From Sedimentisphaerales bacterium (lineage in GTDB: Bacteria; Planctomycetota; Phycisphaerae; Sedimentisphaerales; Anaerobacaceae), in assembly GCA_016932095.1 (NCBI GenBank), contig JAFGDN010000026.1:4692-68691 (forward strand): a stretch of 64,000 nt of DNA, read 5' to 3'. Shown here one piece after another: positions 1 to 64,000 of the stretch. Position 1 is the first letter of the stretch; every line of letters begins with the position of its first letter. Below the pieces are notes generated by a model. It saw only the letters and a list, made by a program, of their open reading frames with translations, searched no databases and was not told the origin of the DNA. The position numbers were made by a program, and so were the translations under genes.

Positions 1-388
1 AGGCGTGAAGGAAGTCAATGGTCGCCGCGACATCGCCGAGCTTGGACCTGGTGGAGCGCCGCATAGGGAGCTTACCTAAGAATTCCCAGCGTTTATCTCT
101 CGGCTCCTTAGCCGGCTCGTCTTCGAGGTTGAATCGCGTCCAGAAGCTGGCCTGCTCGGCGCCGTAATTGAAATTTGTCGGCTCATAGAGTGTTGCGTAA
201 TCGTGATTGCCTAAGACGCACCATTTTGTTTTCTCGATAACAAGGTCGAGACACTCGCGAGGGTTAGGCCCGTAGCCGATGACGTCGCCGAGACAGTAAA
301 TCGTCTTTATCCCGCGGTTTTCGATGTCCGCAAGGACCGCCGTCAACGCCTCGATATTCGAATGTATATCGCTGATAATCGCAAACAT
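1..388 (-). CDS. Calcineurin-like metallophosphoesterase; C-terminus cut by the window edge
   Basis: Hand translation from ATG at 388 (minus): MFAIISDIHSNIEALTAVLADIENRGIKTIYCLGDVIGYGPNPRECLDLVIEKTKWCVLGNHDYATLYE... It carries the DxH, GD and GNHD metallophosphatase motifs. The frame is open to position 1. Confidence 0.6.
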   Translation of the reverse strand, partial: MFAIISDIHSNIEALTAVLADIENRGIKTIYCLGDVIGYGPNPRECLDLVIEKTKWCVLGNHDYATLYEPTNFNYGAEQASFWTRFNLEDEPAKEPRDKRWEFLGKLPMRRSTRSKLGDVAATIDFLHA

Positions 389-494
389 AACTTTAACCTT
401 ACTATACCCGTGTAAATAGAATGCCGCAAAACGAAATGATACTTAATATCAGAAAAAACGTGAAAATGCCAGAGGATTTGTTATCCTGTCGGCT

Positions 495-1229
495 ATGAAT
501 TTGCTTGAGACACAGGAATTAGTGAAAAAGTATTCAGGCAGGGCCGTCGTCAACGGGGTATCGGTCACAATATCGCAGCGCAGCATCGTCGGCCTTCTCG
601 GCCGAAACGGCGCGGGCAAAACCACTACGTTCCGGATGATTATGGGAATGATAATCCCATCGGCCGGGAAGGTCGTTTTCGACGGGAACGATATCACGGA
701 TTTGCCTATGTATAAAAGGGCCCGGCTGGGTATCGGCTACCTCTCACAGGAGCCGAGCATTTTCCAGCGGCTCAGCGTCCGCGATAATCTTTACGCGATT
801 TTAGAAACGATGGCGATTACCTATAAAGAACGAAACGAACGCGTCGATGAGCTGATTGAACGCTTCAAGCTGACCGAGGTTGCGGCCAGCCAGGGCAGGT
901 TCCTCTCGGGCGGCGAGCGGAGAAAGCTCGAAATTGCCCGCGCTATGGTAACAGAGCCGTCGCTGATTTTGCTGGATGAGCCGTTCAGCGGCGTTGACCC
1001 GATTACCGTTCAGGATTTGCAAAAAGACATTCGCCACCTCGTCGCCTCAGGCGTGAGCATACTCATTACCGACCATAACGTTGAACGGACGCTTGAGGTC
1101 GTGGATAAGGCCTATATAATCGACCACGGCAAGGTTTTGGCTGAAGGCACGCCTGCCCAGATTATCCAGAACGAAATCGTCAAAAAGGCCTACTTAGGCA
1201 ATACCTTCGAGGGCGACGAATATGACTGA
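495..1229 (+). CDS. lptB: LPS export ABC transporter ATP-binding protein
   Basis: Walker A GRNGAGKTT, signature LSGGERRKLEIARA, Walker B LILLDEPFSGVDP, H-loop ITDHN. Length (244 aa) and N-terminal pattern are typical of LptB. Confidence 0.85.
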   Translation: MNLLETQELVKKYSGRAVVNGVSVTISQRSIVGLLGRNGAGKTTTFRMIMGMIIPSAGKVVFDGNDITDLPMYKRARLGIGYLSQEPSIFQRLSVRDNLYAILETMAITYKERNERVDELIERFKLTEVAASQGRFLSGGERRKLEIARAMVTEPSLILLDEPFSGVDPITVQDLQKDIRHLVASGVSILITDHNVERTLEVVDKAYIIDHGKVLAEGTPAQIIQNEIVKKAYLGNTFEGDEYD

Positions 1230-1749
1230 TATCGACGTTGACAAATGCCATATCACGCATTACCCGGCAAATGTCCTTACTGGACCTGCGCAGCCGGTGG
1301 AGAAAATCGACGAGACCGTCCGTCGGCTGGTTGCGAAAATGACCGACCTTATGATTGAGCATAAAGGCGTAGGTTTTGCCGCGCCGCAGGCGGGAGTGCC
1401 GCTGCGTTTATTTATCATTTCATTGGACGGCACAAAGGAAAAAGTCAGGGTTTATATCAACCCGGTTGTAAAGCCCGAGGGAAACCTCGTTCAAAATGAG
1501 GAGGGGTGTCTGTCTGTGCCGGGCGTATATGCGAAAATCAAGAGGTTCGGAAAAGCTACCGTAACCGCCACAGACCTTGAGGGAAAAAGCTTTACCGAGC
1601 AGGCCGACGGCCTTTACGCCCGCGCCCTGCAGCACGAATTTGACCACATCGAAGGCGTCACAATTGTTAATCGTATGCCGACAGTTGCCCGTATCGCTTA
1701 CCGAAAGCAGTTGAAAAAACTCGAAGAAGAGCAGATTGAAAATGGATGA
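1222..1749 (+). CDS. def: Peptide deformylase
   Basis: All three deformylase motifs are present: GVGFAAPQ, EGCLSVPG and QHEFDHIEG. The start overlaps the lptB stop by 8 nt. Confidence 0.9.
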   Translation: MTDIDVDKCHITHYPANVLTGPAQPVEKIDETVRRLVAKMTDLMIEHKGVGFAAPQAGVPLRLFIISLDGTKEKVRVYINPVVKPEGNLVQNEEGCLSVPGVYAKIKRFGKATVTATDLEGKSFTEQADGLYARALQHEFDHIEGVTIVNRMPTVARIAYRKQLKKLEEEQIENG

Positions 1750-1795
1750 AATAGTTAATATAGGATTTGCATAGTTTGAGAACCGCTACGAAAAA

Positions 1796-3055
1796 ATGGA
1801 AAGCCAAAGTATAATTCAGGAACATCTTGGAAAATTTAGATTCGGGGATAGCGTATGTCTTTTTGGAGATAATTCCCAAAAGACAAATATCGAATATGCC
1901 GAGGTGAGTAGTTGTTCTATACAAAAATTTACAAATGAATTTTGGACTTCCAAGCAGCGACAAGCAGATAGTTTACATGAAATTTCTTATCGCGCCTGTT
2001 TCAAGCCGCAGCTTCCCAGGTTTTTTATTGAGTTGTTGACTAAAGAACAGGATGTTGTTTATGACCCATTTTCTGGCAGAGGTACTACGTGCATTGAGGC
2101 TGGTTTATTGAATAGGAATGTAATTGCTAATGATATAAATCCCTTAAGTAAGATTCTTAGCGAACCAAGGTTTTTTATACCGGACATCGAAACATTAAAG
2201 AACCGCTTGTATTCTATTCCATTTACAGAGAAAGCAAACTCAACCATAGATTTATCAATGTTTTATCACTCTGAAACCGAAGCAGAGGTTTTGTCTCTTC
2301 GGAAATACTTGGAACAGAGGAGGCAAATCGGAAAAGAAGATGAATTAGACCATTGGATTAGAATGGTAGCAACAAACAGGCTTACAGGGCACTCCTCCGG
2401 TTTTTTCTCTGTATATACACTGCCGCCTAATCAGGCTGTATCTCAAGAAAGTCAGAAAAAGATTAACGAAAAAAGAAGACAGGCGCCAGAATATAGGAAC
2501 ACTAAAGAGATAATCCTCAAGAAAAGCGAATCATTGATAAGAGACATTTCAGACAAGAAGGTCATACGGCTTCGAAAAATTGGGGAAAACTCATTATTTT
2601 TAATGAAGGATGCACGCTTTACACCTGAGATTGAGTCTGGTTGTGTTCAGCTTACAGTTACTTCGCCGCCGTTTTTAGACGTAGTTCAATACGATGAAGA
2701 TAATTGGTTGAGGTGCTGGTTCAATTCAATCAATGCAGAGGAGATCGCTTCGAAAATAACAATGACCAAGAAAGTGGAAGATTGGTGCGGAGTTATGAGT
2801 AAGGTATTTGAGGAGCTTTATAGAATTACCAAAAACGGTGGTTACGTCGCTTTTGAGGTCGGAGAAGTTAAAGGGGGTGAACTAAAACTTGAAGAATATG
2901 TGGTGCCTTTAGGATTAACTGCCGGTTTTTCCTGCGAAGGAATTATGATTAATCAGCAGGCGTTCACAAAAACAGCGAATATTTGGGGTGTTTCAAACAA
3001 CGAAAAGGGCACTAATACAAATCGTATAGTAATTTTTAGAAAATCATTGATATGA
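1796..3055 (+). CDS. Type II DNA methyltransferase (N4-C or N6-A class; SPPF catalytic motif)
   Basis: AdoMet-binding block VVYDPFSGRGTTCIEA near residue 90 and catalytic block LTVTSPPFLDVV near residue 290. The gene is A+T-rich by eye compared with def and fmt. Confidence 0.75.
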   Translation: MESQSIIQEHLGKFRFGDSVCLFGDNSQKTNIEYAEVSSCSIQKFTNEFWTSKQRQADSLHEISYRACFKPQLPRFFIELLTKEQDVVYDPFSGRGTTCIEAGLLNRNVIANDINPLSKILSEPRFFIPDIETLKNRLYSIPFTEKANSTIDLSMFYHSETEAEVLSLRKYLEQRRQIGKEDELDHWIRMVATNRLTGHSSGFFSVYTLPPNQAVSQESQKKINEKRRQAPEYRNTKEIILKKSESLIRDISDKKVIRLRKIGENSLFLMKDARFTPEIESGCVQLTVTSPPFLDVVQYDEDNWLRCWFNSINAEEIASKITMTKKVEDWCGVMSKVFEELYRITKNGGYVAFEVGEVKGGELKLEEYVVPLGLTAGFSCEGIMINQQAFTKTANIWGVSNNEKGTNTNRIVIFRKSLI

Positions 3056-3711
3056 ATGAGCAATATACGAAGAAATTAGAATCGGTGATAAAACAGATGT
3101 TATGCCCCTTGAGAGGCGTACCGTTTAAACTTGTTATCGAAAGCATTTCTGAACACAAAATCATCTCGTTTGACAAGAACGACAAAAGAGATATGCAAGT
3201 TTTAAGTAAACTGAAAGAAGTTGCACAAATAGCGGGGAATGCCGTTAATAAGAAGGGAATATTTCGGCCACGCTCAAATGAAGTGGGTAATGATATTGAA
3301 CCATTTGTAAAAGCCGCTCTTGATAAAATCGGGTACAATGCTTACACGCCTCAGTCAAAAAGCGGAAAAGCAAAATCAGCAGGTTATCCGGATATTGAGT
3401 TTTTAGACGAATTTGGCAGGGCTAATTACCTTGAGTGCAAGACATTCAATATTAAAAATATTGGAACGACTCAAAGATCGTTTTATCTATCACCATCAAG
3501 TGAGTTCAAAATTACAAAAGATGCACATCATTTTATGATATCATTTGAAATGTTTGTCAAAAGTACCAAAGGAAATAATCGAATTTACAATTGCAAAAGC
3601 TGGAAGATTTTGACGCTTGAGGATATGGAAGTCGACGTTAAGTACGAGTTCAATTCCGATAATGTAAGAATGTATGCGGGCAGTGCTATTCTTGCAGAAG
3701 GGACATTGTGA
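3052..3711 (+). CDS. Candidate restriction endonuclease (PD-(D/E)xK-like), partner of the methyltransferase
   Basis: Its ATG overlaps the methyltransferase TGA (ATGA). GYPDIEFLDEFGRANYLECK fits PD...(D/E)xK spacing. It is A+T-rich and matches no family I can name. Confidence 0.5.
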   Translation: MNEQYTKKLESVIKQMLCPLRGVPFKLVIESISEHKIISFDKNDKRDMQVLSKLKEVAQIAGNAVNKKGIFRPRSNEVGNDIEPFVKAALDKIGYNAYTPQSKSGKAKSAGYPDIEFLDEFGRANYLECKTFNIKNIGTTQRSFYLSPSSEFKITKDAHHFMISFEMFVKSTKGNNRIYNCKSWKILTLEDMEVDVKYEFNSDNVRMYAGSAILAEGTL

Positions 3712-3757
3712 ATTTTGCAGGTATCTGCTTAATATTATTTTCAACAACGGTGTCCTG

Positions 3758-4723
3758 ATGAACATTGTTTATTTAGGAAGCGGCCAGTTTGGATTACCGT
3801 CTCTTGATGCAGTTGTGAAATCGAGTCACGAGCTGGTGCTTGTCGTCTCGCAGCCGGTTCAGCCGGCAGGCAGGGGGCGTAAACTGACCCATACCCCGGC
3901 GGCAAACTGGGCGGTCGAACATTCGATTCCCGTTATCGAAACCGACGACGTAAACGCACCTGATATAATCGAGAAAATCAAAAATTGCGCCCTCGACCTC
4001 ATAGTCGTAATCGCCTTTGGCCAGAAAATCGGTAAAGAAGTCGTCGATATTGCCCCAAAAGGCGCAATAAACGTTCACGGCTCGCTTTTACCGAAATATC
4101 GTGGGGCGGCGCCGTTCAACTGGGCGATTGTCAACGGCGAGACCGAAACAGGCATTACAATAATTACTATCGCCGAGAGAATGGACGCAGGCGAGATTGT
4201 CGCGTCAATGAAGACCCCAATCGAGCCGCAGGAGTCAGCCGGCGAGCTTCACGACCGCCTGGCTTTGCTGGCCGGGCCGCTGCTTTTAGAAACCATCAAC
4301 AAAATTGCAGAAGGCACGGCCGTATATAAAAAGCAAAATGAATCCCAGGTTACACGGGCGCCAAAGTTGAAAAAATCCGATGGTTTTTTGGATTTTTCGG
4401 AACCGGCGGAGCTGCTCTACAGGAAAATGCTGGGGTTTTGGCCCTGGCCGGGAACAATCGCCGTTTACAAATCGAAGAAAACCGGACGAACCGAAAGAGT
4501 CATTTTCGCTAAAGCGGAAATTTTGCGAACAACGAATCCTCAAAATCTGCCGCCCGGCACAATCGATGAAAACCTCAACGTCATCTGCGGCCAAAACCGT
4601 CTTCAGATTGTTCGATTGAAGCCCGAAAACTCACGTTTAATGAGTTTTGCTGATTTCGTTCACGGCAGGCACGTTTGTCCGGGGGATGAGTTTGTTAAAA
4701 TAGAGGAAAAGGGCAATATCTGA
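3758..4723 (+). CDS. fmt: Methionyl-tRNA formyltransferase
   Basis: MNIVYLGSGQFGLPSL N-terminus, HGSLLPKYRGAAPFNWAI motif, C-terminal formyltransferase domain. Start taken at the internal ATG 3758, not the track start 3674, which would add a non-homologous extension overlapping the upstream gene. Confidence 0.9.
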   Translation: MNIVYLGSGQFGLPSLDAVVKSSHELVLVVSQPVQPAGRGRKLTHTPAANWAVEHSIPVIETDDVNAPDIIEKIKNCALDLIVVIAFGQKIGKEVVDIAPKGAINVHGSLLPKYRGAAPFNWAIVNGETETGITIITIAERMDAGEIVASMKTPIEPQESAGELHDRLALLAGPLLLETINKIAEGTAVYKKQNESQVTRAPKLKKSDGFLDFSEPAELLYRKMLGFWPWPGTIAVYKSKKTGRTERVIFAKAEILRTTNPQNLPPGTIDENLNVICGQNRLQIVRLKPENSRLMSFADFVHGRHVCPGDEFVKIEEKGNI

Positions 4724-4724
4724 T

Positions 4725-6098
4725 ATGGCTGAAACGGAGCTTCAAAACGTACGAGGAATTGCAGCCAAAATACTTACCGAGACGCGAAAGGACAAGCAAT
4801 TCGCCGCAGAGACGCTGGAACGTTATCCCGAAATTGCCGACAGACCCCGGGCGACCGACCTTATATTCGGCGTAATAAGAAACCGCGGAGTGCTCGATGC
4901 TGTTGTCGAAAAGGTTTCGGGCCTGCAGATTATTCATATACAGGCCAAGCTGCTTAACATTATCCGGGTGGGTGCATACGAATTGATTTTTTGTCCGCAT
5001 ATCCCCGAGCACTCGACGGTTCACCAGTCGGTCGATTACGCCAAGCAAATCACAAACGACAAAAGCGCCGGGTTTGTCAACTGGATTCTTCGCAGCGTGC
5101 AAAAACATATAATCAGCCGTCAGAGACCTCTGATAGAGATAAATCCGCGTAAAATCATACCGCAGACGCCTGAATTCGGCTGTGAATTCGACATTGAACT
5201 GCTGCCTGATGGAGACGCCTCGATTAAGGATTACCTCAGCGTTGCTTTCTCGCTGCCCGTTTGGCTGATAGAAAGCTGGCTGGCGGAGTTTGGACCGGAC
5301 CAGACGAGGGATATTTGCCTTGCGAGCAATCGCAGGCCAGGCATTTACGCCAGGCCCAATCCCCTCAAAACAACAGATGAGGCGTTTGCGGCCAATCTGA
5401 AAGCCGGCAGTATTGACAGCCGGATAATCGCGGGGCAGCAAATGGTAAAACTGATAAGCCACAAGGCGATACCTGACCTGCCCGGCTTTGAAGAGGGATT
5501 ATTTACCATTCAGGATTTGTCTGCGGCACAGGTGGTGCGTTTCCTGGATCCTCAGCCGGACTGGTTTATCCTCGACTTATGCGCTGCGCCGGGAACAAAA
5601 ACGACGCAGTTGGCCGAGGCGACAGGCGGCAAGGCAAAAATTATCGCGACGGATATCGATAAGACCCGTCTCGAAATGGTCAAGGAAAATATCAGCCGCC
5701 TGGGGCTGTCCGATTGTATTACCACGATTGAGTATCCTGCCCTCGACGGGTTTTTCGGCAAAGGCGGCTTCGATTGTGTGCTGGTCGATAGCCCCTGCTC
5801 AAATACCGGCGTCCTGGCGCGCAGGCCGGAGGTCCGCCATCGAATTAAGCAAACAGCGATAGCGGAGCTGACAACCATGCAGGCGGGGTTACTTTCAAAA
5901 GCCGCCGGTTTTCTAAAGCCGGGAGGGATAATCTGTTACAGCACCTGTTCGCTTCAGCCCGAGGAAAACGGTCTTGTAATCAGAAGTTTTTTACAGCAAA
6001 ATTCCGCCTTAAAGCTCAAAGCCGAACAACTGATTCTGCCCTCGGCCAAAGCGCCCGACCACGACGGCTCTTACACGGCTGTTATAGTGAAGGGCTGA
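4725..6098 (+). CDS. rsmB: 16S rRNA (cytosine-C5) methyltransferase RsmB/Sun
   Basis: NusB-like N-terminal region, SAM motif DLCAAPGTKT, catalytic cysteines in DSPCSNTGV and YSTCSLQPEENG. The position after fmt matches the conserved def-fmt-rsmB order. Confidence 0.85.
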   Translation: MAETELQNVRGIAAKILTETRKDKQFAAETLERYPEIADRPRATDLIFGVIRNRGVLDAVVEKVSGLQIIHIQAKLLNIIRVGAYELIFCPHIPEHSTVHQSVDYAKQITNDKSAGFVNWILRSVQKHIISRQRPLIEINPRKIIPQTPEFGCEFDIELLPDGDASIKDYLSVAFSLPVWLIESWLAEFGPDQTRDICLASNRRPGIYARPNPLKTTDEAFAANLKAGSIDSRIIAGQQMVKLISHKAIPDLPGFEEGLFTIQDLSAAQVVRFLDPQPDWFILDLCAAPGTKTTQLAEATGGKAKIIATDIDKTRLEMVKENISRLGLSDCITTIEYPALDGFFGKGGFDCVLVDSPCSNTGVLARRPEVRHRIKQTAIAELTTMQAGLLSKAAGFLKPGGIICYSTCSLQPEENGLVIRSFLQQNSALKLKAEQLILPSAKAPDHDGSYTAVIVKG

Positions 6099-6217
6099 CA
6101 GATTAACTATTTTTTACAGGATTACTCTTGACGAGGTTTGAGCAAATTGTTAAGTGAGTATCAGACCGGCGGGGTTGCCGGCTGTTAATAGTTAGTTGAA
6201 AATGAAAGGAATCAATT

Positions 6218-7036
6218 ATGGCCAGGTTAGTTCTTATCACGTTGATTATTGTTTCAGTTTGTGCGCTCGCCGGCTGCAACGGCGTCGATACCGGCAGGGC
6301 GCAAATTGTGCCGTCCTCCGTGTCAACCATTTCGGGCCCTGCGGTCGATATAACCAAAACGACCGAAGCGGACTTGTCTGAAAACATCGCCACCAGCCGG
6401 CAGTCCTACAGGCGGGGGCTGGAGGTACTGATTCAGCATTACACAAGGACCGGAAACAATATGAAGCTGGGCTGGGCGGAAAAGGAGCTTGCTGCGCTCG
6501 ACGCGATTCCACAGTATAATTACGTCGTCGAGGCGACAATCGCAGGCCCAAATCTCAAGGCAACCAAGTCAGTAAGCGAGGCCGATTACCTGTTTAACGA
6601 CGCGGTCCGGCTCGAGGAGCAGGCGGGACAGTTTTTGGTCGTTAAGGACGATAACCTCCTTCGACTCGCCCTCGATAAATATAACCAGTTGATTGGCAAG
6701 TTCCCGGCTTCCGACAAAATCGACGACGCCGCCTTCAGGGCGGCTGGAATCTACGAGCACTTCAAGGATTACACCATCGCCGTATTGTATTACCAAAGGG
6801 CGTACCAGTGGGACCCGCAGACGATATACCCCGCCAGGTTCAAAGCGGCTTTTGTTCTCGACTACAAGCTGAAAAGAAGGGCCGAGGCCCTGCAACTGTA
6901 TCAGGAGGCGCTGCGAGATACGGCCCCCGGCCAGCACTGGCGATGGCGACAGACCGCTGAACAGCGGGTCAAGGAGCTGACCGGCGAGGTCAAGCCGGAA
7001 GAGCTTCCGCAGGAGCCATTGAAACAGTATAAGTAG
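6218..7036 (+). CDS. Lipoprotein with TPR/BamD-YbgF-like helical repeats (tentative)
   Basis: Signal peptide with lipobox (VCALAGC). The helical-repeat-like body includes YYQRAYQWDP and ALQLYQEAL. Confidence 0.5.
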   Translation: MARLVLITLIIVSVCALAGCNGVDTGRAQIVPSSVSTISGPAVDITKTTEADLSENIATSRQSYRRGLEVLIQHYTRTGNNMKLGWAEKELAALDAIPQYNYVVEATIAGPNLKATKSVSEADYLFNDAVRLEEQAGQFLVVKDDNLLRLALDKYNQLIGKFPASDKIDDAAFRAAGIYEHFKDYTIAVLYYQRAYQWDPQTIYPARFKAAFVLDYKLKRRAEALQLYQEALRDTAPGQHWRWRQTAEQRVKELTGEVKPEELPQEPLKQYK

Positions 7037-7040
7037 AGAT

Positions 7041-8453
7041 TTGAGGCAGCTCGAACAAAAGGTATTGAATTTTATCTCAGCGGAAGGGCTTATCCGGCCG
7101 AGAGATGTGGTATTGCTCGCCTGTTCAGGCGGCGCTGACTCGACCGCGTTACTGCATATTATTATTTCGTTTAAAAAAAAAGGTCGATTCCCCGTTGGGA
7201 TTTTCTGCGCCCATATCAACCACCGGTTGAGAGGAAAAGAAGCGCGGCGCGACGAGGATTTTGTCATCGAGCAGTGTCGTAAGCTCGGCCTGCGCGTGGT
7301 TACACGAAAAATCAACGTGCGGGAATACGCCCAAAAGCATAAGCTGTCGGTTGAGTCGGCGGCAAGAAAGCTGCGAATCGAGGCCCTTATCGGAATAGCA
7401 AAAAAACAAAATTGCACCTGCATCGCGACCGCCCATCAGAAAAACGATAACGCCGAAACAGTTCTGCAAAGATTGACGCGAGGCACAGGCATTCGCGGAC
7501 TTTGCGGCATCTGGCCCGATAAACAATTTTCACCGGACATCAGGTTTATAAGACCGCTTTTATGCGTCAGCCGCACGGAGCTCTTGAAATACCTTAAAGG
7601 ACGAAAAATAAAATGGTGCGAAGACCGGACAAACCTCGATTGTTCCTATCGGCGTAATTTTATCCGCAATCGCCTGCTGCCCTGTCTGCAAAAGCGATTC
7701 AAAACCGATTTAGTCGAACAGATTGCCGGATTGTCAAAGTCGGCCCGCGGCTTTAATCGGCTCGTTTCGTCAGCCGCCGACGCCGTCTGGACAAAAGCAG
7801 CAACTGCTGAAACAGAAACTATTTCGCTGGATTTAGATGTCCTCAAAAAGCTTCATCCTGAAGTCCAAATCGAGCTTTTTCGCCGGACGTTGAATCATCT
7901 CGAATGCGGCGAGCAGGATATTACGGAACGCCATTACACGGACGTCTTGCGGTTGTCACAAGGTGCAAAGCTGCAATTGCCTAATTTCATAGAAGCGCAT
8001 CGGCAGGGGGGGGTAATCATTTTTTCTCGTCCATGTGTTTATAAATACGGGGCGAGGGTTGCCCCGCCGAAATGGTTAAAAATTCCTGGCCGGACGGTTT
8101 TTGCCGGCGTTCGCATCGAGGCCGAAGTATTCGATTATGATTCAGCGAACTTCGGAAAGTTCAAGGCAAACAAAAGCAATACTGTCGAATGGCTTGACTA
8201 CGACAAGCTGAAATTGCCGTTGAAAGTGCGGTTTAGAAAACCCGGCGACCGATTTTGGCCTCTCGGTCTGAAGGCGGAGAAAAAAATCGGCAAGTTTTTA
8301 ACGAACGCTAAGATACCGAACGAATTGCGTCAAAAACTGCTTATTGTCGAGGACTCCGAAAAAGTCATCTGGCTATCACCGGTCAGAATCAGCGAGCGAG
8401 TTAAGGTAACGAATCGAACGAAAAGGATTTTACAGTTGAGAGTTTTTTCCTGA
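7041..8453 (+). CDS. tilS: tRNA(Ile)-lysidine synthase
   Basis: PP-loop LLACSGGADSTALL, HINHRLRG motif, length about 470 aa. TTG start as given by the ORF track. Confidence 0.85.
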   Translation: MRQLEQKVLNFISAEGLIRPRDVVLLACSGGADSTALLHIIISFKKKGRFPVGIFCAHINHRLRGKEARRDEDFVIEQCRKLGLRVVTRKINVREYAQKHKLSVESAARKLRIEALIGIAKKQNCTCIATAHQKNDNAETVLQRLTRGTGIRGLCGIWPDKQFSPDIRFIRPLLCVSRTELLKYLKGRKIKWCEDRTNLDCSYRRNFIRNRLLPCLQKRFKTDLVEQIAGLSKSARGFNRLVSSAADAVWTKAATAETETISLDLDVLKKLHPEVQIELFRRTLNHLECGEQDITERHYTDVLRLSQGAKLQLPNFIEAHRQGGVIIFSRPCVYKYGARVAPPKWLKIPGRTVFAGVRIEAEVFDYDSANFGKFKANKSNTVEWLDYDKLKLPLKVRFRKPGDRFWPLGLKAEKKIGKFLTNAKIPNELRQKLLIVEDSEKVIWLSPVRISERVKVTNRTKRILQLRVFS

Positions 8454-8462
8454 CCGGCAAAA

Positions 8463-9542
8463 CTACTGTTCCGGCGGGTCAAATAGCTCAGATTGTTCCG
8501 TTGCCTTTTTCTTGTGATATTTCAGACCCAGGTGTCTGCAGGCGTCGCTGGTTATTTCCCTGCCGCGTTTGGTTCGTCGCACGAAGCCGATTTGCAGCAG
8601 ATACGGCTCAACCACGTCTTCTAAGGTGTCCGTCTCTTCGCCTAATGTAGCCGCGATTGCCTCGATACCCGCAGGCCCTCCCTCATAAACGCCCGCAAGC
8701 GCCCGCAAAAACGAGCGGTCCATTTCATCGAGACCCAGCCCGTCAATCTGCTCCATCTTAAGAGCGTTTTCAACAATCGCGGCTGTGAGTTTTCCCTGCC
8801 CCTTTACCTGTGCGTAATCCCGGACTCGTTTTAACAGCCGGTTTGCGATTCGGGGCGTGCCGCGCGAGCGGGTAGCGATAAGCTCTAAAGTGCCGTCCTG
8901 GCAGCTTAACTGTAAAAGTTTGGCAGAGCGATTGAGTATTAAACTCAGTTCCTCTGTGTTGTAAAATTCCAGATGATATAACATTCCGAATCTGCTTCTA
9001 AGCGGTGCGCTGAGTAGTCCTGCGCGAGTTGTTGCGCCGATAAGCGTGAAGCGCTTGAGCGGGAAATTGATGGTTTTTGCATGCAGGCCGCTATCGACGG
9101 TGAAATCGACCCTGAACTCCTCCATCGCCGGATACAAAAATTCCTCGACCGGCGTGCTCAGCCGATGGACCTCGTCGATAAAAAGTATGTCGCCCGTGCC
9201 GATATTACTCAAAAGCCCCATCAAGTCGCCCTGTTTTGTTAAGGCCGGTCCCGACGTGCAGCGTATGTTTGCCGCCATCTCGTTAGCGACGACATTTGCC
9301 AAGGTTGTCTTGCCTAAACCGGGCGGGCCGTAAAACAAAATATGCTCCAGCGGCTCACCCCTCTTTTTCGCCGCCTCGATTGCGATTTTGAGCTTGTCGA
9401 TGACCTTCTGCTGGCCGACGCACTCACGCAACTGCTTCGGCCTAAGCGAGACGTTGAAATTTTCCTCCGCCTCGTTTTTCGACTCGCCTGTTATAACCCT
9501 GTCGATTGCCATTTCTTTCTTCTGTGTTCCCAGGGCAATCAC
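8463..9542 (-). CDS. ruvB: Holliday junction ATP-dependent DNA helicase RuvB
   Basis: Walker A GPPGLGKTT, Walker B FIDEVHRL, RuvB C-terminal winged helix. The start may instead be the internal ATG at 9512 (MAIDRV...). Confidence 0.95.
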   Translation of the reverse strand: MIALGTQKKEMAIDRVITGESKNEAEENFNVSLRPKQLRECVGQQKVIDKLKIAIEAAKKRGEPLEHILFYGPPGLGKTTLANVVANEMAANIRCTSGPALTKQGDLMGLLSNIGTGDILFIDEVHRLSTPVEEFLYPAMEEFRVDFTVDSGLHAKTINFPLKRFTLIGATTRAGLLSAPLRSRFGMLYHLEFYNTEELSLILNRSAKLLQLSCQDGTLELIATRSRGTPRIANRLLKRVRDYAQVKGQGKLTAAIVENALKMEQIDGLGLDEMDRSFLRALAGVYEGGPAGIEAIAATLGEETDTLEDVVEPYLLQIGFVRRTKRGREITSDACRHLGLKYHKKKATEQSELFDPPEQ

Positions 9543-9562
9543 ATAGGATTGCCCCTACATTC

Positions 9563-10189
9563 TTATACTTCTATTCCCTGTTTCAATCTGTAAACCAACG
9601 GCACCAATTCTTCCGCTGACTTGATATCCGTGTGTCTCCTGCACGCAAGCTCAATTAATTCTATCGCCTCGTTTCGTTTTTCGCCCCAGGCAATCAGGAT
9701 TTCAAGCGCCTCCGCCTGATACGCCCGAAACGCTCGGCTGGCCTCCGCCTGCTCGACGCCGATTGCAAAACCGCCTAACTTGCCTTTCAATTCTGCGATA
9801 ATCTGCTGGGCCGTTCTTTTGCCTATTCCGTCCAGTGCCGAAAGCATCTTGTCGTCGCCCGTTTCAATTGCCGAGGCGATATTGGCTATCGGCATACTCA
9901 GCGAGCGAAGCGCCTTTCGTATCCCGATGCCCTTGACGCTCGTGAATTTCTTGAAGAACTCCCTTTCGCCCTCGCTTAAAAACCCTACGATTCTCGGCAC
10001 CAGGTTCCCGCCGCCTAATGACCCCTCGTAATACTCCATCGTGCAAAAAGTAACAGTCGCCCCGATACTGCCTGCCAGCGCGCTTATGCAGTATCCCGGC
10101 AGCATCACCTCGTACACGACCGCTCCGACCTGCACTAATGCGCTTTCGGTATCCAGCTTAACAAGTTTTCCTTCTAATCGTGCAATCAT
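9563..10189 (-). CDS. ruvA: Holliday junction DNA helicase RuvA
   Basis: MIARLEGKL N-terminus, HhH motifs (VKGIGIRKA, LDGIGKRTA), 208 aa, located between ruvC and ruvB. Confidence 0.9.
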   Translation of the reverse strand: MIARLEGKLVKLDTESALVQVGAVVYEVMLPGYCISALAGSIGATVTFCTMEYYEGSLGGGNLVPRIVGFLSEGEREFFKKFTSVKGIGIRKALRSLSMPIANIASAIETGDDKMLSALDGIGKRTAQQIIAELKGKLGGFAIGVEQAEASRAFRAYQAEALEILIAWGEKRNEAIELIELACRRHTDIKSAEELVPLVYRLKQGIEV

Positions 10190-10198
10190 AATAAATAT

Positions 10199-10696
10199 TT
10201 AGCCCCGGCCCCGCGTGGCCGGAGTTCTCATCGTTTCCGCGCAGCACAAAGCCGCAGCCACTGCGTCCGCCACGTCCGCCGGCTTGGGTAATTGCCGTAA
10301 ATTCAAAAGCGTTTGTATCGTCTTCTGCACCTGCTCTTTCGATGCGTGGCCGTTACCCGTAATACATTTTTTTATCCGCGTCGCGCCGAAACTTTTGACC
10401 TCGATACTCGCCTCGGCGCATCTTTGCAATATAACGCCTCTGGCGTGCCCCATCAATATCGCCGTCCTCGGGTGGGTGTAATGCGAATACAGTTGCTCCA
10501 CCGCCACGACCTCCGGCTTGAATCTCTCCAGCAATTCGTCAATATCCTCAGCTATCTGCTTCAATCTTGCCTCAATCGCCTTGCTTCCGGTCGTCCGTAA
10601 AACTCCTGCCTCTTGTAGGATGGGCTTCAGCCCATCATTTTCCATACACGCATACCCGCAAACCTGCAACCCCGGGTCTATGCCCAGAATTCTCAT
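10199..10696 (-). CDS. ruvC: Crossover junction endodeoxyribonuclease RuvC
   Basis: The MRILGIDPG start overlaps the cysS stop as ATGA. VAVEQLY and the C-terminal DAADAVA-like block are present. Confidence 0.9.
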   Translation of the reverse strand: MRILGIDPGLQVCGYACMENDGLKPILQEAGVLRTTGSKAIEARLKQIAEDIDELLERFKPEVVAVEQLYSHYTHPRTAILMGHARGVILQRCAEASIEVKSFGATRIKKCITGNGHASKEQVQKTIQTLLNLRQLPKPADVADAVAAALCCAETMRTPATRGRG

Positions 10697-12204
10697 TTCA
10701 ATCTCCAAGTAGTAATTCCACCTGGTTTGTCTTCCAGAATTATTCCCAACGCATCGAGTTTCATTCGTATCACATCACTTGCAACAAAATCCATTTTTGC
10801 TCTCGCAGCAGAACGTTGCTCAATCAAAGTTTTTATTAAATCACTTATCATTCCGGTATCTATGACATCTTTGCCATAATCCTTTTTTATAATTCCAAGA
10901 CATTCGCCTCCAAGCTGAGAAAATTTTTCATTTATCGCCATAAGTGTATTCTTATCAAGAGTGGGATCGATAAGTGTGGCTTTAGTAATATCCACAAGAT
11001 GGAAAATAACAGAAAGAGCAACCGATGTATTAAGGTCATCGTTCATCGCCGACTCGAATTTTTCCGTAATATTTTTCAAATTATCATTTACTTCTTTTTG
11101 AGAATTAGTGCTAGTTTGCGTTTGAGCTCCACTTTCGATTCTTTCAATTCTTTTACGCAATATTTTTACAATTTCCTTGATGCGGTCGTATCCGCTTTGC
11201 GCTGCGTGAAGGGCCTCATCCGAAAAATCGAGCGTGCTTCTGTAATGGCTGTTGAGAATCAGTTGCCGGACTGCAAGCGCATCATATTTCCTACTTAATC
11301 TTTCGTGCTTCGGCTCTGCCGAATCGGTAAAGACCTGCTTTAGCGTGATGAAGTTATTCAAGCTTTTGCCCATTTTCTGGCCATCGACTGTAACCATATT
11401 ATTGTGCAGCCAGTATTTTACGAATTGCACACCCCTCGCCGCCTCTGCCTGCGCGATTTCACATTCGTGGTGCGGGAACTGGTTTTCCATTCCGCCGCCG
11501 TGAATATCGAATGGCTGGCCCAAATATTTCGTGCTCATTACCGAGCATTCGAGATGCCAGCCGGGAAACCCCTGCCCCCACGGGCTTGGCCACTGCATAA
11601 TATGGTTGGTTTCCGCCTTCTTCCAAAGGGCGAAATCCGCCGGGTGTTTTTTCTCCGCCGATACCTCGACGCGTGCCCCTGCGAGCATATCCTCGACGTT
11701 TCTGCCCGATAGTTTCCCGTATTCGGCGAATTTCGAAACATCGAAATAAACCGAGCCGTTGACCTCGTAAGCAAAACCCTTTTCGATAAGCGTCTTGACT
11801 AATTCGATTTGCTCAACGATATGTCCGCTTGCCCGCGGGCTTATATCGGGCCTGACACAGTTTAGCTTATCCATATCCTCGAAGTAGCTGCGTGTATATA
11901 ATTCCGCTAATTCCATCGGGTGCTTATGCACCTTTGCCGCCGCCTTTGCGATTTTATCCTCGCCCTGGTCCGCGTCGTCGGTCAGGTGTCCCACGTCTGT
12001 GATGTTCTGAACGTATGTTACGTTATAACCCAGGTATCTCATATAGCGAACGAGAATATCAAAGCTGACGTAGCTTTTCGCGTGGCCAAGGTGAGCGTGC
12101 CCGTAAACCGTCGGCCCGCAAACGTATATCCCGACCCTGCCATCGCTGACTGGTTTGAATTCCTCTTTCTTTCGCGTCAAGCTGTTATAAAGTTGTAATC
12201 CCAT
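10693..12204 (-). CDS. cysS: Cysteine--tRNA ligase
   Basis: HIGH-type motif (GHAHLGHA) and KMSKS-type motif (KMGKSLNN); 503 aa. Confidence 0.95.
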
Positions 12205-12207
12205 TCA

Positions 12208-12717
12208 TCATATCCTTCTAATTTTCTTTCTCAGCATTGCCACAGCCGTTACACCTATTGCTTCTCCCGTGCCGATTTCGCCTAAGCCGTTGTTCGTTTT
12301 TGCTTTTATATTTACCGCGTTAAAGTCGATACCCAGCAATCCTGCTATAATCCGCTTGATTTGTCCCTTGAACGGTTCCAGCCGGGGTTGCTCGGCGTGT
12401 ATTGTTACATCGACATTGATAACCTCCCATTTCTTTTCAGCCAGTTTTTCCTTAACCGTGAGCAAAAATCCCTTACTGTCGGCGTCTTTGTATTTCGGGT
12501 CGGTATCCGGGAAAAACGTTCCGATATCGCCCATACCGGCCGCCCCCAGTAGCGCATCGCAAACAGCGTGCAAAACCGCGTCGCCGTCGCTGTGCCCCAG
12601 TAATCCCATAGGAAAAGGCACCTGCACCCCGCCAAGCATCAGTTTTCTTCCCTCAGCGAGACGGTGAATGTCCGTTCCGATGCCTACCCGAAACTCAATT
12701 GGTTCTTCCTCAATCAC
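12208..12717 (-). CDS. ispF: 2-C-methyl-D-erythritol 2,4-cyclodiphosphate synthase
   Basis: IGTDIHRL, GHSDGDAVLHA and the C-terminal core are present. The start overlaps the hisB stop by 4 nt. Confidence 0.95.
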   Translation of the reverse strand: MIEEEPIEFRVGIGTDIHRLAEGRKLMLGGVQVPFPMGLLGHSDGDAVLHAVCDALLGAAGMGDIGTFFPDTDPKYKDADSKGFLLTVKEKLAEKKWEVINVDVTIHAEQPRLEPFKGQIKRIIAGLLGIDFNAVNIKAKTNNGLGEIGTGEAIGVTAVAMLRKKIRRI

Positions 12718-13298
12718 AGCGTTCCCTTTGTGCTGGGAATGTCTTTACTCACGATTTTTACCGCTGAGCCAAGCGCCTGGCCCACTGCTTTGAATACGGC
12801 CTCCGCTATATGATGGCTGTTCGTCCCGTATGGCACGTTTATATGCAGGTTGAATTTGCCCGCGTTTGAAAAACTCCTCAGCATTTCCTCAAGGCATTGA
12901 ACGTCGAAATCGCTTATTTTATCGGTGCGGTATTCGACGTTATAAACGCAGCTTGGCCTGCCCGACAGGTCAATCGACACGTTTGCCAGCGCATCCTCCA
13001 TCGGCACTGAGCTGTTGCCGTATCTGTTTATGCCCTTTTTGTCGCCTAATGCCTCATCCAGACACCCGCCTAAACACAACCCTATATCCTCGACGGTATG
13101 ATGGCTGTCAACATTCAAGTCGCCTTTGGCCTTAATGACCGTATCGATTCTGCTGTGCTTGCTGAGGTGGCTGAGCATATGGTCTAAAAAGCCGATTCCC
13201 GAATCGATTTCGTATTTGCCCTCGCCGTCGAGGTTCAGCTCGATTGTAATATCGGTTTCCTTTGTCTTCCTGTGCGTTTTTGCCGTTCGCTTTTTCAT
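12714..13298 (-). CDS. hisB: Imidazoleglycerol-phosphate dehydratase
   Basis: RKTKETDI, DSHHTVEDIGL and NSHHIAEAVFKA motifs; 194 aa. Confidence 0.95.
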   Translation of the reverse strand: MKKRTAKTHRKTKETDITIELNLDGEGKYEIDSGIGFLDHMLSHLSKHSRIDTVIKAKGDLNVDSHHTVEDIGLCLGGCLDEALGDKKGINRYGNSSVPMEDALANVSIDLSGRPSCVYNVEYRTDKISDFDVQCLEEMLRSFSNAGKFNLHINVPYGTNSHHIAEAVFKAVGQALGSAVKIVSKDIPSTKGTL

Positions 13299-13397
13299 AC
13301 GGTATCCTTTCCAGCTTCATCGCATCGAGTGTGTTGCTGTATCAATGCCCGATAGGCGTTTGCGTATAACCGGGTTCTATCTGAAATTATGAACAAG

Positions 13398-13472
13398 GGT
13401 GAGAGAAGGGATTCGAACCCTCGACCCTCGGAACCACAATCCGATGCTCTATCCAACTGAGCTACTCTCACC
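13398..13472 (-). tRNA. tRNA-His (anticodon GTG)
   Basis: Minus-strand read: G-1 GTGAGAG TA GCTC AGTTGGAT AGAGC A TCGGA TTGTGGT TCCGA GGGTC GAGGG TTCGAAT CCCTT CTCTCAC C. The cloverleaf folds by hand. The encoded extra G(-1) and C73 discriminator are hallmarks of bacterial tRNA-His. CCA is not encoded. Confidence 0.85.
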
Positions 13473-13485
13473 GGCACGATTGTGT

Positions 13486-13514
13486 ATTTTATATTGATTA
13501 TTGATTATTTGCAA
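13486..13514 (-). promoter_or_regulatory. Sigma70-like promoter for tRNA-His (TTGCAA-N17-TAAAAT)
   Basis: On the minus strand: TTGCAA (13514-13509), a 17-nt spacer, TAAAAT (13491-13486). The -10 lies about 13 nt upstream of the tRNA 5' end. Confidence 0.35.
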
Positions 13515-13658
13515 TTGACAATCTCAGCCCGTTGTCTATCCGGTGAGCCCGCCTTAACAAAGCTGGGCGCTCGGGGCGGTGGTTTTTCTACTGTTGTAGC
13601 CGTTTTCGGCGAGGGCGACGATGCTCAGTATAGTTTCCCTCCGCGATGAAAAACAGCG

Positions 13659-14705
13659 TTAGGCGGCGTCCATTTCTTTCAATGCCGACAGGAGCATATC
13701 ATTTTGCTGCGGAGTTCCCACGGATATCCTCAGCTTATTATCGATGCCCGTTAAATCCCAGTATCGCACATAAATATTTTGCTGCACTAACTTACTATAA
13801 ATGTCTTTGGCTTTAAGCGTCTTATGCTCGACGAAAATAAAATTGGAAGAGCTTTCCGGCATATCAAATCCCAGCCCCCTTAATTGTTCAGTCAGCCGGC
13901 TTCGCTCCTGTTTAACCATCTCGATATTCCGCTTGAAATACTCCCTGTCTTTGACTGCCGCGGTCGCGGCGGCGATTGATATCGCGTCGGCGTTGTATGA
14001 ATCCTTGACCTTGAGCAGACCATTTATCATTTCGGGCCTGGCAATCGCGTATCCGAATCGCAATCCCGCCAGCGAATATCCCTTGCTCAGCGAGCGAAGT
14101 ATGATGACGTTGTCGAACTGCCTGACTAATTCGACGCAGTTTCGCTCCGCGAAATCCACGTATGCCTCGTCAATCAGCAATACCCCTTTGACCTCCGCCG
14201 CCAGGGATGCCAGCTCCTCCGGCTGTATGAAAGTCCCGCTCGGCGCATTGGGATTGCAGACGATTGTCAAGGCCGACCGCGACCGCGCCAGCCGTGCCGG
14301 TAAATTGAACTCCTTGTCGAACGGGACCTCAACCGCCCTGCAATTCTGGATATTCGCCAAAACAGGGTAAAGCGAGTACGTCGGCACGGGATACGCCACC
14401 GGCCGCCTGCGGTCGCAAAAGGCGGTGAACGCCATTTTCAGCAGTTCGTCTCCGCCGTTACAGCACAGTATCCAGTCCGGCTCAACGCCGTTGATTTTCG
14501 CCGCCTCTTCGCGAAAGATATTTCCCATCGGGTCGGGGTATCGCCTCAACTGTTCCGGCTGAACCTCACGAATCGCCCTTAAAACCGCAGGCGAAGGCGG
14601 GTAGGGATTCTCATTGGTATTCAGCTTTATCACATCAATTGATTTCGGCTGAAAACCCGGCTCATAGACCTTTAGCTTTTCTATATTGTCTCGAAAATAG
14701 CTCAT
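13659..14705 (-). CDS. hisC: Histidinol-phosphate aminotransferase
   Basis: The PLP-lysine block LRSLSKGYSLAGLRFGY and the NTNENPYPPSP motif are present; 348 aa. Confidence 0.9.
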   Translation of the reverse strand: MSYFRDNIEKLKVYEPGFQPKSIDVIKLNTNENPYPPSPAVLRAIREVQPEQLRRYPDPMGNIFREEAAKINGVEPDWILCCNGGDELLKMAFTAFCDRRRPVAYPVPTYSLYPVLANIQNCRAVEVPFDKEFNLPARLARSRSALTIVCNPNAPSGTFIQPEELASLAAEVKGVLLIDEAYVDFAERNCVELVRQFDNVIILRSLSKGYSLAGLRFGYAIARPEMINGLLKVKDSYNADAISIAAATAAVKDREYFKRNIEMVKQERSRLTEQLRGLGFDMPESSSNFIFVEHKTLKAKDIYSKLVQQNIYVRYWDLTGIDNKLRISVGTPQQNDMLLSALKEMDAA

Positions 14706-14768
14706 TGGTTACTCCAGCCGCACAATTATATGCTTTCAGCGTAAAAACGAAAGACCTTGATGATTGTT

Positions 14769-14797
14769 TTGCAAATATTGCGTTATTACGCTATAAT
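14769..14797 (+). promoter_or_regulatory. Sigma70-like promoter (TTGCAA-N17-TATAAT) upstream of the phosphatase gene
   Basis: TTGCAA 14769-14774 and TATAAT 14792-14797 with an exact 17-nt spacer. The first ATG follows only 12 nt after the -10 box. Confidence 0.45.
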
Positions 14798-14809
14798 TTC
14801 CCGTAGATT

Positions 14810-16180
14810 ATGAAGATACGAATGGCTTCGCTTAAAAACGTCATACTTTGCCTCGTTTGCTTCAGCGTTAGCTGTGCAGGTGTTCAACGTGGGGGTCTGA
14901 AGCCCGATTACGTCAATCACAACGGTTCTGAAAAATTCCCTAAAAACGTCATAATCTTCATTGCCGACGGAGCCGGCTTCAATCATTTTAAGGCCGCCGA
15001 TTTCTATCAGTGCGGAAATAGTCCCTGCCAAGAATATGCTGATTTTCCTGTTCGCCTTGCGATGAGCACATACCAGCAGGGCGGTGATTATAATCCAAAT
15101 GCCGCCTGGGCCAAGTTCAATTACGTAAAACACGGCTATACCGATTCCGCCGCAGCCGCAACCGCTATGGCCACGGGCGTCAAAACTTACAACTATGCCC
15201 TTGGCGTTGACGTCAATCGAAATCCTGTCACGAACCTCGTCGAACGAGCCGAACAATTAGGCAAATCAACGGGCGTTATTACGAGCGTCCCATTCAGCCA
15301 CGCCACTCCCGCCGGCTTTGTCGCCCATAACACATCACGAAATAATTACACTCAAATCGCCGATGATATGGTCAACAAATCCGCAGCAGACGTTATTATG
15401 GGCTGCGGCCACCCGCTTTACGACAACGACGGCAAGCAACACATGTCCACTCGTTACAAGTATCTCGACTCTTCAAACTGGGTAAACCTGTTAAATGGCT
15501 CCGCTGGCGCAGACGCCGACGGCGACGGCTCACCCGACCCCTGGACGCTCATTCAGGCCCGTGCTCAATTTCAGGCCCTCGCCAAAGGCCCCGCGCCGAA
15601 ACGTCTTTTCGGCCTCGCGCGGGTTTTTGAAACGCTTCAGGAAAAGCGCTCACCCGACGCCAGGACGCCTTACGAATCTCCTTTCATTCAAACCGTGCCC
15701 ACGCTCGAAGAAATGACCCTCGCCGCTCTGAACGTTCTCGACGATAATCCCGCGGGTTTTTTCCTGATGATTGAAGGCGGAGCAGTTGACTGGGCCGCTC
15801 ACAATAACCACTCCGCCCGCGTTATCGAAGAAATGAACGACTTCAATCGAAGCGCTGAGGCCGTAATCAAGTGGGTCAAGCGCGAAAACGGTTGGAACGA
15901 GACGCTCGTTATTGTAACCGCCGACCACGAAACCGGCTATCTCACAGGCCCGGATGCAGGCGGCTCGCAGCGGAATGAGCTTGTAAATAACGGCCCGGGT
16001 AAAATGCCCTCGATGGAATGGAACTCCGGCTCGCATACCAACTCCCTCGTCCCATTTTACGCCAAAGGCAGCGGAGCGAAATACTTCAAAGACGCTGTCG
16101 ACGGCAACGACCCCGTCCACGGCCCATATATTGACAACACCGATATCGCAAACGTCATTTTCTCTCTATGGCGCGACTAA
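14810..16180 (+). CDS. Alkaline phosphatase (PhoA family), secreted
   Basis: Active-site serine block TDSAAAATAMATG, FIADGAG near the N-terminus, HETG/HT metal-ligand blocks, N-terminal signal sequence. The start could be ATG 14822. Confidence 0.85.
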   Translation: MKIRMASLKNVILCLVCFSVSCAGVQRGGLKPDYVNHNGSEKFPKNVIIFIADGAGFNHFKAADFYQCGNSPCQEYADFPVRLAMSTYQQGGDYNPNAAWAKFNYVKHGYTDSAAAATAMATGVKTYNYALGVDVNRNPVTNLVERAEQLGKSTGVITSVPFSHATPAGFVAHNTSRNNYTQIADDMVNKSAADVIMGCGHPLYDNDGKQHMSTRYKYLDSSNWVNLLNGSAGADADGDGSPDPWTLIQARAQFQALAKGPAPKRLFGLARVFETLQEKRSPDARTPYESPFIQTVPTLEEMTLAALNVLDDNPAGFFLMIEGGAVDWAAHNNHSARVIEEMNDFNRSAEAVIKWVKRENGWNETLVIVTADHETGYLTGPDAGGSQRNELVNNGPGKMPSMEWNSGSHTNSLVPFYAKGSGAKYFKDAVDGNDPVHGPYIDNTDIANVIFSLWRD

Positions 16181-16378
16181 TAACACACAACTAAATTCGC
16201 GTAATTGCGATTGAAGCCGGGCAACCCTCACTTAAAATCTCCGATTTTTAACTTGACTTTTTCCCTGTTGCCTGCTAACCTGATGATAACTTGCAAAGAA
16301 GGGGCAAGGAGGATGACTGTAGATTCCGTTTGGCTTTAGGTAAATGTTTTCTATTACAAAAGAGCAGGAGATACAGTT

Positions 16379-17566
16379 ATGAGAGACGGATACACATCAA
16401 TTCTCGTAATAGCAGCCATTCTATTGACCATCACTTCCTCCGCAAACGCCTATCGCCAAGTCATCGACCTTGGCCCGGGAATCGCTTACTCCATTAATGA
16501 TAGCGGCCAGGTTGTCGGATGTGACTATTATGACCAAACCTTACCTTATGATTATCAAGGGAACGCCATTTTTTTCGATTCGACCGGTAGCGGGGCCAAT
16601 ATAAATCTTGGAACTCTCGGCGGCTCTAAAAGTTGTGCCTGCTCTATTAATAATCATGGACAGATTGTCGGCAAGGCTGACGATAGCTCCTTTTATTCAG
16701 TTGCCTGTTTGTTTGACCCGACAGGCAACGGGGTAAATAAAAAAATCAACGAATACAGTTACGGTTCTTCAAGTGCTTCTTCAATCAATGATAAAGGTTA
16801 TGTTGTAGGGCATACAACCATAGAAATCAGAAATGGTCCTTACATTTTTAATAGTATCCACGCCAGTTATTTTACCCCGCCGTCGCATCCAGGGGGAAGT
16901 TATTATGCTTGCGACCTTGGCACTCTCGGAGGTGATGAAAGTTATGCTTATTCGAATAACAATTCCGGCCAAGTAGTTGGCTGGGCTTACACCACCAGCT
17001 TAGGATCTCGTTTCCATGCTTGTCTTTTTGACACGCCTCGAGGTGATAATAATATCGACCTCGGAACCCTTACCGGTGATTCTAGTATTGCTTATTCAAT
17101 AAATGATTACGGCTGGATTGTAGGCCAGGCCAGTGTGACGTCAAATAGTCTTATATATCTTGATCATGCCTGTCTTTTTGACCCAACAGGTGGTGGAGAC
17201 AATACTGATCTTGGAATTCTCGCTGGTTATGCAAATTCGGTTGCTTCTTTTATTAACAATAATAATCAGATAGTCGGCTGGGTAACTTCTTCTTTGTCTT
17301 CTTCTCCTTATTATAATCACGGGCAACGTGCTTGCCTTTTTGACCCATCGGGTAACGGCAATAATATTGATCTCAACAATCTGATAGTCCCTTTATCCGG
17401 CTGGGTATTAAATGAGGCGCGATGCATTAATAATAACGGCTGGATTGTAGGAACAGGCACTCTTAATGGCGAATCACACGCGTTTTTGCTTATTCCAGAG
17501 CCCGCCTCGGCCTTATTATTCGCCCTCGGCTCGTTTTTTATCGTTTCACGATGTAAAAGACGTTAA
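16379..17566 (+). CDS. HAF-family extracellular repeat protein with PEP-CTERM anchor
   Basis: About 6-7 repeats of the pattern ...(H)ACLFD(P/T)xGxxNxxDLGTLGGxxSxAxSINNxGQIVG... The repeats end in ESHAFLL. The C-terminal IPEPASALLFALGSFFIVSRCKRR has the PEP motif, a TM helix and a basic tail. The gene is A+T-rich. Confidence 0.7.
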   Translation: MRDGYTSILVIAAILLTITSSANAYRQVIDLGPGIAYSINDSGQVVGCDYYDQTLPYDYQGNAIFFDSTGSGANINLGTLGGSKSCACSINNHGQIVGKADDSSFYSVACLFDPTGNGVNKKINEYSYGSSSASSINDKGYVVGHTTIEIRNGPYIFNSIHASYFTPPSHPGGSYYACDLGTLGGDESYAYSNNNSGQVVGWAYTTSLGSRFHACLFDTPRGDNNIDLGTLTGDSSIAYSINDYGWIVGQASVTSNSLIYLDHACLFDPTGGGDNTDLGILAGYANSVASFINNNNQIVGWVTSSLSSSPYYNHGQRACLFDPSGNGNNIDLNNLIVPLSGWVLNEARCINNNGWIVGTGTLNGESHAFLLIPEPASALLFALGSFFIVSRCKRR

Positions 17567-17686
17567 CTCGCAGGTCTCACTTTTAGCTGTTTTCTCAATG
17601 GCGTGTTCCACTCGCGTTGTATTATTGCTTTTTAGCTAATTGTGCCGATATACCTGTATTGATTGACTTTATTTGGAGGAGTTCTT

Positions 17687-20600
17687 ATGCGTAAAAAAAT
17701 AGAACTATTCAAAATAACGCTGGTTTTTGCGGCGGTTTGGGTGATTTTTAACCCGGTTCTATGCCTGGCAGGTGGTAATCTTCTCTGCGACGCGGGTTTT
17801 GATGAAAGCGAGCCAAACGGCGGATTTTCCGAATCCGGCTGCTGGTTCCAGAATATCGGCGATTCCGGTATCGGCGGCTATGCCCCTTTTGCCGCTCGCT
17901 CGGGAATAAACGGCCTATTCCTATATACCGGCTTTGCCACCGACCAGGGGCAGACAAAACTTTATCAGGAATTACCCTGTGCCGCGGGAAGACGCTACTT
18001 CGCCAGTGCCTGGGTCAAGCCCGGCTGGGACGGTTTCTTGTGGCTTACCGGCTCGCGGTCCTATGTAAAAGTCGAATTCCTCGATTGCGACAGAACCATA
18101 CTTGCCCAATATGCGAGCAAAGCCGTCGAAACAATAGATTCCGGCTGGATGCTGTTGTATTTTGCCACTTACCCCGCCCCCGTCCGCACCTGCTTTGTGC
18201 GGTTCTCACTGATACTCGAAAAGCCGGATTTGGTGGGGCTGACCTTCGCCAGCTTCGACGATTGCATCTTAAGGGAAATCGAATGCACCGACTGTATTCG
18301 CTTCAACGAGGTTCCCAGTTGCGGAAACGATGACTTACTCAAAGGTTCCGTCATCGGCATCAATCCTGCTGACTACAAGATCGGCATATACATTTTCGTA
18401 GATGACTGGTGGCCAAAACCGATGTTTGCCGTCCCCTGGACCGACATAAATCCCGACGGTTCCTGGCAATGCGACATAAGCTGGGCGGAATCCGACCTGA
18501 GAGCCACTGAAATTATGGCATTTTTGGTCCCGGTGAATGAAATTGCGAATTGGCCCGTTGATTTCAGCAATCCTGTCGGCCTGTCCGCCTTGCCGGGCGA
18601 GGCGTTCAGATTCCCCTCCGCCGGCTCGTTTAGGCCATCGTGCTTTGACAGCATTCCCTTTGCCGGCTTCAACTGGCTGATTAAGGATAGCGGCACAAGA
18701 CCCGTTGACCCCGGCGGGAATATCTTTAACCACAATAACGTCTGGGTTGATGACGACGGAATGCACCTCAAAGTCACGAAAGTCGGCGACTCGTGGCATT
18801 GTGCCGAGGTCTTCATGGAAAAATCCTTAGGCGGCGGCACTTATAGATTCGTCGTTGATAATAATACCCCCTTGCTTGACCCTACCATAGTCCTGGGCCT
18901 GTTTACCTGGGATAAATTTGCCCCTCATTACACCAACCGTGAAATGGATATCGAAATCAGCCGGTGGAATAACCCCTTTGCCGATAACGCACAATACGTA
19001 ATTCAGCCCGCCGATGCCGGCCGCATCCACAGGTTCAACGTTGACCCCTGCGACAAAGATATAACACATATACTGGAGTGGGGCTTCGGCGTCGCCGGGT
19101 TTGAAAGCTTTTATGGCACAACACTGCCGCCTGACGAAACCACTCTCATCGATTCGTGGGTTTATGCCGGCAACGACGTTCCCCGCCCCGGCAACGAAAA
19201 CGTCAGAATCAATCTCTGGCTAAATGGTGAAGCCCCGACAGACGGCAACGAGGTTGAAGTGATAATTAAGGATTTTGAGGTTACTCCCTGTTTTTATGAG
19301 GTCAGCCCCGCCGTGCTTGACTTCGATTCAGTCCTGGTATCAAAACCGAAAACGAAGCCGGTAACGATAGCAAACAGTAACCACTGTATCCCATACATCG
19401 TGGTTGTCGGGATTACCGGCCCCGACGCCAATAACTTCCACGTCGCCGACAGGGCATTTTCGCTCGAACCGGGTTCGAGTAAAAATATTGACGTTACCTT
19501 CATACCTGATACCAACCGTGTTTTCGAGGCGGCCCTCGAAATCACGAGCGCTATCGGCGCCGTCAGCGTTCCCCTCAAAGGCAGGGGCAGCCGGATTACT
19601 TATACCCGTATTCCTGCGATGGGCAGCCCCGGCTTCCTCGAAGGCCTGGTCAGCGGCGTCAATCTTCCAGATTACCGCGTTGTTTCTTATATATTCGTTT
19701 TCGACACGTGGTATATAAAACCGCTTTGTGTCTCGGGCAGCCGTTCGATTAATCCGCTCGTTCAAATATCATCCGACGGTTTGTGGCGATGCAATATCGA
19801 CCTCGAATGGACAGACAAGGCCGCGACAGACGTGGCGTCGTTTCTTATCCCCAAAAACGCCGTTTATCCGCCGTGCGTTTTGAGTTCGCTCGACGATTCT
19901 CGAATGAGTCAGTATGACCGTGTTTCAGTGAAAAGGCCGAAACTTTCAATTTCAGGTATTCGCGCGAAGGCATCGAATTCAGCCGGCGACGAAATCGTAA
20001 TCGACGGTTGGTATTTTATTGCGATGAATGAGGTTTTTTCCGCTCAGCGGTTGCTTATGACTATTCAACAAGCCGACAAGGTCATCTGGACGCAGGCCTT
20101 TGATTTTAACCCGGGCAAATTTATGAGCCAGGACGGATTTAACTGCACGAAAAACGGCGCCAGCGTCAAATTCGATAATCAGTGGATGCTGCTCAATTCC
20201 TACGCGGGCAAATTCCGTTTATCTTTGAAAAACGCCGAATTAACCTGCTTGTGCAGCCCAATTACGCTGTCCGTCGGCCTTGGCGGTTTTGATGAGTCCG
20301 CGATAGCCGATGAGGAGCTTGACCCCTATATTATTAATGCGAAACAGGTCATTCCCATAAACTTCCTTGCCGGCTGCACCGATGCCCTTCGAATAGATAA
20401 ACTGACCTTTAAGCGGGATTCCATAAGTATCAAAGGGGCAATGGTATTCAAAGGCGACCCGCCTGACCTGACTATCGAAGATGTCGGCATCGGCTGGGAT
20501 TCAGATACGTTTAATGTGCCGGCCGGTTCTTTTGTGCGAACAAGCAGGTCGCGTCCGAAGTATCGATGCAAAAAAGTCGTTACGCCAAAGGGCGTCGTTG

Positions 20601-20740
20601 ACGCATTTTTTGATTTCAGGGCGGACCTGTTTTCGATTAAAATAAGCAAAGCGAAACTCGACGCGCCATCGCAGATAGTCGCCTTCAATATTACAATGGC
20701 CGGCTTCTCTGAGGGTGTGTCAGTAAAAACAGGCAATTAA
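17687..20740 (+). CDS. Large secreted multidomain protein with a GH16-like (ConA-like glucanase) core
   Basis: GGAGGA lies 6 nt upstream of ATG 17687, followed by a signal peptide. The jelly-roll-like segment NVWVDDDGMHLKV...GTYRFVV...REMDIEISRW contains ExDxE (E 18941, D 18947, E 18953). An Ig-like segment (LDFDSV...VTIANS...VTFIPD...LKGRG) is present. An internal module of about 70 aa occurs twice. Confidence 0.6.
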   Translation: MRKKIELFKITLVFAAVWVIFNPVLCLAGGNLLCDAGFDESEPNGGFSESGCWFQNIGDSGIGGYAPFAARSGINGLFLYTGFATDQGQTKLYQELPCAAGRRYFASAWVKPGWDGFLWLTGSRSYVKVEFLDCDRTILAQYASKAVETIDSGWMLLYFATYPAPVRTCFVRFSLILEKPDLVGLTFASFDDCILREIECTDCIRFNEVPSCGNDDLLKGSVIGINPADYKIGIYIFVDDWWPKPMFAVPWTDINPDGSWQCDISWAESDLRATEIMAFLVPVNEIANWPVDFSNPVGLSALPGEAFRFPSAGSFRPSCFDSIPFAGFNWLIKDSGTRPVDPGGNIFNHNNVWVDDDGMHLKVTKVGDSWHCAEVFMEKSLGGGTYRFVVDNNTPLLDPTIVLGLFTWDKFAPHYTNREMDIEISRWNNPFADNAQYVIQPADAGRIHRFNVDPCDKDITHILEWGFGVAGFESFYGTTLPPDETTLIDSWVYAGNDVPRPGNENVRINLWLNGEAPTDGNEVEVIIKDFEVTPCFYEVSPAVLDFDSVLVSKPKTKPVTIANSNHCIPYIVVVGITGPDANNFHVADRAFSLEPGSSKNIDVTFIPDTNRVFEAALEITSAIGAVSVPLKGRGSRITYTRIPAMGSPGFLEGLVSGVNLPDYRVVSYIFVFDTWYIKPLCVSGSRSINPLVQISSDGLWRCNIDLEWTDKAATDVASFLIPKNAVYPPCVLSSLDDSRMSQYDRVSVKRPKLSISGIRAKASNSAGDEIVIDGWYFIAMNEVFSAQRLLMTIQQADKVIWTQAFDFNPGKFMSQDGFNCTKNGASVKFDNQWMLLNSYAGKFRLSLKNAELTCLCSPITLSVGLGGFDESAIADEELDPYIINAKQVIPINFLAGCTDALRIDKLTFKRDSISIKGAMVFKGDPPDLTIEDVGIGWDSDTFNVPAGSFVRTSRSRPKYRCKKVVTPKGVVDAFFDFRADLFSIKISKAKLDAPSQIVAFNITMAGFSEGVSVKTGN

Positions 20741-20758
20741 CTTTTTAAGGGCAGATTT

Positions 20759-21724
20759 ATGAAAAGGTCGTTAATTTTAATTGCGTTTTTCTTAATATCG
20801 GTCGTCTTGATTTGCATTGGCTGTAAAAAGAAGGAAGACCAGGGCACAAAACCGCCTGCCGATGCGAACACTCAGACACAGCCGCAGATACAGGAATTGC
20901 CCGAGGAGCCGGAAGAAGAGATTGAACCGCCTCCTCCGCCTCCTCAGGAAACTGCTCCGGAAACTCCGCAAAGCACGGGGCGCAACGACGATACTTCAAA
21001 TCCTTCAGCTAAAAATACAAGGCGATTGCCGCTAAAAGACATAAAGCCCGCCGGCACCGCCGGGCCGGTTACGCCCCTGACTCCGGAAGAATTTCAGCAG
21101 TTTGATGCTCTTGAGAGTTCCGACGACAAAAAGGAATTTATTTCAGAATTCATCGATGCCAATCCTGAGGCGATTGCCCAGCTTGTCAATAAGGCCCTTG
21201 ATGACAAAGACCCGGATGTTCGCCTGGAGGCGATGGAGGCGCTTGTAGAGCGGGAGGCGTCCGGCCTGGGGGTCATTGACGCCGTTCAAAGGGCGCTTAC
21301 GGATGAAAGCGAAGATGTCCGTGAAAGTGCAGTCGAGGCGTGCGGATATTTAAACGAACCTGAGGTGGGTGAAATGCTTGCACAGGCGGTTAACGACGCC
21401 AGCGAAGACGTCAGGACTTCCGCCATTCAGGCCGCTGATGAAAAAGAAGCCCCCGTTCGCCTGAATGTGTTGAAGGCGGGTCTTTCCAGCCGGTATGAGG
21501 ACGTCAAAGAGGCGAGCGTTTCTTCTCTTATAGATGTATCCACTCACGAAGCCGTCGACGCACTGCTGTCGGGACTCAAGGACCCCAATCCTGAATTCAG
21601 GGAAACCGTCAGCGACGCGCTGGATTTCCTTATCGGACAGGAATTCAAGACCTACGATGAAGGCGCGAGATGGTGGAGAACGAACCGCGACCGCTTCGAT
21701 GAAGAGCTTAACGAAAAGGATTAA
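20759..21724 (+). CDS. HEAT-repeat lipoprotein with Pro/Glu-rich linker
   Basis: Signal peptide with lipobox-like LICIGC, a PEEPEEEIEPPPPPPQE linker, and repeated D(P/E/A)(D/S)EDVR..A(V/I/M).A HEAT-like units. Confidence 0.65.
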   Translation: MKRSLILIAFFLISVVLICIGCKKKEDQGTKPPADANTQTQPQIQELPEEPEEEIEPPPPPPQETAPETPQSTGRNDDTSNPSAKNTRRLPLKDIKPAGTAGPVTPLTPEEFQQFDALESSDDKKEFISEFIDANPEAIAQLVNKALDDKDPDVRLEAMEALVEREASGLGVIDAVQRALTDESEDVRESAVEACGYLNEPEVGEMLAQAVNDASEDVRTSAIQAADEKEAPVRLNVLKAGLSSRYEDVKEASVSSLIDVSTHEAVDALLSGLKDPNPEFRETVSDALDFLIGQEFKTYDEGARWWRTNRDRFDEELNEKD

Positions 21725-21766
21725 CAATAAATGTTTAGCCCCCAGGCAGGTTTGTGGGGTCGTCTT

Positions 21767-22747
21767 CTAAAACCGGAAATTCAAGGTCAGCGACGCGAAA
21801 GAATCCTCGTCGGGCTGTTCGTCATACTCGCGCGTCAAAAACGTCTGCGAATAAGTCAGCTCAAAGGACTTGTGTCGTAAACACCCCCCGACCTGAATCA
21901 CACCCACGACCGGCTTTTCGCGAAGTCCTGTCAGAAAACGGTCATGCTCGACGAGCTTGCCTCCAAATCTCGAAAAAACATAAAAGTGCATTGGCTCGTC
22001 ATTAGCTGGATAAATAGCGCACGCCGGCGCCTCCAGCCGGCCGGGACCGAAATCATTTGGCAGGTTGAATCCTGCCCGGAAAAGAACGCTCAAAACTGCG
22101 TTCCTGTGAACCGACCCCACCGTAAAGCCGTATTCGAGATGCGAATCAAAATTAGAGGTGTGCGAGAACGTAATCGCGTCGGCACGCTGTCTTTTGAACC
22201 ACGTTACGTCAATTGTGAATTCATCATCAAGCTGTTTTCCCCAGCCCTTTGGGGCATCGGCACCAACAATCTCATGCACCATCTCCTGGGTATATTCCGC
22301 CTGTGTCGATGGGCCTATCATACCCAGTTTTAACTCAAAGTGTTCCATTTGTTCTGTCGTGGCTCGCTGGGCAAACAAGCCGGCAAATAACCATCCGGCG
22401 AAAACGCGGTCTTTATAGTTTCTCACCTTGGGGTCCCCGACGTTGTCAGGCGTGAAAATATTCTGGCATAGAAAATAACCTAATGCGGTAGAAACATCAG
22501 TTTTGTCATCCGAAAAATTGTTCCACTTTGCAAATTCTCTTAGCCAATTACAGGCCGGCTGGTTTGTATAGACCATTTTGAGGCCTTCCGTGTAGTGTCG
22601 GTCGGTGCGGTCGTTGGGCTTCACAAAGGTCCCGTCATTTTCCCAGTAAATCGTGAATGACTCTTTGCCCTGAGCCGGACATATTGACAAAAAGCACATA
22701 ATGACTGCCAGAGAAATTTTAACTTGATATTGTACTTTGTATTTCAT
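21767..22747 (-). CDS. Outer-membrane LpxR-like lipid A deacylase family protein (tentative)
   Basis: A signal peptide is followed by FTIYWENDGTF...TDRHYTEGLKMVY, which matches my recollection of the LpxR/DUF2219 N-terminal signature. The C-terminus ends in F (LTLNFRF), like beta-barrel outer-membrane proteins. Confidence 0.5.
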   Translation of the reverse strand: MKYKVQYQVKISLAVIMCFLSICPAQGKESFTIYWENDGTFVKPNDRTDRHYTEGLKMVYTNQPACNWLREFAKWNNFSDDKTDVSTALGYFLCQNIFTPDNVGDPKVRNYKDRVFAGWLFAGLFAQRATTEQMEHFELKLGMIGPSTQAEYTQEMVHEIVGADAPKGWGKQLDDEFTIDVTWFKRQRADAITFSHTSNFDSHLEYGFTVGSVHRNAVLSVLFRAGFNLPNDFGPGRLEAPACAIYPANDEPMHFYVFSRFGGKLVEHDRFLTGLREKPVVGVIQVGGCLRHKSFELTYSQTFLTREYDEQPDEDSFASLTLNFRF

Positions 22748-24480
22748 TGTTCGGGTCTTCGTTGCTGGCTGTTCTCACCGATTTTAGGCGGTTCGCAAAT
22801 CCAGAGCACTTCCTTCCCGTCGGTGCGAATTATACGGTGAATCGGCTCGCCTAAATTAAATTCTCCCGGCCGGATTATAAAAAGAATCCGGCTCGCTGGA
22901 TTGCTTTGCTGTAAAGAAATCAGCGAGGATACATAGGAGTTTTTATATATAAAGTGCATCTTTCCGTAACGAGTATAATAGTCCCAGATGTCGCTGGTCG
23001 TAAATTCCTGCGGCTCATTAAACCATTTGTTCGGTTCATAACCAATCGCCGTGAGCGTAATAATGTAGGGCATGTTAAAGTTGTTCGTTGTGAAGAAAAC
23101 TCCGTCGTACTCGCCAAGCCGCGGTTTGAGCCATTCACACGCTTCAACCAAATCTTTGTTGAAGAGATTGTAAATACTCGGATGAACATTAAACAAAAAA
23201 TAGAAACGGTAAAAGTGCTGAATATTTAATATAATAACGCTCGTGAAGAAAGCGCTAACGGCAACCAGCCCCGCCTCGCGCCGTCGTCTCCAGAGCCATC
23301 GTGCTGTCTCGACCCCGCCAAGCGCCGCCAATAAAATCAAGCCGCATGTGCCCGGTGCGCTGCGTAACGCGTGCATTCCGACCATCTGATATAAGCTGTC
23401 GCCGATTGGGTACGCGATTACAAAAGCCAGCGCAAGTCGCACCGAAGCCGACCGAAAGGTTTTTAAAATTACGATAAGCCCTAAAACCATAAGGGGCAGC
23501 ATATACCAGTGAAAAACCCCGATTCCAGGCGGCGACTGTAACGGCAGATAATCACCGTGAATAAAAAGAAAATCCGGTCCAAAGTGACGTATGTATCGGA
23601 TGAAGATATTTTTTACTGCCGTCAACGGTGCTGCATCCGCCAGAAAATACCCCACCTTGTTCTGGGCTATTGCGTTACGTGAAATACCCTCAGGATGAAA
23701 AACGTGCTGCCAGAAAAGCGGACCGAACATCATCGCAAACCCGAACATAAACGCCGCTATGGCCCAAAAACCCTTGCGTGTTTTAATGCTGCGCCGCCAT
23801 TCCGGCATCATCAGCAAAACTACAACCATCAAAAAGAACGGCACGAATATCCGCACAGATTGATATCCATAACAACAAATTCCCGATATTATTCCTGCAA
23901 GCCCTGCCAAGACAGGCCTGGGGCCGTTAGTTTTGGCGCCGCTTATCGGCAGCCCCGCCCACAAAAGCATTGCCAGGGGTGCGATACCCAGCAAAGCGCA
24001 TATACTGGCCTCGTGCCCCCATCGACTTTGCTGAAGATGCCACGGATTGAGCGTCAAAAGCAGCGACGCCAATAATCCTGTTTCCTTGTCGAACAATCGT
24101 TTTCCTGTGAGGTATATAATTAGCACCGTAAATATGCCGCCAATCGCCCCCGGCAATCTCGTGGTTGTTATATTAAGCCCCCCGATGGCTTGAAACGGTA
24201 TCGTTAAATACATGTAAAGCGTGCTGCCGTTGCCGCCAAGCCCTTGTATGTAATACACCGGCCATGAAACGCCATGCTGGTCTTTCCCCGTTTTCAAAAG
24301 GCAATAGGCGTTCCAGCCGTTGACCGCTTCGTCCTGGTTAAGCCCCGGCGGCGATTGGCCGAACTTGACTAACCGTAAAAATCCCGCGACAAGCAAAATA
24401 ATAAACAGTGTTACCCGAACCGGATAACGCGAAATTGTCCCGCTTATTTCATAGCTGGAAATACCTCGGCCGCTCAGCAT
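22744..24480 (-). CDS. Glycosyltransferase family 39 (ArnT/PMT_2-like) membrane protein
   Basis: Polytopic membrane protein with an early periplasmic-loop motif PPGLNQDEAVNGWNAY typical of ArnT-like GT-C enzymes. Its stop overlaps the LpxR-like start (ATGA). Confidence 0.7.
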   Translation of the reverse strand: MLSGRGISSYEISGTISRYPVRVTLFIILLVAGFLRLVKFGQSPPGLNQDEAVNGWNAYCLLKTGKDQHGVSWPVYYIQGLGGNGSTLYMYLTIPFQAIGGLNITTTRLPGAIGGIFTVLIIYLTGKRLFDKETGLLASLLLTLNPWHLQQSRWGHEASICALLGIAPLAMLLWAGLPISGAKTNGPRPVLAGLAGIISGICCYGYQSVRIFVPFFLMVVVLLMMPEWRRSIKTRKGFWAIAAFMFGFAMMFGPLFWQHVFHPEGISRNAIAQNKVGYFLADAAPLTAVKNIFIRYIRHFGPDFLFIHGDYLPLQSPPGIGVFHWYMLPLMVLGLIVILKTFRSASVRLALAFVIAYPIGDSLYQMVGMHALRSAPGTCGLILLAALGGVETARWLWRRRREAGLVAVSAFFTSVIILNIQHFYRFYFLFNVHPSIYNLFNKDLVEACEWLKPRLGEYDGVFFTTNNFNMPYIITLTAIGYEPNKWFNEPQEFTTSDIWDYYTRYGKMHFIYKNSYVSSLISLQQSNPASRILFIIRPGEFNLGEPIHRIIRTDGKEVLWICEPPKIGENSQQRRPEQ

Positions 24481-24584
24481 AGGGCTGAAGAATATCTTTA
24501 CCGGTAATTTCCGTCAAGTAAAAGTTACCCTCGGATACGGGATTTTCGATTTTATCCCCTCGTATTGTGCTTCTGAGCAGGGAC

Positions 24585-24752
24585 TTAGTTTTTCGATTGC
24601 GATATCAGCGGCCTTGAATTTGTCGAGCCATAATCGTCGCGTAACGCTTCTTCAAGCATAGACTTTTCGAGCAGCAGGTCAATCACCAGCTTTTTCAGCC
24701 GGGCATTCTCTTTCTGTATATCCTCTAATTGTTTTCTCTGCTCGAATTTCAT
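24585..24752 (-). pseudogene. Possible relic of an IS3-family OrfA (leucine-zipper segment only)
   Basis: Hand-translated 55-aa ORF: MKFEQRKQLEDIQKENARLKKLVIDLLLEKSMLEEALRDDYGSTNSRPLISQSKN. The ENARLKKLV...L..K..L.EAL pattern resembles the C-terminal zipper of IS3-family OrfA. No OrfB or inverted repeats were seen. Confidence 0.3.
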
Positions 24753-25084
24753 CTGTGGAAGAATCCGTGCTCACCGGTCTCAAGTTTCTGGACTAACGAT
24801 TTACAGGGCGAGCACATAACCGGAAGAAAGACGTGGGGGCTATAAACCTGCGGGGCAGATTCAGGCCGCTTGCGTGCGCGTTTTATGTTTTTTGCTTGAC
24901 GCCGGCTGTTAAAATGGGTAAGATTCTCCCGCTCACGCTCAATGAATTTGGGTAAGGTCTGGTGAAGAAAACGTTTGTGGGCGAAAGCCGATTTAATGTT
25001 CTGAACACGAGCCGGTGTGTTTATAAGGTCCATCAGTTCAGGGTTTTCAGCCATTGACAAATTGATTCGCATGACCTTTTCCAT
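24749..25084 (-). CDS. Hypothetical protein (111 aa); may be the degraded N-terminal part of the same relic
   Basis: ORF only. It ends ...ETGEHGFFHR with a TGA that overlaps the ATG of the zipper ORF (ATGA). No recognisable motifs. Confidence 0.3.
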   Translation of the reverse strand: MEKVMRINLSMAENPELMDLINTPARVQNIKSAFAHKRFLHQTLPKFIERERENLTHFNSRRQAKNIKRARKRPESAPQVYSPHVFLPVMCSPCKSLVQKLETGEHGFFHR

Positions 25085-25205
25085 TTCTATTTACCTCACC
25101 CGGTATTTTATCGGCAAAGGATAAGCGTAATCATGAGATAATTCAAGATAAAAAAAGAGAATACAAGAACTGTTCGCATCATAAGTTATCGCACATAATA
25201 AGTTT

Positions 25206-25640
25206 ATGAAAGAAAAAAGATTTCAAAAATTACTGAGCGCCCACGTTGACGCCGAATTATGCGAACGCTTTTTACGGCAGGCATATACACGCTGCATCGT
25301 AAAAAAAAGAGCCCTCGCTGGCGCAGTGAAGTTATGGACCAAACTGCCCGGCGAAATCCAGGCACGGCTTGTGGACCAGTCCCTCGATGAAAGCTCGTTT
25401 ACGGAGCTTGTCGGCCAGATTATTGACAAGCGAATAGGCCAAAAAGAGCCGACCAAAGCGGGCCATGCCCCGCGACAGCAGTTGCGGGAGGCAATATCGA
25501 GAATCAGGGAAATGGTCGAGATTGAAAGCCGTCAGCCGGGCACGATTTACCGCGTCCTCGACAGCGACGAGCAGAAAGTCCTCGACGAATTCCGCAAGCT
25601 GGTCAGTACCGAAGAGCAAAAGAAGAGCAAAACAGCTTGA
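25206..25640 (+). CDS. Hypothetical protein (144 aa, charged/helical)
   Basis: ORF with plausible composition. The competing antisense ORF 25332-25811 looks like noise. Confidence 0.45.
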   Translation: MKEKRFQKLLSAHVDAELCERFLRQAYTRCIVKKRALAGAVKLWTKLPGEIQARLVDQSLDESSFTELVGQIIDKRIGQKEPTKAGHAPRQQLREAISRIREMVEIESRQPGTIYRVLDSDEQKVLDEFRKLVSTEEQKKSKTA

Positions 25641-25693
25641 GCCGCAGTTTTTGCCGCGTAGGACTGTAGGCAGAGGATGGGCCGCAGAGGCGT

Positions 25694-26209
25694 TTACATC
25701 GGCTGTTGTATTGGCGGGGCGGATGCCTGTGCCTGGTTTAATTTTCGCAGGGCATTGTAGCCGGCGACGATGCAGATAAATGCGAAGACGTGAAAGCTGA
25801 AACTGAACCATTCGCCGAAGGGAACGAAAATCAGGCCGTCCAGCATATACAAGACCATACCAACGATAAAAGCCCAGCCGTGCTTTCGGCAGGCAAACCA
25901 GCCGAACAGCGCGAATATGCCCGCGAACAAGCCGTTAAAAATCAGGGCGACGACATTGACAATAAGCGATATTTCAGCATGCCCCTCTTTGACAGCCATA
26001 GCGATACCATCGACGATTTGAGTAATTCCCAGCCCTACGACAAATGTAACATTGCCGCGGGCAAGATGAATGGCCGTATTCACTAACGACAATCCCGCAA
26101 TCCAGTAGAACCATTTGGCGCCGTTTATGAAGGTCTTCTCATGCTTTGTGAGGTCGATTTTTGGCGGTTCCTGCGGCGTAATGAGCAGGCCATCACGGGT
26201 CTGGTCCAT
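25694..26209 (-). CDS. Small integral membrane protein (4-5 TM)
   Basis: Hydrophobic helices throughout. Start taken at the internal MDQTRDG (26209). Confidence 0.5.
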   Translation of the reverse strand: MDQTRDGLLITPQEPPKIDLTKHEKTFINGAKWFYWIAGLSLVNTAIHLARGNVTFVVGLGITQIVDGIAMAVKEGHAEISLIVNVVALIFNGLFAGIFALFGWFACRKHGWAFIVGMVLYMLDGLIFVPFGEWFSFSFHVFAFICIVAGYNALRKLNQAQASAPPIQQPM

Positions 26210-26293
26210 AATCTCTCCTTTCCTGATGTTTAAGGTCGGTATAATTTTCGTTTTGTATTTTATCCGGCCGCATATTTTTTTCAATAATTTTTC

Positions 26294-26321
26294 TTGAAAA
26301 GCAGGCGAGGGAGCGTATAAT
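26294..26321 (+). promoter_or_regulatory. Sigma70-like promoter of the leu operon (TTGAAA-N16-TATAAT)
   Basis: TTGAAA 26294-26299 and TATAAT 26316-26321. This would leave a leader of about 200 nt before leuA. Confidence 0.45.
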
Positions 26322-26530
26322 GGTTATGAATATGAATAACAGCGTAACAGTATGTTCAATCCTTAAAGGCCTTCCGGTCCTCACGCTAATCCTGCGCCGG
26401 TAAGGCGCAAAATACCGTATCACCAAAATCCGATTTTCTCATTACACCAATAAAGCAATGGCTTTTATGCACTTTTTACGACATAATGGCCGTCTAACTT
26501 TCGACAAAATATAAGGTTGGAGATATACAG

Positions 26531-28090
26531 ATGGAAGACAAAGTATTGATATTCGATACAACGTTAAGAGACGGGGAGCAGGCGCCGGGGGCGTCTCTTT
26601 CAGTGGCGGAAAAGCTCGAAATAGCCCGGCAACTGGGGGTATTGGGCGTGGACGTTATCGAGGCGGGATTTCCCGTTTCGTCGCCCGCGCAGTTCGAGGC
26701 GACAAGCAGGATAGCCGAACAGGTTCAGGACGCGACGATTTGCGGACTTGCGAGGGCCCACGAGGCGGACATTACCTCGGCGGGAAAGGCCCTCGCCCCG
26801 GCAAAAAAGCGTCGAATACATACGTTTATCGCGACAAGCTCGATACATATGAAGCATAAGCTCAATAAGACGCCTGCCGAGGTCCTTAAAATGGCTGTGG
26901 CAGCCGTAAAGCTCGCTAAAACGTTTACAGACGACGTGGAGTTTTCGCCTGAGGACGCCTGCCGGAGTGAGATGCCGTTTTTGATTGAGATTTTGACCGC
27001 GGTTATCGAGGCCGGCGCGACGACGTTGAATATACCTGATACGGTGGGGTATGTATTGCCTTACGAGTATGGTCAAATCATCGCCCAGCTTGCCGCAGGC
27101 GTCCCCGGAATAGACAAGACAGTGATAAGCACCCACTGCCACAACGACCTGGGCCAGGCAGTGGCGAATTCGTTAGCCGGCGTGAGAAATGGGGCCAGGC
27201 AGGTGGAATGCTCGGTCAACGGCTTGGGCGAGCGGGCGGGGAACGCTGCGCTTGAGGAAGTTGTGATGGCGATACATACCAGGCCCGACTTTTTTGGAAA
27301 GGGTCGCGAAAAGCCGTTGATGACGAACATCAAGACGACCCAGATTTACAAGACCAGTCAGCTTGTATCACGTTTGACGGGGTTTGTGATACAGCCGAAC
27401 AAGGCAGTCGTTGGCGCTAACGCTTTTGCTCATGAGTCAGGTGTGCACGTGGATGGCGTCTTAAAGGAGCGCAAGACATACGAAATTATGACGCCTGAGA
27501 CGATCGGGCTTGCCGGTTCGAGAATGGTTCTCGGCAGACATACGGGCAGGCACGGGTTCGCGGACCGATGCAAGAAATTAGGGTATAAGCTCAGCAAGGA
27601 AGAAGTTGAAACGGCCTATCAGAGATTCACGCAGGTTGCTGACAAGAAAAAAGAGGTGTTCGACGAGGACCTTGTCGCGATTATAGATGACGAGGTGCGG
27701 GTGGTAGAGCATACGTTTGAATTAGAGTATATGCGGGTATTGATAGAGACAGGGATAAATCCGCAGGCGACGGTGAAGATAAAGAGCAAAGATGGCGTTA
27801 AAGAGGCGAAGGCCGAAGGCGATGGGCCTGTGGATGCGGCTTATAACGCAATACGCGAGGCGACCGGCTTCTCGCCGAATCTGGAAAGCTACTCAATACG
27901 CGCGGTGACAAGTGGTAAAGAGGCATTGGGCGAAGCAACGGTGAAAATCAAGACCGATGGCCGGACGTTTGTCGGCAGAGGTATATCGACCGACATTATC
28001 GAGGCAAGCGCAAAAGCGTATATCGACGCTATTAACAGAATGGTCGGCAGACCCGGCAAAGAAGAACGGGGACTCAAAGCGGAGCTGTAA
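26531..28090 (+). CDS. leuA: 2-isopropylmalate synthase
   Basis: [29 protein letters not shown] and a C-terminal LeuA dimerisation/regulatory domain; 519 aa. Confidence 0.95.
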
Positions 28091-28091
28091 G

Positions 28092-28126
28092 AAAATTAAA
28101 AATCGAAAGGTAAAATGTAAAAAGAC
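28092..28126 (+). repeat. A-rich 35-nt intergenic repeat, copy 1 (after leuA)
   Basis: aaaattaaaaatcgaaaggtaaaatgtaaaaagac matches copy 2 at 30 of 35 positions (hand alignment). Confidence 0.6.
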
Positions 28127-28156
28127 AAATAAAAATTAAGAAGTTGGATGTGAGCT

Positions 28157-29419
28157 ATGAGTATGACGATAACAGAAAAGATTTTAGCGCGGGCGTCGGG
28201 TAAAAAGGCGGTCAAGGCGGGTGAATTAGTCAATGCGAAAATTGACCTTGTGATGTGTCATGAGGTAACGACGCCTGCGGCGATAACGATGCTGATTGAA
28301 AAGGGTATCGATAAGGTGTTCGACAAAAAAAGAATAGTCGTAACGCCCGACCATTTCCAGCCGGCAAAAGACATAAAAAGCGCGGAATTGCATAAACGCC
28401 TTGATGAATGGGCCAAGAGGCACAAAATCAAATACTATTATAAATTGGGCAGAGCGGGCGTCTGCCACGCGCTATTGCCTGAGCAGGGGCATATTCGGCC
28501 CGGCGAGGTGATTATCGGCGGGGATTCGCATACCTGCACATACGGGGCGTTCGCCTGTTTCAGCACGGGCGTCGGGTCAACGGATTTGGCGGCGGCAATC
28601 GCTACGGGCGAACTTTGGTTCAAGGTGCCGGAGTCAGAGAAGATTGTATTGAACGGCAAACTCCCAAAAGGCGTTTACAGCAAAGACGTAATCTTAGCGG
28701 TGATTGCACGCATTGGAGTCGATGGTGCTTTGTATCGGGCGATGGAGTTCGTCGGGCCTGCGCTGAAAGATATGTCGATGGAGGCGCGGATGACAATGAC
28801 GAATATGGCAGTCGAGGCGGGCGCGAAAAACGGGATAATTGGGTTTGATGCGACGACGAAGAAATATCTTGCTAAGCGTCTTAAAGATAAGAAGACCTAC
28901 AAGGTATATGAGTCGGATGCGGACGCCCAATACGTTGCGACCGAGGAGTTTGACTGCGCGAAATTAGAACCGATGGTGGCGATGCCGAGTTTGCCGAGTA
29001 ACGCCGTGCCGATTAGCAAATGCAAGGGTAAGCCGATGGACCAGGCGTATATCGGTAGCTGCACGAACGGGCGGATTGAGGACCTCAGGATTGCAGCGAA
29101 GATTCTCAAAGGCAGAGAGGTAAAGATTCGCACGATAGTCGTGCCGGCGACGCCGACGATATGGAAACAGGCGGATGACGAAGGATTATTCGACGTCTTT
29201 TATAGAGCTGGCTGTGTAATCGCCGCGCCGACCTGCGGGGCGTGCCTTGGCGGGTTTATGGGAATACTCGCTGCGGGCGAAAAATGCATCAGCACGACAA
29301 ACCGCAATTTTGTCGGCAGGATGGGACATCCGAAGAGCGAGGTATATCTCGCAAGCCCGGCGACTGCGGCGGCAAGCGCCCTCACAGGGAAGCTGGAAGA
29401 CCCGAGGAAATTCCTTTAA
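28157..29419 (+). CDS. leuC: 3-isopropylmalate dehydratase large subunit
   Basis: Aconitase-family Fe-S ligand blocks [16 protein letters not shown] and CGACLG; 420 aa. Confidence 0.95.
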
Positions 29420-29421
29420 TT

Positions 29422-29456
29422 AAAATTAAAAATCAAAAATTAAAATGCAAAATGAC
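29422..29456 (+). repeat. A-rich 35-nt intergenic repeat, copy 2 (after leuC)
   Basis: aaaattaaaaatcaaaaattaaaatgcaaaatgac. A T-rich, partly complementary arm follows at 29499-29550 (agttttgatttttgatttgtgtttttgatttttgc...). Confidence 0.6.
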
Positions 29457-29566
29457 ATAGTAAAAATTAAAAAGGACTTTAGTCGCAAGCGGCATTGCAG
29501 TTTTGATTTTTGATTTGTGTTTTTGATTTTTGCTTTTTGATATTTGATTTAACGAGGTGAATTTAA

Positions 29567-30052
29567 ATGAGTAAAGCGCACGTGTACAAAAGGGACCATA
29601 TAAATACGGATGAAATAATACCAGCCAGATACTTGAATACAGATGACGAAAAAGAGCTGGCGAAGCATTGTATGGAAGATTTGGACGCCGGTTTTATGAA
29701 GAAGGTCAGCAAGGGGGACGTTATTGTCTCGGGCGAGGACTTCGGCTGCGGGTCATCGAGAGAGCATGCGGTGTGGTCGCTCCGCGGGGCAGGCGTGCAA
29801 ACGATAATCGCCAGGACATTTGCGCGGATATTCTATCGAAATGCGATAAACTGCGGTTTTTACACAATCGAAAGTAAGGACGCGGTCGAGCGAATCAATG
29901 ACGGCGACGAGGTGCAAATAGATTACCAAGCAGGTATAATCGAAGATAAGACAAACGGCCAAAGGATTGAGTTTAGGCCTTTGCCGGAGTTCGCGCTTGA
30001 AATAATCAGGGATGGCGGATTACTGGAACATATAAAGAAAGTTAAAGGTTAA
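29567..30052 (+). CDS. leuD: 3-isopropylmalate dehydratase small subunit
   Basis: GEDFGCGSSREHA motif; 161 aa; follows leuC. Confidence 0.9.
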   Translation: MSKAHVYKRDHINTDEIIPARYLNTDDEKELAKHCMEDLDAGFMKKVSKGDVIVSGEDFGCGSSREHAVWSLRGAGVQTIIARTFARIFYRNAINCGFYTIESKDAVERINDGDEVQIDYQAGIIEDKTNGQRIEFRPLPEFALEIIRDGGLLEHIKKVKG

Positions 30053-30092
30053 AAGGAAAAAACTAAAAATAATAAATCAAGGCCTATTGGAT

Positions 30093-30593
30093 ATGACGGA
30101 AAGAGAAGAACGGTTGAATCCATACAATAAAGATTCTCTACGCGCTGCTGCTAATGCCGCCTTAAATCTACGCCAACAAATCGGTCACAATAAAGGAGTT
30201 ATGTACGTAAACTATGGGGATAATCACGGATGTCTACAAATTGATGTTTTCGTACTTACGGAAGAATACATAAATAAGTTGAAAGGAACGGTTCCTGAAG
30301 AATTCGAAGGATTTGGCGTTGCATTTCATGCACCGTATTGGTCTATTGGCGAACTTTGCCCGCAATATAAAGAACAAGTTCATAGTTATCCAATTTGTTT
30401 CTTTGATTCGCCAAAAGCACGAGAAAGAAACAAGTTTTATGATTATGTAACGTCAGAAGAAAAGAAGAAATGGGATAAGATGAATAACATAGAGCGCAGG
30501 ATTTTTATTGATAATCTTATCGAAACTCAGAGGAAATCTGGATGGGAAGATGCAGGGAATTGTTACGAAAATTGGCGAAATGAAGGTTTCTAA
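30093..30593 (+). CDS. Hypothetical protein (about 166 aa) inserted between leuD and leuB
   Basis: ORF only, A+T-rich by eye, no recognisable motif. Taken from ATG 30093; the track uses TTG 30087. Confidence 0.45.
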   Translation: MTEREERLNPYNKDSLRAAANAALNLRQQIGHNKGVMYVNYGDNHGCLQIDVFVLTEEYINKLKGTVPEEFEGFGVAFHAPYWSIGELCPQYKEQVHSYPICFFDSPKARERNKFYDYVTSEEKKKWDKMNNIERRIFIDNLIETQRKSGWEDAGNCYENWRNEGF

Positions 30594-30669
30594 AAACAGT
30601 GTCCAATGACGAATATCCAATATCGAATATCGAAGCTAAATTGAAGATAAAACGAAAGGAGACAAAGAC

Positions 30670-31758
30670 GTGGCGAAGAGTTACAAGATTGCGGTGATAC
30701 CTGGAGACGGGACTGGGCCGGAAGTTACGGCTGAAGCGGTGAAGGTATTGAATGCGGCGGCGGGGAAGTTCGGGTTTAAACTGGATATGACGAGCTTCGA
30801 TTTCGGCGGGGAAAGGTATAAGAGGACGGGGGAGACGCTGCCGGATAGCGCGATAGAGGAACTGCGCAAATTCGATTCGATATTGCTTGGGGCGATAGGT
30901 CATCCGGACGTTAAGCCGGGGATATTAGAAAAGGGGATACTGTTAAAAGCGAGGTTCGAGCTTGACCAGTATATCAATCTGCGGCCTGTGAGATTGTATC
31001 CGGGAGTTGAGACGCCTATAAAGGGCAAGGGGCCTGATGATATTGACTTTGTTGTAGTGCGGGAAAATACCGGCGACCTTTATACGGGGACGGGCGGATT
31101 TACGATGAAAGGAACACCGCAGGAGGTAGCGGTGCAGTCGGCTGTTTATACACGGTTTCAGGTCGATAGGTGCCTGAAATACGCGTTCGAATATACGAAG
31201 AAATACGGCAAGAAGGCAAGGGGCAAAGGCCAGAACAACACCCTTGCACTTAGCGGCAAGACCAACGTGCTGACATACGTTTACGATTTGTGGGAGCGGG
31301 CGTTTCACGAAATGGGGCAAAAGCAATACCCCGATATCAAGCGGGAGTATTATCACGTGGACGCGACTTGTATGTGGTTTGTGAAGAACCCGGAGTGGTT
31401 CGACGTGATTGTTACGGGCAATATGTTCGGCGACATTATCACGGATTTGGGCGCGATGATTCAAGGCGGGATGGGAATCGCCGCGGGCGGCAATATCAAC
31501 CCGGAAGGTGTCAGCATGTTCGAGCCGATAGGAGGAAGCGCACCAAAATATACGGGTCAAGGCGTAATTAACCCGTTGGCAGCGATTTGCGCCGGCTCAA
31601 TGATGCTCGAAACCTTAGGCGAGCAAAAGGCAGCGACTAAAATCGAGGACGCGGTGAAATTCGTAACGGCCAATAAGCTGAAATCATTGGCAGCCGGCAA
31701 GATGGGCTATTCGACGAGTCAGGTGGGAGATTTGGTAGCAGGTGAATTAGCAAAGTAA
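30670..31758 (+). CDS. leuB: 3-isopropylmalate dehydrogenase
   Basis: [25 protein letters not shown] and GGSAPK motifs. GTG start is preceded by AGGAG. Confidence 0.95.
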
Positions 31759-31764
31759 GGAGTT

Positions 31765-32706
31765 ATGCCAGCAAACCTTACGCCAGATTATTACAAGGCG
31801 GAGCAGTGGTATAGGGAAGCGACGACTGCCGAGGAAAAAATCCTTGCGCTCGAACGGATGCTTGCGGTTATGCCCAAGCACAAGGGGACCGACCACCTCA
31901 AGGCGGACATTCGAAGGAAGCTAAGCGCATTGAAGGAGCACGAGGAGAAACGGCACAAGGCGGGTGGGGTGGATATTTTTCACGTGCCACGGATGGGGGC
32001 GGGGCAGGTGGTCCTATTGGGACTTCCGAACAGCGGGAAAAGCTCGATAGTGGAGGTTTTGACCAATGCGAAGGTTCACGTGGCGCAATTCCCGTATGCG
32101 ACAAATGCGCCTGTTCCGGGGATGATGAACTACGAGGGGGTTCATATACAGATTGTGGATATGCCGCCGATAACGGCCGATTACATTATGCCGGGGCAGG
32201 TGGGGACGTATCGCAACTGCGATTTGATTGCGATTGTTGTTGATTTGTCGGCGGATGTTGAGGGGCAGTTGAAGATATGCCTGGAATTTTTGGAGGCGAG
32301 GAATTTGCTGCTGGGTAAAAGGACGATTTGCATCGGGACCAAAAACGACATTGCGCAAGAAGGTGCGGCTGAAAAAATCAGACAACTGTGCGGGGACAGG
32401 ATTGCGGTGATTGCGGTTTCGATTGTAAGAGGGGAGGGAATGGGGGAGCTGCCGAAATTGTTATTTAAGGAGTTGAGAGTTATCAGAGTTTTCGCGAAGC
32501 CGCCGGGAGAGAAGCCGGATATGAATGAGCCGTTTACGCTGCCCGAGGGAGCAACAGTGCTGGATTTGGCTGGGACGATTCATCGGGAGCTTGCGGAGAA
32601 ACTTAAGCACGCTCGGATTTGGGGCACGGGTGTTTACGAAGGGCAAAACGTGCAGAAGAGCCACGTTTTGCAGGACAAGGATATCGTTGAACTGCACTTC
32701 GGATAA
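31765..32706 (+). CDS. DRG/Obg-like GTPase with C-terminal TGS domain
   Basis: An N-terminal helical region is followed by G1 GLPNSGKSS, G3 DMPP and G4 TKND. The C-terminal TGS-like segment is (GATVLDLAGTIHRELAEKLKHARIWG...). Confidence 0.75.
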   Translation: MPANLTPDYYKAEQWYREATTAEEKILALERMLAVMPKHKGTDHLKADIRRKLSALKEHEEKRHKAGGVDIFHVPRMGAGQVVLLGLPNSGKSSIVEVLTNAKVHVAQFPYATNAPVPGMMNYEGVHIQIVDMPPITADYIMPGQVGTYRNCDLIAIVVDLSADVEGQLKICLEFLEARNLLLGKRTICIGTKNDIAQEGAAEKIRQLCGDRIAVIAVSIVRGEGMGELPKLLFKELRVIRVFAKPPGEKPDMNEPFTLPEGATVLDLAGTIHRELAEKLKHARIWGTGVYEGQNVQKSHVLQDKDIVELHFG

Positions 32707-32781
32707 TCTCACCGCGGAGGCCGCGGAAGAAAAAGGAAAAATAAATAACGTTGAACGCAGAACATCGAACAAAGAGGCGAT

Positions 32782-35700
32782 ATGAGCAAGACATACGTAA
32801 TACTGATTTCGATAATTTTGGGCGCTGGTATTTTAGCGGGGGGATGCGAGGAGGCGGCAAGGGGAAACAGGGTTGTTGAACTAAAAAGGGATTACCCGAT
32901 TGAATCGGTGGGGTTGAGGGACGTCAGTTTAGAGGGCGGGTTCTGGGGCAAGCGGCTTGAGATGAATCGTGAGGTCACGATACCGCACATTTTCAAGCAA
33001 TGTCAGGCAAAGGGGCGGATTGATAATTTCGCGATAGCGGGCGGCTCAATGCAGGGTGAGCCGAAGGGGAATTTCCCTTTCGATGATACGGACGTGTATA
33101 AGGCGATTGAGGCGGCGTCGTATTCGTTAATGACGCGGCCTGACCCGAACCTTGAGAAATACTTAGATGAGATAATTGCCAAGATAGCCGCGGCGCAGGA
33201 GGAGGACGGTTATTTATACACGGCGCGGACTAATAAATACAAGCGATTAGCCAACTGGTATGGGCCGCAGAGATGGTCCCGGGTGGATAAAAGCCACGAG
33301 CTTTACGACGCGGGTCATTTATACGAGGCGGCGGCGGCACATTATCTTACGACGGGAAAACGGACGCTTCTGAATGTTGCGATGAAAAACGCTGATATGC
33401 TCTGTAAGACATTCGGGCCTGATAAATTGCATAAGTGGCCGGGGCACCAAGTGATTGAAATGGGGCTGGTTAAGCTGTATCGGGTAACCGGCGAGCGGAG
33501 GTATCTGGATTTGGCGAAGTTTTTCCTGGATGTGCGGGGCCCCAGAGGCGGGGAATACGCGCAGGCGCATAAGAAGCCGGTTGACCAGAACGAGGCGGTG
33601 GGACACGCGGTGCGGGCGGCGTATATGTATGGGGGAATGACGGATATCGCGGCGCTGACGAGGGAAGAGAGATACGCCGAAGCGGCGGAGCGGATATGGG
33701 AAAACGTTGTAGGCAGGAAGATGTATATAACGGGCGGAATTGGGTCGAAAGGCGACGGTGAGGCGTTTGGGAAAGATTATGAGATGCCGAACGAGACGGC
33801 GTATTGCGAGACGTGCGCGGCGATCGGCAACGCGATGTGGAATTACAGATTGTTTCGTCTCACGGGCGACGGGAAGTATTTAGACGTTTTCGAAAGGGCG
33901 CTTTATAACGGTTTGCTTAGCGGAGTGTCACTGGGCGGAGATAAATTCTTCTATGTCAACCCGTTAGAGTCGAAAGGGCAGAATAAGCGTGAGGCGTGGT
34001 TTAAGTGCGCGTGCTGCCCGCCGAATGTAGCGAGGTTTATAGCGTCGCTGCCGGGATACTTTTACGCGAAGGCCGATGACATTATTTATGTAAATATGTT
34101 TGCAGCGTGCGAGGGGGAAATCAAACTAAAAGATAATGCAGTGAAGATAAAACAGCAAACGCGGTATCCGTGGGAAGGGGCGGTGAATCTGACGTTTGAA
34201 CCAACGAAAACGGGGAAGTTTGCGGTAGCGGTTAGAATTCCCGGATGGACACAGGGCAAACCCACGCCGAGTGATTTGTATAGGTATATCGATAGCGGCG
34301 ACCGGAAAATCGGGATTAAACTCAACGGCGCAGTGATTGAGCCGGCAATGAAAAATGGTTTTGCGTTCATCGAGCGTAAATGGCAAAAGGGCGATGTTAT
34401 AGAACTGGGTATGCCGATGCCGGCCAGACGTGTTTTGGCTAACGCGAACGTGGCGGCGGATATGAACAAGGTTGCGATAGAGCGCGGGCCGGTTGTCTAT
34501 TGCGCGGAATGGCCTGATAACGACGGGGACGTTATTGATTTGATTTTGCAGGATAACGCGATGCTGACCGCGGAATACCGGGACGACTTGTTAGGCGGGG
34601 CGACGGTGATTCGCGGCGATAACAGTATGACGCTGATACCTTATTACGCTTGGGCGAATCGCGGGCAGGGGCCGATGGCAGTATGGCTATTGAGGGACAA
34701 AATGGCGAGCGAACAGGAAGAAGAAACGCAAATGAAGATTATTATAGACGCGAACCGGACGGCTGAGCCGATATCGAAATACATATACGGGCAGTTTATC
34801 GAGCATCTGGGCAGGTGTATTTACGGGGGGATGTGGGCGGAAATGTTAGAGGACCGCAAGTTTTATTACCCGATAACGGATAATTATCAGCCGTTGGGAA
34901 CAGCCGATGACGCGCAGCGATGGAAGTCCAGACCATATAAGTATCTCAAGGCGTCGCCGTGGAAGGTAATCGGACCTGCTGGAACGGTTACGATGGATAC
35001 GAATAATCCATACGTGGGTCAGCATATGCCTGTTATTCATTTATCGGAGGATGGAAATGAGTCAGGTATTTCACAGGAAGGTTTAGCGATTCTAAAAGGC
35101 AAGGGATATACGGGCAGAATAATACTTGCGGGAGATGAGGATGCGGGGCCGATTGTGGTGAGGATTGTGCCGGTCAGCGGTGAGGCGATTGATATAAACG
35201 TCGGTGAAGTAAGCGGAGAATTCAGAACGCACAATATTGGTTTTACGTCGCCGGTGTCGAGTGATAACGTACGTCTTGAAATCGTTGGCAAAGGGATGGG
35301 CACATTCAGGATTGGGACGCTGTCGCTTATGCCGGCGGATAATATCAAAGGGTGGCGAAGCGACGTGGTTACGCTGCTGAAGGATTTGAATTCGCCGGTG
35401 TATCGGTGGCCTGGAGGGAATTTTGTGAGCGGATATGACTGGCGGGACGGGATTGGAGAACGAGACAAAAGACCGCCGCGGAAAAACCCGGCGTGGAAGG
35501 GCGTGGAGCACGACGACGTCGGGATTGACGAATATATGGAGTTGATGGAGATAATCGGGGCTGAGCCGTTTATTGCGGTGAATACCGGTCTTGGGACGAT
35601 TGAAGAGGCGGCGGCGGAGGTTGAGTATTGTAATGGCTCAGTTGATACCCCGATGGGTAAGCTGCGGGCACAAAACGGCCATCTTGAGCCATACGGCGTT

Positions 35701-36618
35701 AAGTGGTGGGCGGTGGGAAATGAGATGTTTGGGGATTGGCAATTAGGGCATATGCCGCTTTTGGAATACGTGGAAAAGCACAACCATGCGGCTGAGGCGA
35801 TTTGGAAGGTTGACCCGAACGCCAAACTTGTCGGCGTGGGCAACGTAGGCAAATGGAGCGAGGCGATGCTCAGGACGTGCGGCGATTATATGAACCTTAT
35901 AAGCGAGCATATTTACTGTAAAGAAAACAAGGACGTTGTGAAGCACACAAAGCTTTTAGCCAGGATGATAAAACGCACGGCGGACGCGCACAGGAAATAC
36001 CGCAGGGACATAAACGAGCTATCAGGTAAAGACATCAGAATTGCGATGGACGAGTGGAATTACTGGTACGGCGATTACATTTACGGCGAACTCGGCACGC
36101 GGTATTATTTGAAAGACGGATTGGGCGTCGCGACGGGATTGCACGAGTTTTTCAGGAACAGCGACCTGTATTTTATGGCCAATTACGCCCAGACGGTCAA
36201 CGTCATAGGGGCGATAAAGACGACAAAGACCGCGGCGGCGTTCGAGACGACGGGGCTTGTTCTGAAAATGTACCGGCGGCGCTTCGGCGAGATTCCCGTC
36301 GAGGTCAAAAGCAGTCATATCGGCCCAATCGACGTTATGGCGGCGTTGACGAGCGACCGGAATGTGCTGACCATAGGCATCGTAAATCCGACGGATAAAG
36401 CATACGAGATACCGGTTGAATTTAAGAATGTCAGGGTTGCGGACAAAGGGAAACAATGGATTATAACAGGAACGGACCCGATGGCGTTCAATGAGCCGGG
36501 AAAAGAGCCGAAAGTTATGATTGAGGATAAGACGGTTTTAGGATTGTCAAGTAAGTTGAGCGTGCCGGCGTTAAGCGTCAGTATATTTGGGCTGGAAGTG
36601 CAAAAACAACAGAATTAA
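32782..36618 (+). CDS. Fusion of a GH127 beta-L-arabinofuranosidase-like domain and a GH51 alpha-L-arabinofuranosidase-like domain
   Basis: N-terminal half: HELYDAGHLYEAAAAHY, GHAVRAAYMY, CETCA and CACCPPN (GH127/DUF1680 Cys-ligand pattern). C-terminal half from about 34732: YGQFIEHLGRCIYGG, WAVGNEMFGDWQLGH and IAMDEWNYW (GH51 acid/base and nucleophile blocks). It is a single uninterrupted 1278-aa frame with a signal/lipoprotein-like N-terminus. Confidence 0.8.
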   Translation: MSKTYVILISIILGAGILAGGCEEAARGNRVVELKRDYPIESVGLRDVSLEGGFWGKRLEMNREVTIPHIFKQCQAKGRIDNFAIAGGSMQGEPKGNFPFDDTDVYKAIEAASYSLMTRPDPNLEKYLDEIIAKIAAAQEEDGYLYTARTNKYKRLANWYGPQRWSRVDKSHELYDAGHLYEAAAAHYLTTGKRTLLNVAMKNADMLCKTFGPDKLHKWPGHQVIEMGLVKLYRVTGERRYLDLAKFFLDVRGPRGGEYAQAHKKPVDQNEAVGHAVRAAYMYGGMTDIAALTREERYAEAAERIWENVVGRKMYITGGIGSKGDGEAFGKDYEMPNETAYCETCAAIGNAMWNYRLFRLTGDGKYLDVFERALYNGLLSGVSLGGDKFFYVNPLESKGQNKREAWFKCACCPPNVARFIASLPGYFYAKADDIIYVNMFAACEGEIKLKDNAVKIKQQTRYPWEGAVNLTFEPTKTGKFAVAVRIPGWTQGKPTPSDLYRYIDSGDRKIGIKLNGAVIEPAMKNGFAFIERKWQKGDVIELGMPMPARRVLANANVAADMNKVAIERGPVVYCAEWPDNDGDVIDLILQDNAMLTAEYRDDLLGGATVIRGDNSMTLIPYYAWANRGQGPMAVWLLRDKMASEQEEETQMKIIIDANRTAEPISKYIYGQFIEHLGRCIYGGMWAEMLEDRKFYYPITDNYQPLGTADDAQRWKSRPYKYLKASPWKVIGPAGTVTMDTNNPYVGQHMPVIHLSEDGNESGISQEGLAILKGKGYTGRIILAGDEDAGPIVVRIVPVSGEAIDINVGEVSGEFRTHNIGFTSPVSSDNVRLEIVGKGMGTFRIGTLSLMPADNIKGWRSDVVTLLKDLNSPVYRWPGGNFVSGYDWRDGIGERDKRPPRKNPAWKGVEHDDVGIDEYMELMEIIGAEPFIAVNTGLGTIEEAAAEVEYCNGSVDTPMGKLRAQNGHLEPYGVKWWAVGNEMFGDWQLGHMPLLEYVEKHNHAAEAIWKVDPNAKLVGVGNVGKWSEAMLRTCGDYMNLISEHIYCKENKDVVKHTKLLARMIKRTADAHRKYRRDINELSGKDIRIAMDEWNYWYGDYIYGELGTRYYLKDGLGVATGLHEFFRNSDLYFMANYAQTVNVIGAIKTTKTAAAFETTGLVLKMYRRRFGEIPVEVKSSHIGPIDVMAALTSDRNVLTIGIVNPTDKAYEIPVEFKNVRVADKGKQWIITGTDPMAFNEPGKEPKVMIEDKTVLGLSSKLSVPALSVSIFGLEVQKQQN

Positions 36619-36630
36619 AAAGGGAAAAAT

Positions 36631-36825
36631 ATGGAATGTCAGAAGAAGGAGAATTTGAAGAATTGCGCCTGCACGTATCCTGGATGTGATAAAAAGGGTA
36701 TGTGCTGCGAGTGCATAAGCTATCATTTGATGAACAGGGAGCTGCCGGGGTGCTGTTTTCCGCCTGATGTGGAGAAGACATACGACCGCAGCTTCAGAGC
36801 GTTTGCCAGGGCGTGGAACTTATAG
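36631..36825 (+). CDS. Small Cys-rich protein (64 aa; possibly DUF6485-like)
   Basis: MECQKKENLKNCACTYPGCDKKGMCCECISYHL..LPGCCFP has 9 Cys in the first 45 residues. The family name is from memory and unverified. Confidence 0.5.
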   Translation: MECQKKENLKNCACTYPGCDKKGMCCECISYHLMNRELPGCCFPPDVEKTYDRSFRAFARAWNL

Positions 36826-36862
36826 CTGTAAAATCGTTATTGTCGCAGTTCATCGGTTAAAC

Positions 36863-36890
36863 AAAAAAGCCGCCGGTATTTTCCGGCGGC
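36863..36890 (-). terminator. Rho-independent terminator between convergent units
   Basis: GCCGCCGG (36869-76), loop tatttt, CCGGCGGC (36883-90). On the minus strand the stem is followed by TTTTTT. Confidence 0.7.
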
Positions 36891-36917
36891 TTATGATATT
36901 GTGAAACAACTTTCAAT

Positions 36918-38357
36918 TTACTCGCGCTTTCGTAATTCTACGGTTACTTTATGCATTGTATCCGTAGGAACATATTCCTGCCATACATAAACGCTGTGGC
37001 CGTTTATGTTTTCGTAAAAGGTATGGTTTTGTGTGCTTTTCACAAGCTCCACATTTGGCGCCAGCACAAGAATAAAACTCTCCAGACAATACTTGCCGGG
37101 AAAGTTTTGCATTGTAAATGAATAGATATTTTCAACACCTGTCTTGCAGCATGGATGTGAACCATTTAACCACTCCACAAAAGAGCGACTCTGTCCCGGA
37201 AGCAAAGGTTCGTTCAGCTTGATGTAAAGGCGGAAATCACCGATACCTGGAAGCTTATCTTGAACAAAACGAGTTTCAAGTTTATTACCTTTCTCGTCAA
37301 AAACCGCTATTCCTTGCCCCGGACCATCCGAATTTGCGTATGTCACTTCATCTGTCCATACTTCTTCGGAATCATTTCTAATATGAAAAACCGAGCCGTA
37401 GAACACATTCATTTTGTCATCCACAACTCTAATCTGGGTATTACACCACATGTCGTTGTTTTCGGGGCACTTTGCATCTATTTCGTGTGCATACTGAATA
37501 ATCTCTTCCGCTAACAGCTCATCTCTTCTATCAACGGTGTTTCTTATGACCTTTGCACCATCAGGAATAACGAACCCGAATATCCCTTCGGGCGCCTGCT
37601 CTTCATAGAAAATCTCAACATCCTTCAGCGAGAAAGATTGTCCGAGGTTTAATCCTATGGCTGAATCAAAACGAATCGGAAGCTTCGTTACAGGGTCTAT
37701 AACTGCCCTGATATCCACACTCCGAGAAGTAATTTCAAGCACAATTACGTTTTTGTTCAGATTCGAGTCGTATTCCTCGTAATGTTCGACCCGGCCGCCG
37801 ATTCTGTTGGCAAGCTCATTCATATCTTCTATGAAGCGTCCAATCCGAAACGGCGATTCCAGACCGGGACCGTCTTTGACTTCAACAAGAGAAGCATTCC
37901 GATCATACGTATAGGTTGCTTTAGGTGTTGATACCACTATTTTGCCCTGGTCTTTTTGTTCGAGGTAGAAATTGGTCATCAGGCCGGTCTCAGGATTGAC
38001 TTGGACCCACATATCAAAATTTCCATCCTGTGTGTCCCTGCCGAGCAGGTGCATAATAGTGATGTTTTTCATCGCGTCGATGGTTTGCTCAATAGCATAG
38101 GCCGTCGAGACAAATTTGTTGTGTAACGTTACTGACAGCCCGACTGCCGTGATAATTACCACAGCAGCGGCGAGTTGTGTCGTTCTGTTTTTCATAAGGA
38201 TTCTCCATAAGCTTGTCTGTTCCCGGCCGGGACCAGCAAGCTGTGTGAGAGCATCATCGAGGATTTTTTCGTCAAGCTTTGCCGTCGTCCTGGCGGAGGA
38301 TTTTTTTGTCTGACAGAAATTTTTAATCAGCCGTTCTATGTTTTCTGCAGGGTTCAT
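36918..38357 (-). CDS. Anti-sigma-factor-like membrane protein with a large periplasmic domain
   Basis: A short cytoplasmic N-terminus, one TM helix (LAAAVVIITAVGLSV) and an extracytoplasmic domain of about 400 aa. Its start overlaps the stop of the upstream ECF sigma gene. Confidence 0.5.
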   Translation of the reverse strand: MNPAENIERLIKNFCQTKKSSARTTAKLDEKILDDALTQLAGPGREQTSLWRILMKNRTTQLAAAVVIITAVGLSVTLHNKFVSTAYAIEQTIDAMKNITIMHLLGRDTQDGNFDMWVQVNPETGLMTNFYLEQKDQGKIVVSTPKATYTYDRNASLVEVKDGPGLESPFRIGRFIEDMNELANRIGGRVEHYEEYDSNLNKNVIVLEITSRSVDIRAVIDPVTKLPIRFDSAIGLNLGQSFSLKDVEIFYEEQAPEGIFGFVIPDGAKVIRNTVDRRDELLAEEIIQYAHEIDAKCPENNDMWCNTQIRVVDDKMNVFYGSVFHIRNDSEEVWTDEVTYANSDGPGQGIAVFDEKGNKLETRFVQDKLPGIGDFRLYIKLNEPLLPGQSRSFVEWLNGSHPCCKTGVENIYSFTMQNFPGKYCLESFILVLAPNVELVKSTQNHTFYENINGHSVYVWQEYVPTDTMHKVTVELRKRE

Positions 38358-38899
38358 TTTAACACCTCATGATTCAATATGGTCTGCAGCCTGTTAATCG
38401 CGTATCGATAGCGGCTCTGAACCGTGTTTATTGATACGCCTTGTTGTTTTGCTATCTGCCTGAACTTCAGTTCTGACTGTATATGCAGGAGGACGACCTC
38501 ACGCTGTTCGAATGGAATCTGCATCAGGGCAACGTCGACTTTCCGAGACCGCTCGGCGGATATTGCCTCGCCTTCGGGATTGTCGGAGGTCGAAGGTGGG
38601 AAATCGGCCTCGTCAAGCCCGGTTGTTCGGCGTTCTGCGCGATGTATATTACGAAGGCGGTTTGCCACCGAGGAGGCCAGATAGCTTTTCAGGCAGGTCC
38701 TGAGCCGTAATTTCGGCGCGACACTTGCCAGCGATACGAAAACGTCGTGAAGCGCATCCTCGGCACAGGTCCGGTCGTTGCAAAAAGTCACGGCCAGCGC
38801 AAGAAGCTCGTTTTTGTATTTCTCATAGATGCAGCGCAGGGCCTCCTGATTTCGGTTCTTTAGTTTCCAAATTAGCAGTTTGTCTTCCAGCATCATCAT
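38354..38899 (-). CDS. ECF-type RNA polymerase sigma factor
   Basis: Region 2 (AEDALHDVFVSL) and region 4 HTH (FEQREVVLLHIQSELKFRQIAKQQGVSINTVQSRYRYAINRL). Start taken at ATGATGATG (38899); the track gives TTG 38941. Confidence 0.8.
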   Translation of the reverse strand: MMMLEDKLLIWKLKNRNQEALRCIYEKYKNELLALAVTFCNDRTCAEDALHDVFVSLASVAPKLRLRTCLKSYLASSVANRLRNIHRAERRTTGLDEADFPPSTSDNPEGEAISAERSRKVDVALMQIPFEQREVVLLHIQSELKFRQIAKQQGVSINTVQSRYRYAINRLQTILNHEVLK

Positions 38900-38989
38900 C
38901 TCTTTAGGTTTCGAAACCAGCAATTGCCGTAAATAAGACAATTTAAAGGCAGGTTTTAGTTTAAGCGAAATTTTTTGTTTTGCCAGAGT

Positions 38990-39033
38990 GTTTAAATAAG
39001 GAAAAGGCCGGTCGATGTTTTCGTCCGGCCTTT
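38990..39033 (-). terminator. Rho-independent terminator after the beta-propeller gene
   Basis: Minus-strand read: AAAGGCCGG, a 13-nt loop, CCGGCCTTT, then TCCTTATTT. It separates the two ECF modules. Confidence 0.55.
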
Positions 39034-39057
39034 GGAGCGCTTTTAAGGTATTATCAA

Positions 39058-40521
39058 TCAGAAGTTAAGGAGGTCATCGGGCCAGTCCCTGCTTAAAATC
39101 TGGACGAGGTTACCGCTGGAATCGAGGACGATGATTTCTTTTCGGCGGTGAGGGGTATTGGGGTCATTGGTCAGGTAGTGAGATTTTTCGGAGACAAGAC
39201 AGGAGACATGGTTTGGGCCTTTCCACTGTGGGACGAGCTTCGGCGGCGAGTCCTCGCCGAAGGACTCGTTGACATCGACGAGGATTTTCGAGGATTCGAT
39301 ATCGGGCCCCATAGCATAGATGCCGAGCGTATTTTTATTGCCGGGAAGAAGGATTTTACTGGAATCGTTCGATAACTGGAACAGGTAGTAGTTACCTTGG
39401 GTGAAATCGAGGGCGATTTGCGGAAGTATGTCGCCGACCGTTCCCGTGAGCGTATCACAGCAAAAGACAGAGCCCTCTTCCGAGTCGAGCTTGCTGGAGG
39501 GCACCGACAATTTCACGGAAGAAAAGAAAATCCGGCCGTCGCGGCCGTATGAGGCGGACATCCAGGAATAATAAATAACTCCGGCTAACTCTTTTGCGGG
39601 GCCGGTGCAGGTATATCTTTTAGGGGTTTCCTTGTCAGGCGAGACGAGGAATTTGCCTTCGGGGTCGATAATGGTTTTCTCGACGAGCGAGCCGAGGACG
39701 AGCTCCTGGCCTTTGAAATTTTCGGTTTCGGGTTTGATGTAAGCGATGGCCCGGCCATCGGGTCGAAAATCATAGCTTATGGCTATGGCCGGGGCGATGA
39801 ATGCCGGCTCGCCTGGACTTTTTTCGGAAATCCTCGCAATATACAGGTCAAAACCCGCGTCAAAAGCTTTATCTGTTTTGTTGTCGATGACCCAGGCGAT
39901 GAGTTTGGAATCAGGCGAAAAACGCAGCCGCCAGAGCTGTCTGTTGCTTGTCATAATGATTTTTTTGACGTTTGGGTCGGCGACGGGAGACATTATAAGC
40001 TGATAATAAGACAACGGCTTTTCTTTTATTTTACCGAGCGGGTCGGAACCCGTTTTGTCCGCGAGCTGCGCGTCAGCGTTTTCAGCGAGATAACGATGGA
40101 CCCAGGCGAGATGCTGTTCGTTGCGGATATTGTCAAGGGAAGGGATGTTGCCGTCGAAAAAATCCTGTGTGATGATTCTTTGCCTGAGGATTTCGGCGCC
40201 GCCCGAGATTTCCCTGACCTGGTCGGCGGGAAGAAGCTTAAAGGCGTTGTTGAAATCGCTGACATTTACGATTTGGCTGTAGGCGAAAAGCGAGCCGTCA
40301 GGCGAAATTGCAGGCCAAAGCGTGGTGGTTTCTTTCGGTGCGATTTGAGTGAGAGTGCCGGTGTTGCCGTCAACGAGAAAGAGAGTCCCTTTTTTGCTGT
40401 AAATACCTTTTGAGCCATCCCTGGACCACTGGAGGGAGTCCTCAGGGATGCAGCCGATAATGAGCGTAGTGATGACGTAAGAGGCGGCCAGTGAAAGATT
40501 GATAAGGTTTTTCTTAGTCAT
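39058..40521 (-). CDS. TolB-like (PD40/WD40-like) beta-propeller lipoprotein
   Basis: Signal sequence with LIIGC. The repeated W(S/P)xDG / ISPDGSLFAY / FSPDSKLIAW / FRPDGRAIAY pattern is typical of PD40 repeats. Confidence 0.6.
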   Translation of the reverse strand: MTKKNLINLSLAASYVITTLIIGCIPEDSLQWSRDGSKGIYSKKGTLFLVDGNTGTLTQIAPKETTTLWPAISPDGSLFAYSQIVNVSDFNNAFKLLPADQVREISGGAEILRQRIITQDFFDGNIPSLDNIRNEQHLAWVHRYLAENADAQLADKTGSDPLGKIKEKPLSYYQLIMSPVADPNVKKIIMTSNRQLWRLRFSPDSKLIAWVIDNKTDKAFDAGFDLYIARISEKSPGEPAFIAPAIAISYDFRPDGRAIAYIKPETENFKGQELVLGSLVEKTIIDPEGKFLVSPDKETPKRYTCTGPAKELAGVIYYSWMSASYGRDGRIFFSSVKLSVPSSKLDSEEGSVFCCDTLTGTVGDILPQIALDFTQGNYYLFQLSNDSSKILLPGNKNTLGIYAMGPDIESSKILVDVNESFGEDSPPKLVPQWKGPNHVSCLVSEKSHYLTNDPNTPHRRKEIIVLDSSGNLVQILSRDWPDDLLNF

Positions 40522-40942
40522 TGTATTTCTCCTTGAGATATTGATTGTAGGCGTTTAGCAGCTTGTTTCCGACGGCGGATTGAGCATAAGGCCTGGGTTG
40601 CATTGCGGCAAGCGCCTTTTGCCGCCAAAAGCCGTCGGCGTTTTTGCTGGTGGAGGTATAGGTCGATATTGTCGGGGTGTATGCGGTAACATTAAATGAG
40701 CCGGTCGGCTTAGACCATCGTCCGACAGACAGGCCGATACCAAACGCGAAGAAGATGACTGCTGCAACGGCGATACGTTTGAAGCCGATAAAGAACGTTG
40801 CAAGCGGCGGTCGCCGGGACTGCAGGAGATTGAGGGCGGAGGTGAAACTCTGCGAGGTCTGTTCGGCGATACGGATAACGTCGGGAGAAACATCGGTTTG
40901 GCCGATTTTATTGAGGATTTGTTTTAATTTTTCTTCGTTCAT
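40514..40942 (-). CDS. Anti-sigma-factor-like single-pass membrane protein
   Basis: A 142-aa protein with a cytoplasmic N-terminus and one TM helix (IAVAAVIFFAFGIGLSV). It lies 2 nt downstream of the ECF sigma gene and overlaps the propeller gene start. Confidence 0.5.
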   Translation of the reverse strand: MNEEKLKQILNKIGQTDVSPDVIRIAEQTSQSFTSALNLLQSRRPPLATFFIGFKRIAVAAVIFFAFGIGLSVGRWSKPTGSFNVTAYTPTISTYTSTSKNADGFWRQKALAAMQPRPYAQSAVGNKLLNAYNQYLKEKYND

Positions 40943-40944
40943 TT

Positions 40945-41454
40945 TCAGGACTCCGATATATTCAGGTAAGCGAGATTATTTCTCAGTGCATTGAGCGCCT
41001 TTGAGACGTGCGAGCGGGCGGTATCTTCGGTGCAGCTCAGTTTGTCGGCTATTGTCTGGTAGTCGTGCTGGTCGATGTATCTTAAAACAATCGCCTGGGC
41101 CTGCTTTTCGGGCAGGTTGGCGATTTCCTTTCGGACCAGATTGACTGTTTCCTCATCGGCGTGGCAATTGGTTGCTGGATTTATGAATGCGTTTGCTCTT
41201 GGGATTTGGCCATCTTTGCCGATTCTGGTTCGCCAGGCCTTCGAGTTTGCGGAAAGCGCTATTCGGTATATATATGCGCCTGCCTGTGGGCCGGTGAGCT
41301 TTTCGAGGTTCATCCAGATGGCCAAAAATGCGTACTGAATCGCCTCGGCGAAGATTTCGGCGTTGCCGGTGAGTTTCCAGAGCATGGAAGTGAGATAGCC
41401 GCAGAACTCGTGTCTTAATTTTTCAAAGAGCTCCAGTCGTTTTGAGTTTCTCAT
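40945..41454 (-). CDS. ECF-type RNA polymerase sigma factor
   Basis: Region 2-like (AEAIQYAFLAIW) and region 4 (LPEKQAQAIVLRYIDQHDYQTIADKLSCTEDTARSHVSKALNALR). Confidence 0.8.
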   Translation of the reverse strand: MRNSKRLELFEKLRHEFCGYLTSMLWKLTGNAEIFAEAIQYAFLAIWMNLEKLTGPQAGAYIYRIALSANSKAWRTRIGKDGQIPRANAFINPATNCHADEETVNLVRKEIANLPEKQAQAIVLRYIDQHDYQTIADKLSCTEDTARSHVSKALNALRNNLAYLNISES

Positions 41455-41561
41455 TCAAAAAGCCCTTTTAACTTTAACCGAGCACCGGACAGTTTTGTTT
41501 CTACATAATAATAACCGGCAGGGAAAGGATTTGTGTAACGGGAAAATGAAAAAAATTAGAT

Positions 41562-41591
41562 AAAAAAACCGGCGGCTTTTGAGGCCGCCGG
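41562..41591 (-). terminator. Strong rho-independent terminator ending the paralog array
   Basis: Minus-strand read: CCGGCGGC, loctcaaaa loop, GCCGCCGG, followed by TTTTTTT. Confidence 0.75.
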
Positions 41592-41626
41592 CGTTGTTTA
41601 CAAACGGTCAACAGTAAACCTGTTTC

Positions 41627-42181
41627 CTAATCCCATACGTAGCCCTGGCTGGAAAGCTCTCCTACGACAAAATTGTAGGCGCCGTTAAAATCCATACCTT
41701 CGACGGCAGCGGTCCATTTTTTGTTGAAGCTGAGCGTCCAGTTTGCGATACCAATATCTCTGTTGCCAGAACCATATTCCTCATCCCATATTTCAGTGCC
41801 GGTGAATTTCGAGACGATGTCTTTTTTCACTGCGCCTGTGAGAAGTACGCGATATTCGTCATCACCGGTCGAGAGAATTATGATTGTCTTATTATTGCCA
41901 ATATCGGCCTCGACAACATCATACTCCTCATCCCAGTCATCCATTAATTTATCTGTTCCGCCGCTCCATTTTTCGGTCCAGATTTCGATAAAAGTAGCAT
42001 ATGCCACGCCGCCGCTTTCTTCGATAACAAGGTATCCCTTGTAACTACCCTTCCATAAATAAATTATGGAGTTGTAGTAGTCGTAACCGGATTCCTTGGT
42101 TTTCCAGTTAAAAACAATAACTTCCGCCCAGGCCGGAACCGCAAAGGCCAGAACAAGCAGTATCAGCAACATCTTCTTCAT
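41627..42181 (-). CDS. Secreted protein P1 (paralog family, subtype B)
   Basis: MKKMLLILLVLAFAVPAWA|EVIVFNWKTK... The RBS GAAAGGAAGG lies upstream of ATG 42181. It aligns with P3 (KGYLVIEE, KFTGTEIWDEEY, NKKWTAAVEG, GYVWD). Confidence 0.7.
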   Translation of the reverse strand: MKKMLLILLVLAFAVPAWAEVIVFNWKTKESGYDYYNSIIYLWKGSYKGYLVIEESGGVAYATFIEIWTEKWSGGTDKLMDDWDEEYDVVEADIGNNKTIIILSTGDDEYRVLLTGAVKKDIVSKFTGTEIWDEEYGSGNRDIGIANWTLSFNKKWTAAVEGMDFNGAYNFVVGELSSQGYVWD

Positions 42182-42225
42182 TTTATTAAACCTTCCTTTC
42201 TCAGGTATAATTAAAATCACAGGAT

Positions 42226-42813
42226 TTAATCAGGAATATAACCCAGTTCGTTAACAAGATAGTTCATAAGTTCCATAGTCGCCGTGATGCCGTCATAACC
42301 TTCTTCCTCCGCATAGAGCGTGTATTTCGTATGCAAACTCAATGTAACTTTTGAGCTGCCGATGTCCCTTTCGCCAGGATTGTCTTCTGTATCCCAGATA
42401 ACGTTGCCGACCAGCTTCGTGGCAATGGTGCCTATTTTTGAGTTCCTGACATATCCTTTTAACAGGATGCGCTGGTCTTCGTTATCACCGGAGGTTATTA
42501 TCCATATGGTTTTCTTCCCTGCATCGGCCGTGATGATTCCAAGTTCGCCAAGGGATTCGGCCGAAACGTATTTCTGCATCTTGCCGTTCTTGTCTTTTTC
42601 TTTGTAGGTAGCGATAACCCACATATCCACGGTATCGTCGCCGGGGCCGCCCTCTAAAATAATGTAACCCTTTATGTTTTCCTTCTCCATTTCCCAGTCC
42701 GGCGAATCTTCCATAAAAGATATACCTTTGTTGCTCATCGTGTAAACAAGCACGTCGGCGCTGACCGGGACGGTCAATCCCAGCAGCAACAGCACAAACA
42801 ACAATTTTTTCAT
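42226..42813 (-). CDS. Secreted protein P2 (paralog family, subtype A)
   Basis: MKKLLFVLLLLGLTVPVSA|DVLVYT... It aligns with P4 (GKKTIWIITSG, ILLKG, IWD, RDIG). Confidence 0.7.
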   Translation of the reverse strand: MKKLLFVLLLLGLTVPVSADVLVYTMSNKGISFMEDSPDWEMEKENIKGYIILEGGPGDDTVDMWVIATYKEKDKNGKMQKYVSAESLGELGIITADAGKKTIWIITSGDNEDQRILLKGYVRNSKIGTIATKLVGNVIWDTEDNPGERDIGSSKVTLSLHTKYTLYAEEEGYDGITATMELMNYLVNELGYIPD

Positions 42814-42979
42814 TCTTCAGCCAATCCTTTCATAAAATGTTTTTACAATAATTTTCAACAGAGAGAGGTTTGCCTCGTCACCCTAAAACGCGACGGATAC
42901 CCTTTAACTCCGTGTTTTCTATAAAATTACACCAACAGAATTATAACATACTTCTGTCTTTTCAGGCAAGCGAAAATCC

Positions 42980-43200
42980 CTATTCAGATATGGGCTTTGG
43001 GAGCAGTGCATTGAGGTTTTCGCGTGCTTTTTGGTCGTTGGGGTCGAATTGAAGGGTTTTTTTTGAAAGATTCAACCGCCTGTTCGGTATGCCCCTTTGT
43101 CTGAAGGATCAGATAGATATTTGGTTTGCATTTCTGAGCTTTTAGAGTCGCTATTGGCGTTTATTCACGGATGTTTTTACGTGATGTCGGTAGCGGGCGT
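42980..43200 (-). pseudogene. Copy of the 3' end of the TMTC-like gene (duplication-junction scar)
   Basis: 43011-43050 is identical over 40 nt to 44562-44601. The flanks align with mismatches and indels over about 160-220 nt. The residual frame reads ...FDPNDQKARENLNALLPKPISE*, compared with ...FDPNDQKARENLNALTQNTSTK* in the intact gene. Confidence 0.65.
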
Positions 43201-43205
43201 TTTTG

Positions 43206-43775
43206 TTAGTTCCACTCATAACCCTTTTTCATAAGCTCCTGGCCAATCCAAACCCTGGCCTGCTCGGCTGTGAACCCTTCATTTTGAGCAACGGTGGTCC
43301 ATTTTTTGTTGATTACAAGGGATGCCCGCGGGGTGCGGAATAATTTGTTGCCGTCTCGATATTCCCGCCATATCTCGGTGCCGGAGAATTTCGCAGCCGT
43401 GCCGCTTTTCACTTCGGCGGTTAGCAGGACCTGGTATCTGATTGTTAATGACGGCGAAGAACTGTAATATTTGTCGGAAAGAACCATATATATCTTGTTG
43501 TCAATGTTGATTTCGGCAGGTTCGAACCCGGCTTCCCAGTACCACATAAGTTTATTTTCTCCCGATGTTGTATCGATATAAAGGGCGTATGCGTATGGCA
43601 ATTTATCGTCTGTTTCTATGATAACATATCCCTTATGGTTTTCCTTCCATGTTTGTAAGACGGCTCCGGATTGGAAGTAGCAATCGACTTTCTCCTTCCA
43701 GTTATAGACAAAGACATCCGCATCGGCTGGGAAGGCCGTCGATAGCATCAGAAAAACCAGCAGTAATAGTTTCAT
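43206..43775 (-). CDS. Secreted protein P3 (paralog family, subtype B)
   Basis: MKLLLLVFLMLSTAFPADA|DVFVYNWKEK... Shared blocks with P1: KGYVIIET, KFSGTEIWREY, NKKWTTVAQNEG, GYEWN. Confidence 0.7.
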   Translation of the reverse strand: MKLLLLVFLMLSTAFPADADVFVYNWKEKVDCYFQSGAVLQTWKENHKGYVIIETDDKLPYAYALYIDTTSGENKLMWYWEAGFEPAEINIDNKIYMVLSDKYYSSSPSLTIRYQVLLTAEVKSGTAAKFSGTEIWREYRDGNKLFRTPRASLVINKKWTTVAQNEGFTAEQARVWIGQELMKKGYEWN

Positions 43776-43850
43776 TTTTTTCTAATTCCTTTTGCAAAGT
43801 TTGTTTCGCCGGGCGTATTAAAATCGCGTGATTCACCTCTAAACGTTACA

Positions 43851-44447
43851 TCAGTGCCACCCCCTGTCCTCGTAACCTTTACTTTTAAACTCAGCTTCGA
43901 TTATCTCTCCTGCCTGCTGGATGGTAAGTCCCTGAAAATCAAGAGTCCTTTTAAAATTTAAGCTCCAGGAACCTTTGATTGTGCCTATATATCTGTCATC
44001 TTCATAGGGGCCATCCCATATTGCAGTTACGATAAGCTTTGGGGCAATAATCATTTCGGCGTTTCCGACTTTTTTGAGTTTTGCCTCACCTTTTAGTATC
44101 TGGCAGCTAACATCGGATTCGGCAGTAATTATCCATATCGTTTTTTTCCCAAGCGGGCATTCGAGCAGATTAAAAGTTGGTATTGAATATAATTCGTATA
44201 ACTTTCGGGTTTTACCCTCCGATTTTTCTTTCCACTGGTCGAAACATAAGCCGGTAATTGTGCCGTCGTCATTTACCTCAACAATGAAATATGCCGTCAA
44301 TAAACGTTGACTGTCATCTTCCCACTTCTGTTCCTGTCCCCTGTAAATAAAGCCCTTTTTGCAATACTTTACATTATATACGAGCACATCGGCGCTAACC
44401 GACGCCGTCAAACCGAGGATAAACAAGACCAATGAAAAACGTTTCAT
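43851..44447 (-). CDS. Secreted protein P4 (paralog family, subtype A)
   Basis: MKRFSLVLFILGLTASVSA|DVLVYN... Shared blocks with P2: GKKTIWIITAES, ILKG, IWD, RYIG. Start taken at the internal ATG 44447. Confidence 0.7.
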   Translation of the reverse strand: MKRFSLVLFILGLTASVSADVLVYNVKYCKKGFIYRGQEQKWEDDSQRLLTAYFIVEVNDDGTITGLCFDQWKEKSEGKTRKLYELYSIPTFNLLECPLGKKTIWIITAESDVSCQILKGEAKLKKVGNAEMIIAPKLIVTAIWDGPYEDDRYIGTIKGSWSLNFKRTLDFQGLTIQQAGEIIEAEFKSKGYEDRGWH

Positions 44448-44492
44448 TTTTAAACCCATACTTTCCCGAACACTCAAAACCCTGCTGGTGGT

Positions 44493-44521
44493 ATTATAAC
44501 AAATTTAACCTCTTTTTCGAA
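44493..44521 (-). promoter_or_regulatory. Possible internal promoter ahead of P4 (TTCGAA-N17-TATAAT)
   Basis: On the minus strand: TTCGAA (44521-44516), a 17-nt spacer, TATAAT (44498-44493). The -35 hexamer is a weak match. Confidence 0.3.
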
Positions 44522-44530
44522 AAGAAAACC

Positions 44531-46552
44531 CTATTTGGTCGAGGTATTTTGAGTCAGGGCGTTGAGGTTTTCGCGTGCTTTTTGGTCGTTGGGGTCGAAT
44601 TGGAGGGCTTTTTTGTAGGATTCTACTGCCTGGTCGAATTTACCTTTTGCCTGGAGGAGTATGCCGAGATTGGTGTGCATTTCGGCGTCGTCGGGGCGGG
44701 CGGCAAGGACGATACGGCACTGCTCGATTGATTCGTCGATTTTGCCGACCGCTGCAAGCGCAAGGGCGAGCCGGCCGTGAGTTATGATGTTGTTGGGGTC
44801 GAGCAGCAGCGACCTGTAATAGTATTCGAGTGCCTCACCGGGTTTACCGCTTTGTGCTAGGGCATAGCCGAGATTTCCGAGGACTTCGGCGGAATCGGGT
44901 CTGGCGGCAAGCGCCTTTTTGAACCGGCCGACGGCGTCGCCTACTTTACCCTGTGTGGCCAGAGATATCGCCATACCCTGTTGCAAGTTGACGTCGTTGG
45001 CGTCGCAGCCGAGGTAAAATTTGTAGTGCTCGATGGCCGCATCGTATTCGCCTTTTGCCATAAGTGCCACGCCGAGATTTAAGTGGGCGACGGCATAATT
45101 GGGTTCGAGCCGCAAAGCGATGTTGTATTGTTCAATGGCGTCGTCAATGCGGTCGAGCTTTTTCAGGGCAACGCCAAAATTATTGCGGATATCGGGTGCG
45201 TTGGGCAGGATTTTAATCGCCTCGTTGAAGTATATGACGGCCTCGTATGGCCGGTCCTGGTCGCTGAGAGAATTTCCGTAATTGTTGAGTATTGTGTAAT
45301 TATTTTTAGTTACGGCCAAAGCGTGCTCGAACAGCGTTAAGCTGGTTTGCCAGTGTTTCAACTGAGCTGACGTGCTCAGAACGCAGGCCAAAAGAACAAC
45401 CGCCGCCATAGTCGAAAGGACGCGCCTGGAGAGGGGAATATGTTTGAGCAGGTCGGCTGCGCCGAAGGCGATGATTACGAAAAGGCCGATAAGGGGGATG
45501 TATGTGTATCTGTCGGCCATTGCCTGGACTCCAACCTGGATGATGCCGATGACGGGAACGAGTGTGCCTAAGTACCAAAGCCAGCCGAAGGCCAGATATT
45601 TATATCGTCTGCCGTAATAAAGTAAAAGAGCGGTAATAAGAATCAGTATTATTGCTGATACGACGGCTTTTACGATAAGCATTCCGTCGCCTGCGCTGAT
45701 GCTGGCGGGATGTGGATAAAGGACGGCCAGCCGGGTGGGCACAAACATTTTCCATATATAGGCAAGATACGAGCATAGGGCGTTTAAGATGCGGTCCTTA
45801 AAAAAAATAGCAGTAACGGCGCCGCCTTTGCGCTGAAAGATAAAAGTGATTACGCTGGATACTATAGTAAGGATGAAAAATGGAAGCTTTTCGATAATGG
45901 AATTTAGAATTGAGAATTTAGAATTAAGAAAGCGGCTGAGAGGCCAGTAATCGAGCAGTATAAGAACGAAGGGAAGAGTAACGAGCATCGGCTTTGCCAT
46001 AAGGCCGAGGCCGAACAGGACAATTGCAGTGATATAAGCAATGATTGATTTACGCTCGGTATAACGAATATATGCTAACATTGTGAGAAGCCAAAACAGC
46101 GTGCTGAGGACGTCTTTTCGCTCAGCGACCCAGGCGACGGACTCGACATGCAGCGGGTGGACGGCGAACAGGGCAGCGATAAATGCGCTTGCCCAGGAGC
46201 GTTTGGTCATGCGATTGAAAACAACAAATAGCAAAAGGGTGTTTGTGATATGAAAGACAACGTTTATAAGGTGCAAAGGGCCTGATTTGACGCCAAAGAG
46301 CGTGCAATCGAGCATAAGAGACAGCCACGTCAACGGGTGCCAGTTAGAAGAGCGGCCCGTAGTGAAGGCCCATTTGAAGTTTTGCCAGGAAAAGCCCGAT
46401 TTGATGTTGGGGTTATCGGTAACATAATCGTCATCGTCGTAATTGACGAACTCGTGATTGCGGACGGGCAGATAAACGGCAAATGTGACCACGGCAAGCA
46501 GGGCACATAAAAGAGGGACGCGATATTTAGGTTGTAGATTTGTCATTTTCAC
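44531..46552 (-). CDS. TMTC-like GT-C glycosyltransferase (PMT_2-type membrane domain) with C-terminal TPR repeats
   Basis: The N-terminal loop motif HEFVNYDDDDYVTDNPNIKSG matches the F(V)xDD...N motif of TMTC/TPR O-mannosyltransferases. About 10 TM helices follow. About 7 TPR units form the C-terminal third (AIEHY, ALEYY, AVESYKKAL). Confidence 0.8.
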   Translation of the reverse strand: MKMTNLQPKYRVPLLCALLAVVTFAVYLPVRNHEFVNYDDDDYVTDNPNIKSGFSWQNFKWAFTTGRSSNWHPLTWLSLMLDCTLFGVKSGPLHLINVVFHITNTLLLFVVFNRMTKRSWASAFIAALFAVHPLHVESVAWVAERKDVLSTLFWLLTMLAYIRYTERKSIIAYITAIVLFGLGLMAKPMLVTLPFVLILLDYWPLSRFLNSKFSILNSIIEKLPFFILTIVSSVITFIFQRKGGAVTAIFFKDRILNALCSYLAYIWKMFVPTRLAVLYPHPASISAGDGMLIVKAVVSAIILILITALLLYYGRRYKYLAFGWLWYLGTLVPVIGIIQVGVQAMADRYTYIPLIGLFVIIAFGAADLLKHIPLSRRVLSTMAAVVLLACVLSTSAQLKHWQTSLTLFEHALAVTKNNYTILNNYGNSLSDQDRPYEAVIYFNEAIKILPNAPDIRNNFGVALKKLDRIDDAIEQYNIALRLEPNYAVAHLNLGVALMAKGEYDAAIEHYKFYLGCDANDVNLQQGMAISLATQGKVGDAVGRFKKALAARPDSAEVLGNLGYALAQSGKPGEALEYYYRSLLLDPNNIITHGRLALALAAVGKIDESIEQCRIVLAARPDDAEMHTNLGILLQAKGKFDQAVESYKKALQFDPNDQKARENLNALTQNTSTK

Positions 46553-46576
46553 CGATTCAAATTTTTAATCGGATGG

Positions 46577-47341
46577 TTATTTTTTAATACCGCCGTAAAT
46601 GGCATCGTAGGCCATCCGCCAGAAACAGTCAATTTTCATAAATCCGGCCTCTTTCAATTTCTCGAAATGCCACTGAAGAGGCAAACCCAGCTCAGTGCCA
46701 ACCCAGGCGCCGGTCAATTTTTTACGAAAATCCTTGACATTAATTTTCAGCTCACGGCCGTAAGCACGCCAGAAACCATCCCAGTCATCGGCATTGCCTT
46801 TTTCGTATTTACGTGAGAGAAAACGTCTTTGGTTCTCCCAATCCTTTTGAATTTGTTTGCATGCGCTGCCCGCGTGGTCGGCGTTAAGGAATATCCCGCC
46901 CGGCCTGAGAATTCGCGCGAATTGTTTATATAATCGGCTCAACTGCTCGGGGCTAAACCAGTGCAGGGCGGTCGCGGAGACAATCGCATCGAATCGGCTG
47001 CCTACAAGTCCCGTCCAGCCGCTTTTTCGCAGGTCCGCTTCTACCAACAGTGTCCTTTTGCTGAATTTGACGAAGCGTTTTTCTGCCAGCGCAAGCAAAG
47101 TTGAGTCAAATTCAATGCCCCAGACCCCGGCGTTCGGGAACGTCTTTAGAATGGGCATCATCAAACTGCCGGTGCCGCATCCGATATCCAGAACTCTCAA
47201 TACTTTTCGCTGGGTATCGGTAATCAATCGTGCTATGATTTCGAATCGTTCTTTTCTGGCAGGGATGTAAAGGTCCTGCATTTTGTCCCAGCGTCTAATC
47301 CAGGTTTGCCAGTCAATGTTATTGGGCAATGTTACATCCAT
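46577..47341 (-). CDS. Class I SAM-dependent methyltransferase
   Basis: Motif I VLDIGCGTGS and post-I/II blocks (LVEADL, FDAIVSATALHW, GGIFLNAD). The start shares 1 nt with the purC stop (TAATG). Confidence 0.8.
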   Translation of the reverse strand: MDVTLPNNIDWQTWIRRWDKMQDLYIPARKERFEIIARLITDTQRKVLRVLDIGCGTGSLMMPILKTFPNAGVWGIEFDSTLLALAEKRFVKFSKRTLLVEADLRKSGWTGLVGSRFDAIVSATALHWFSPEQLSRLYKQFARILRPGGIFLNADHAGSACKQIQKDWENQRRFLSRKYEKGNADDWDGFWRAYGRELKINVKDFRKKLTGAWVGTELGLPLQWHFEKLKEAGFMKIDCFWRMAYDAIYGGIKK

Positions 47342-48237
47342 TAATTTCTAAATCCGAATTTTTTGCCGGTCAGGCGCTCGTAACATTCGACGTATTTTTG
47401 GCTCGTTTTTTTAACGACGTCGTCTGGCAGTTTCACGCCGGGGCCGGATTTGTCGAAGTTTATGCTTTCGAGATAGTTTCGGACGAACTGCTTGTCGAAG
47501 GATTCCTGGTCCCGGCTGGGCTGGTATTGGTCGGCAGGCCAGAAACGAGATGAATCCGGCGTTAAAACCTCGTCAATAAGAATGGTTTTGCCGCTGGTAT
47601 GACCCCATTCGAATTTTGTATCGGCCAGTATTATTCCCTTCGATTCGGAGTATTGGCTCGCTTTTTTGAAGATTTCAATGCTTTTGTCGCGAAGGTATTT
47701 TGCGTTTTCGTCGCCGATAATTTCGACACACCGCCCAAATGAAATATTTTCATCGTGTTTGCCTAAATCCTCCTTTGTAGCGGGGGTAAATATTGGCTCT
47801 GGGAGCTTGTCGCATTGTCTAAGACCCGCAGGAAGCTTGACGCCGCAGACGGTTTGTGACTTTTGATATTCCTTCCAGCCCGAGCCGGCCAGATAACCGC
47901 GAATGACGCACTCGATTGGCAGGACTTTTGTCTTTTTAACGAGCATACTTCTGCCGGCTAATTGCTTTTCGTATTTGTTAAAAGGCGAGGGGAATTTAGC
48001 GACATCGGCAGTGATAAGATGATGATTGACAATCGGCTCCAAAAAGTCGAACCAGAAAAGTGAAATCTGGGTCAGGACCTGGCCTTTGAAGGGTATGGGA
48101 TTTGCCATAACCACGTCGAAAGCGCTGATGCGGTCGGTTGCGACGATAAGCAGCTTGTCGCCCAAATCGTAAACGTCGCGGACCTTGCCGCGTTTGGGCT
48201 GGAAATTTTCAATTGTCGTCTGCAATATGGCTTCCAT
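47341..48237 (-). CDS. purC: Phosphoribosylaminoimidazole-succinocarboxamide synthase
   Basis: GKVRDVYD, SAFDV and ILADTKFEWG motifs. Start taken at the internal MEAILQ (48237). Confidence 0.9.
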   Translation of the reverse strand: MEAILQTTIENFQPKRGKVRDVYDLGDKLLIVATDRISAFDVVMANPIPFKGQVLTQISLFWFDFLEPIVNHHLITADVAKFPSPFNKYEKQLAGRSMLVKKTKVLPIECVIRGYLAGSGWKEYQKSQTVCGVKLPAGLRQCDKLPEPIFTPATKEDLGKHDENISFGRCVEIIGDENAKYLRDKSIEIFKKASQYSESKGIILADTKFEWGHTSGKTILIDEVLTPDSSRFWPADQYQPSRDQESFDKQFVRNYLESINFDKSGPGVKLPDDVVKKTSQKYVECYERLTGKKFGFRN

Positions 48238-48299
48238 ATCGGCTCCTTTTCTTAAATAACGGCGAATTATGATATTTGCGCAACGGCGGTTCGTCAAGA

Positions 48300-49088
48300 T
48301 TATTGCCCGATGCGGGAATTAACGTAGGTGAAGATTTTGTCGCGGACTTTTGCCGTGTCGGGATTGTCTGGGAGAAAATCAAATATCAATTCGAGGCATC
48401 GGCGCTGTTTGATGCGTTTTAATGATGCGGCGAAATTGATGTCATAGACCCAGCCGACGACGCAAAGTTTCATATCGTTCCAGGTCCTGAGCGAGTCATA
48501 ATCTATAAGCCGGCCTGCCAGAACCGCTTCGAGAACGTCGGGCGTGTATTGCGGCACGTCGGGAAAGTCGATTATGAGCTGGAAATTCTCGGGGTCGTCC
48601 CGGTGCCGGATGTATTTTTCGGTTACGACGTGATAGATATCGAGCTTGTCCGCGTCGCGAATCAACCTGGAAAACAGCAGCGCCTCGCCCGTGAGGTCGT
48701 CGTTGAGCTTTTTGTCGCCGTGTTTTTTGATTGCAGTTTCGATTAGCTTCTGTTCGTCAGCGGACAGGTCGGCAAGCAGTTTTTCTTTTCGGATGATGTC
48801 AATGGCCAGCTCACAGTGGTCAATGCTTCGGGAGTCGATATAGGTTTTGTATTTTATGAATTGCGGAAACCGCCCGACGTCGTGAAGCAAGGAAATTGTC
48901 TCAGCCGGCAGCCGGCAGTTTTCGTCGAGCTTTAACTCGTCGGCCAAATAAAGCGTCTCCTCGCAGACCCGCCTCGTGTGCTCTTCTTTGGACCTGATGT
49001 TGGCATTGATAAAGTCGTCGTTGCCGTAGAAGCCGGCGACAAATGTATCGAACCACGCCTTGAATTTTGTCAATTGTTCTTTGTTCAT
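48300..49088 (-). CDS. HD-domain phosphohydrolase
   Basis: H...LLHDVGR motif plus a later D (IRDADKLD). Confidence 0.7.
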   Translation of the reverse strand: MNKEQLTKFKAWFDTFVAGFYGNDDFINANIRSKEEHTRRVCEETLYLADELKLDENCRLPAETISLLHDVGRFPQFIKYKTYIDSRSIDHCELAIDIIRKEKLLADLSADEQKLIETAIKKHGDKKLNDDLTGEALLFSRLIRDADKLDIYHVVTEKYIRHRDDPENFQLIIDFPDVPQYTPDVLEAVLAGRLIDYDSLRTWNDMKLCVVGWVYDINFAASLKRIKQRRCLELIFDFLPDNPDTAKVRDKIFTYVNSRIGQ

Positions 49089-49161
49089 AGCTCGTTTTCA
49101 GATTGGAAAACGGATAATGTAAGGTAAAATGGCAAAAGGAAAAAGAAAAAAATATTGCTGG

Positions 49162-49190
49162 TTTGAAATCGGCCGGCCAGGCCGGTATAA
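49162..49190 (+). promoter_or_regulatory. Sigma70-like promoter (TTGAAA-N17-TATAAT)
   Basis: TTGAAA 49162-49167 and TATAAT 49185-49190, about 43 nt upstream of ATG 49233. Confidence 0.5.
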
Positions 49191-49232
49191 TTGCCGCTGA
49201 CTTTAAGGATTGGTCGTTTTAAGGGGTGAATT

Positions 49233-49505
49233 ATGCCGACGATAAAAGACGTGGTAGTGAGAAAGCCGACCAAACAGGAGCAGGATAACTGCAAAAGTTG
49301 GCCGATATGGACGTGTGAGCCGAGCGAATTTGACTGGGCATATACCGAAGAGGAGACCTGCCTGATTTTAGAGGGCGACGTTACGGTTACTGACGGAAAA
49401 GATTCCGTCAGTTTCGGCCCGGGCGATTACGTGGTGTTCCCGGTCGATTTGGAATGCACCTGGAAGGTTAAAAAGGCGGTTAAAAAGCACTATAATTTCG
49501 GGTAA
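49233..49505 (+). CDS. Small cupin (cupin_3/DUF861-like)
   Basis: A 90-aa protein with W.C..S.F.W.Y...E.C.ILEG.V.V....G.....GD.V.FP.G..C.W.V pattern. Confidence 0.65.
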   Translation: MPTIKDVVVRKPTKQEQDNCKSWPIWTCEPSEFDWAYTEEETCLILEGDVTVTDGKDSVSFGPGDYVVFPVDLECTWKVKKAVKKHYNFG

Positions 49506-49542
49506 CATATAATCACAAGTCATATTGAAGGGAAGCAAAATT

Positions 49543-50088
49543 ATGATGATAGATTATGTGACGTTGATGCTGGCAAATATGACGGCGGGGTTTTTCCTGC
49601 TGGGCATTTTTGTGTATCAGGGAATGGAGGGTGAGGAAAGAACCTCTTGGGCGCCGGCCTTCGGGATTTGCGGGCTTGTGGCGACGGCCTGCGGATTTAT
49701 GATGACGTTCAAATGGCCCTTGCCCGTGCCGTTTAATATGGCCTTCGGCGAAACGTCCGTCTTATTGGGGGTATTGCTTCTCGGAACGGCCTGGGCCATC
49801 GCAAAGGGATGGGAGCTTATGCCCCTGGCCGTTTACGGTCTTTTCGCAGGCGCAGTGGCGATATTGCTGGGCGTCAGGATTATCGAGCTTAATCTGACAC
49901 AAAACCCGATTCTGTCGGGCGTCGGGTTCATTCTTAGCGGCGCTGCAGGCGTTTGTGCGCCGGTTGTGGTCTGGCAATCGGAGCAGAAGGGCCTTCGCGT
50001 TATTGCCTCGATGGTGCTTTTCGCGGTCTCGGCAATATGGGCCTACACCTGCGTTTTGGCCTACTGGGCGCACATCGCAGCCAAGTAG
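49543..50088 (+). CDS. Integral membrane protein (6 TM; DUF981-like, tentative)
   Basis: Hydrophobic throughout. ATG 49543 has GAAGGGA about 7 nt upstream. Confidence 0.5.
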   Translation: MMIDYVTLMLANMTAGFFLLGIFVYQGMEGEERTSWAPAFGICGLVATACGFMMTFKWPLPVPFNMAFGETSVLLGVLLLGTAWAIAKGWELMPLAVYGLFAGAVAILLGVRIIELNLTQNPILSGVGFILSGAAGVCAPVVVWQSEQKGLRVIASMVLFAVSAIWAYTCVLAYWAHIAAK

Positions 50089-50130
50089 GCGAGACATTTT
50101 CGAATTTTAAGAGGGAGGGGTATCGAAAGA

Positions 50131-52224
50131 ATGAACGAAGGACAGTCAAGTAGTGCGGTGGATATTGAGTTTCGATATCCAAAGCTGCCTTGGGTGTTTA
50201 CGCTGGCCTGCCATATAGTAATGCTTGTTTTTTTGATTATATTTACCTTCGGCGAGATTCCATTACAATTTTTTTGGGCATATATCGTTTTTATCGCGAC
50301 ATACATATTCATTATAAGTGTACATGTCTGGGATTGGATGGGCTGGGTGGCAGGAACGAGGGGGCCAGTAATTATTGGAGCAGAAGGGATAAAGGTTGGG
50401 GAAAAATTTGCTGAGTGGGACCAAATCGAGGAAATCAAGCACGGAATATGGCTAAATCGAACGGGAGGCATTCGACTGAAATTGAAAAAAGAAAAAAGGC
50501 CTTTTTTTGAATTTATCCTGAAGACAAAACCAAAGGCCCTTTTTATTCAAGCATATCCTTTTGTCTATCGTGAGCTGGTTCCTGTGATAAAAACAATTCG
50601 GCCCGATTTGTCGGTAAGCCCGATTGTTGAGCGCGCGATGAAAAATCCCGAGGATAGTATCGCCCCGCGACGATGGCTTCTGACAATCATATTTGCAGCA
50701 AACATAGCATTGTTGACCGCTTTACTGATGCCTCGTTTTCAATCTTTGATTCCTTATTTATTTATCGCTTTGATGCTGTCTTTAGTCGGGTCGTATTTAA
50801 AGCCCTGGGCTTTCAAACTGATTCAGACAGAGAGGGATAAATTTATCGAATTTGCGTTTCACTGTACAATTCTTGTCTATTTCGGCGCCGGATTAAGAGC
50901 GTTCACGCCAATAGAACCTATTTACGTAAACACAATAATCATTATGGCCATAACAGCGTTATTGCTAGCTTCTGCGGTTCTTTTCGCCGTAAAAGAACTG
51001 ACGAACGGCTTGAAGATTGTCATTTTATGTGTTCTGGCTGGTGTGCCGACGGCGGCATACGCATATAACAGGTCTCAGGAGTGGCCTTCGAAGAATATCT
51101 CAGGGCTTCTGTGTGGTGACGAGATTCGCGCAGCGGTCTGGGGAAATTGCGGACGGTTTTTTACAACTGTCTCGTATGAGGGGCGTGGTTGCGTGATTGA
51201 CGCAGGAACTCTTGAGCGTAAATTTGTGCTGGAACACGAGGGCTCTGTAAATACGATTTGGCTTGATGAGAAAACATTGATTCGGCATGTGACGCTGGAG
51301 GATGTTAACGATGACTGTCTTATTCGTGAATTGTGGGTCTATGATTTTAATCAGCAACAGGAGTTTAAAGTGCCGACTTCCCGGAGATTCTCGATAGGGG
51401 CGCGAAAGCCGGTCGATATCACAAGTCGCCGTATTGCCTGGATTGATTACGGTCAAAACGTGCAAACGCTTAGGTTTTATAATATAGAGACAATGAATGA
51501 GGATATGGAAGCCGTAGAATTGCTAAAGGATGTAAACTGGGTCGGGGGCAAGGCAGAGTGGATAAGCGAAAGGGAATTGGCTGTTTATGTCGGTCGGGCC
51601 GACGAAGGGGATGAAGAAAAAAACAGGCGGCTGTATGTGTTGAGAATGAACCTGCAAAACGGCAGTCAGGTGTTATGGAAATCATCACAGAAATATGAGA
51701 GATTGTATCCGGTTAATGAATTTAAAAATGCATTCGATGTAAATGAGCTTGAAAAATTCGAGAAATATTCTTCGGACTTTTTGAGCTTGAGGGAAGAAAA
51801 AATTATTCATGTAGCGGGTGATGATTTTCCGCTCGAAGCACGCCAAGCCGGATGTGCGTTTTACGTAGTCGAAGGAAAAACGGGGGCATATCTCATAAAG
51901 TTTGATTTTGGAAGTGGTCAGGCACGGCGTTTGTTTTCGGTGCCGAAGGCAATGAGGATTCAAGGGGTCTCTTCATCGGGTAGGTTTGTATTATTGGGTT
52001 TGAGCGGCTTTATGGATTTTCCGACTTATATGGTGATCGACATTACTGGCGGTAAGCGTCATTGGATAAAACTGTCAGGTATGTCCTTCGGAAGTTCATC
52101 AGCGTGGTCGGCTTCAATGCCGGGAAGGTCGCCTTTTTCGGCGGATGAACAATGGCTTATATTGGAGACGTTCAGCACTGGAGGGTTTCAAACTGTTTTA
52201 TATGAAATTCCCGAAAAGTGGTGA
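50131..52224 (+). CDS. Large membrane protein with a C-terminal soluble (beta-propeller-like) domain
   Basis: The N-terminal half holds about 8 TM helices and a short soluble insert. The C-terminal ~370 aa are beta-rich. The gene is A+T-rich. No family recognised. Confidence 0.5.
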   Translation: MNEGQSSSAVDIEFRYPKLPWVFTLACHIVMLVFLIIFTFGEIPLQFFWAYIVFIATYIFIISVHVWDWMGWVAGTRGPVIIGAEGIKVGEKFAEWDQIEEIKHGIWLNRTGGIRLKLKKEKRPFFEFILKTKPKALFIQAYPFVYRELVPVIKTIRPDLSVSPIVERAMKNPEDSIAPRRWLLTIIFAANIALLTALLMPRFQSLIPYLFIALMLSLVGSYLKPWAFKLIQTERDKFIEFAFHCTILVYFGAGLRAFTPIEPIYVNTIIIMAITALLLASAVLFAVKELTNGLKIVILCVLAGVPTAAYAYNRSQEWPSKNISGLLCGDEIRAAVWGNCGRFFTTVSYEGRGCVIDAGTLERKFVLEHEGSVNTIWLDEKTLIRHVTLEDVNDDCLIRELWVYDFNQQQEFKVPTSRRFSIGARKPVDITSRRIAWIDYGQNVQTLRFYNIETMNEDMEAVELLKDVNWVGGKAEWISERELAVYVGRADEGDEEKNRRLYVLRMNLQNGSQVLWKSSQKYERLYPVNEFKNAFDVNELEKFEKYSSDFLSLREEKIIHVAGDDFPLEARQAGCAFYVVEGKTGAYLIKFDFGSGQARRLFSVPKAMRIQGVSSSGRFVLLGLSGFMDFPTYMVIDITGGKRHWIKLSGMSFGSSSAWSASMPGRSPFSADEQWLILETFSTGGFQTVLYEIPEKW

Positions 52225-52331
52225 ATGTCGGCGAAATGAAAGGGGGGGTTGCATAACACGGGGTTTTAGATTATCCTTTTGACTCGTTTTTTTGTGACTG
52301 AAAATTGACGTTTTTTTACAGGAAGATTGAA

Positions 52332-54371
52332 ATGTCAGAGCCGGTACGAGTGAAAGGTTTGACAGGATTAGATGAGTTATGTATTGATACGATAAGATTT
52401 TTGGCCGCAGACGCAGTGCAGAAGGCCAAGTCGGGCCACCCCGGTATGCCGATGGGTTTGGCCCCGGCCGCTTATACTTTGTGGATGCGGCATCTCAAAT
52501 TCAATCCCGCAAATCCCAAGTGGTTCAATCGCGACCGGTTCATACTTTCAGGCGGGCACGGCTGTATGTTATTGTATTCGCTGCTTTTCCTGACCGGCTA
52601 CGATATGTCTTTAGACGACCTGAAAAACTTCAGGCAGTGGGGCAGCAAGACCCCCGGCCACCCGGAATATCATCCCGACCTGGGTATCGAGGCCACAACC
52701 GGACCGTTGGGCCAGGGCATATCAAACGCCGTCGGTATGGCTATCGCGCAGAAGTATCTTGCGAATTATTTCAACCGCGAGGGCTTCCCTGTCGTCGATT
52801 ATAAGATTTACGTTGCCTGCGGTGACGGCGACCTCGAAGAAGGCATTTCGAGCGAGACAAGCTCATTAGCGGGGCACCTTGTGCTGGATAACCTGATTGT
52901 AATTTACGATGACAACCATATATCAATTGACGGCCCGACTGAACTGTCCTTCACCGAAGACAGGGCCAAACGCTACAAGGCATACGGATGGAACGTTATC
53001 GAGGTGCCGGGCGACGGCAACGATATGGCGGCCTTTGAAAAGGCCCTCAAAAAGGCAAAACGCACAAAAGGCAAACCTACGCTCATAAAGCTTCGCACAC
53101 ATATCGCCTTCGGCGCCCCGACAAAACACGATACAGCCGAGGCGCACGGTGCGCCGTTAGGCGAGGATGAGATTAAAGCGACCAAGAAGATTTTCGGCTG
53201 GGACCCGCAAATGTCGTTCAACGTCCCTGAGCATGTCCTGCCGAATACACGCACCGCGATTGACAGGGGCAAAAAGGCCGAGGCGAAGTGGAACCACCTG
53301 TTCAAGAAATACGCCGAGGCGTATCGTGAGCTTGCACAGCAGTTCCAGGACGCTCTCGTTGGTAAAATAACCGTCGATATCGACTCGTTACTTCCCAAAT
53401 TTGACCCGGTAAAGGACGGCAAGCCCAATGCGGTTTCCACCCGTTCGGCGTCAGGAAAAACGTTGGATGCTCTTATGCCGAAGATGCCGTTTATCTTAGG
53501 CGGCTCCGCCGACCTGACCCCCTCTAATAATACACGGTGGAAAGACGTGAAGGATTTCCAGCCAAACTCCCGCGACGGCAGATACATCCGTTTCGGCGTT
53601 CGCGAGCACGGTATGGGCGCGATTTTGAGCGGCATTTCCATAAACGGCCTGACGCGGGCGTTCGGCGGGACGTTTTTGACTTTCAGCGACTATATGCGGG
53701 GGGCGGTGCGTGTCTCGGCAATAGCGAAATACCCGACGATTTTCGTATGGACGCACGACAGTATCGGCGTCGGCGAGGACGGCCCGACACATCAGCCGGT
53801 AGAGCATTTCGCCGCACTGAGGGCAATACCCAATATGCTCGTTATCAGGCCGGCAGACGCCAACGAGACCGCGCAGGCGTGGAAATTCATCCTGCAATAT
53901 AATGCCGGCCCCGTGGCTTTACTGCTTACACGACAGAACCTCCCCGTTTTTGACCAGGCCAAATACGCGCCCGCAACAAACTTACCAAAAGGCGCTTACA
54001 CGCTGATTAGCGGTGCTCAGCCGGAAGTCCTGCTTTTGGCGACCGGCTCGGAAGTGGCAATAGCAATTGACGCATATAATAAACTTGCCGCTGAAGGGAT
54101 TAAGACACGCGTCGTCAGTATGCCCTGCTGGGAGTTGTTCGAAAAGCAGAGCCAGGACTATCGCGATTCGGTGCTCCCGCCGATTGTTAAGGCGAGGGTC
54201 GGCGTCGAGGCGGCTGTCGAGCTTGGCTGGCATAAATGGCTCGGCATCGATGGCGCATTTGTTGGTATGCACTCATTCGGCCATTCAGCTCCTTACAAGG
54301 TCTGTTTCGAGAAATTCGGCATAACCGCCGACGCCGTCGTCTCCGCGGCGAAAAATGTTTTGGGCAGATAG
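52332..54371 (+). CDS. tkt: Transketolase
   Basis: SGHPGMPMGLA, TPP motif GDGDLEEG and HDSIGVGEDGPTHQPVEH. Start taken at MSEPVRV (52332). Confidence 0.95.
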   Translation: MSEPVRVKGLTGLDELCIDTIRFLAADAVQKAKSGHPGMPMGLAPAAYTLWMRHLKFNPANPKWFNRDRFILSGGHGCMLLYSLLFLTGYDMSLDDLKNFRQWGSKTPGHPEYHPDLGIEATTGPLGQGISNAVGMAIAQKYLANYFNREGFPVVDYKIYVACGDGDLEEGISSETSSLAGHLVLDNLIVIYDDNHISIDGPTELSFTEDRAKRYKAYGWNVIEVPGDGNDMAAFEKALKKAKRTKGKPTLIKLRTHIAFGAPTKHDTAEAHGAPLGEDEIKATKKIFGWDPQMSFNVPEHVLPNTRTAIDRGKKAEAKWNHLFKKYAEAYRELAQQFQDALVGKITVDIDSLLPKFDPVKDGKPNAVSTRSASGKTLDALMPKMPFILGGSADLTPSNNTRWKDVKDFQPNSRDGRYIRFGVREHGMGAILSGISINGLTRAFGGTFLTFSDYMRGAVRVSAIAKYPTIFVWTHDSIGVGEDGPTHQPVEHFAALRAIPNMLVIRPADANETAQAWKFILQYNAGPVALLLTRQNLPVFDQAKYAPATNLPKGAYTLISGAQPEVLLLATGSEVAIAIDAYNKLAAEGIKTRVVSMPCWELFEKQSQDYRDSVLPPIVKARVGVEAAVELGWHKWLGIDGAFVGMHSFGHSAPYKVCFEKFGITADAVVSAAKNVLGR

Positions 54372-54381
54372 TCCTACGTAT

Positions 54382-62816: not shown

Positions 62817-63638
62817 ATGGCACGGAAAATTAAATCAACCTCGAACCAGTTACTGAATTTCGCACGCGACTCATACCTCGAGCGCACCAGCCGGCCGGTG
62901 TACGCCGTCGTCTATCTGCTGCCCTTCATAATATTTTATGAGCTGGGAACAATTTTCATTAACACGGACGTCCTCAGCCAGACGCAGGTCCGAGTCGTCG
63001 CGTTTGTCTGGCTGCAGGATTTTCTCCGGTATCTCGGTTTCGGCGGCAAATTCCTCTGGATGGCGCCGGCCCTTGTCGTAGTCGTCATATTGCTGGCTTA
63101 CCAGTATGTCTCGGGCAAATCCTGGTTTATTTGTTTTACCGATATGCTGCCGATGACAATCGAGTGCGTTTTGCTGGCAATACCCCTTATCGTATTGAGC
63201 TTGTTTCTGCACTCTTCGTCCGTTACACAAAATTTTTTCGTCAGTAACACGGCTGCACAGCCGGCCCCAACGCTTCTTGCCGATATAGTTACCGGGGTCG
63301 GCGCGGGTATCTACGAGGAGCTGCTGTTTCGCCTGGTGCTGATATGCTCGCTTTTAATGCTCTTTCAGGACGTGCTTGGATTTGGTAAAAACAACTCGAT
63401 TGCCCTGGCAGTGCTCGTTTCGGCCGCACTTTTCGGCGCACATCACCATATAGATTTCCTCTCAGGCCGGCATAATCAGGCCGATTTGTTCGACTGGGCA
63501 AAGTTCATTTTCCGGATAATGGCAGGCGTTTATTTCGCCCTTTTGTTCGCTATCCGCGGCTTCGGAATAACCGCCGGGACGCACGCCTTTTACGACATTA
63601 TTGCGACCCTGCTTAACGCCCTCCTTTTTATGCGATAA
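62817..63638 (+). CDS. CPBP-family intramembrane glutamic endopeptidase (CAAX protease-like)
   Basis: Motif 1 GIYEELLFRLVL, motif 2 FGAHHH and motif 3 THAFYD in a polytopic protein. The track start is GTG 62802. Confidence 0.8.
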   Translation: MARKIKSTSNQLLNFARDSYLERTSRPVYAVVYLLPFIIFYELGTIFINTDVLSQTQVRVVAFVWLQDFLRYLGFGGKFLWMAPALVVVVILLAYQYVSGKSWFICFTDMLPMTIECVLLAIPLIVLSLFLHSSSVTQNFFVSNTAAQPAPTLLADIVTGVGAGIYEELLFRLVLICSLLMLFQDVLGFGKNNSIALAVLVSAALFGAHHHIDFLSGRHNQADLFDWAKFIFRIMAGVYFALLFAIRGFGITAGTHAFYDIIATLLNALLFMR

Positions 63639-63772
63639 AAAGTGGAAATTATTCGTCCGAATGCGAAAATTTTTTCACAAATCGCTCTTTTGTTACTCGT
63701 TGAAACTGCGTGGTTTGCAAAATAATCGTCCTATAAGTGTCTAAAACACCATTATCACTATTGAGAAATGCC

Positions 63773-63802
63773 TTGAATTTTATGCTCCCTTTTTTGTATA
63801 AT
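63773..63802 (+). promoter_or_regulatory. Sigma70-like promoter (TTGAAT-N18-TATAAT)
   Basis: TTGAAT 63773-78 and TATAAT 63797-802, about 50 nt upstream of ATG 63852. Confidence 0.4.
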
Positions 63803-63851
63803 GAGGTTGTGGAAAGTGAAATCAACAATGACAGTTAAGGCCGGATAGAAT

Positions 63852-64000
63852 ATGGAATCGCCGCAAATCAATGTAGCAATCGAGGAATTATCTTTCAGTT
63901 TGTTTCAAAGACCGTTGCACCCGGAACTCTTCAATATTTACGCCAGCAGAAAGCTCAAAACAGAGAAATACGAGGCCCTGATTTGGGTCACCGGCTGTAC
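63852..64000 (+). CDS. Hypothetical protein; N-terminal fragment running off the window
   Basis: Hand translation MESPQINVAIEELSFSLFQRPLHPELFNIYASRKLKTEKYEALIWVTGC..., open to the window end. Confidence 0.4.
   Translation, partial: MESPQINVAIEELSFSLFQRPLHPELFNIYASRKLKTEKYEALIWVTGC

What the first reader, a model, noticed from the sequence alone, without database searches (positions are those of the whole stretch)
42980..43200. Non-coding copy of the glycosyltransferase 3' end between P3 and P2: a tandem-duplication junction
The spacer between P3 and P2 contains a copy of the last ~60 codons of the TMTC-like gene. The stretch 43011-43050 is identical over 40 nt to 44562-44601, and the flanks align with substitutions and indels. 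The layout GT-P4-P3-[GT 3' fragment]-P2-P1 is what a single tandem duplication would produce, with one breakpoint inside the GT 3' end and the other just past the B-type gene. This physically links the GT and the A-B pair as one co-duplicating module. The 40-nt perfect core is also much better conserved than most of the coding paralogs. That could reflect gene conversion or a functional element at the GT/P4 boundary, such as an RNA structure or processing site.
Basis: seen in the sequence. Interest (0 to 1): 0.6.

Follow-up and report, generated by a model that had tools for sequence, protein, structure and literature searches.

The report
Glycosyltransferase tail relic carrying a promoter
The spacer between two secreted-protein genes holds a dead copy of the last 51 codons of the neighbouring glycosyltransferase gene plus the promoter that follows it: an ordinary rearrangement scar in a fast-changing gene array, probably partly refreshed by gene conversion.

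Summary
Window 42940-43134 aligns with 44493-44683 at 73% identity over 196 columns (E 3e-31). It contains a perfect 41-nt run, 43011-43051 = 44562-44602. The core occurs only twice in the 2.95-Mb genome, so it is not a dispersed repeat. An independent assembly breaks exactly inside both copies.

The copy covers the last 51 GT codons, the stop codon and 38 nt downstream, including a TGnTATAAT promoter. That promoter is conserved behind the GT stop in relatives. Two 1-nt insertions and the lack of a start make the fragment non-coding.

A single tandem duplication of a GT3'-A-B unit does not fit as stated.
- P2/P4 synonymous sites are saturated.
- P4 and P2 each have their own orthologue in a relative, and an AU test rejects a P2+P4 clade (p 0.010).
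- Homology is a 196-nt island: the 5'UTRs and the regions downstream of P3 and P1 do not align.
- The fragment is much younger, with dS about 0.6-0.9.

In five relatives, tandem GT paralogues share 85-95% identical 3' ends against a 60-68% background. Gene conversion is therefore the best explanation for the core. No RNA structure or Rfam family was found.

This is an ordinary scar of modest interest.

The parts
44531..46552 (-). Parent gene: 673-aa membrane glycosyltransferase with a PMT_2 domain and C-terminal TPR repeats (TMTC-like architecture)
   Evidence: ORF. Pfam PMT_2 scores 38.2 bits (cut-off 26.1), plus many TPR families.
44493..44683 (-). Source segment homologous to the fragment: last 51 GT codons (44534-44686), TAG stop (44531-44533) and 38 nt downstream
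   Evidence: blastn 73% over 196 columns, E 3e-31; codon-annotated alignment.
44562..44602 (-). Perfect 41-nt core, copy 1, encoding QFDPNDQKARENLN at the end of the last TPR of the GT
44493..44520 (-). Sigma-70-like promoter in front of P4 (TCGAAA-16-TATAAT, with TG extension TGTTATAAT at 44493-44501)
   Evidence: One of the two best promoter-like sites of the region, both 10/12 with TG. Homologous to the promoter behind the GT stop in relative G007, score 20, 0 of 500 shuffles.
43851..44477 (-). P4, secreted A-type protein (gene call in an independent assembly starts at ATG 44459, 202 aa)
   Evidence: Groups with the third P gene of relative G022 (95/89).
43206..43775 (-). P3, secreted B-type protein, sister of P1 on a long branch
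   Evidence: P1+P3 support 90/81, P3 branch 2.06.
43138..43205 (-). Stretch between the P3 stop and the fragment with no detectable homologue; the upstream breakpoint of the relic lies at its lower end
   Evidence: No hit in the genome beyond the 196-nt match. No significant similarity to the region downstream of P1 (score 8 vs 6.8+-1.0 in shuffles).
42983..43137 (-). Pseudogenised GT 3' end: 51 codon equivalents. Two single-A insertions (in ACCAAAT at 43119-43125 and in the A8 run at 43057-43064) break the frame; there is no start codon and there are stops upstream
   Evidence: Three-frame translation. Frameshift-corrected reading SEMQTNIYLILQTKGHTEQAVESFKKTLQFDPNDQKARENLNALLPKPISE, dN 0.24, dS 0.64. 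Coordinates.
43011..43051 (-). Perfect 41-nt core, copy 2, 1551 nt downstream of copy 1 in direct orientation
   Evidence: Logan contig ends fall inside it.
42980..42982 (-). Retained TAG at the position of the GT stop codon
42940..42969 (-). Sigma-70-like promoter in front of P2 (TTGCCT-18-TATAAT, TGTTATAAT at 42940-42948); the functional-looking right end of the relic
   Evidence: 10/12, TG. Its GCTTGC...TGTTATAAT matches the promoter behind the GT stop of G007, 1 of 500 shuffles. Same type of site in G011, G014, G022 and G023.
42814..42939 (-). P2 leader of 126 nt without homology to the P4 leader; only the last ~30 nt (GAAAGGA ribosome-site region) resemble leaders of P2 orthologues
   Evidence: Fold z-score -0.66.
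42226..42813 (-). P2, secreted A-type protein, orthologous to genes in G023 (57%) and G022 (48%)
41627..42220 (-). P1, secreted B-type protein (independent gene call starts at ATG 42181, 184 aa)
41568..41592 (-). The only strong intrinsic terminator of the array, after P1
   Evidence: 9-pair stem with 8 GC pairs, then a T run.

Best explanation
The 196-nt stretch is a dead relic of the 3' end of the PMT_2/TPR glycosyltransferase gene together with the promoter that normally follows that gene's stop codon. A segmental rearrangement in a birth-and-death array of secreted-protein genes left it between P3 and P2.

Shown: it is collinear with the GT tail, stop codon and downstream promoter. It has lost coding capacity. 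It is unique to this genome among the relatives examined. It split from this genome's own GT well after the P2/P4 split.

Inferred: its right end survives because it is the promoter that drives P2-P1. Its centre (87 nt at 87%, including 41 perfect bases) was made identical again to the live GT tail by short-tract gene conversion. The same process has homogenised the last 160-260 nt of neighbouring GT paralogues in five sister species.

Two histories remain open. (a) A duplication running from inside the GT tail to just past the last B gene of an ancestral GT-P4-P2-P1 array, which made P3 from P1, followed by loss of the redundant P2 and P4 copies. (b) The relic is the stump of a full second GT that once preceded P2-P1, as GTb does in relatives, and whose body was deleted.
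For: Homology and its limits. Only two copies in the genome. Independent assembly. Loss of frame. The fragment shares derived states with its own GT (66.7% identity) rather than with four orthologous GT tails (49-56%). dS between fragment and GT is 0.64, whereas own GT against orthologues is saturated. The P2/P4 split is old. P1+P3 are sisters and G022 has P4o-P2o-P1o adjacent. The run of 41 is not chance (5 of 200000). Identity is tent-shaped, 57-67% at the edges and 87-100% in the centre. Relatives with tandem GTs show 3' tracts at 88% over 194 nt (G014), 95% over 239 nt (G020), 88% over 161 nt (G008), 86% over 260 nt (G002) and about 91% with a perfect run of over 100 nt (G011), against 60-68% elsewhere. 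The promoter is the top consensus site in the region and is conserved after the GT stop across species.
Against: No transcription data could be obtained, so promoter use is inferred from consensus and conservation only. Conversion normally needs flanking identity, which the present 57-67% flanks no longer offer, so the tract must predate much of the flank decay or have arisen by template switching. With only two copies and no conspecific genome, conversion cannot be separated from selection on the core. History (a) needs two extra deletions, and P1/P3 dS (about 1.9, 4-fold sites 12/30) is nominally higher than the fragment's. History (b) needs an interleaved GT-P-P-GT-P-P ancestor that none of the 12 complete relatives' loci shows. 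The dN/dS hint for a coding phase is not significant (0.31 observed vs median 0.57 expected, P 0.13).
Confidence: 0.6

Rival explanations
1. One tandem duplication of a unit [GT 3' end - A gene - B gene] produced P4/P2, P3/P1 and the scar at the same time, and the scar's similarity reflects that event.
For: The gene order GT-P4-P3-fragment-P2-P1 is what such an event gives. Weak A/B typing exists: P1/P3 40% and P2/P4 38% identity. The P4-P3 and P2-P1 junctions are marginally similar (10 of 500 shuffles).
Against: P2/P4 4-fold sites are at random level, 6/26. P4 and P2 have separate orthologues in G022, and a P2+P4 clade is rejected at p 0.010. The neutral fragment is far less diverged than the selected genes. 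Homology does not continue from the fragment into the P2 leader or gene at comparable divergence. The model survives only as an ancient duplication plus later conversion and independent deletions in G022 and G023.
Confidence: 0.12
2. The 41-nt core is a functional cis element kept identical by selection, for example a binding site for an activator about 76-118 nt upstream of the start sites of the two paralogous promoters. The remaining GT-like sequence is a passenger.
For: The core sits at nearly the same distance from the -10 box in both copies, 63 and 65 nt. The run is far longer than chance allows. CGCGAAAACCTC is shared with the GT tails of G014 and G007.
Against: In relatives this segment is simply the conserved end of the last TPR, at 73-82% nt identity and not invariant. 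No dyad symmetry or structure is present. No further copy lies upstream of any other gene in the genome. Within-genome homogenisation of the same segment in relatives occurs where no promoter follows the first copy.
Confidence: 0.1
3. The two identical direct repeats act as a recombination substrate. They let the population lose (or amplify) the 1551-nt P4-P3 cassette, giving a variable repertoire of secreted proteins.
For: The repeats are direct, 41 nt long and bracket P4-P3 plus one promoter. Recombination would leave an intact GT with a new 9-residue tail directly in front of promoter-P2-P1. Copy number of P genes varies from 0 to 5 among relatives.
Against: Any direct repeat can recombine, and nothing shows that this happens here at a useful rate. 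A 31-mer graph cannot reveal the deletion variant, and read mapping was not available. No recombinase gene lies in the locus.
Confidence: 0.08
4. Assembly artefact: two related populations were joined at a shared k-mer, so the fragment is really the tail of an intact GT from another strain.
For: This is a metagenome-assembled genome with 94 contigs, and the repeat is of k-mer size.
Against: The left flank of the fragment carries both frameshifts and runs without a branch into P3 in an independent 31-mer contig. The right flank runs into P2-P1-sigma. Both flanks on both sides are homologous but diverged, which a misjoin would not create.
Confidence: 0.03

Closest known systems
Gene relics (truncated pseudogene fragments) left at junctions of segmental duplications or deletions in bacterial tandem gene arrays
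   Same: Collinear copy of a gene end next to an intact parent, with a lost reading frame, no start codon, and one sharp breakpoint.
   Different: The adjacent duplicated genes are much older than the relic. The relic carries a conserved promoter that probably keeps it useful.
Short-tract gene conversion and concerted evolution between tandem paralogues (sequence-dependent conversion leaving islands of identity)
   Same: An island of identity (41 of 41, 87% over 87 nt) in a 57-67% background. Within-genome similarity exceeds between-species similarity. The same segment is homogenised in five sister species.
   Different: One partner here is non-coding, so conversion cannot be selected for protein function. 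The flanks are now too diverged to support further RecA-type exchange.
Promoter capture by partial gene duplication (internal promoter duplicated together with the 3' end of the upstream gene)
   Same: The duplicated piece ends exactly at a -10 box and sits in front of the next gene pair.
   Different: Promoter activity is inferred from consensus and cross-species conservation, not measured.
TMTC-type and PMT-type GT-C protein O-mannosyltransferases with TPR domains (the parent gene's family)
   Same: PMT_2 membrane domain followed by TPR repeats. The fragment is the last TPR.
   Different: Bacterial, uncharacterised, and one of more than 12 paralogues in this genome. No substrate is known. 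The link to the P proteins rests on synteny only.

Membership tests
Segmental-duplication scar / gene relic | Significant collinear homology to part of a nearby intact gene | tested here: met
   73% over 196 columns, E 3e-31. It includes the stop codon and downstream DNA.
Segmental-duplication scar / gene relic | Loss of coding capacity | tested here: met
   Two +1 insertions, upstream stops and no start codon.
Single tandem duplication of a GT3'-A-B unit | Homology continues from the scar into the adjacent duplicated genes at comparable neutral divergence | tested here: not met
   The P2 and P4 leaders do not align. P2/P4 4-fold sites are 6/26 identical against a fragment dS of 0.64. AU test p 0.010.
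Single tandem duplication of a GT3'-A-B unit | The sequence downstream of the first B gene, up to the junction, matches the sequence downstream of the second B gene | tested here: inconclusive
   Score 8 against shuffles at 6.8+-1.0, with 104 of 500 as good. 71 nt at this age might be undetectable.
Dispersed repeat (REP/MITE-like) | Many copies across the genome | tested here: not met
   Exactly two copies in 2.95 Mb. No exact match in the JGI metagenome contigs.
Dispersed repeat (REP/MITE-like) | Hairpin or terminal inverted repeats | tested here: not met
   Core MFE -0.1 kcal/mol. No inverted repeat involves it other than a chance-level 15-nt pair.
Gene-conversion tract | Identity significantly above that of the flanks | tested here: met
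   A run of 41 against a next-best run of 9; 5 of 200000 shuffles.
Gene-conversion tract | Paralogues within a genome are more alike in the tract than orthologues between genomes | tested here: met
   Fragment to own GT 66.7%, against 49-56% to four orthologous tails. The core states are shared only by the two copies in this genome.
Gene-conversion tract | Recurrence at the same segment in related genomes | tested here: met
   G011, G014, G020, G008 and G002 show 85-95% identity over 160-260 nt at GT 3' ends, against 60-68% elsewhere.
Gene-conversion tract | Population data showing the two copies co-varying among strains | not testable with these tools
   No conspecific genome or contig was found.
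Sigma-70-type promoter | -35 and -10 hexamers with proper spacing, extended TG | tested here: met
   TTGCCT-18-TATAAT and TCGAAA-16-TATAAT, both with TG, are the top two sites in 3.4 kb.
Sigma-70-type promoter | Conservation at the same position in relatives | tested here: met
   TTGACA/TTGCAA/TTGAAA-17-TATAAT lies 30-50 nt after the GT stop in G007, G014, G022 and G023, with a weaker, differently spaced version (TTGTAA ... GATAAT) in G011. Alignment to G007: 0 and 1 of 500 shuffles as good.
Sigma-70-type promoter | Mapped transcription start | not testable with these tools
Structured RNA / Rfam family | Match to a covariance model, or folding energy below shuffles | tested here: not met
   No Rfam match at E up to 1. 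Fold z-scores range from -0.66 to +0.73.
PMT_2/TPR glycosyltransferase (parent gene) | PMT_2 domain above the Pfam cut-off plus TPR repeats | tested here: met
   PMT_2 38.2 bits against a 26.1 cut-off; TPR_1 129.6 bits.

The most novel reading that the evidence does not exclude
The 41-nt identical direct repeats are kept identical for a reason. Either they are a shared upstream regulatory site of the two paralogous P promoters, or they are a built-in recombination handle that lets the population drop or amplify the P4-P3 cassette. The recurrent homogenisation of the GT tail in sister species would then be part of the same mechanism for reshuffling a glycosyltransferase-linked array of secreted proteins.
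Probability: 0.1. Interest if true: 0.45.

Novelty: new member of a known kind. Interest (0 to 1): 0.25.

Why it matters
The relic marks where and roughly when this array of genus-specific secreted proteins was last rearranged. It shows that the P genes have their own conserved promoter behind the glycosyltransferase gene. It also exposes a recurrent conversion hot spot at the last TPR of the neighbouring glycosyltransferase paralogues. That helps in annotating and reconstructing the array, but it does not reveal a new kind of element.

Tried and rejected
- Dispersed repeat: rejected, since only two copies exist in the genome, there was no exact match in the metagenome contigs, and hits in the genus are ordinary GT tails.
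- RNA element: rejected. Rfam found nothing, and folds of both copies, the core and the P2 leader were no better than shuffles.
- Small ORF: a 31-codon TTG frame covers the core, but it has no convincing ribosome site and was not pursued.
- Orphan GT tails in relatives: none in four loci by self-BLAST and none in 12 complete PurC-to-sigma loci.
- Closer relatives: only one protein at 75% identity to P2 was found. Its 914-nt contig has a Kelch-like gene upstream rather than a GT, and no relic. A protein-based metagenome scan found nothing.
- Coding phase of the fragment: dN/dS is 0.31-0.42 and codon position 2 is the best conserved. Simulation gives P 0.13 under neutrality from birth, so this stays open.
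- Fragment as remnant of the 'GTb' copy of relatives: the GT tree puts this genome's own GT next to the short GTb clade (94/94), which does not help decide.
- Homogenised patches among the other GT arrays of this genome: only patches of about 79% were found, none at the 3' ends.
- One literature search gave nothing specific. Another failed on syntax.

Full report
**Layout.** All genes of the region lie on the minus strand.
- A 673-aa glycosyltransferase lies at 44531-46552. It has a PMT_2 domain at 38.2 bits against a cut-off of 26.1, plus TPR repeats.
- Downstream follow P4 (43851-44477), P3 (43206-43775), a 392-nt spacer (42814-43205), P2 (42226-42813) and P1 (41627-42220).
- The only strong terminator follows P1, at 41568-41592.
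- An ECF sigma/anti-sigma module comes next.
- Record titles of relatives place the genome among Sedimentisphaerales (Phycisphaerae) genomes assembled from peat metagenomes.

**Observation.** The claimed identity of 43011-43050 with 44562-44601 is exact and extends to 41 nt.
- A gapped alignment joins 42940-43134 to 44493-44683 at 144/196 = 73%, E 3e-31. The repeat finder reports 90 nt at 81%.
- The exact core occurs only at these two places in the 2.95-Mb genome. All other matches are short and at chance level.
- The core has no exact match in the JGI metagenome contigs.
- Shuffling the alignment columns reaches a run of 41 in only 5 of 200000 trials. The second longest run is 9.

**Independent assembly.** Two Logan contigs from run SRR13394437 are 100% identical to the window.
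- One spans 44591->43022. The other starts at 43040 and runs through P2, P1 and the sigma module.
- Their ends lie 30 nt inside the core copies. That is what a 31-mer graph does at a 41-nt exact repeat.
- The left flank of the fragment, which carries both frameshifts, is joined without a branch to P3. The right flank is joined to P2. A chimeric join of two strains is therefore very unlikely.

**What the fragment is.** Read on the minus strand, it covers the last 51 codons of the GT, the TAG stop at the same aligned position (42980-42982 vs 44531-44533) and 38 nt beyond it.
- Two single-A insertions (in ACCAAAT at 43119-43125 and in the A8 run at 43057-43064) break the frame. Stops lie upstream and no start codon exists.
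- With the two insertions removed for comparison only, it reads SEMQTNIYLILQTKGHTEQAVESFKKTLQFDPNDQKARENLNALLPKPISE. The GT tail reads AEMHTNLGILLQAKGKFDQAVESYKKALQFDPNDQKARENLNALTQNTSTK.
- Divergence from the GT tail is dN 0.24 and dS 0.64.
- Changes that can be polarised with four orthologues fall mostly on the fragment lineage, at codon positions 1 and 2. They include the loss of the conserved TPR glycine. The fragment is a pseudogene piece.

**The right end is a promoter.** The two best sigma-70-like sites in 3.4 kb are the homologous pair at 44520..44493 (TCGAAA-16-TATAAT) and 42969..42940 (TTGCCT-18-TATAAT). Both carry a TG extension.
- In G007, G014, G022 and G023 a TTGnnA-17-TAnAAT site sits 30-50 nt behind the stop of the GT that precedes the first P gene. 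G011 has a weaker version, TTGTAA ... GATAAT, with different spacing.
- Both promoters of this genome align significantly with that of G007, with 0 and 1 of 500 shuffles as good.
- The fragment copy keeps the ancestral GCTTGC -35 region better than the copy behind the live GT.
- I infer that the P genes have their own conserved promoter and that the relic supplies it to P2-P1. No transcript data were available to show this.

**Age comparison.** The P paralogues are old.
- P2/P4 share 38% of residues, and P1/P3 share 40%.
- At 4-fold sites of identical residues, P2/P4 agree at 6 of 26, against a random expectation of 25%. P1/P3 agree at 12 of 30, with NG86 dS 1.86.
- The fragment is 73% identical to its parent, or about 61-66% outside the centre. 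Its dS is 0.64-0.91.
- This genome's GT tail against orthologous tails is saturated at synonymous sites.
- The fragment shares derived states with its own GT: 66.7% identity, against 49-56% to four orthologues.

**Gene trees.** A tree of 22 family members supports an old A-type split.
- P4 groups with the third P gene of G022 (95/89). P2 groups with genes of G023 and G022 (100/99). P1 groups with P3 (90/81, with P3 on a long branch).
- Forcing P2+P4 into one clade costs 33 lnL units, p-AU 0.010.
- In G022 the orthologues of P4, P2 and P1 are adjacent, with no B gene or scar between them.
- The A-type pair therefore predates the split from G022. The scar postdates the split from every relative examined.

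**Extent of homology.** In a unit-against-unit alignment, the identity profile is tent-shaped.
- Per 30 nt, the counts rise from 17-20 to 28 and 26, then fall back to 17 and 15. Identity then collapses.
- The 71 nt between P3 and the fragment do not match the region downstream of P1. The 126-nt P2 leader does not match the P4 leader.
- A plain tandem duplication would leave collinear homology across the leader and into the A gene at scar-like divergence. That is not seen.

**Relatives.** The locus PurC-(methyltransferase)-GT(1-3)-P(0-5)-sigma is syntenic across the genus.
- The P family occurs in 19 of 41 genomes searched, all from this one genus out of 16 genera.
- No relative has an orphan GT tail.
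- Where two GTs stand in tandem, their last 160-260 nt are far more alike than the rest:
  - G011: about 91%, with a perfect run of over 100 nt.
  - G014: 88% over 194 nt.
  - G020: 95% over 239 nt.
  - G008: 88% over 161 nt.
  - G002: 86% over 260 nt.
  - The background identity is 60-68%.
- Orthologous tails between species are only 59-74% identical.
- This is concerted evolution by gene conversion of exactly the segment copied in the relic. It makes conversion the most economical cause of the identical core.

**Other readings of the core.**
- An RNA element is not supported. Rfam finds nothing at E up to 1. The core is unstructured at -0.1 kcal/mol, and 101-nt contexts have z-scores of -0.7 and -0.8.
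- A regulatory DNA site cannot be excluded. The core lies 63 and 65 nt upstream of the two -10 boxes. But it has no symmetry, no further copy, and in relatives it is simply the conserved TPR end at 73-82% identity.
- The two direct repeats could recombine and delete P4-P3, leaving an intact GT with a different 9-residue tail. Nothing shows that this happens.

**History.** Two routes fit the data, and I cannot separate them.
- (a) From an ancestral GT-P4-P2-P1 array as in G022, a duplication ran from inside the GT tail to just past P1. This created the junction B gene | GT tail and made P3. The redundant P2 and P4 copies were then lost.
- (b) A full second GT once preceded P2-P1, as GTb does in G023, G011 and G014. 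Its tail was kept similar by conversion, and its body was later deleted.
- A coding phase is hinted at. Codon position 2 is the best conserved, and dN/dS is 0.31 for the 28 constrained codons. A simulation of neutrality from birth gives P 0.13, which is not significant.
- A tree of GT N-terminal parts puts this genome's GT next to the short GTb clade (94/94). That does not decide the matter.

**Verdict.** The fragment is a genuine rearrangement scar that links the GT tail and promoter to the P array. It does not record one duplication of an A-B pair. The identical core is best read as a conversion tract rather than an RNA element. It is an ordinary feature of a dynamic array, of modest interest.

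Noticed in passing
L016 7365-7600 vs 9152-9380; L030 5608-5801 vs 7512-7705; L031 5481-5719 vs 7556-7794; L032 4407-4567 vs 6194-6354; L034 2238-2497 vs 4313-4572: In five sister species, the last 160-260 nt of tandem PMT_2/TPR glycosyltransferase paralogues are 85-95% identical while the rest of the genes are 60-68% identical. This is a recurrent conversion hot spot at the final TPR.
   Followed up: partly
L016, L030, L033 (between the GT stop and the first P gene): Relatives G011, G014 and G007 share a 120-170-nt leader between the promoter and the P gene. It contains conserved blocks (GGTTATAAYWCGCGGTATAATGGC ... GTCGCCTGATATTATTTT ... GAGAAAGGATGG). This could be a conserved leader RNA or a second promoter. 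It is absent from the leaders in this window.
   Followed up: no
window 41627-44477: The P family has no Pfam match and was found in only one genus out of 16. An AlphaFold model of P2 is confident (pLDDT 85, pTM 0.78): long antiparallel strands plus two C-terminal helices. It has no PDB match above TM 0.31.
   Followed up: partly
L013 6096-7625 and 8343-9473: In relative G022, two of the five P genes are extended or fused (509 and 376 aa). The start of the 376-aa gene is 80% identical over 76 nt to the start of the preceding P gene.
   Followed up: no
window 41627-44477 vs relatives: The P genes of this genome are closest to those of G022 and G023, the genus members most distant by PurC (73-75%). 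Nearer relatives (PurC 81-87%) carry a different P clade or none. This suggests birth-and-death sorting or exchange of the array within the genus.
   Followed up: partly
L019 3-167: The closest known P2 relative (75% identity, ENA contig of 914 nt) is preceded by a Kelch-like beta-propeller gene rather than a glycosyltransferase. The P pair is therefore not always GT-linked.
   Followed up: partly
window 41627-44477: The P array has 43.6% G+C, against 49.0% for the window and 50.1% for the GT gene.
   Followed up: no
genome contigs C53 14319-23561, C9 33265-39283, C4, C57, C46: The genome holds more than 12 PMT_2/TPR glycosyltransferase paralogues, several in tandem arrays of three to six genes.
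   Followed up: partly
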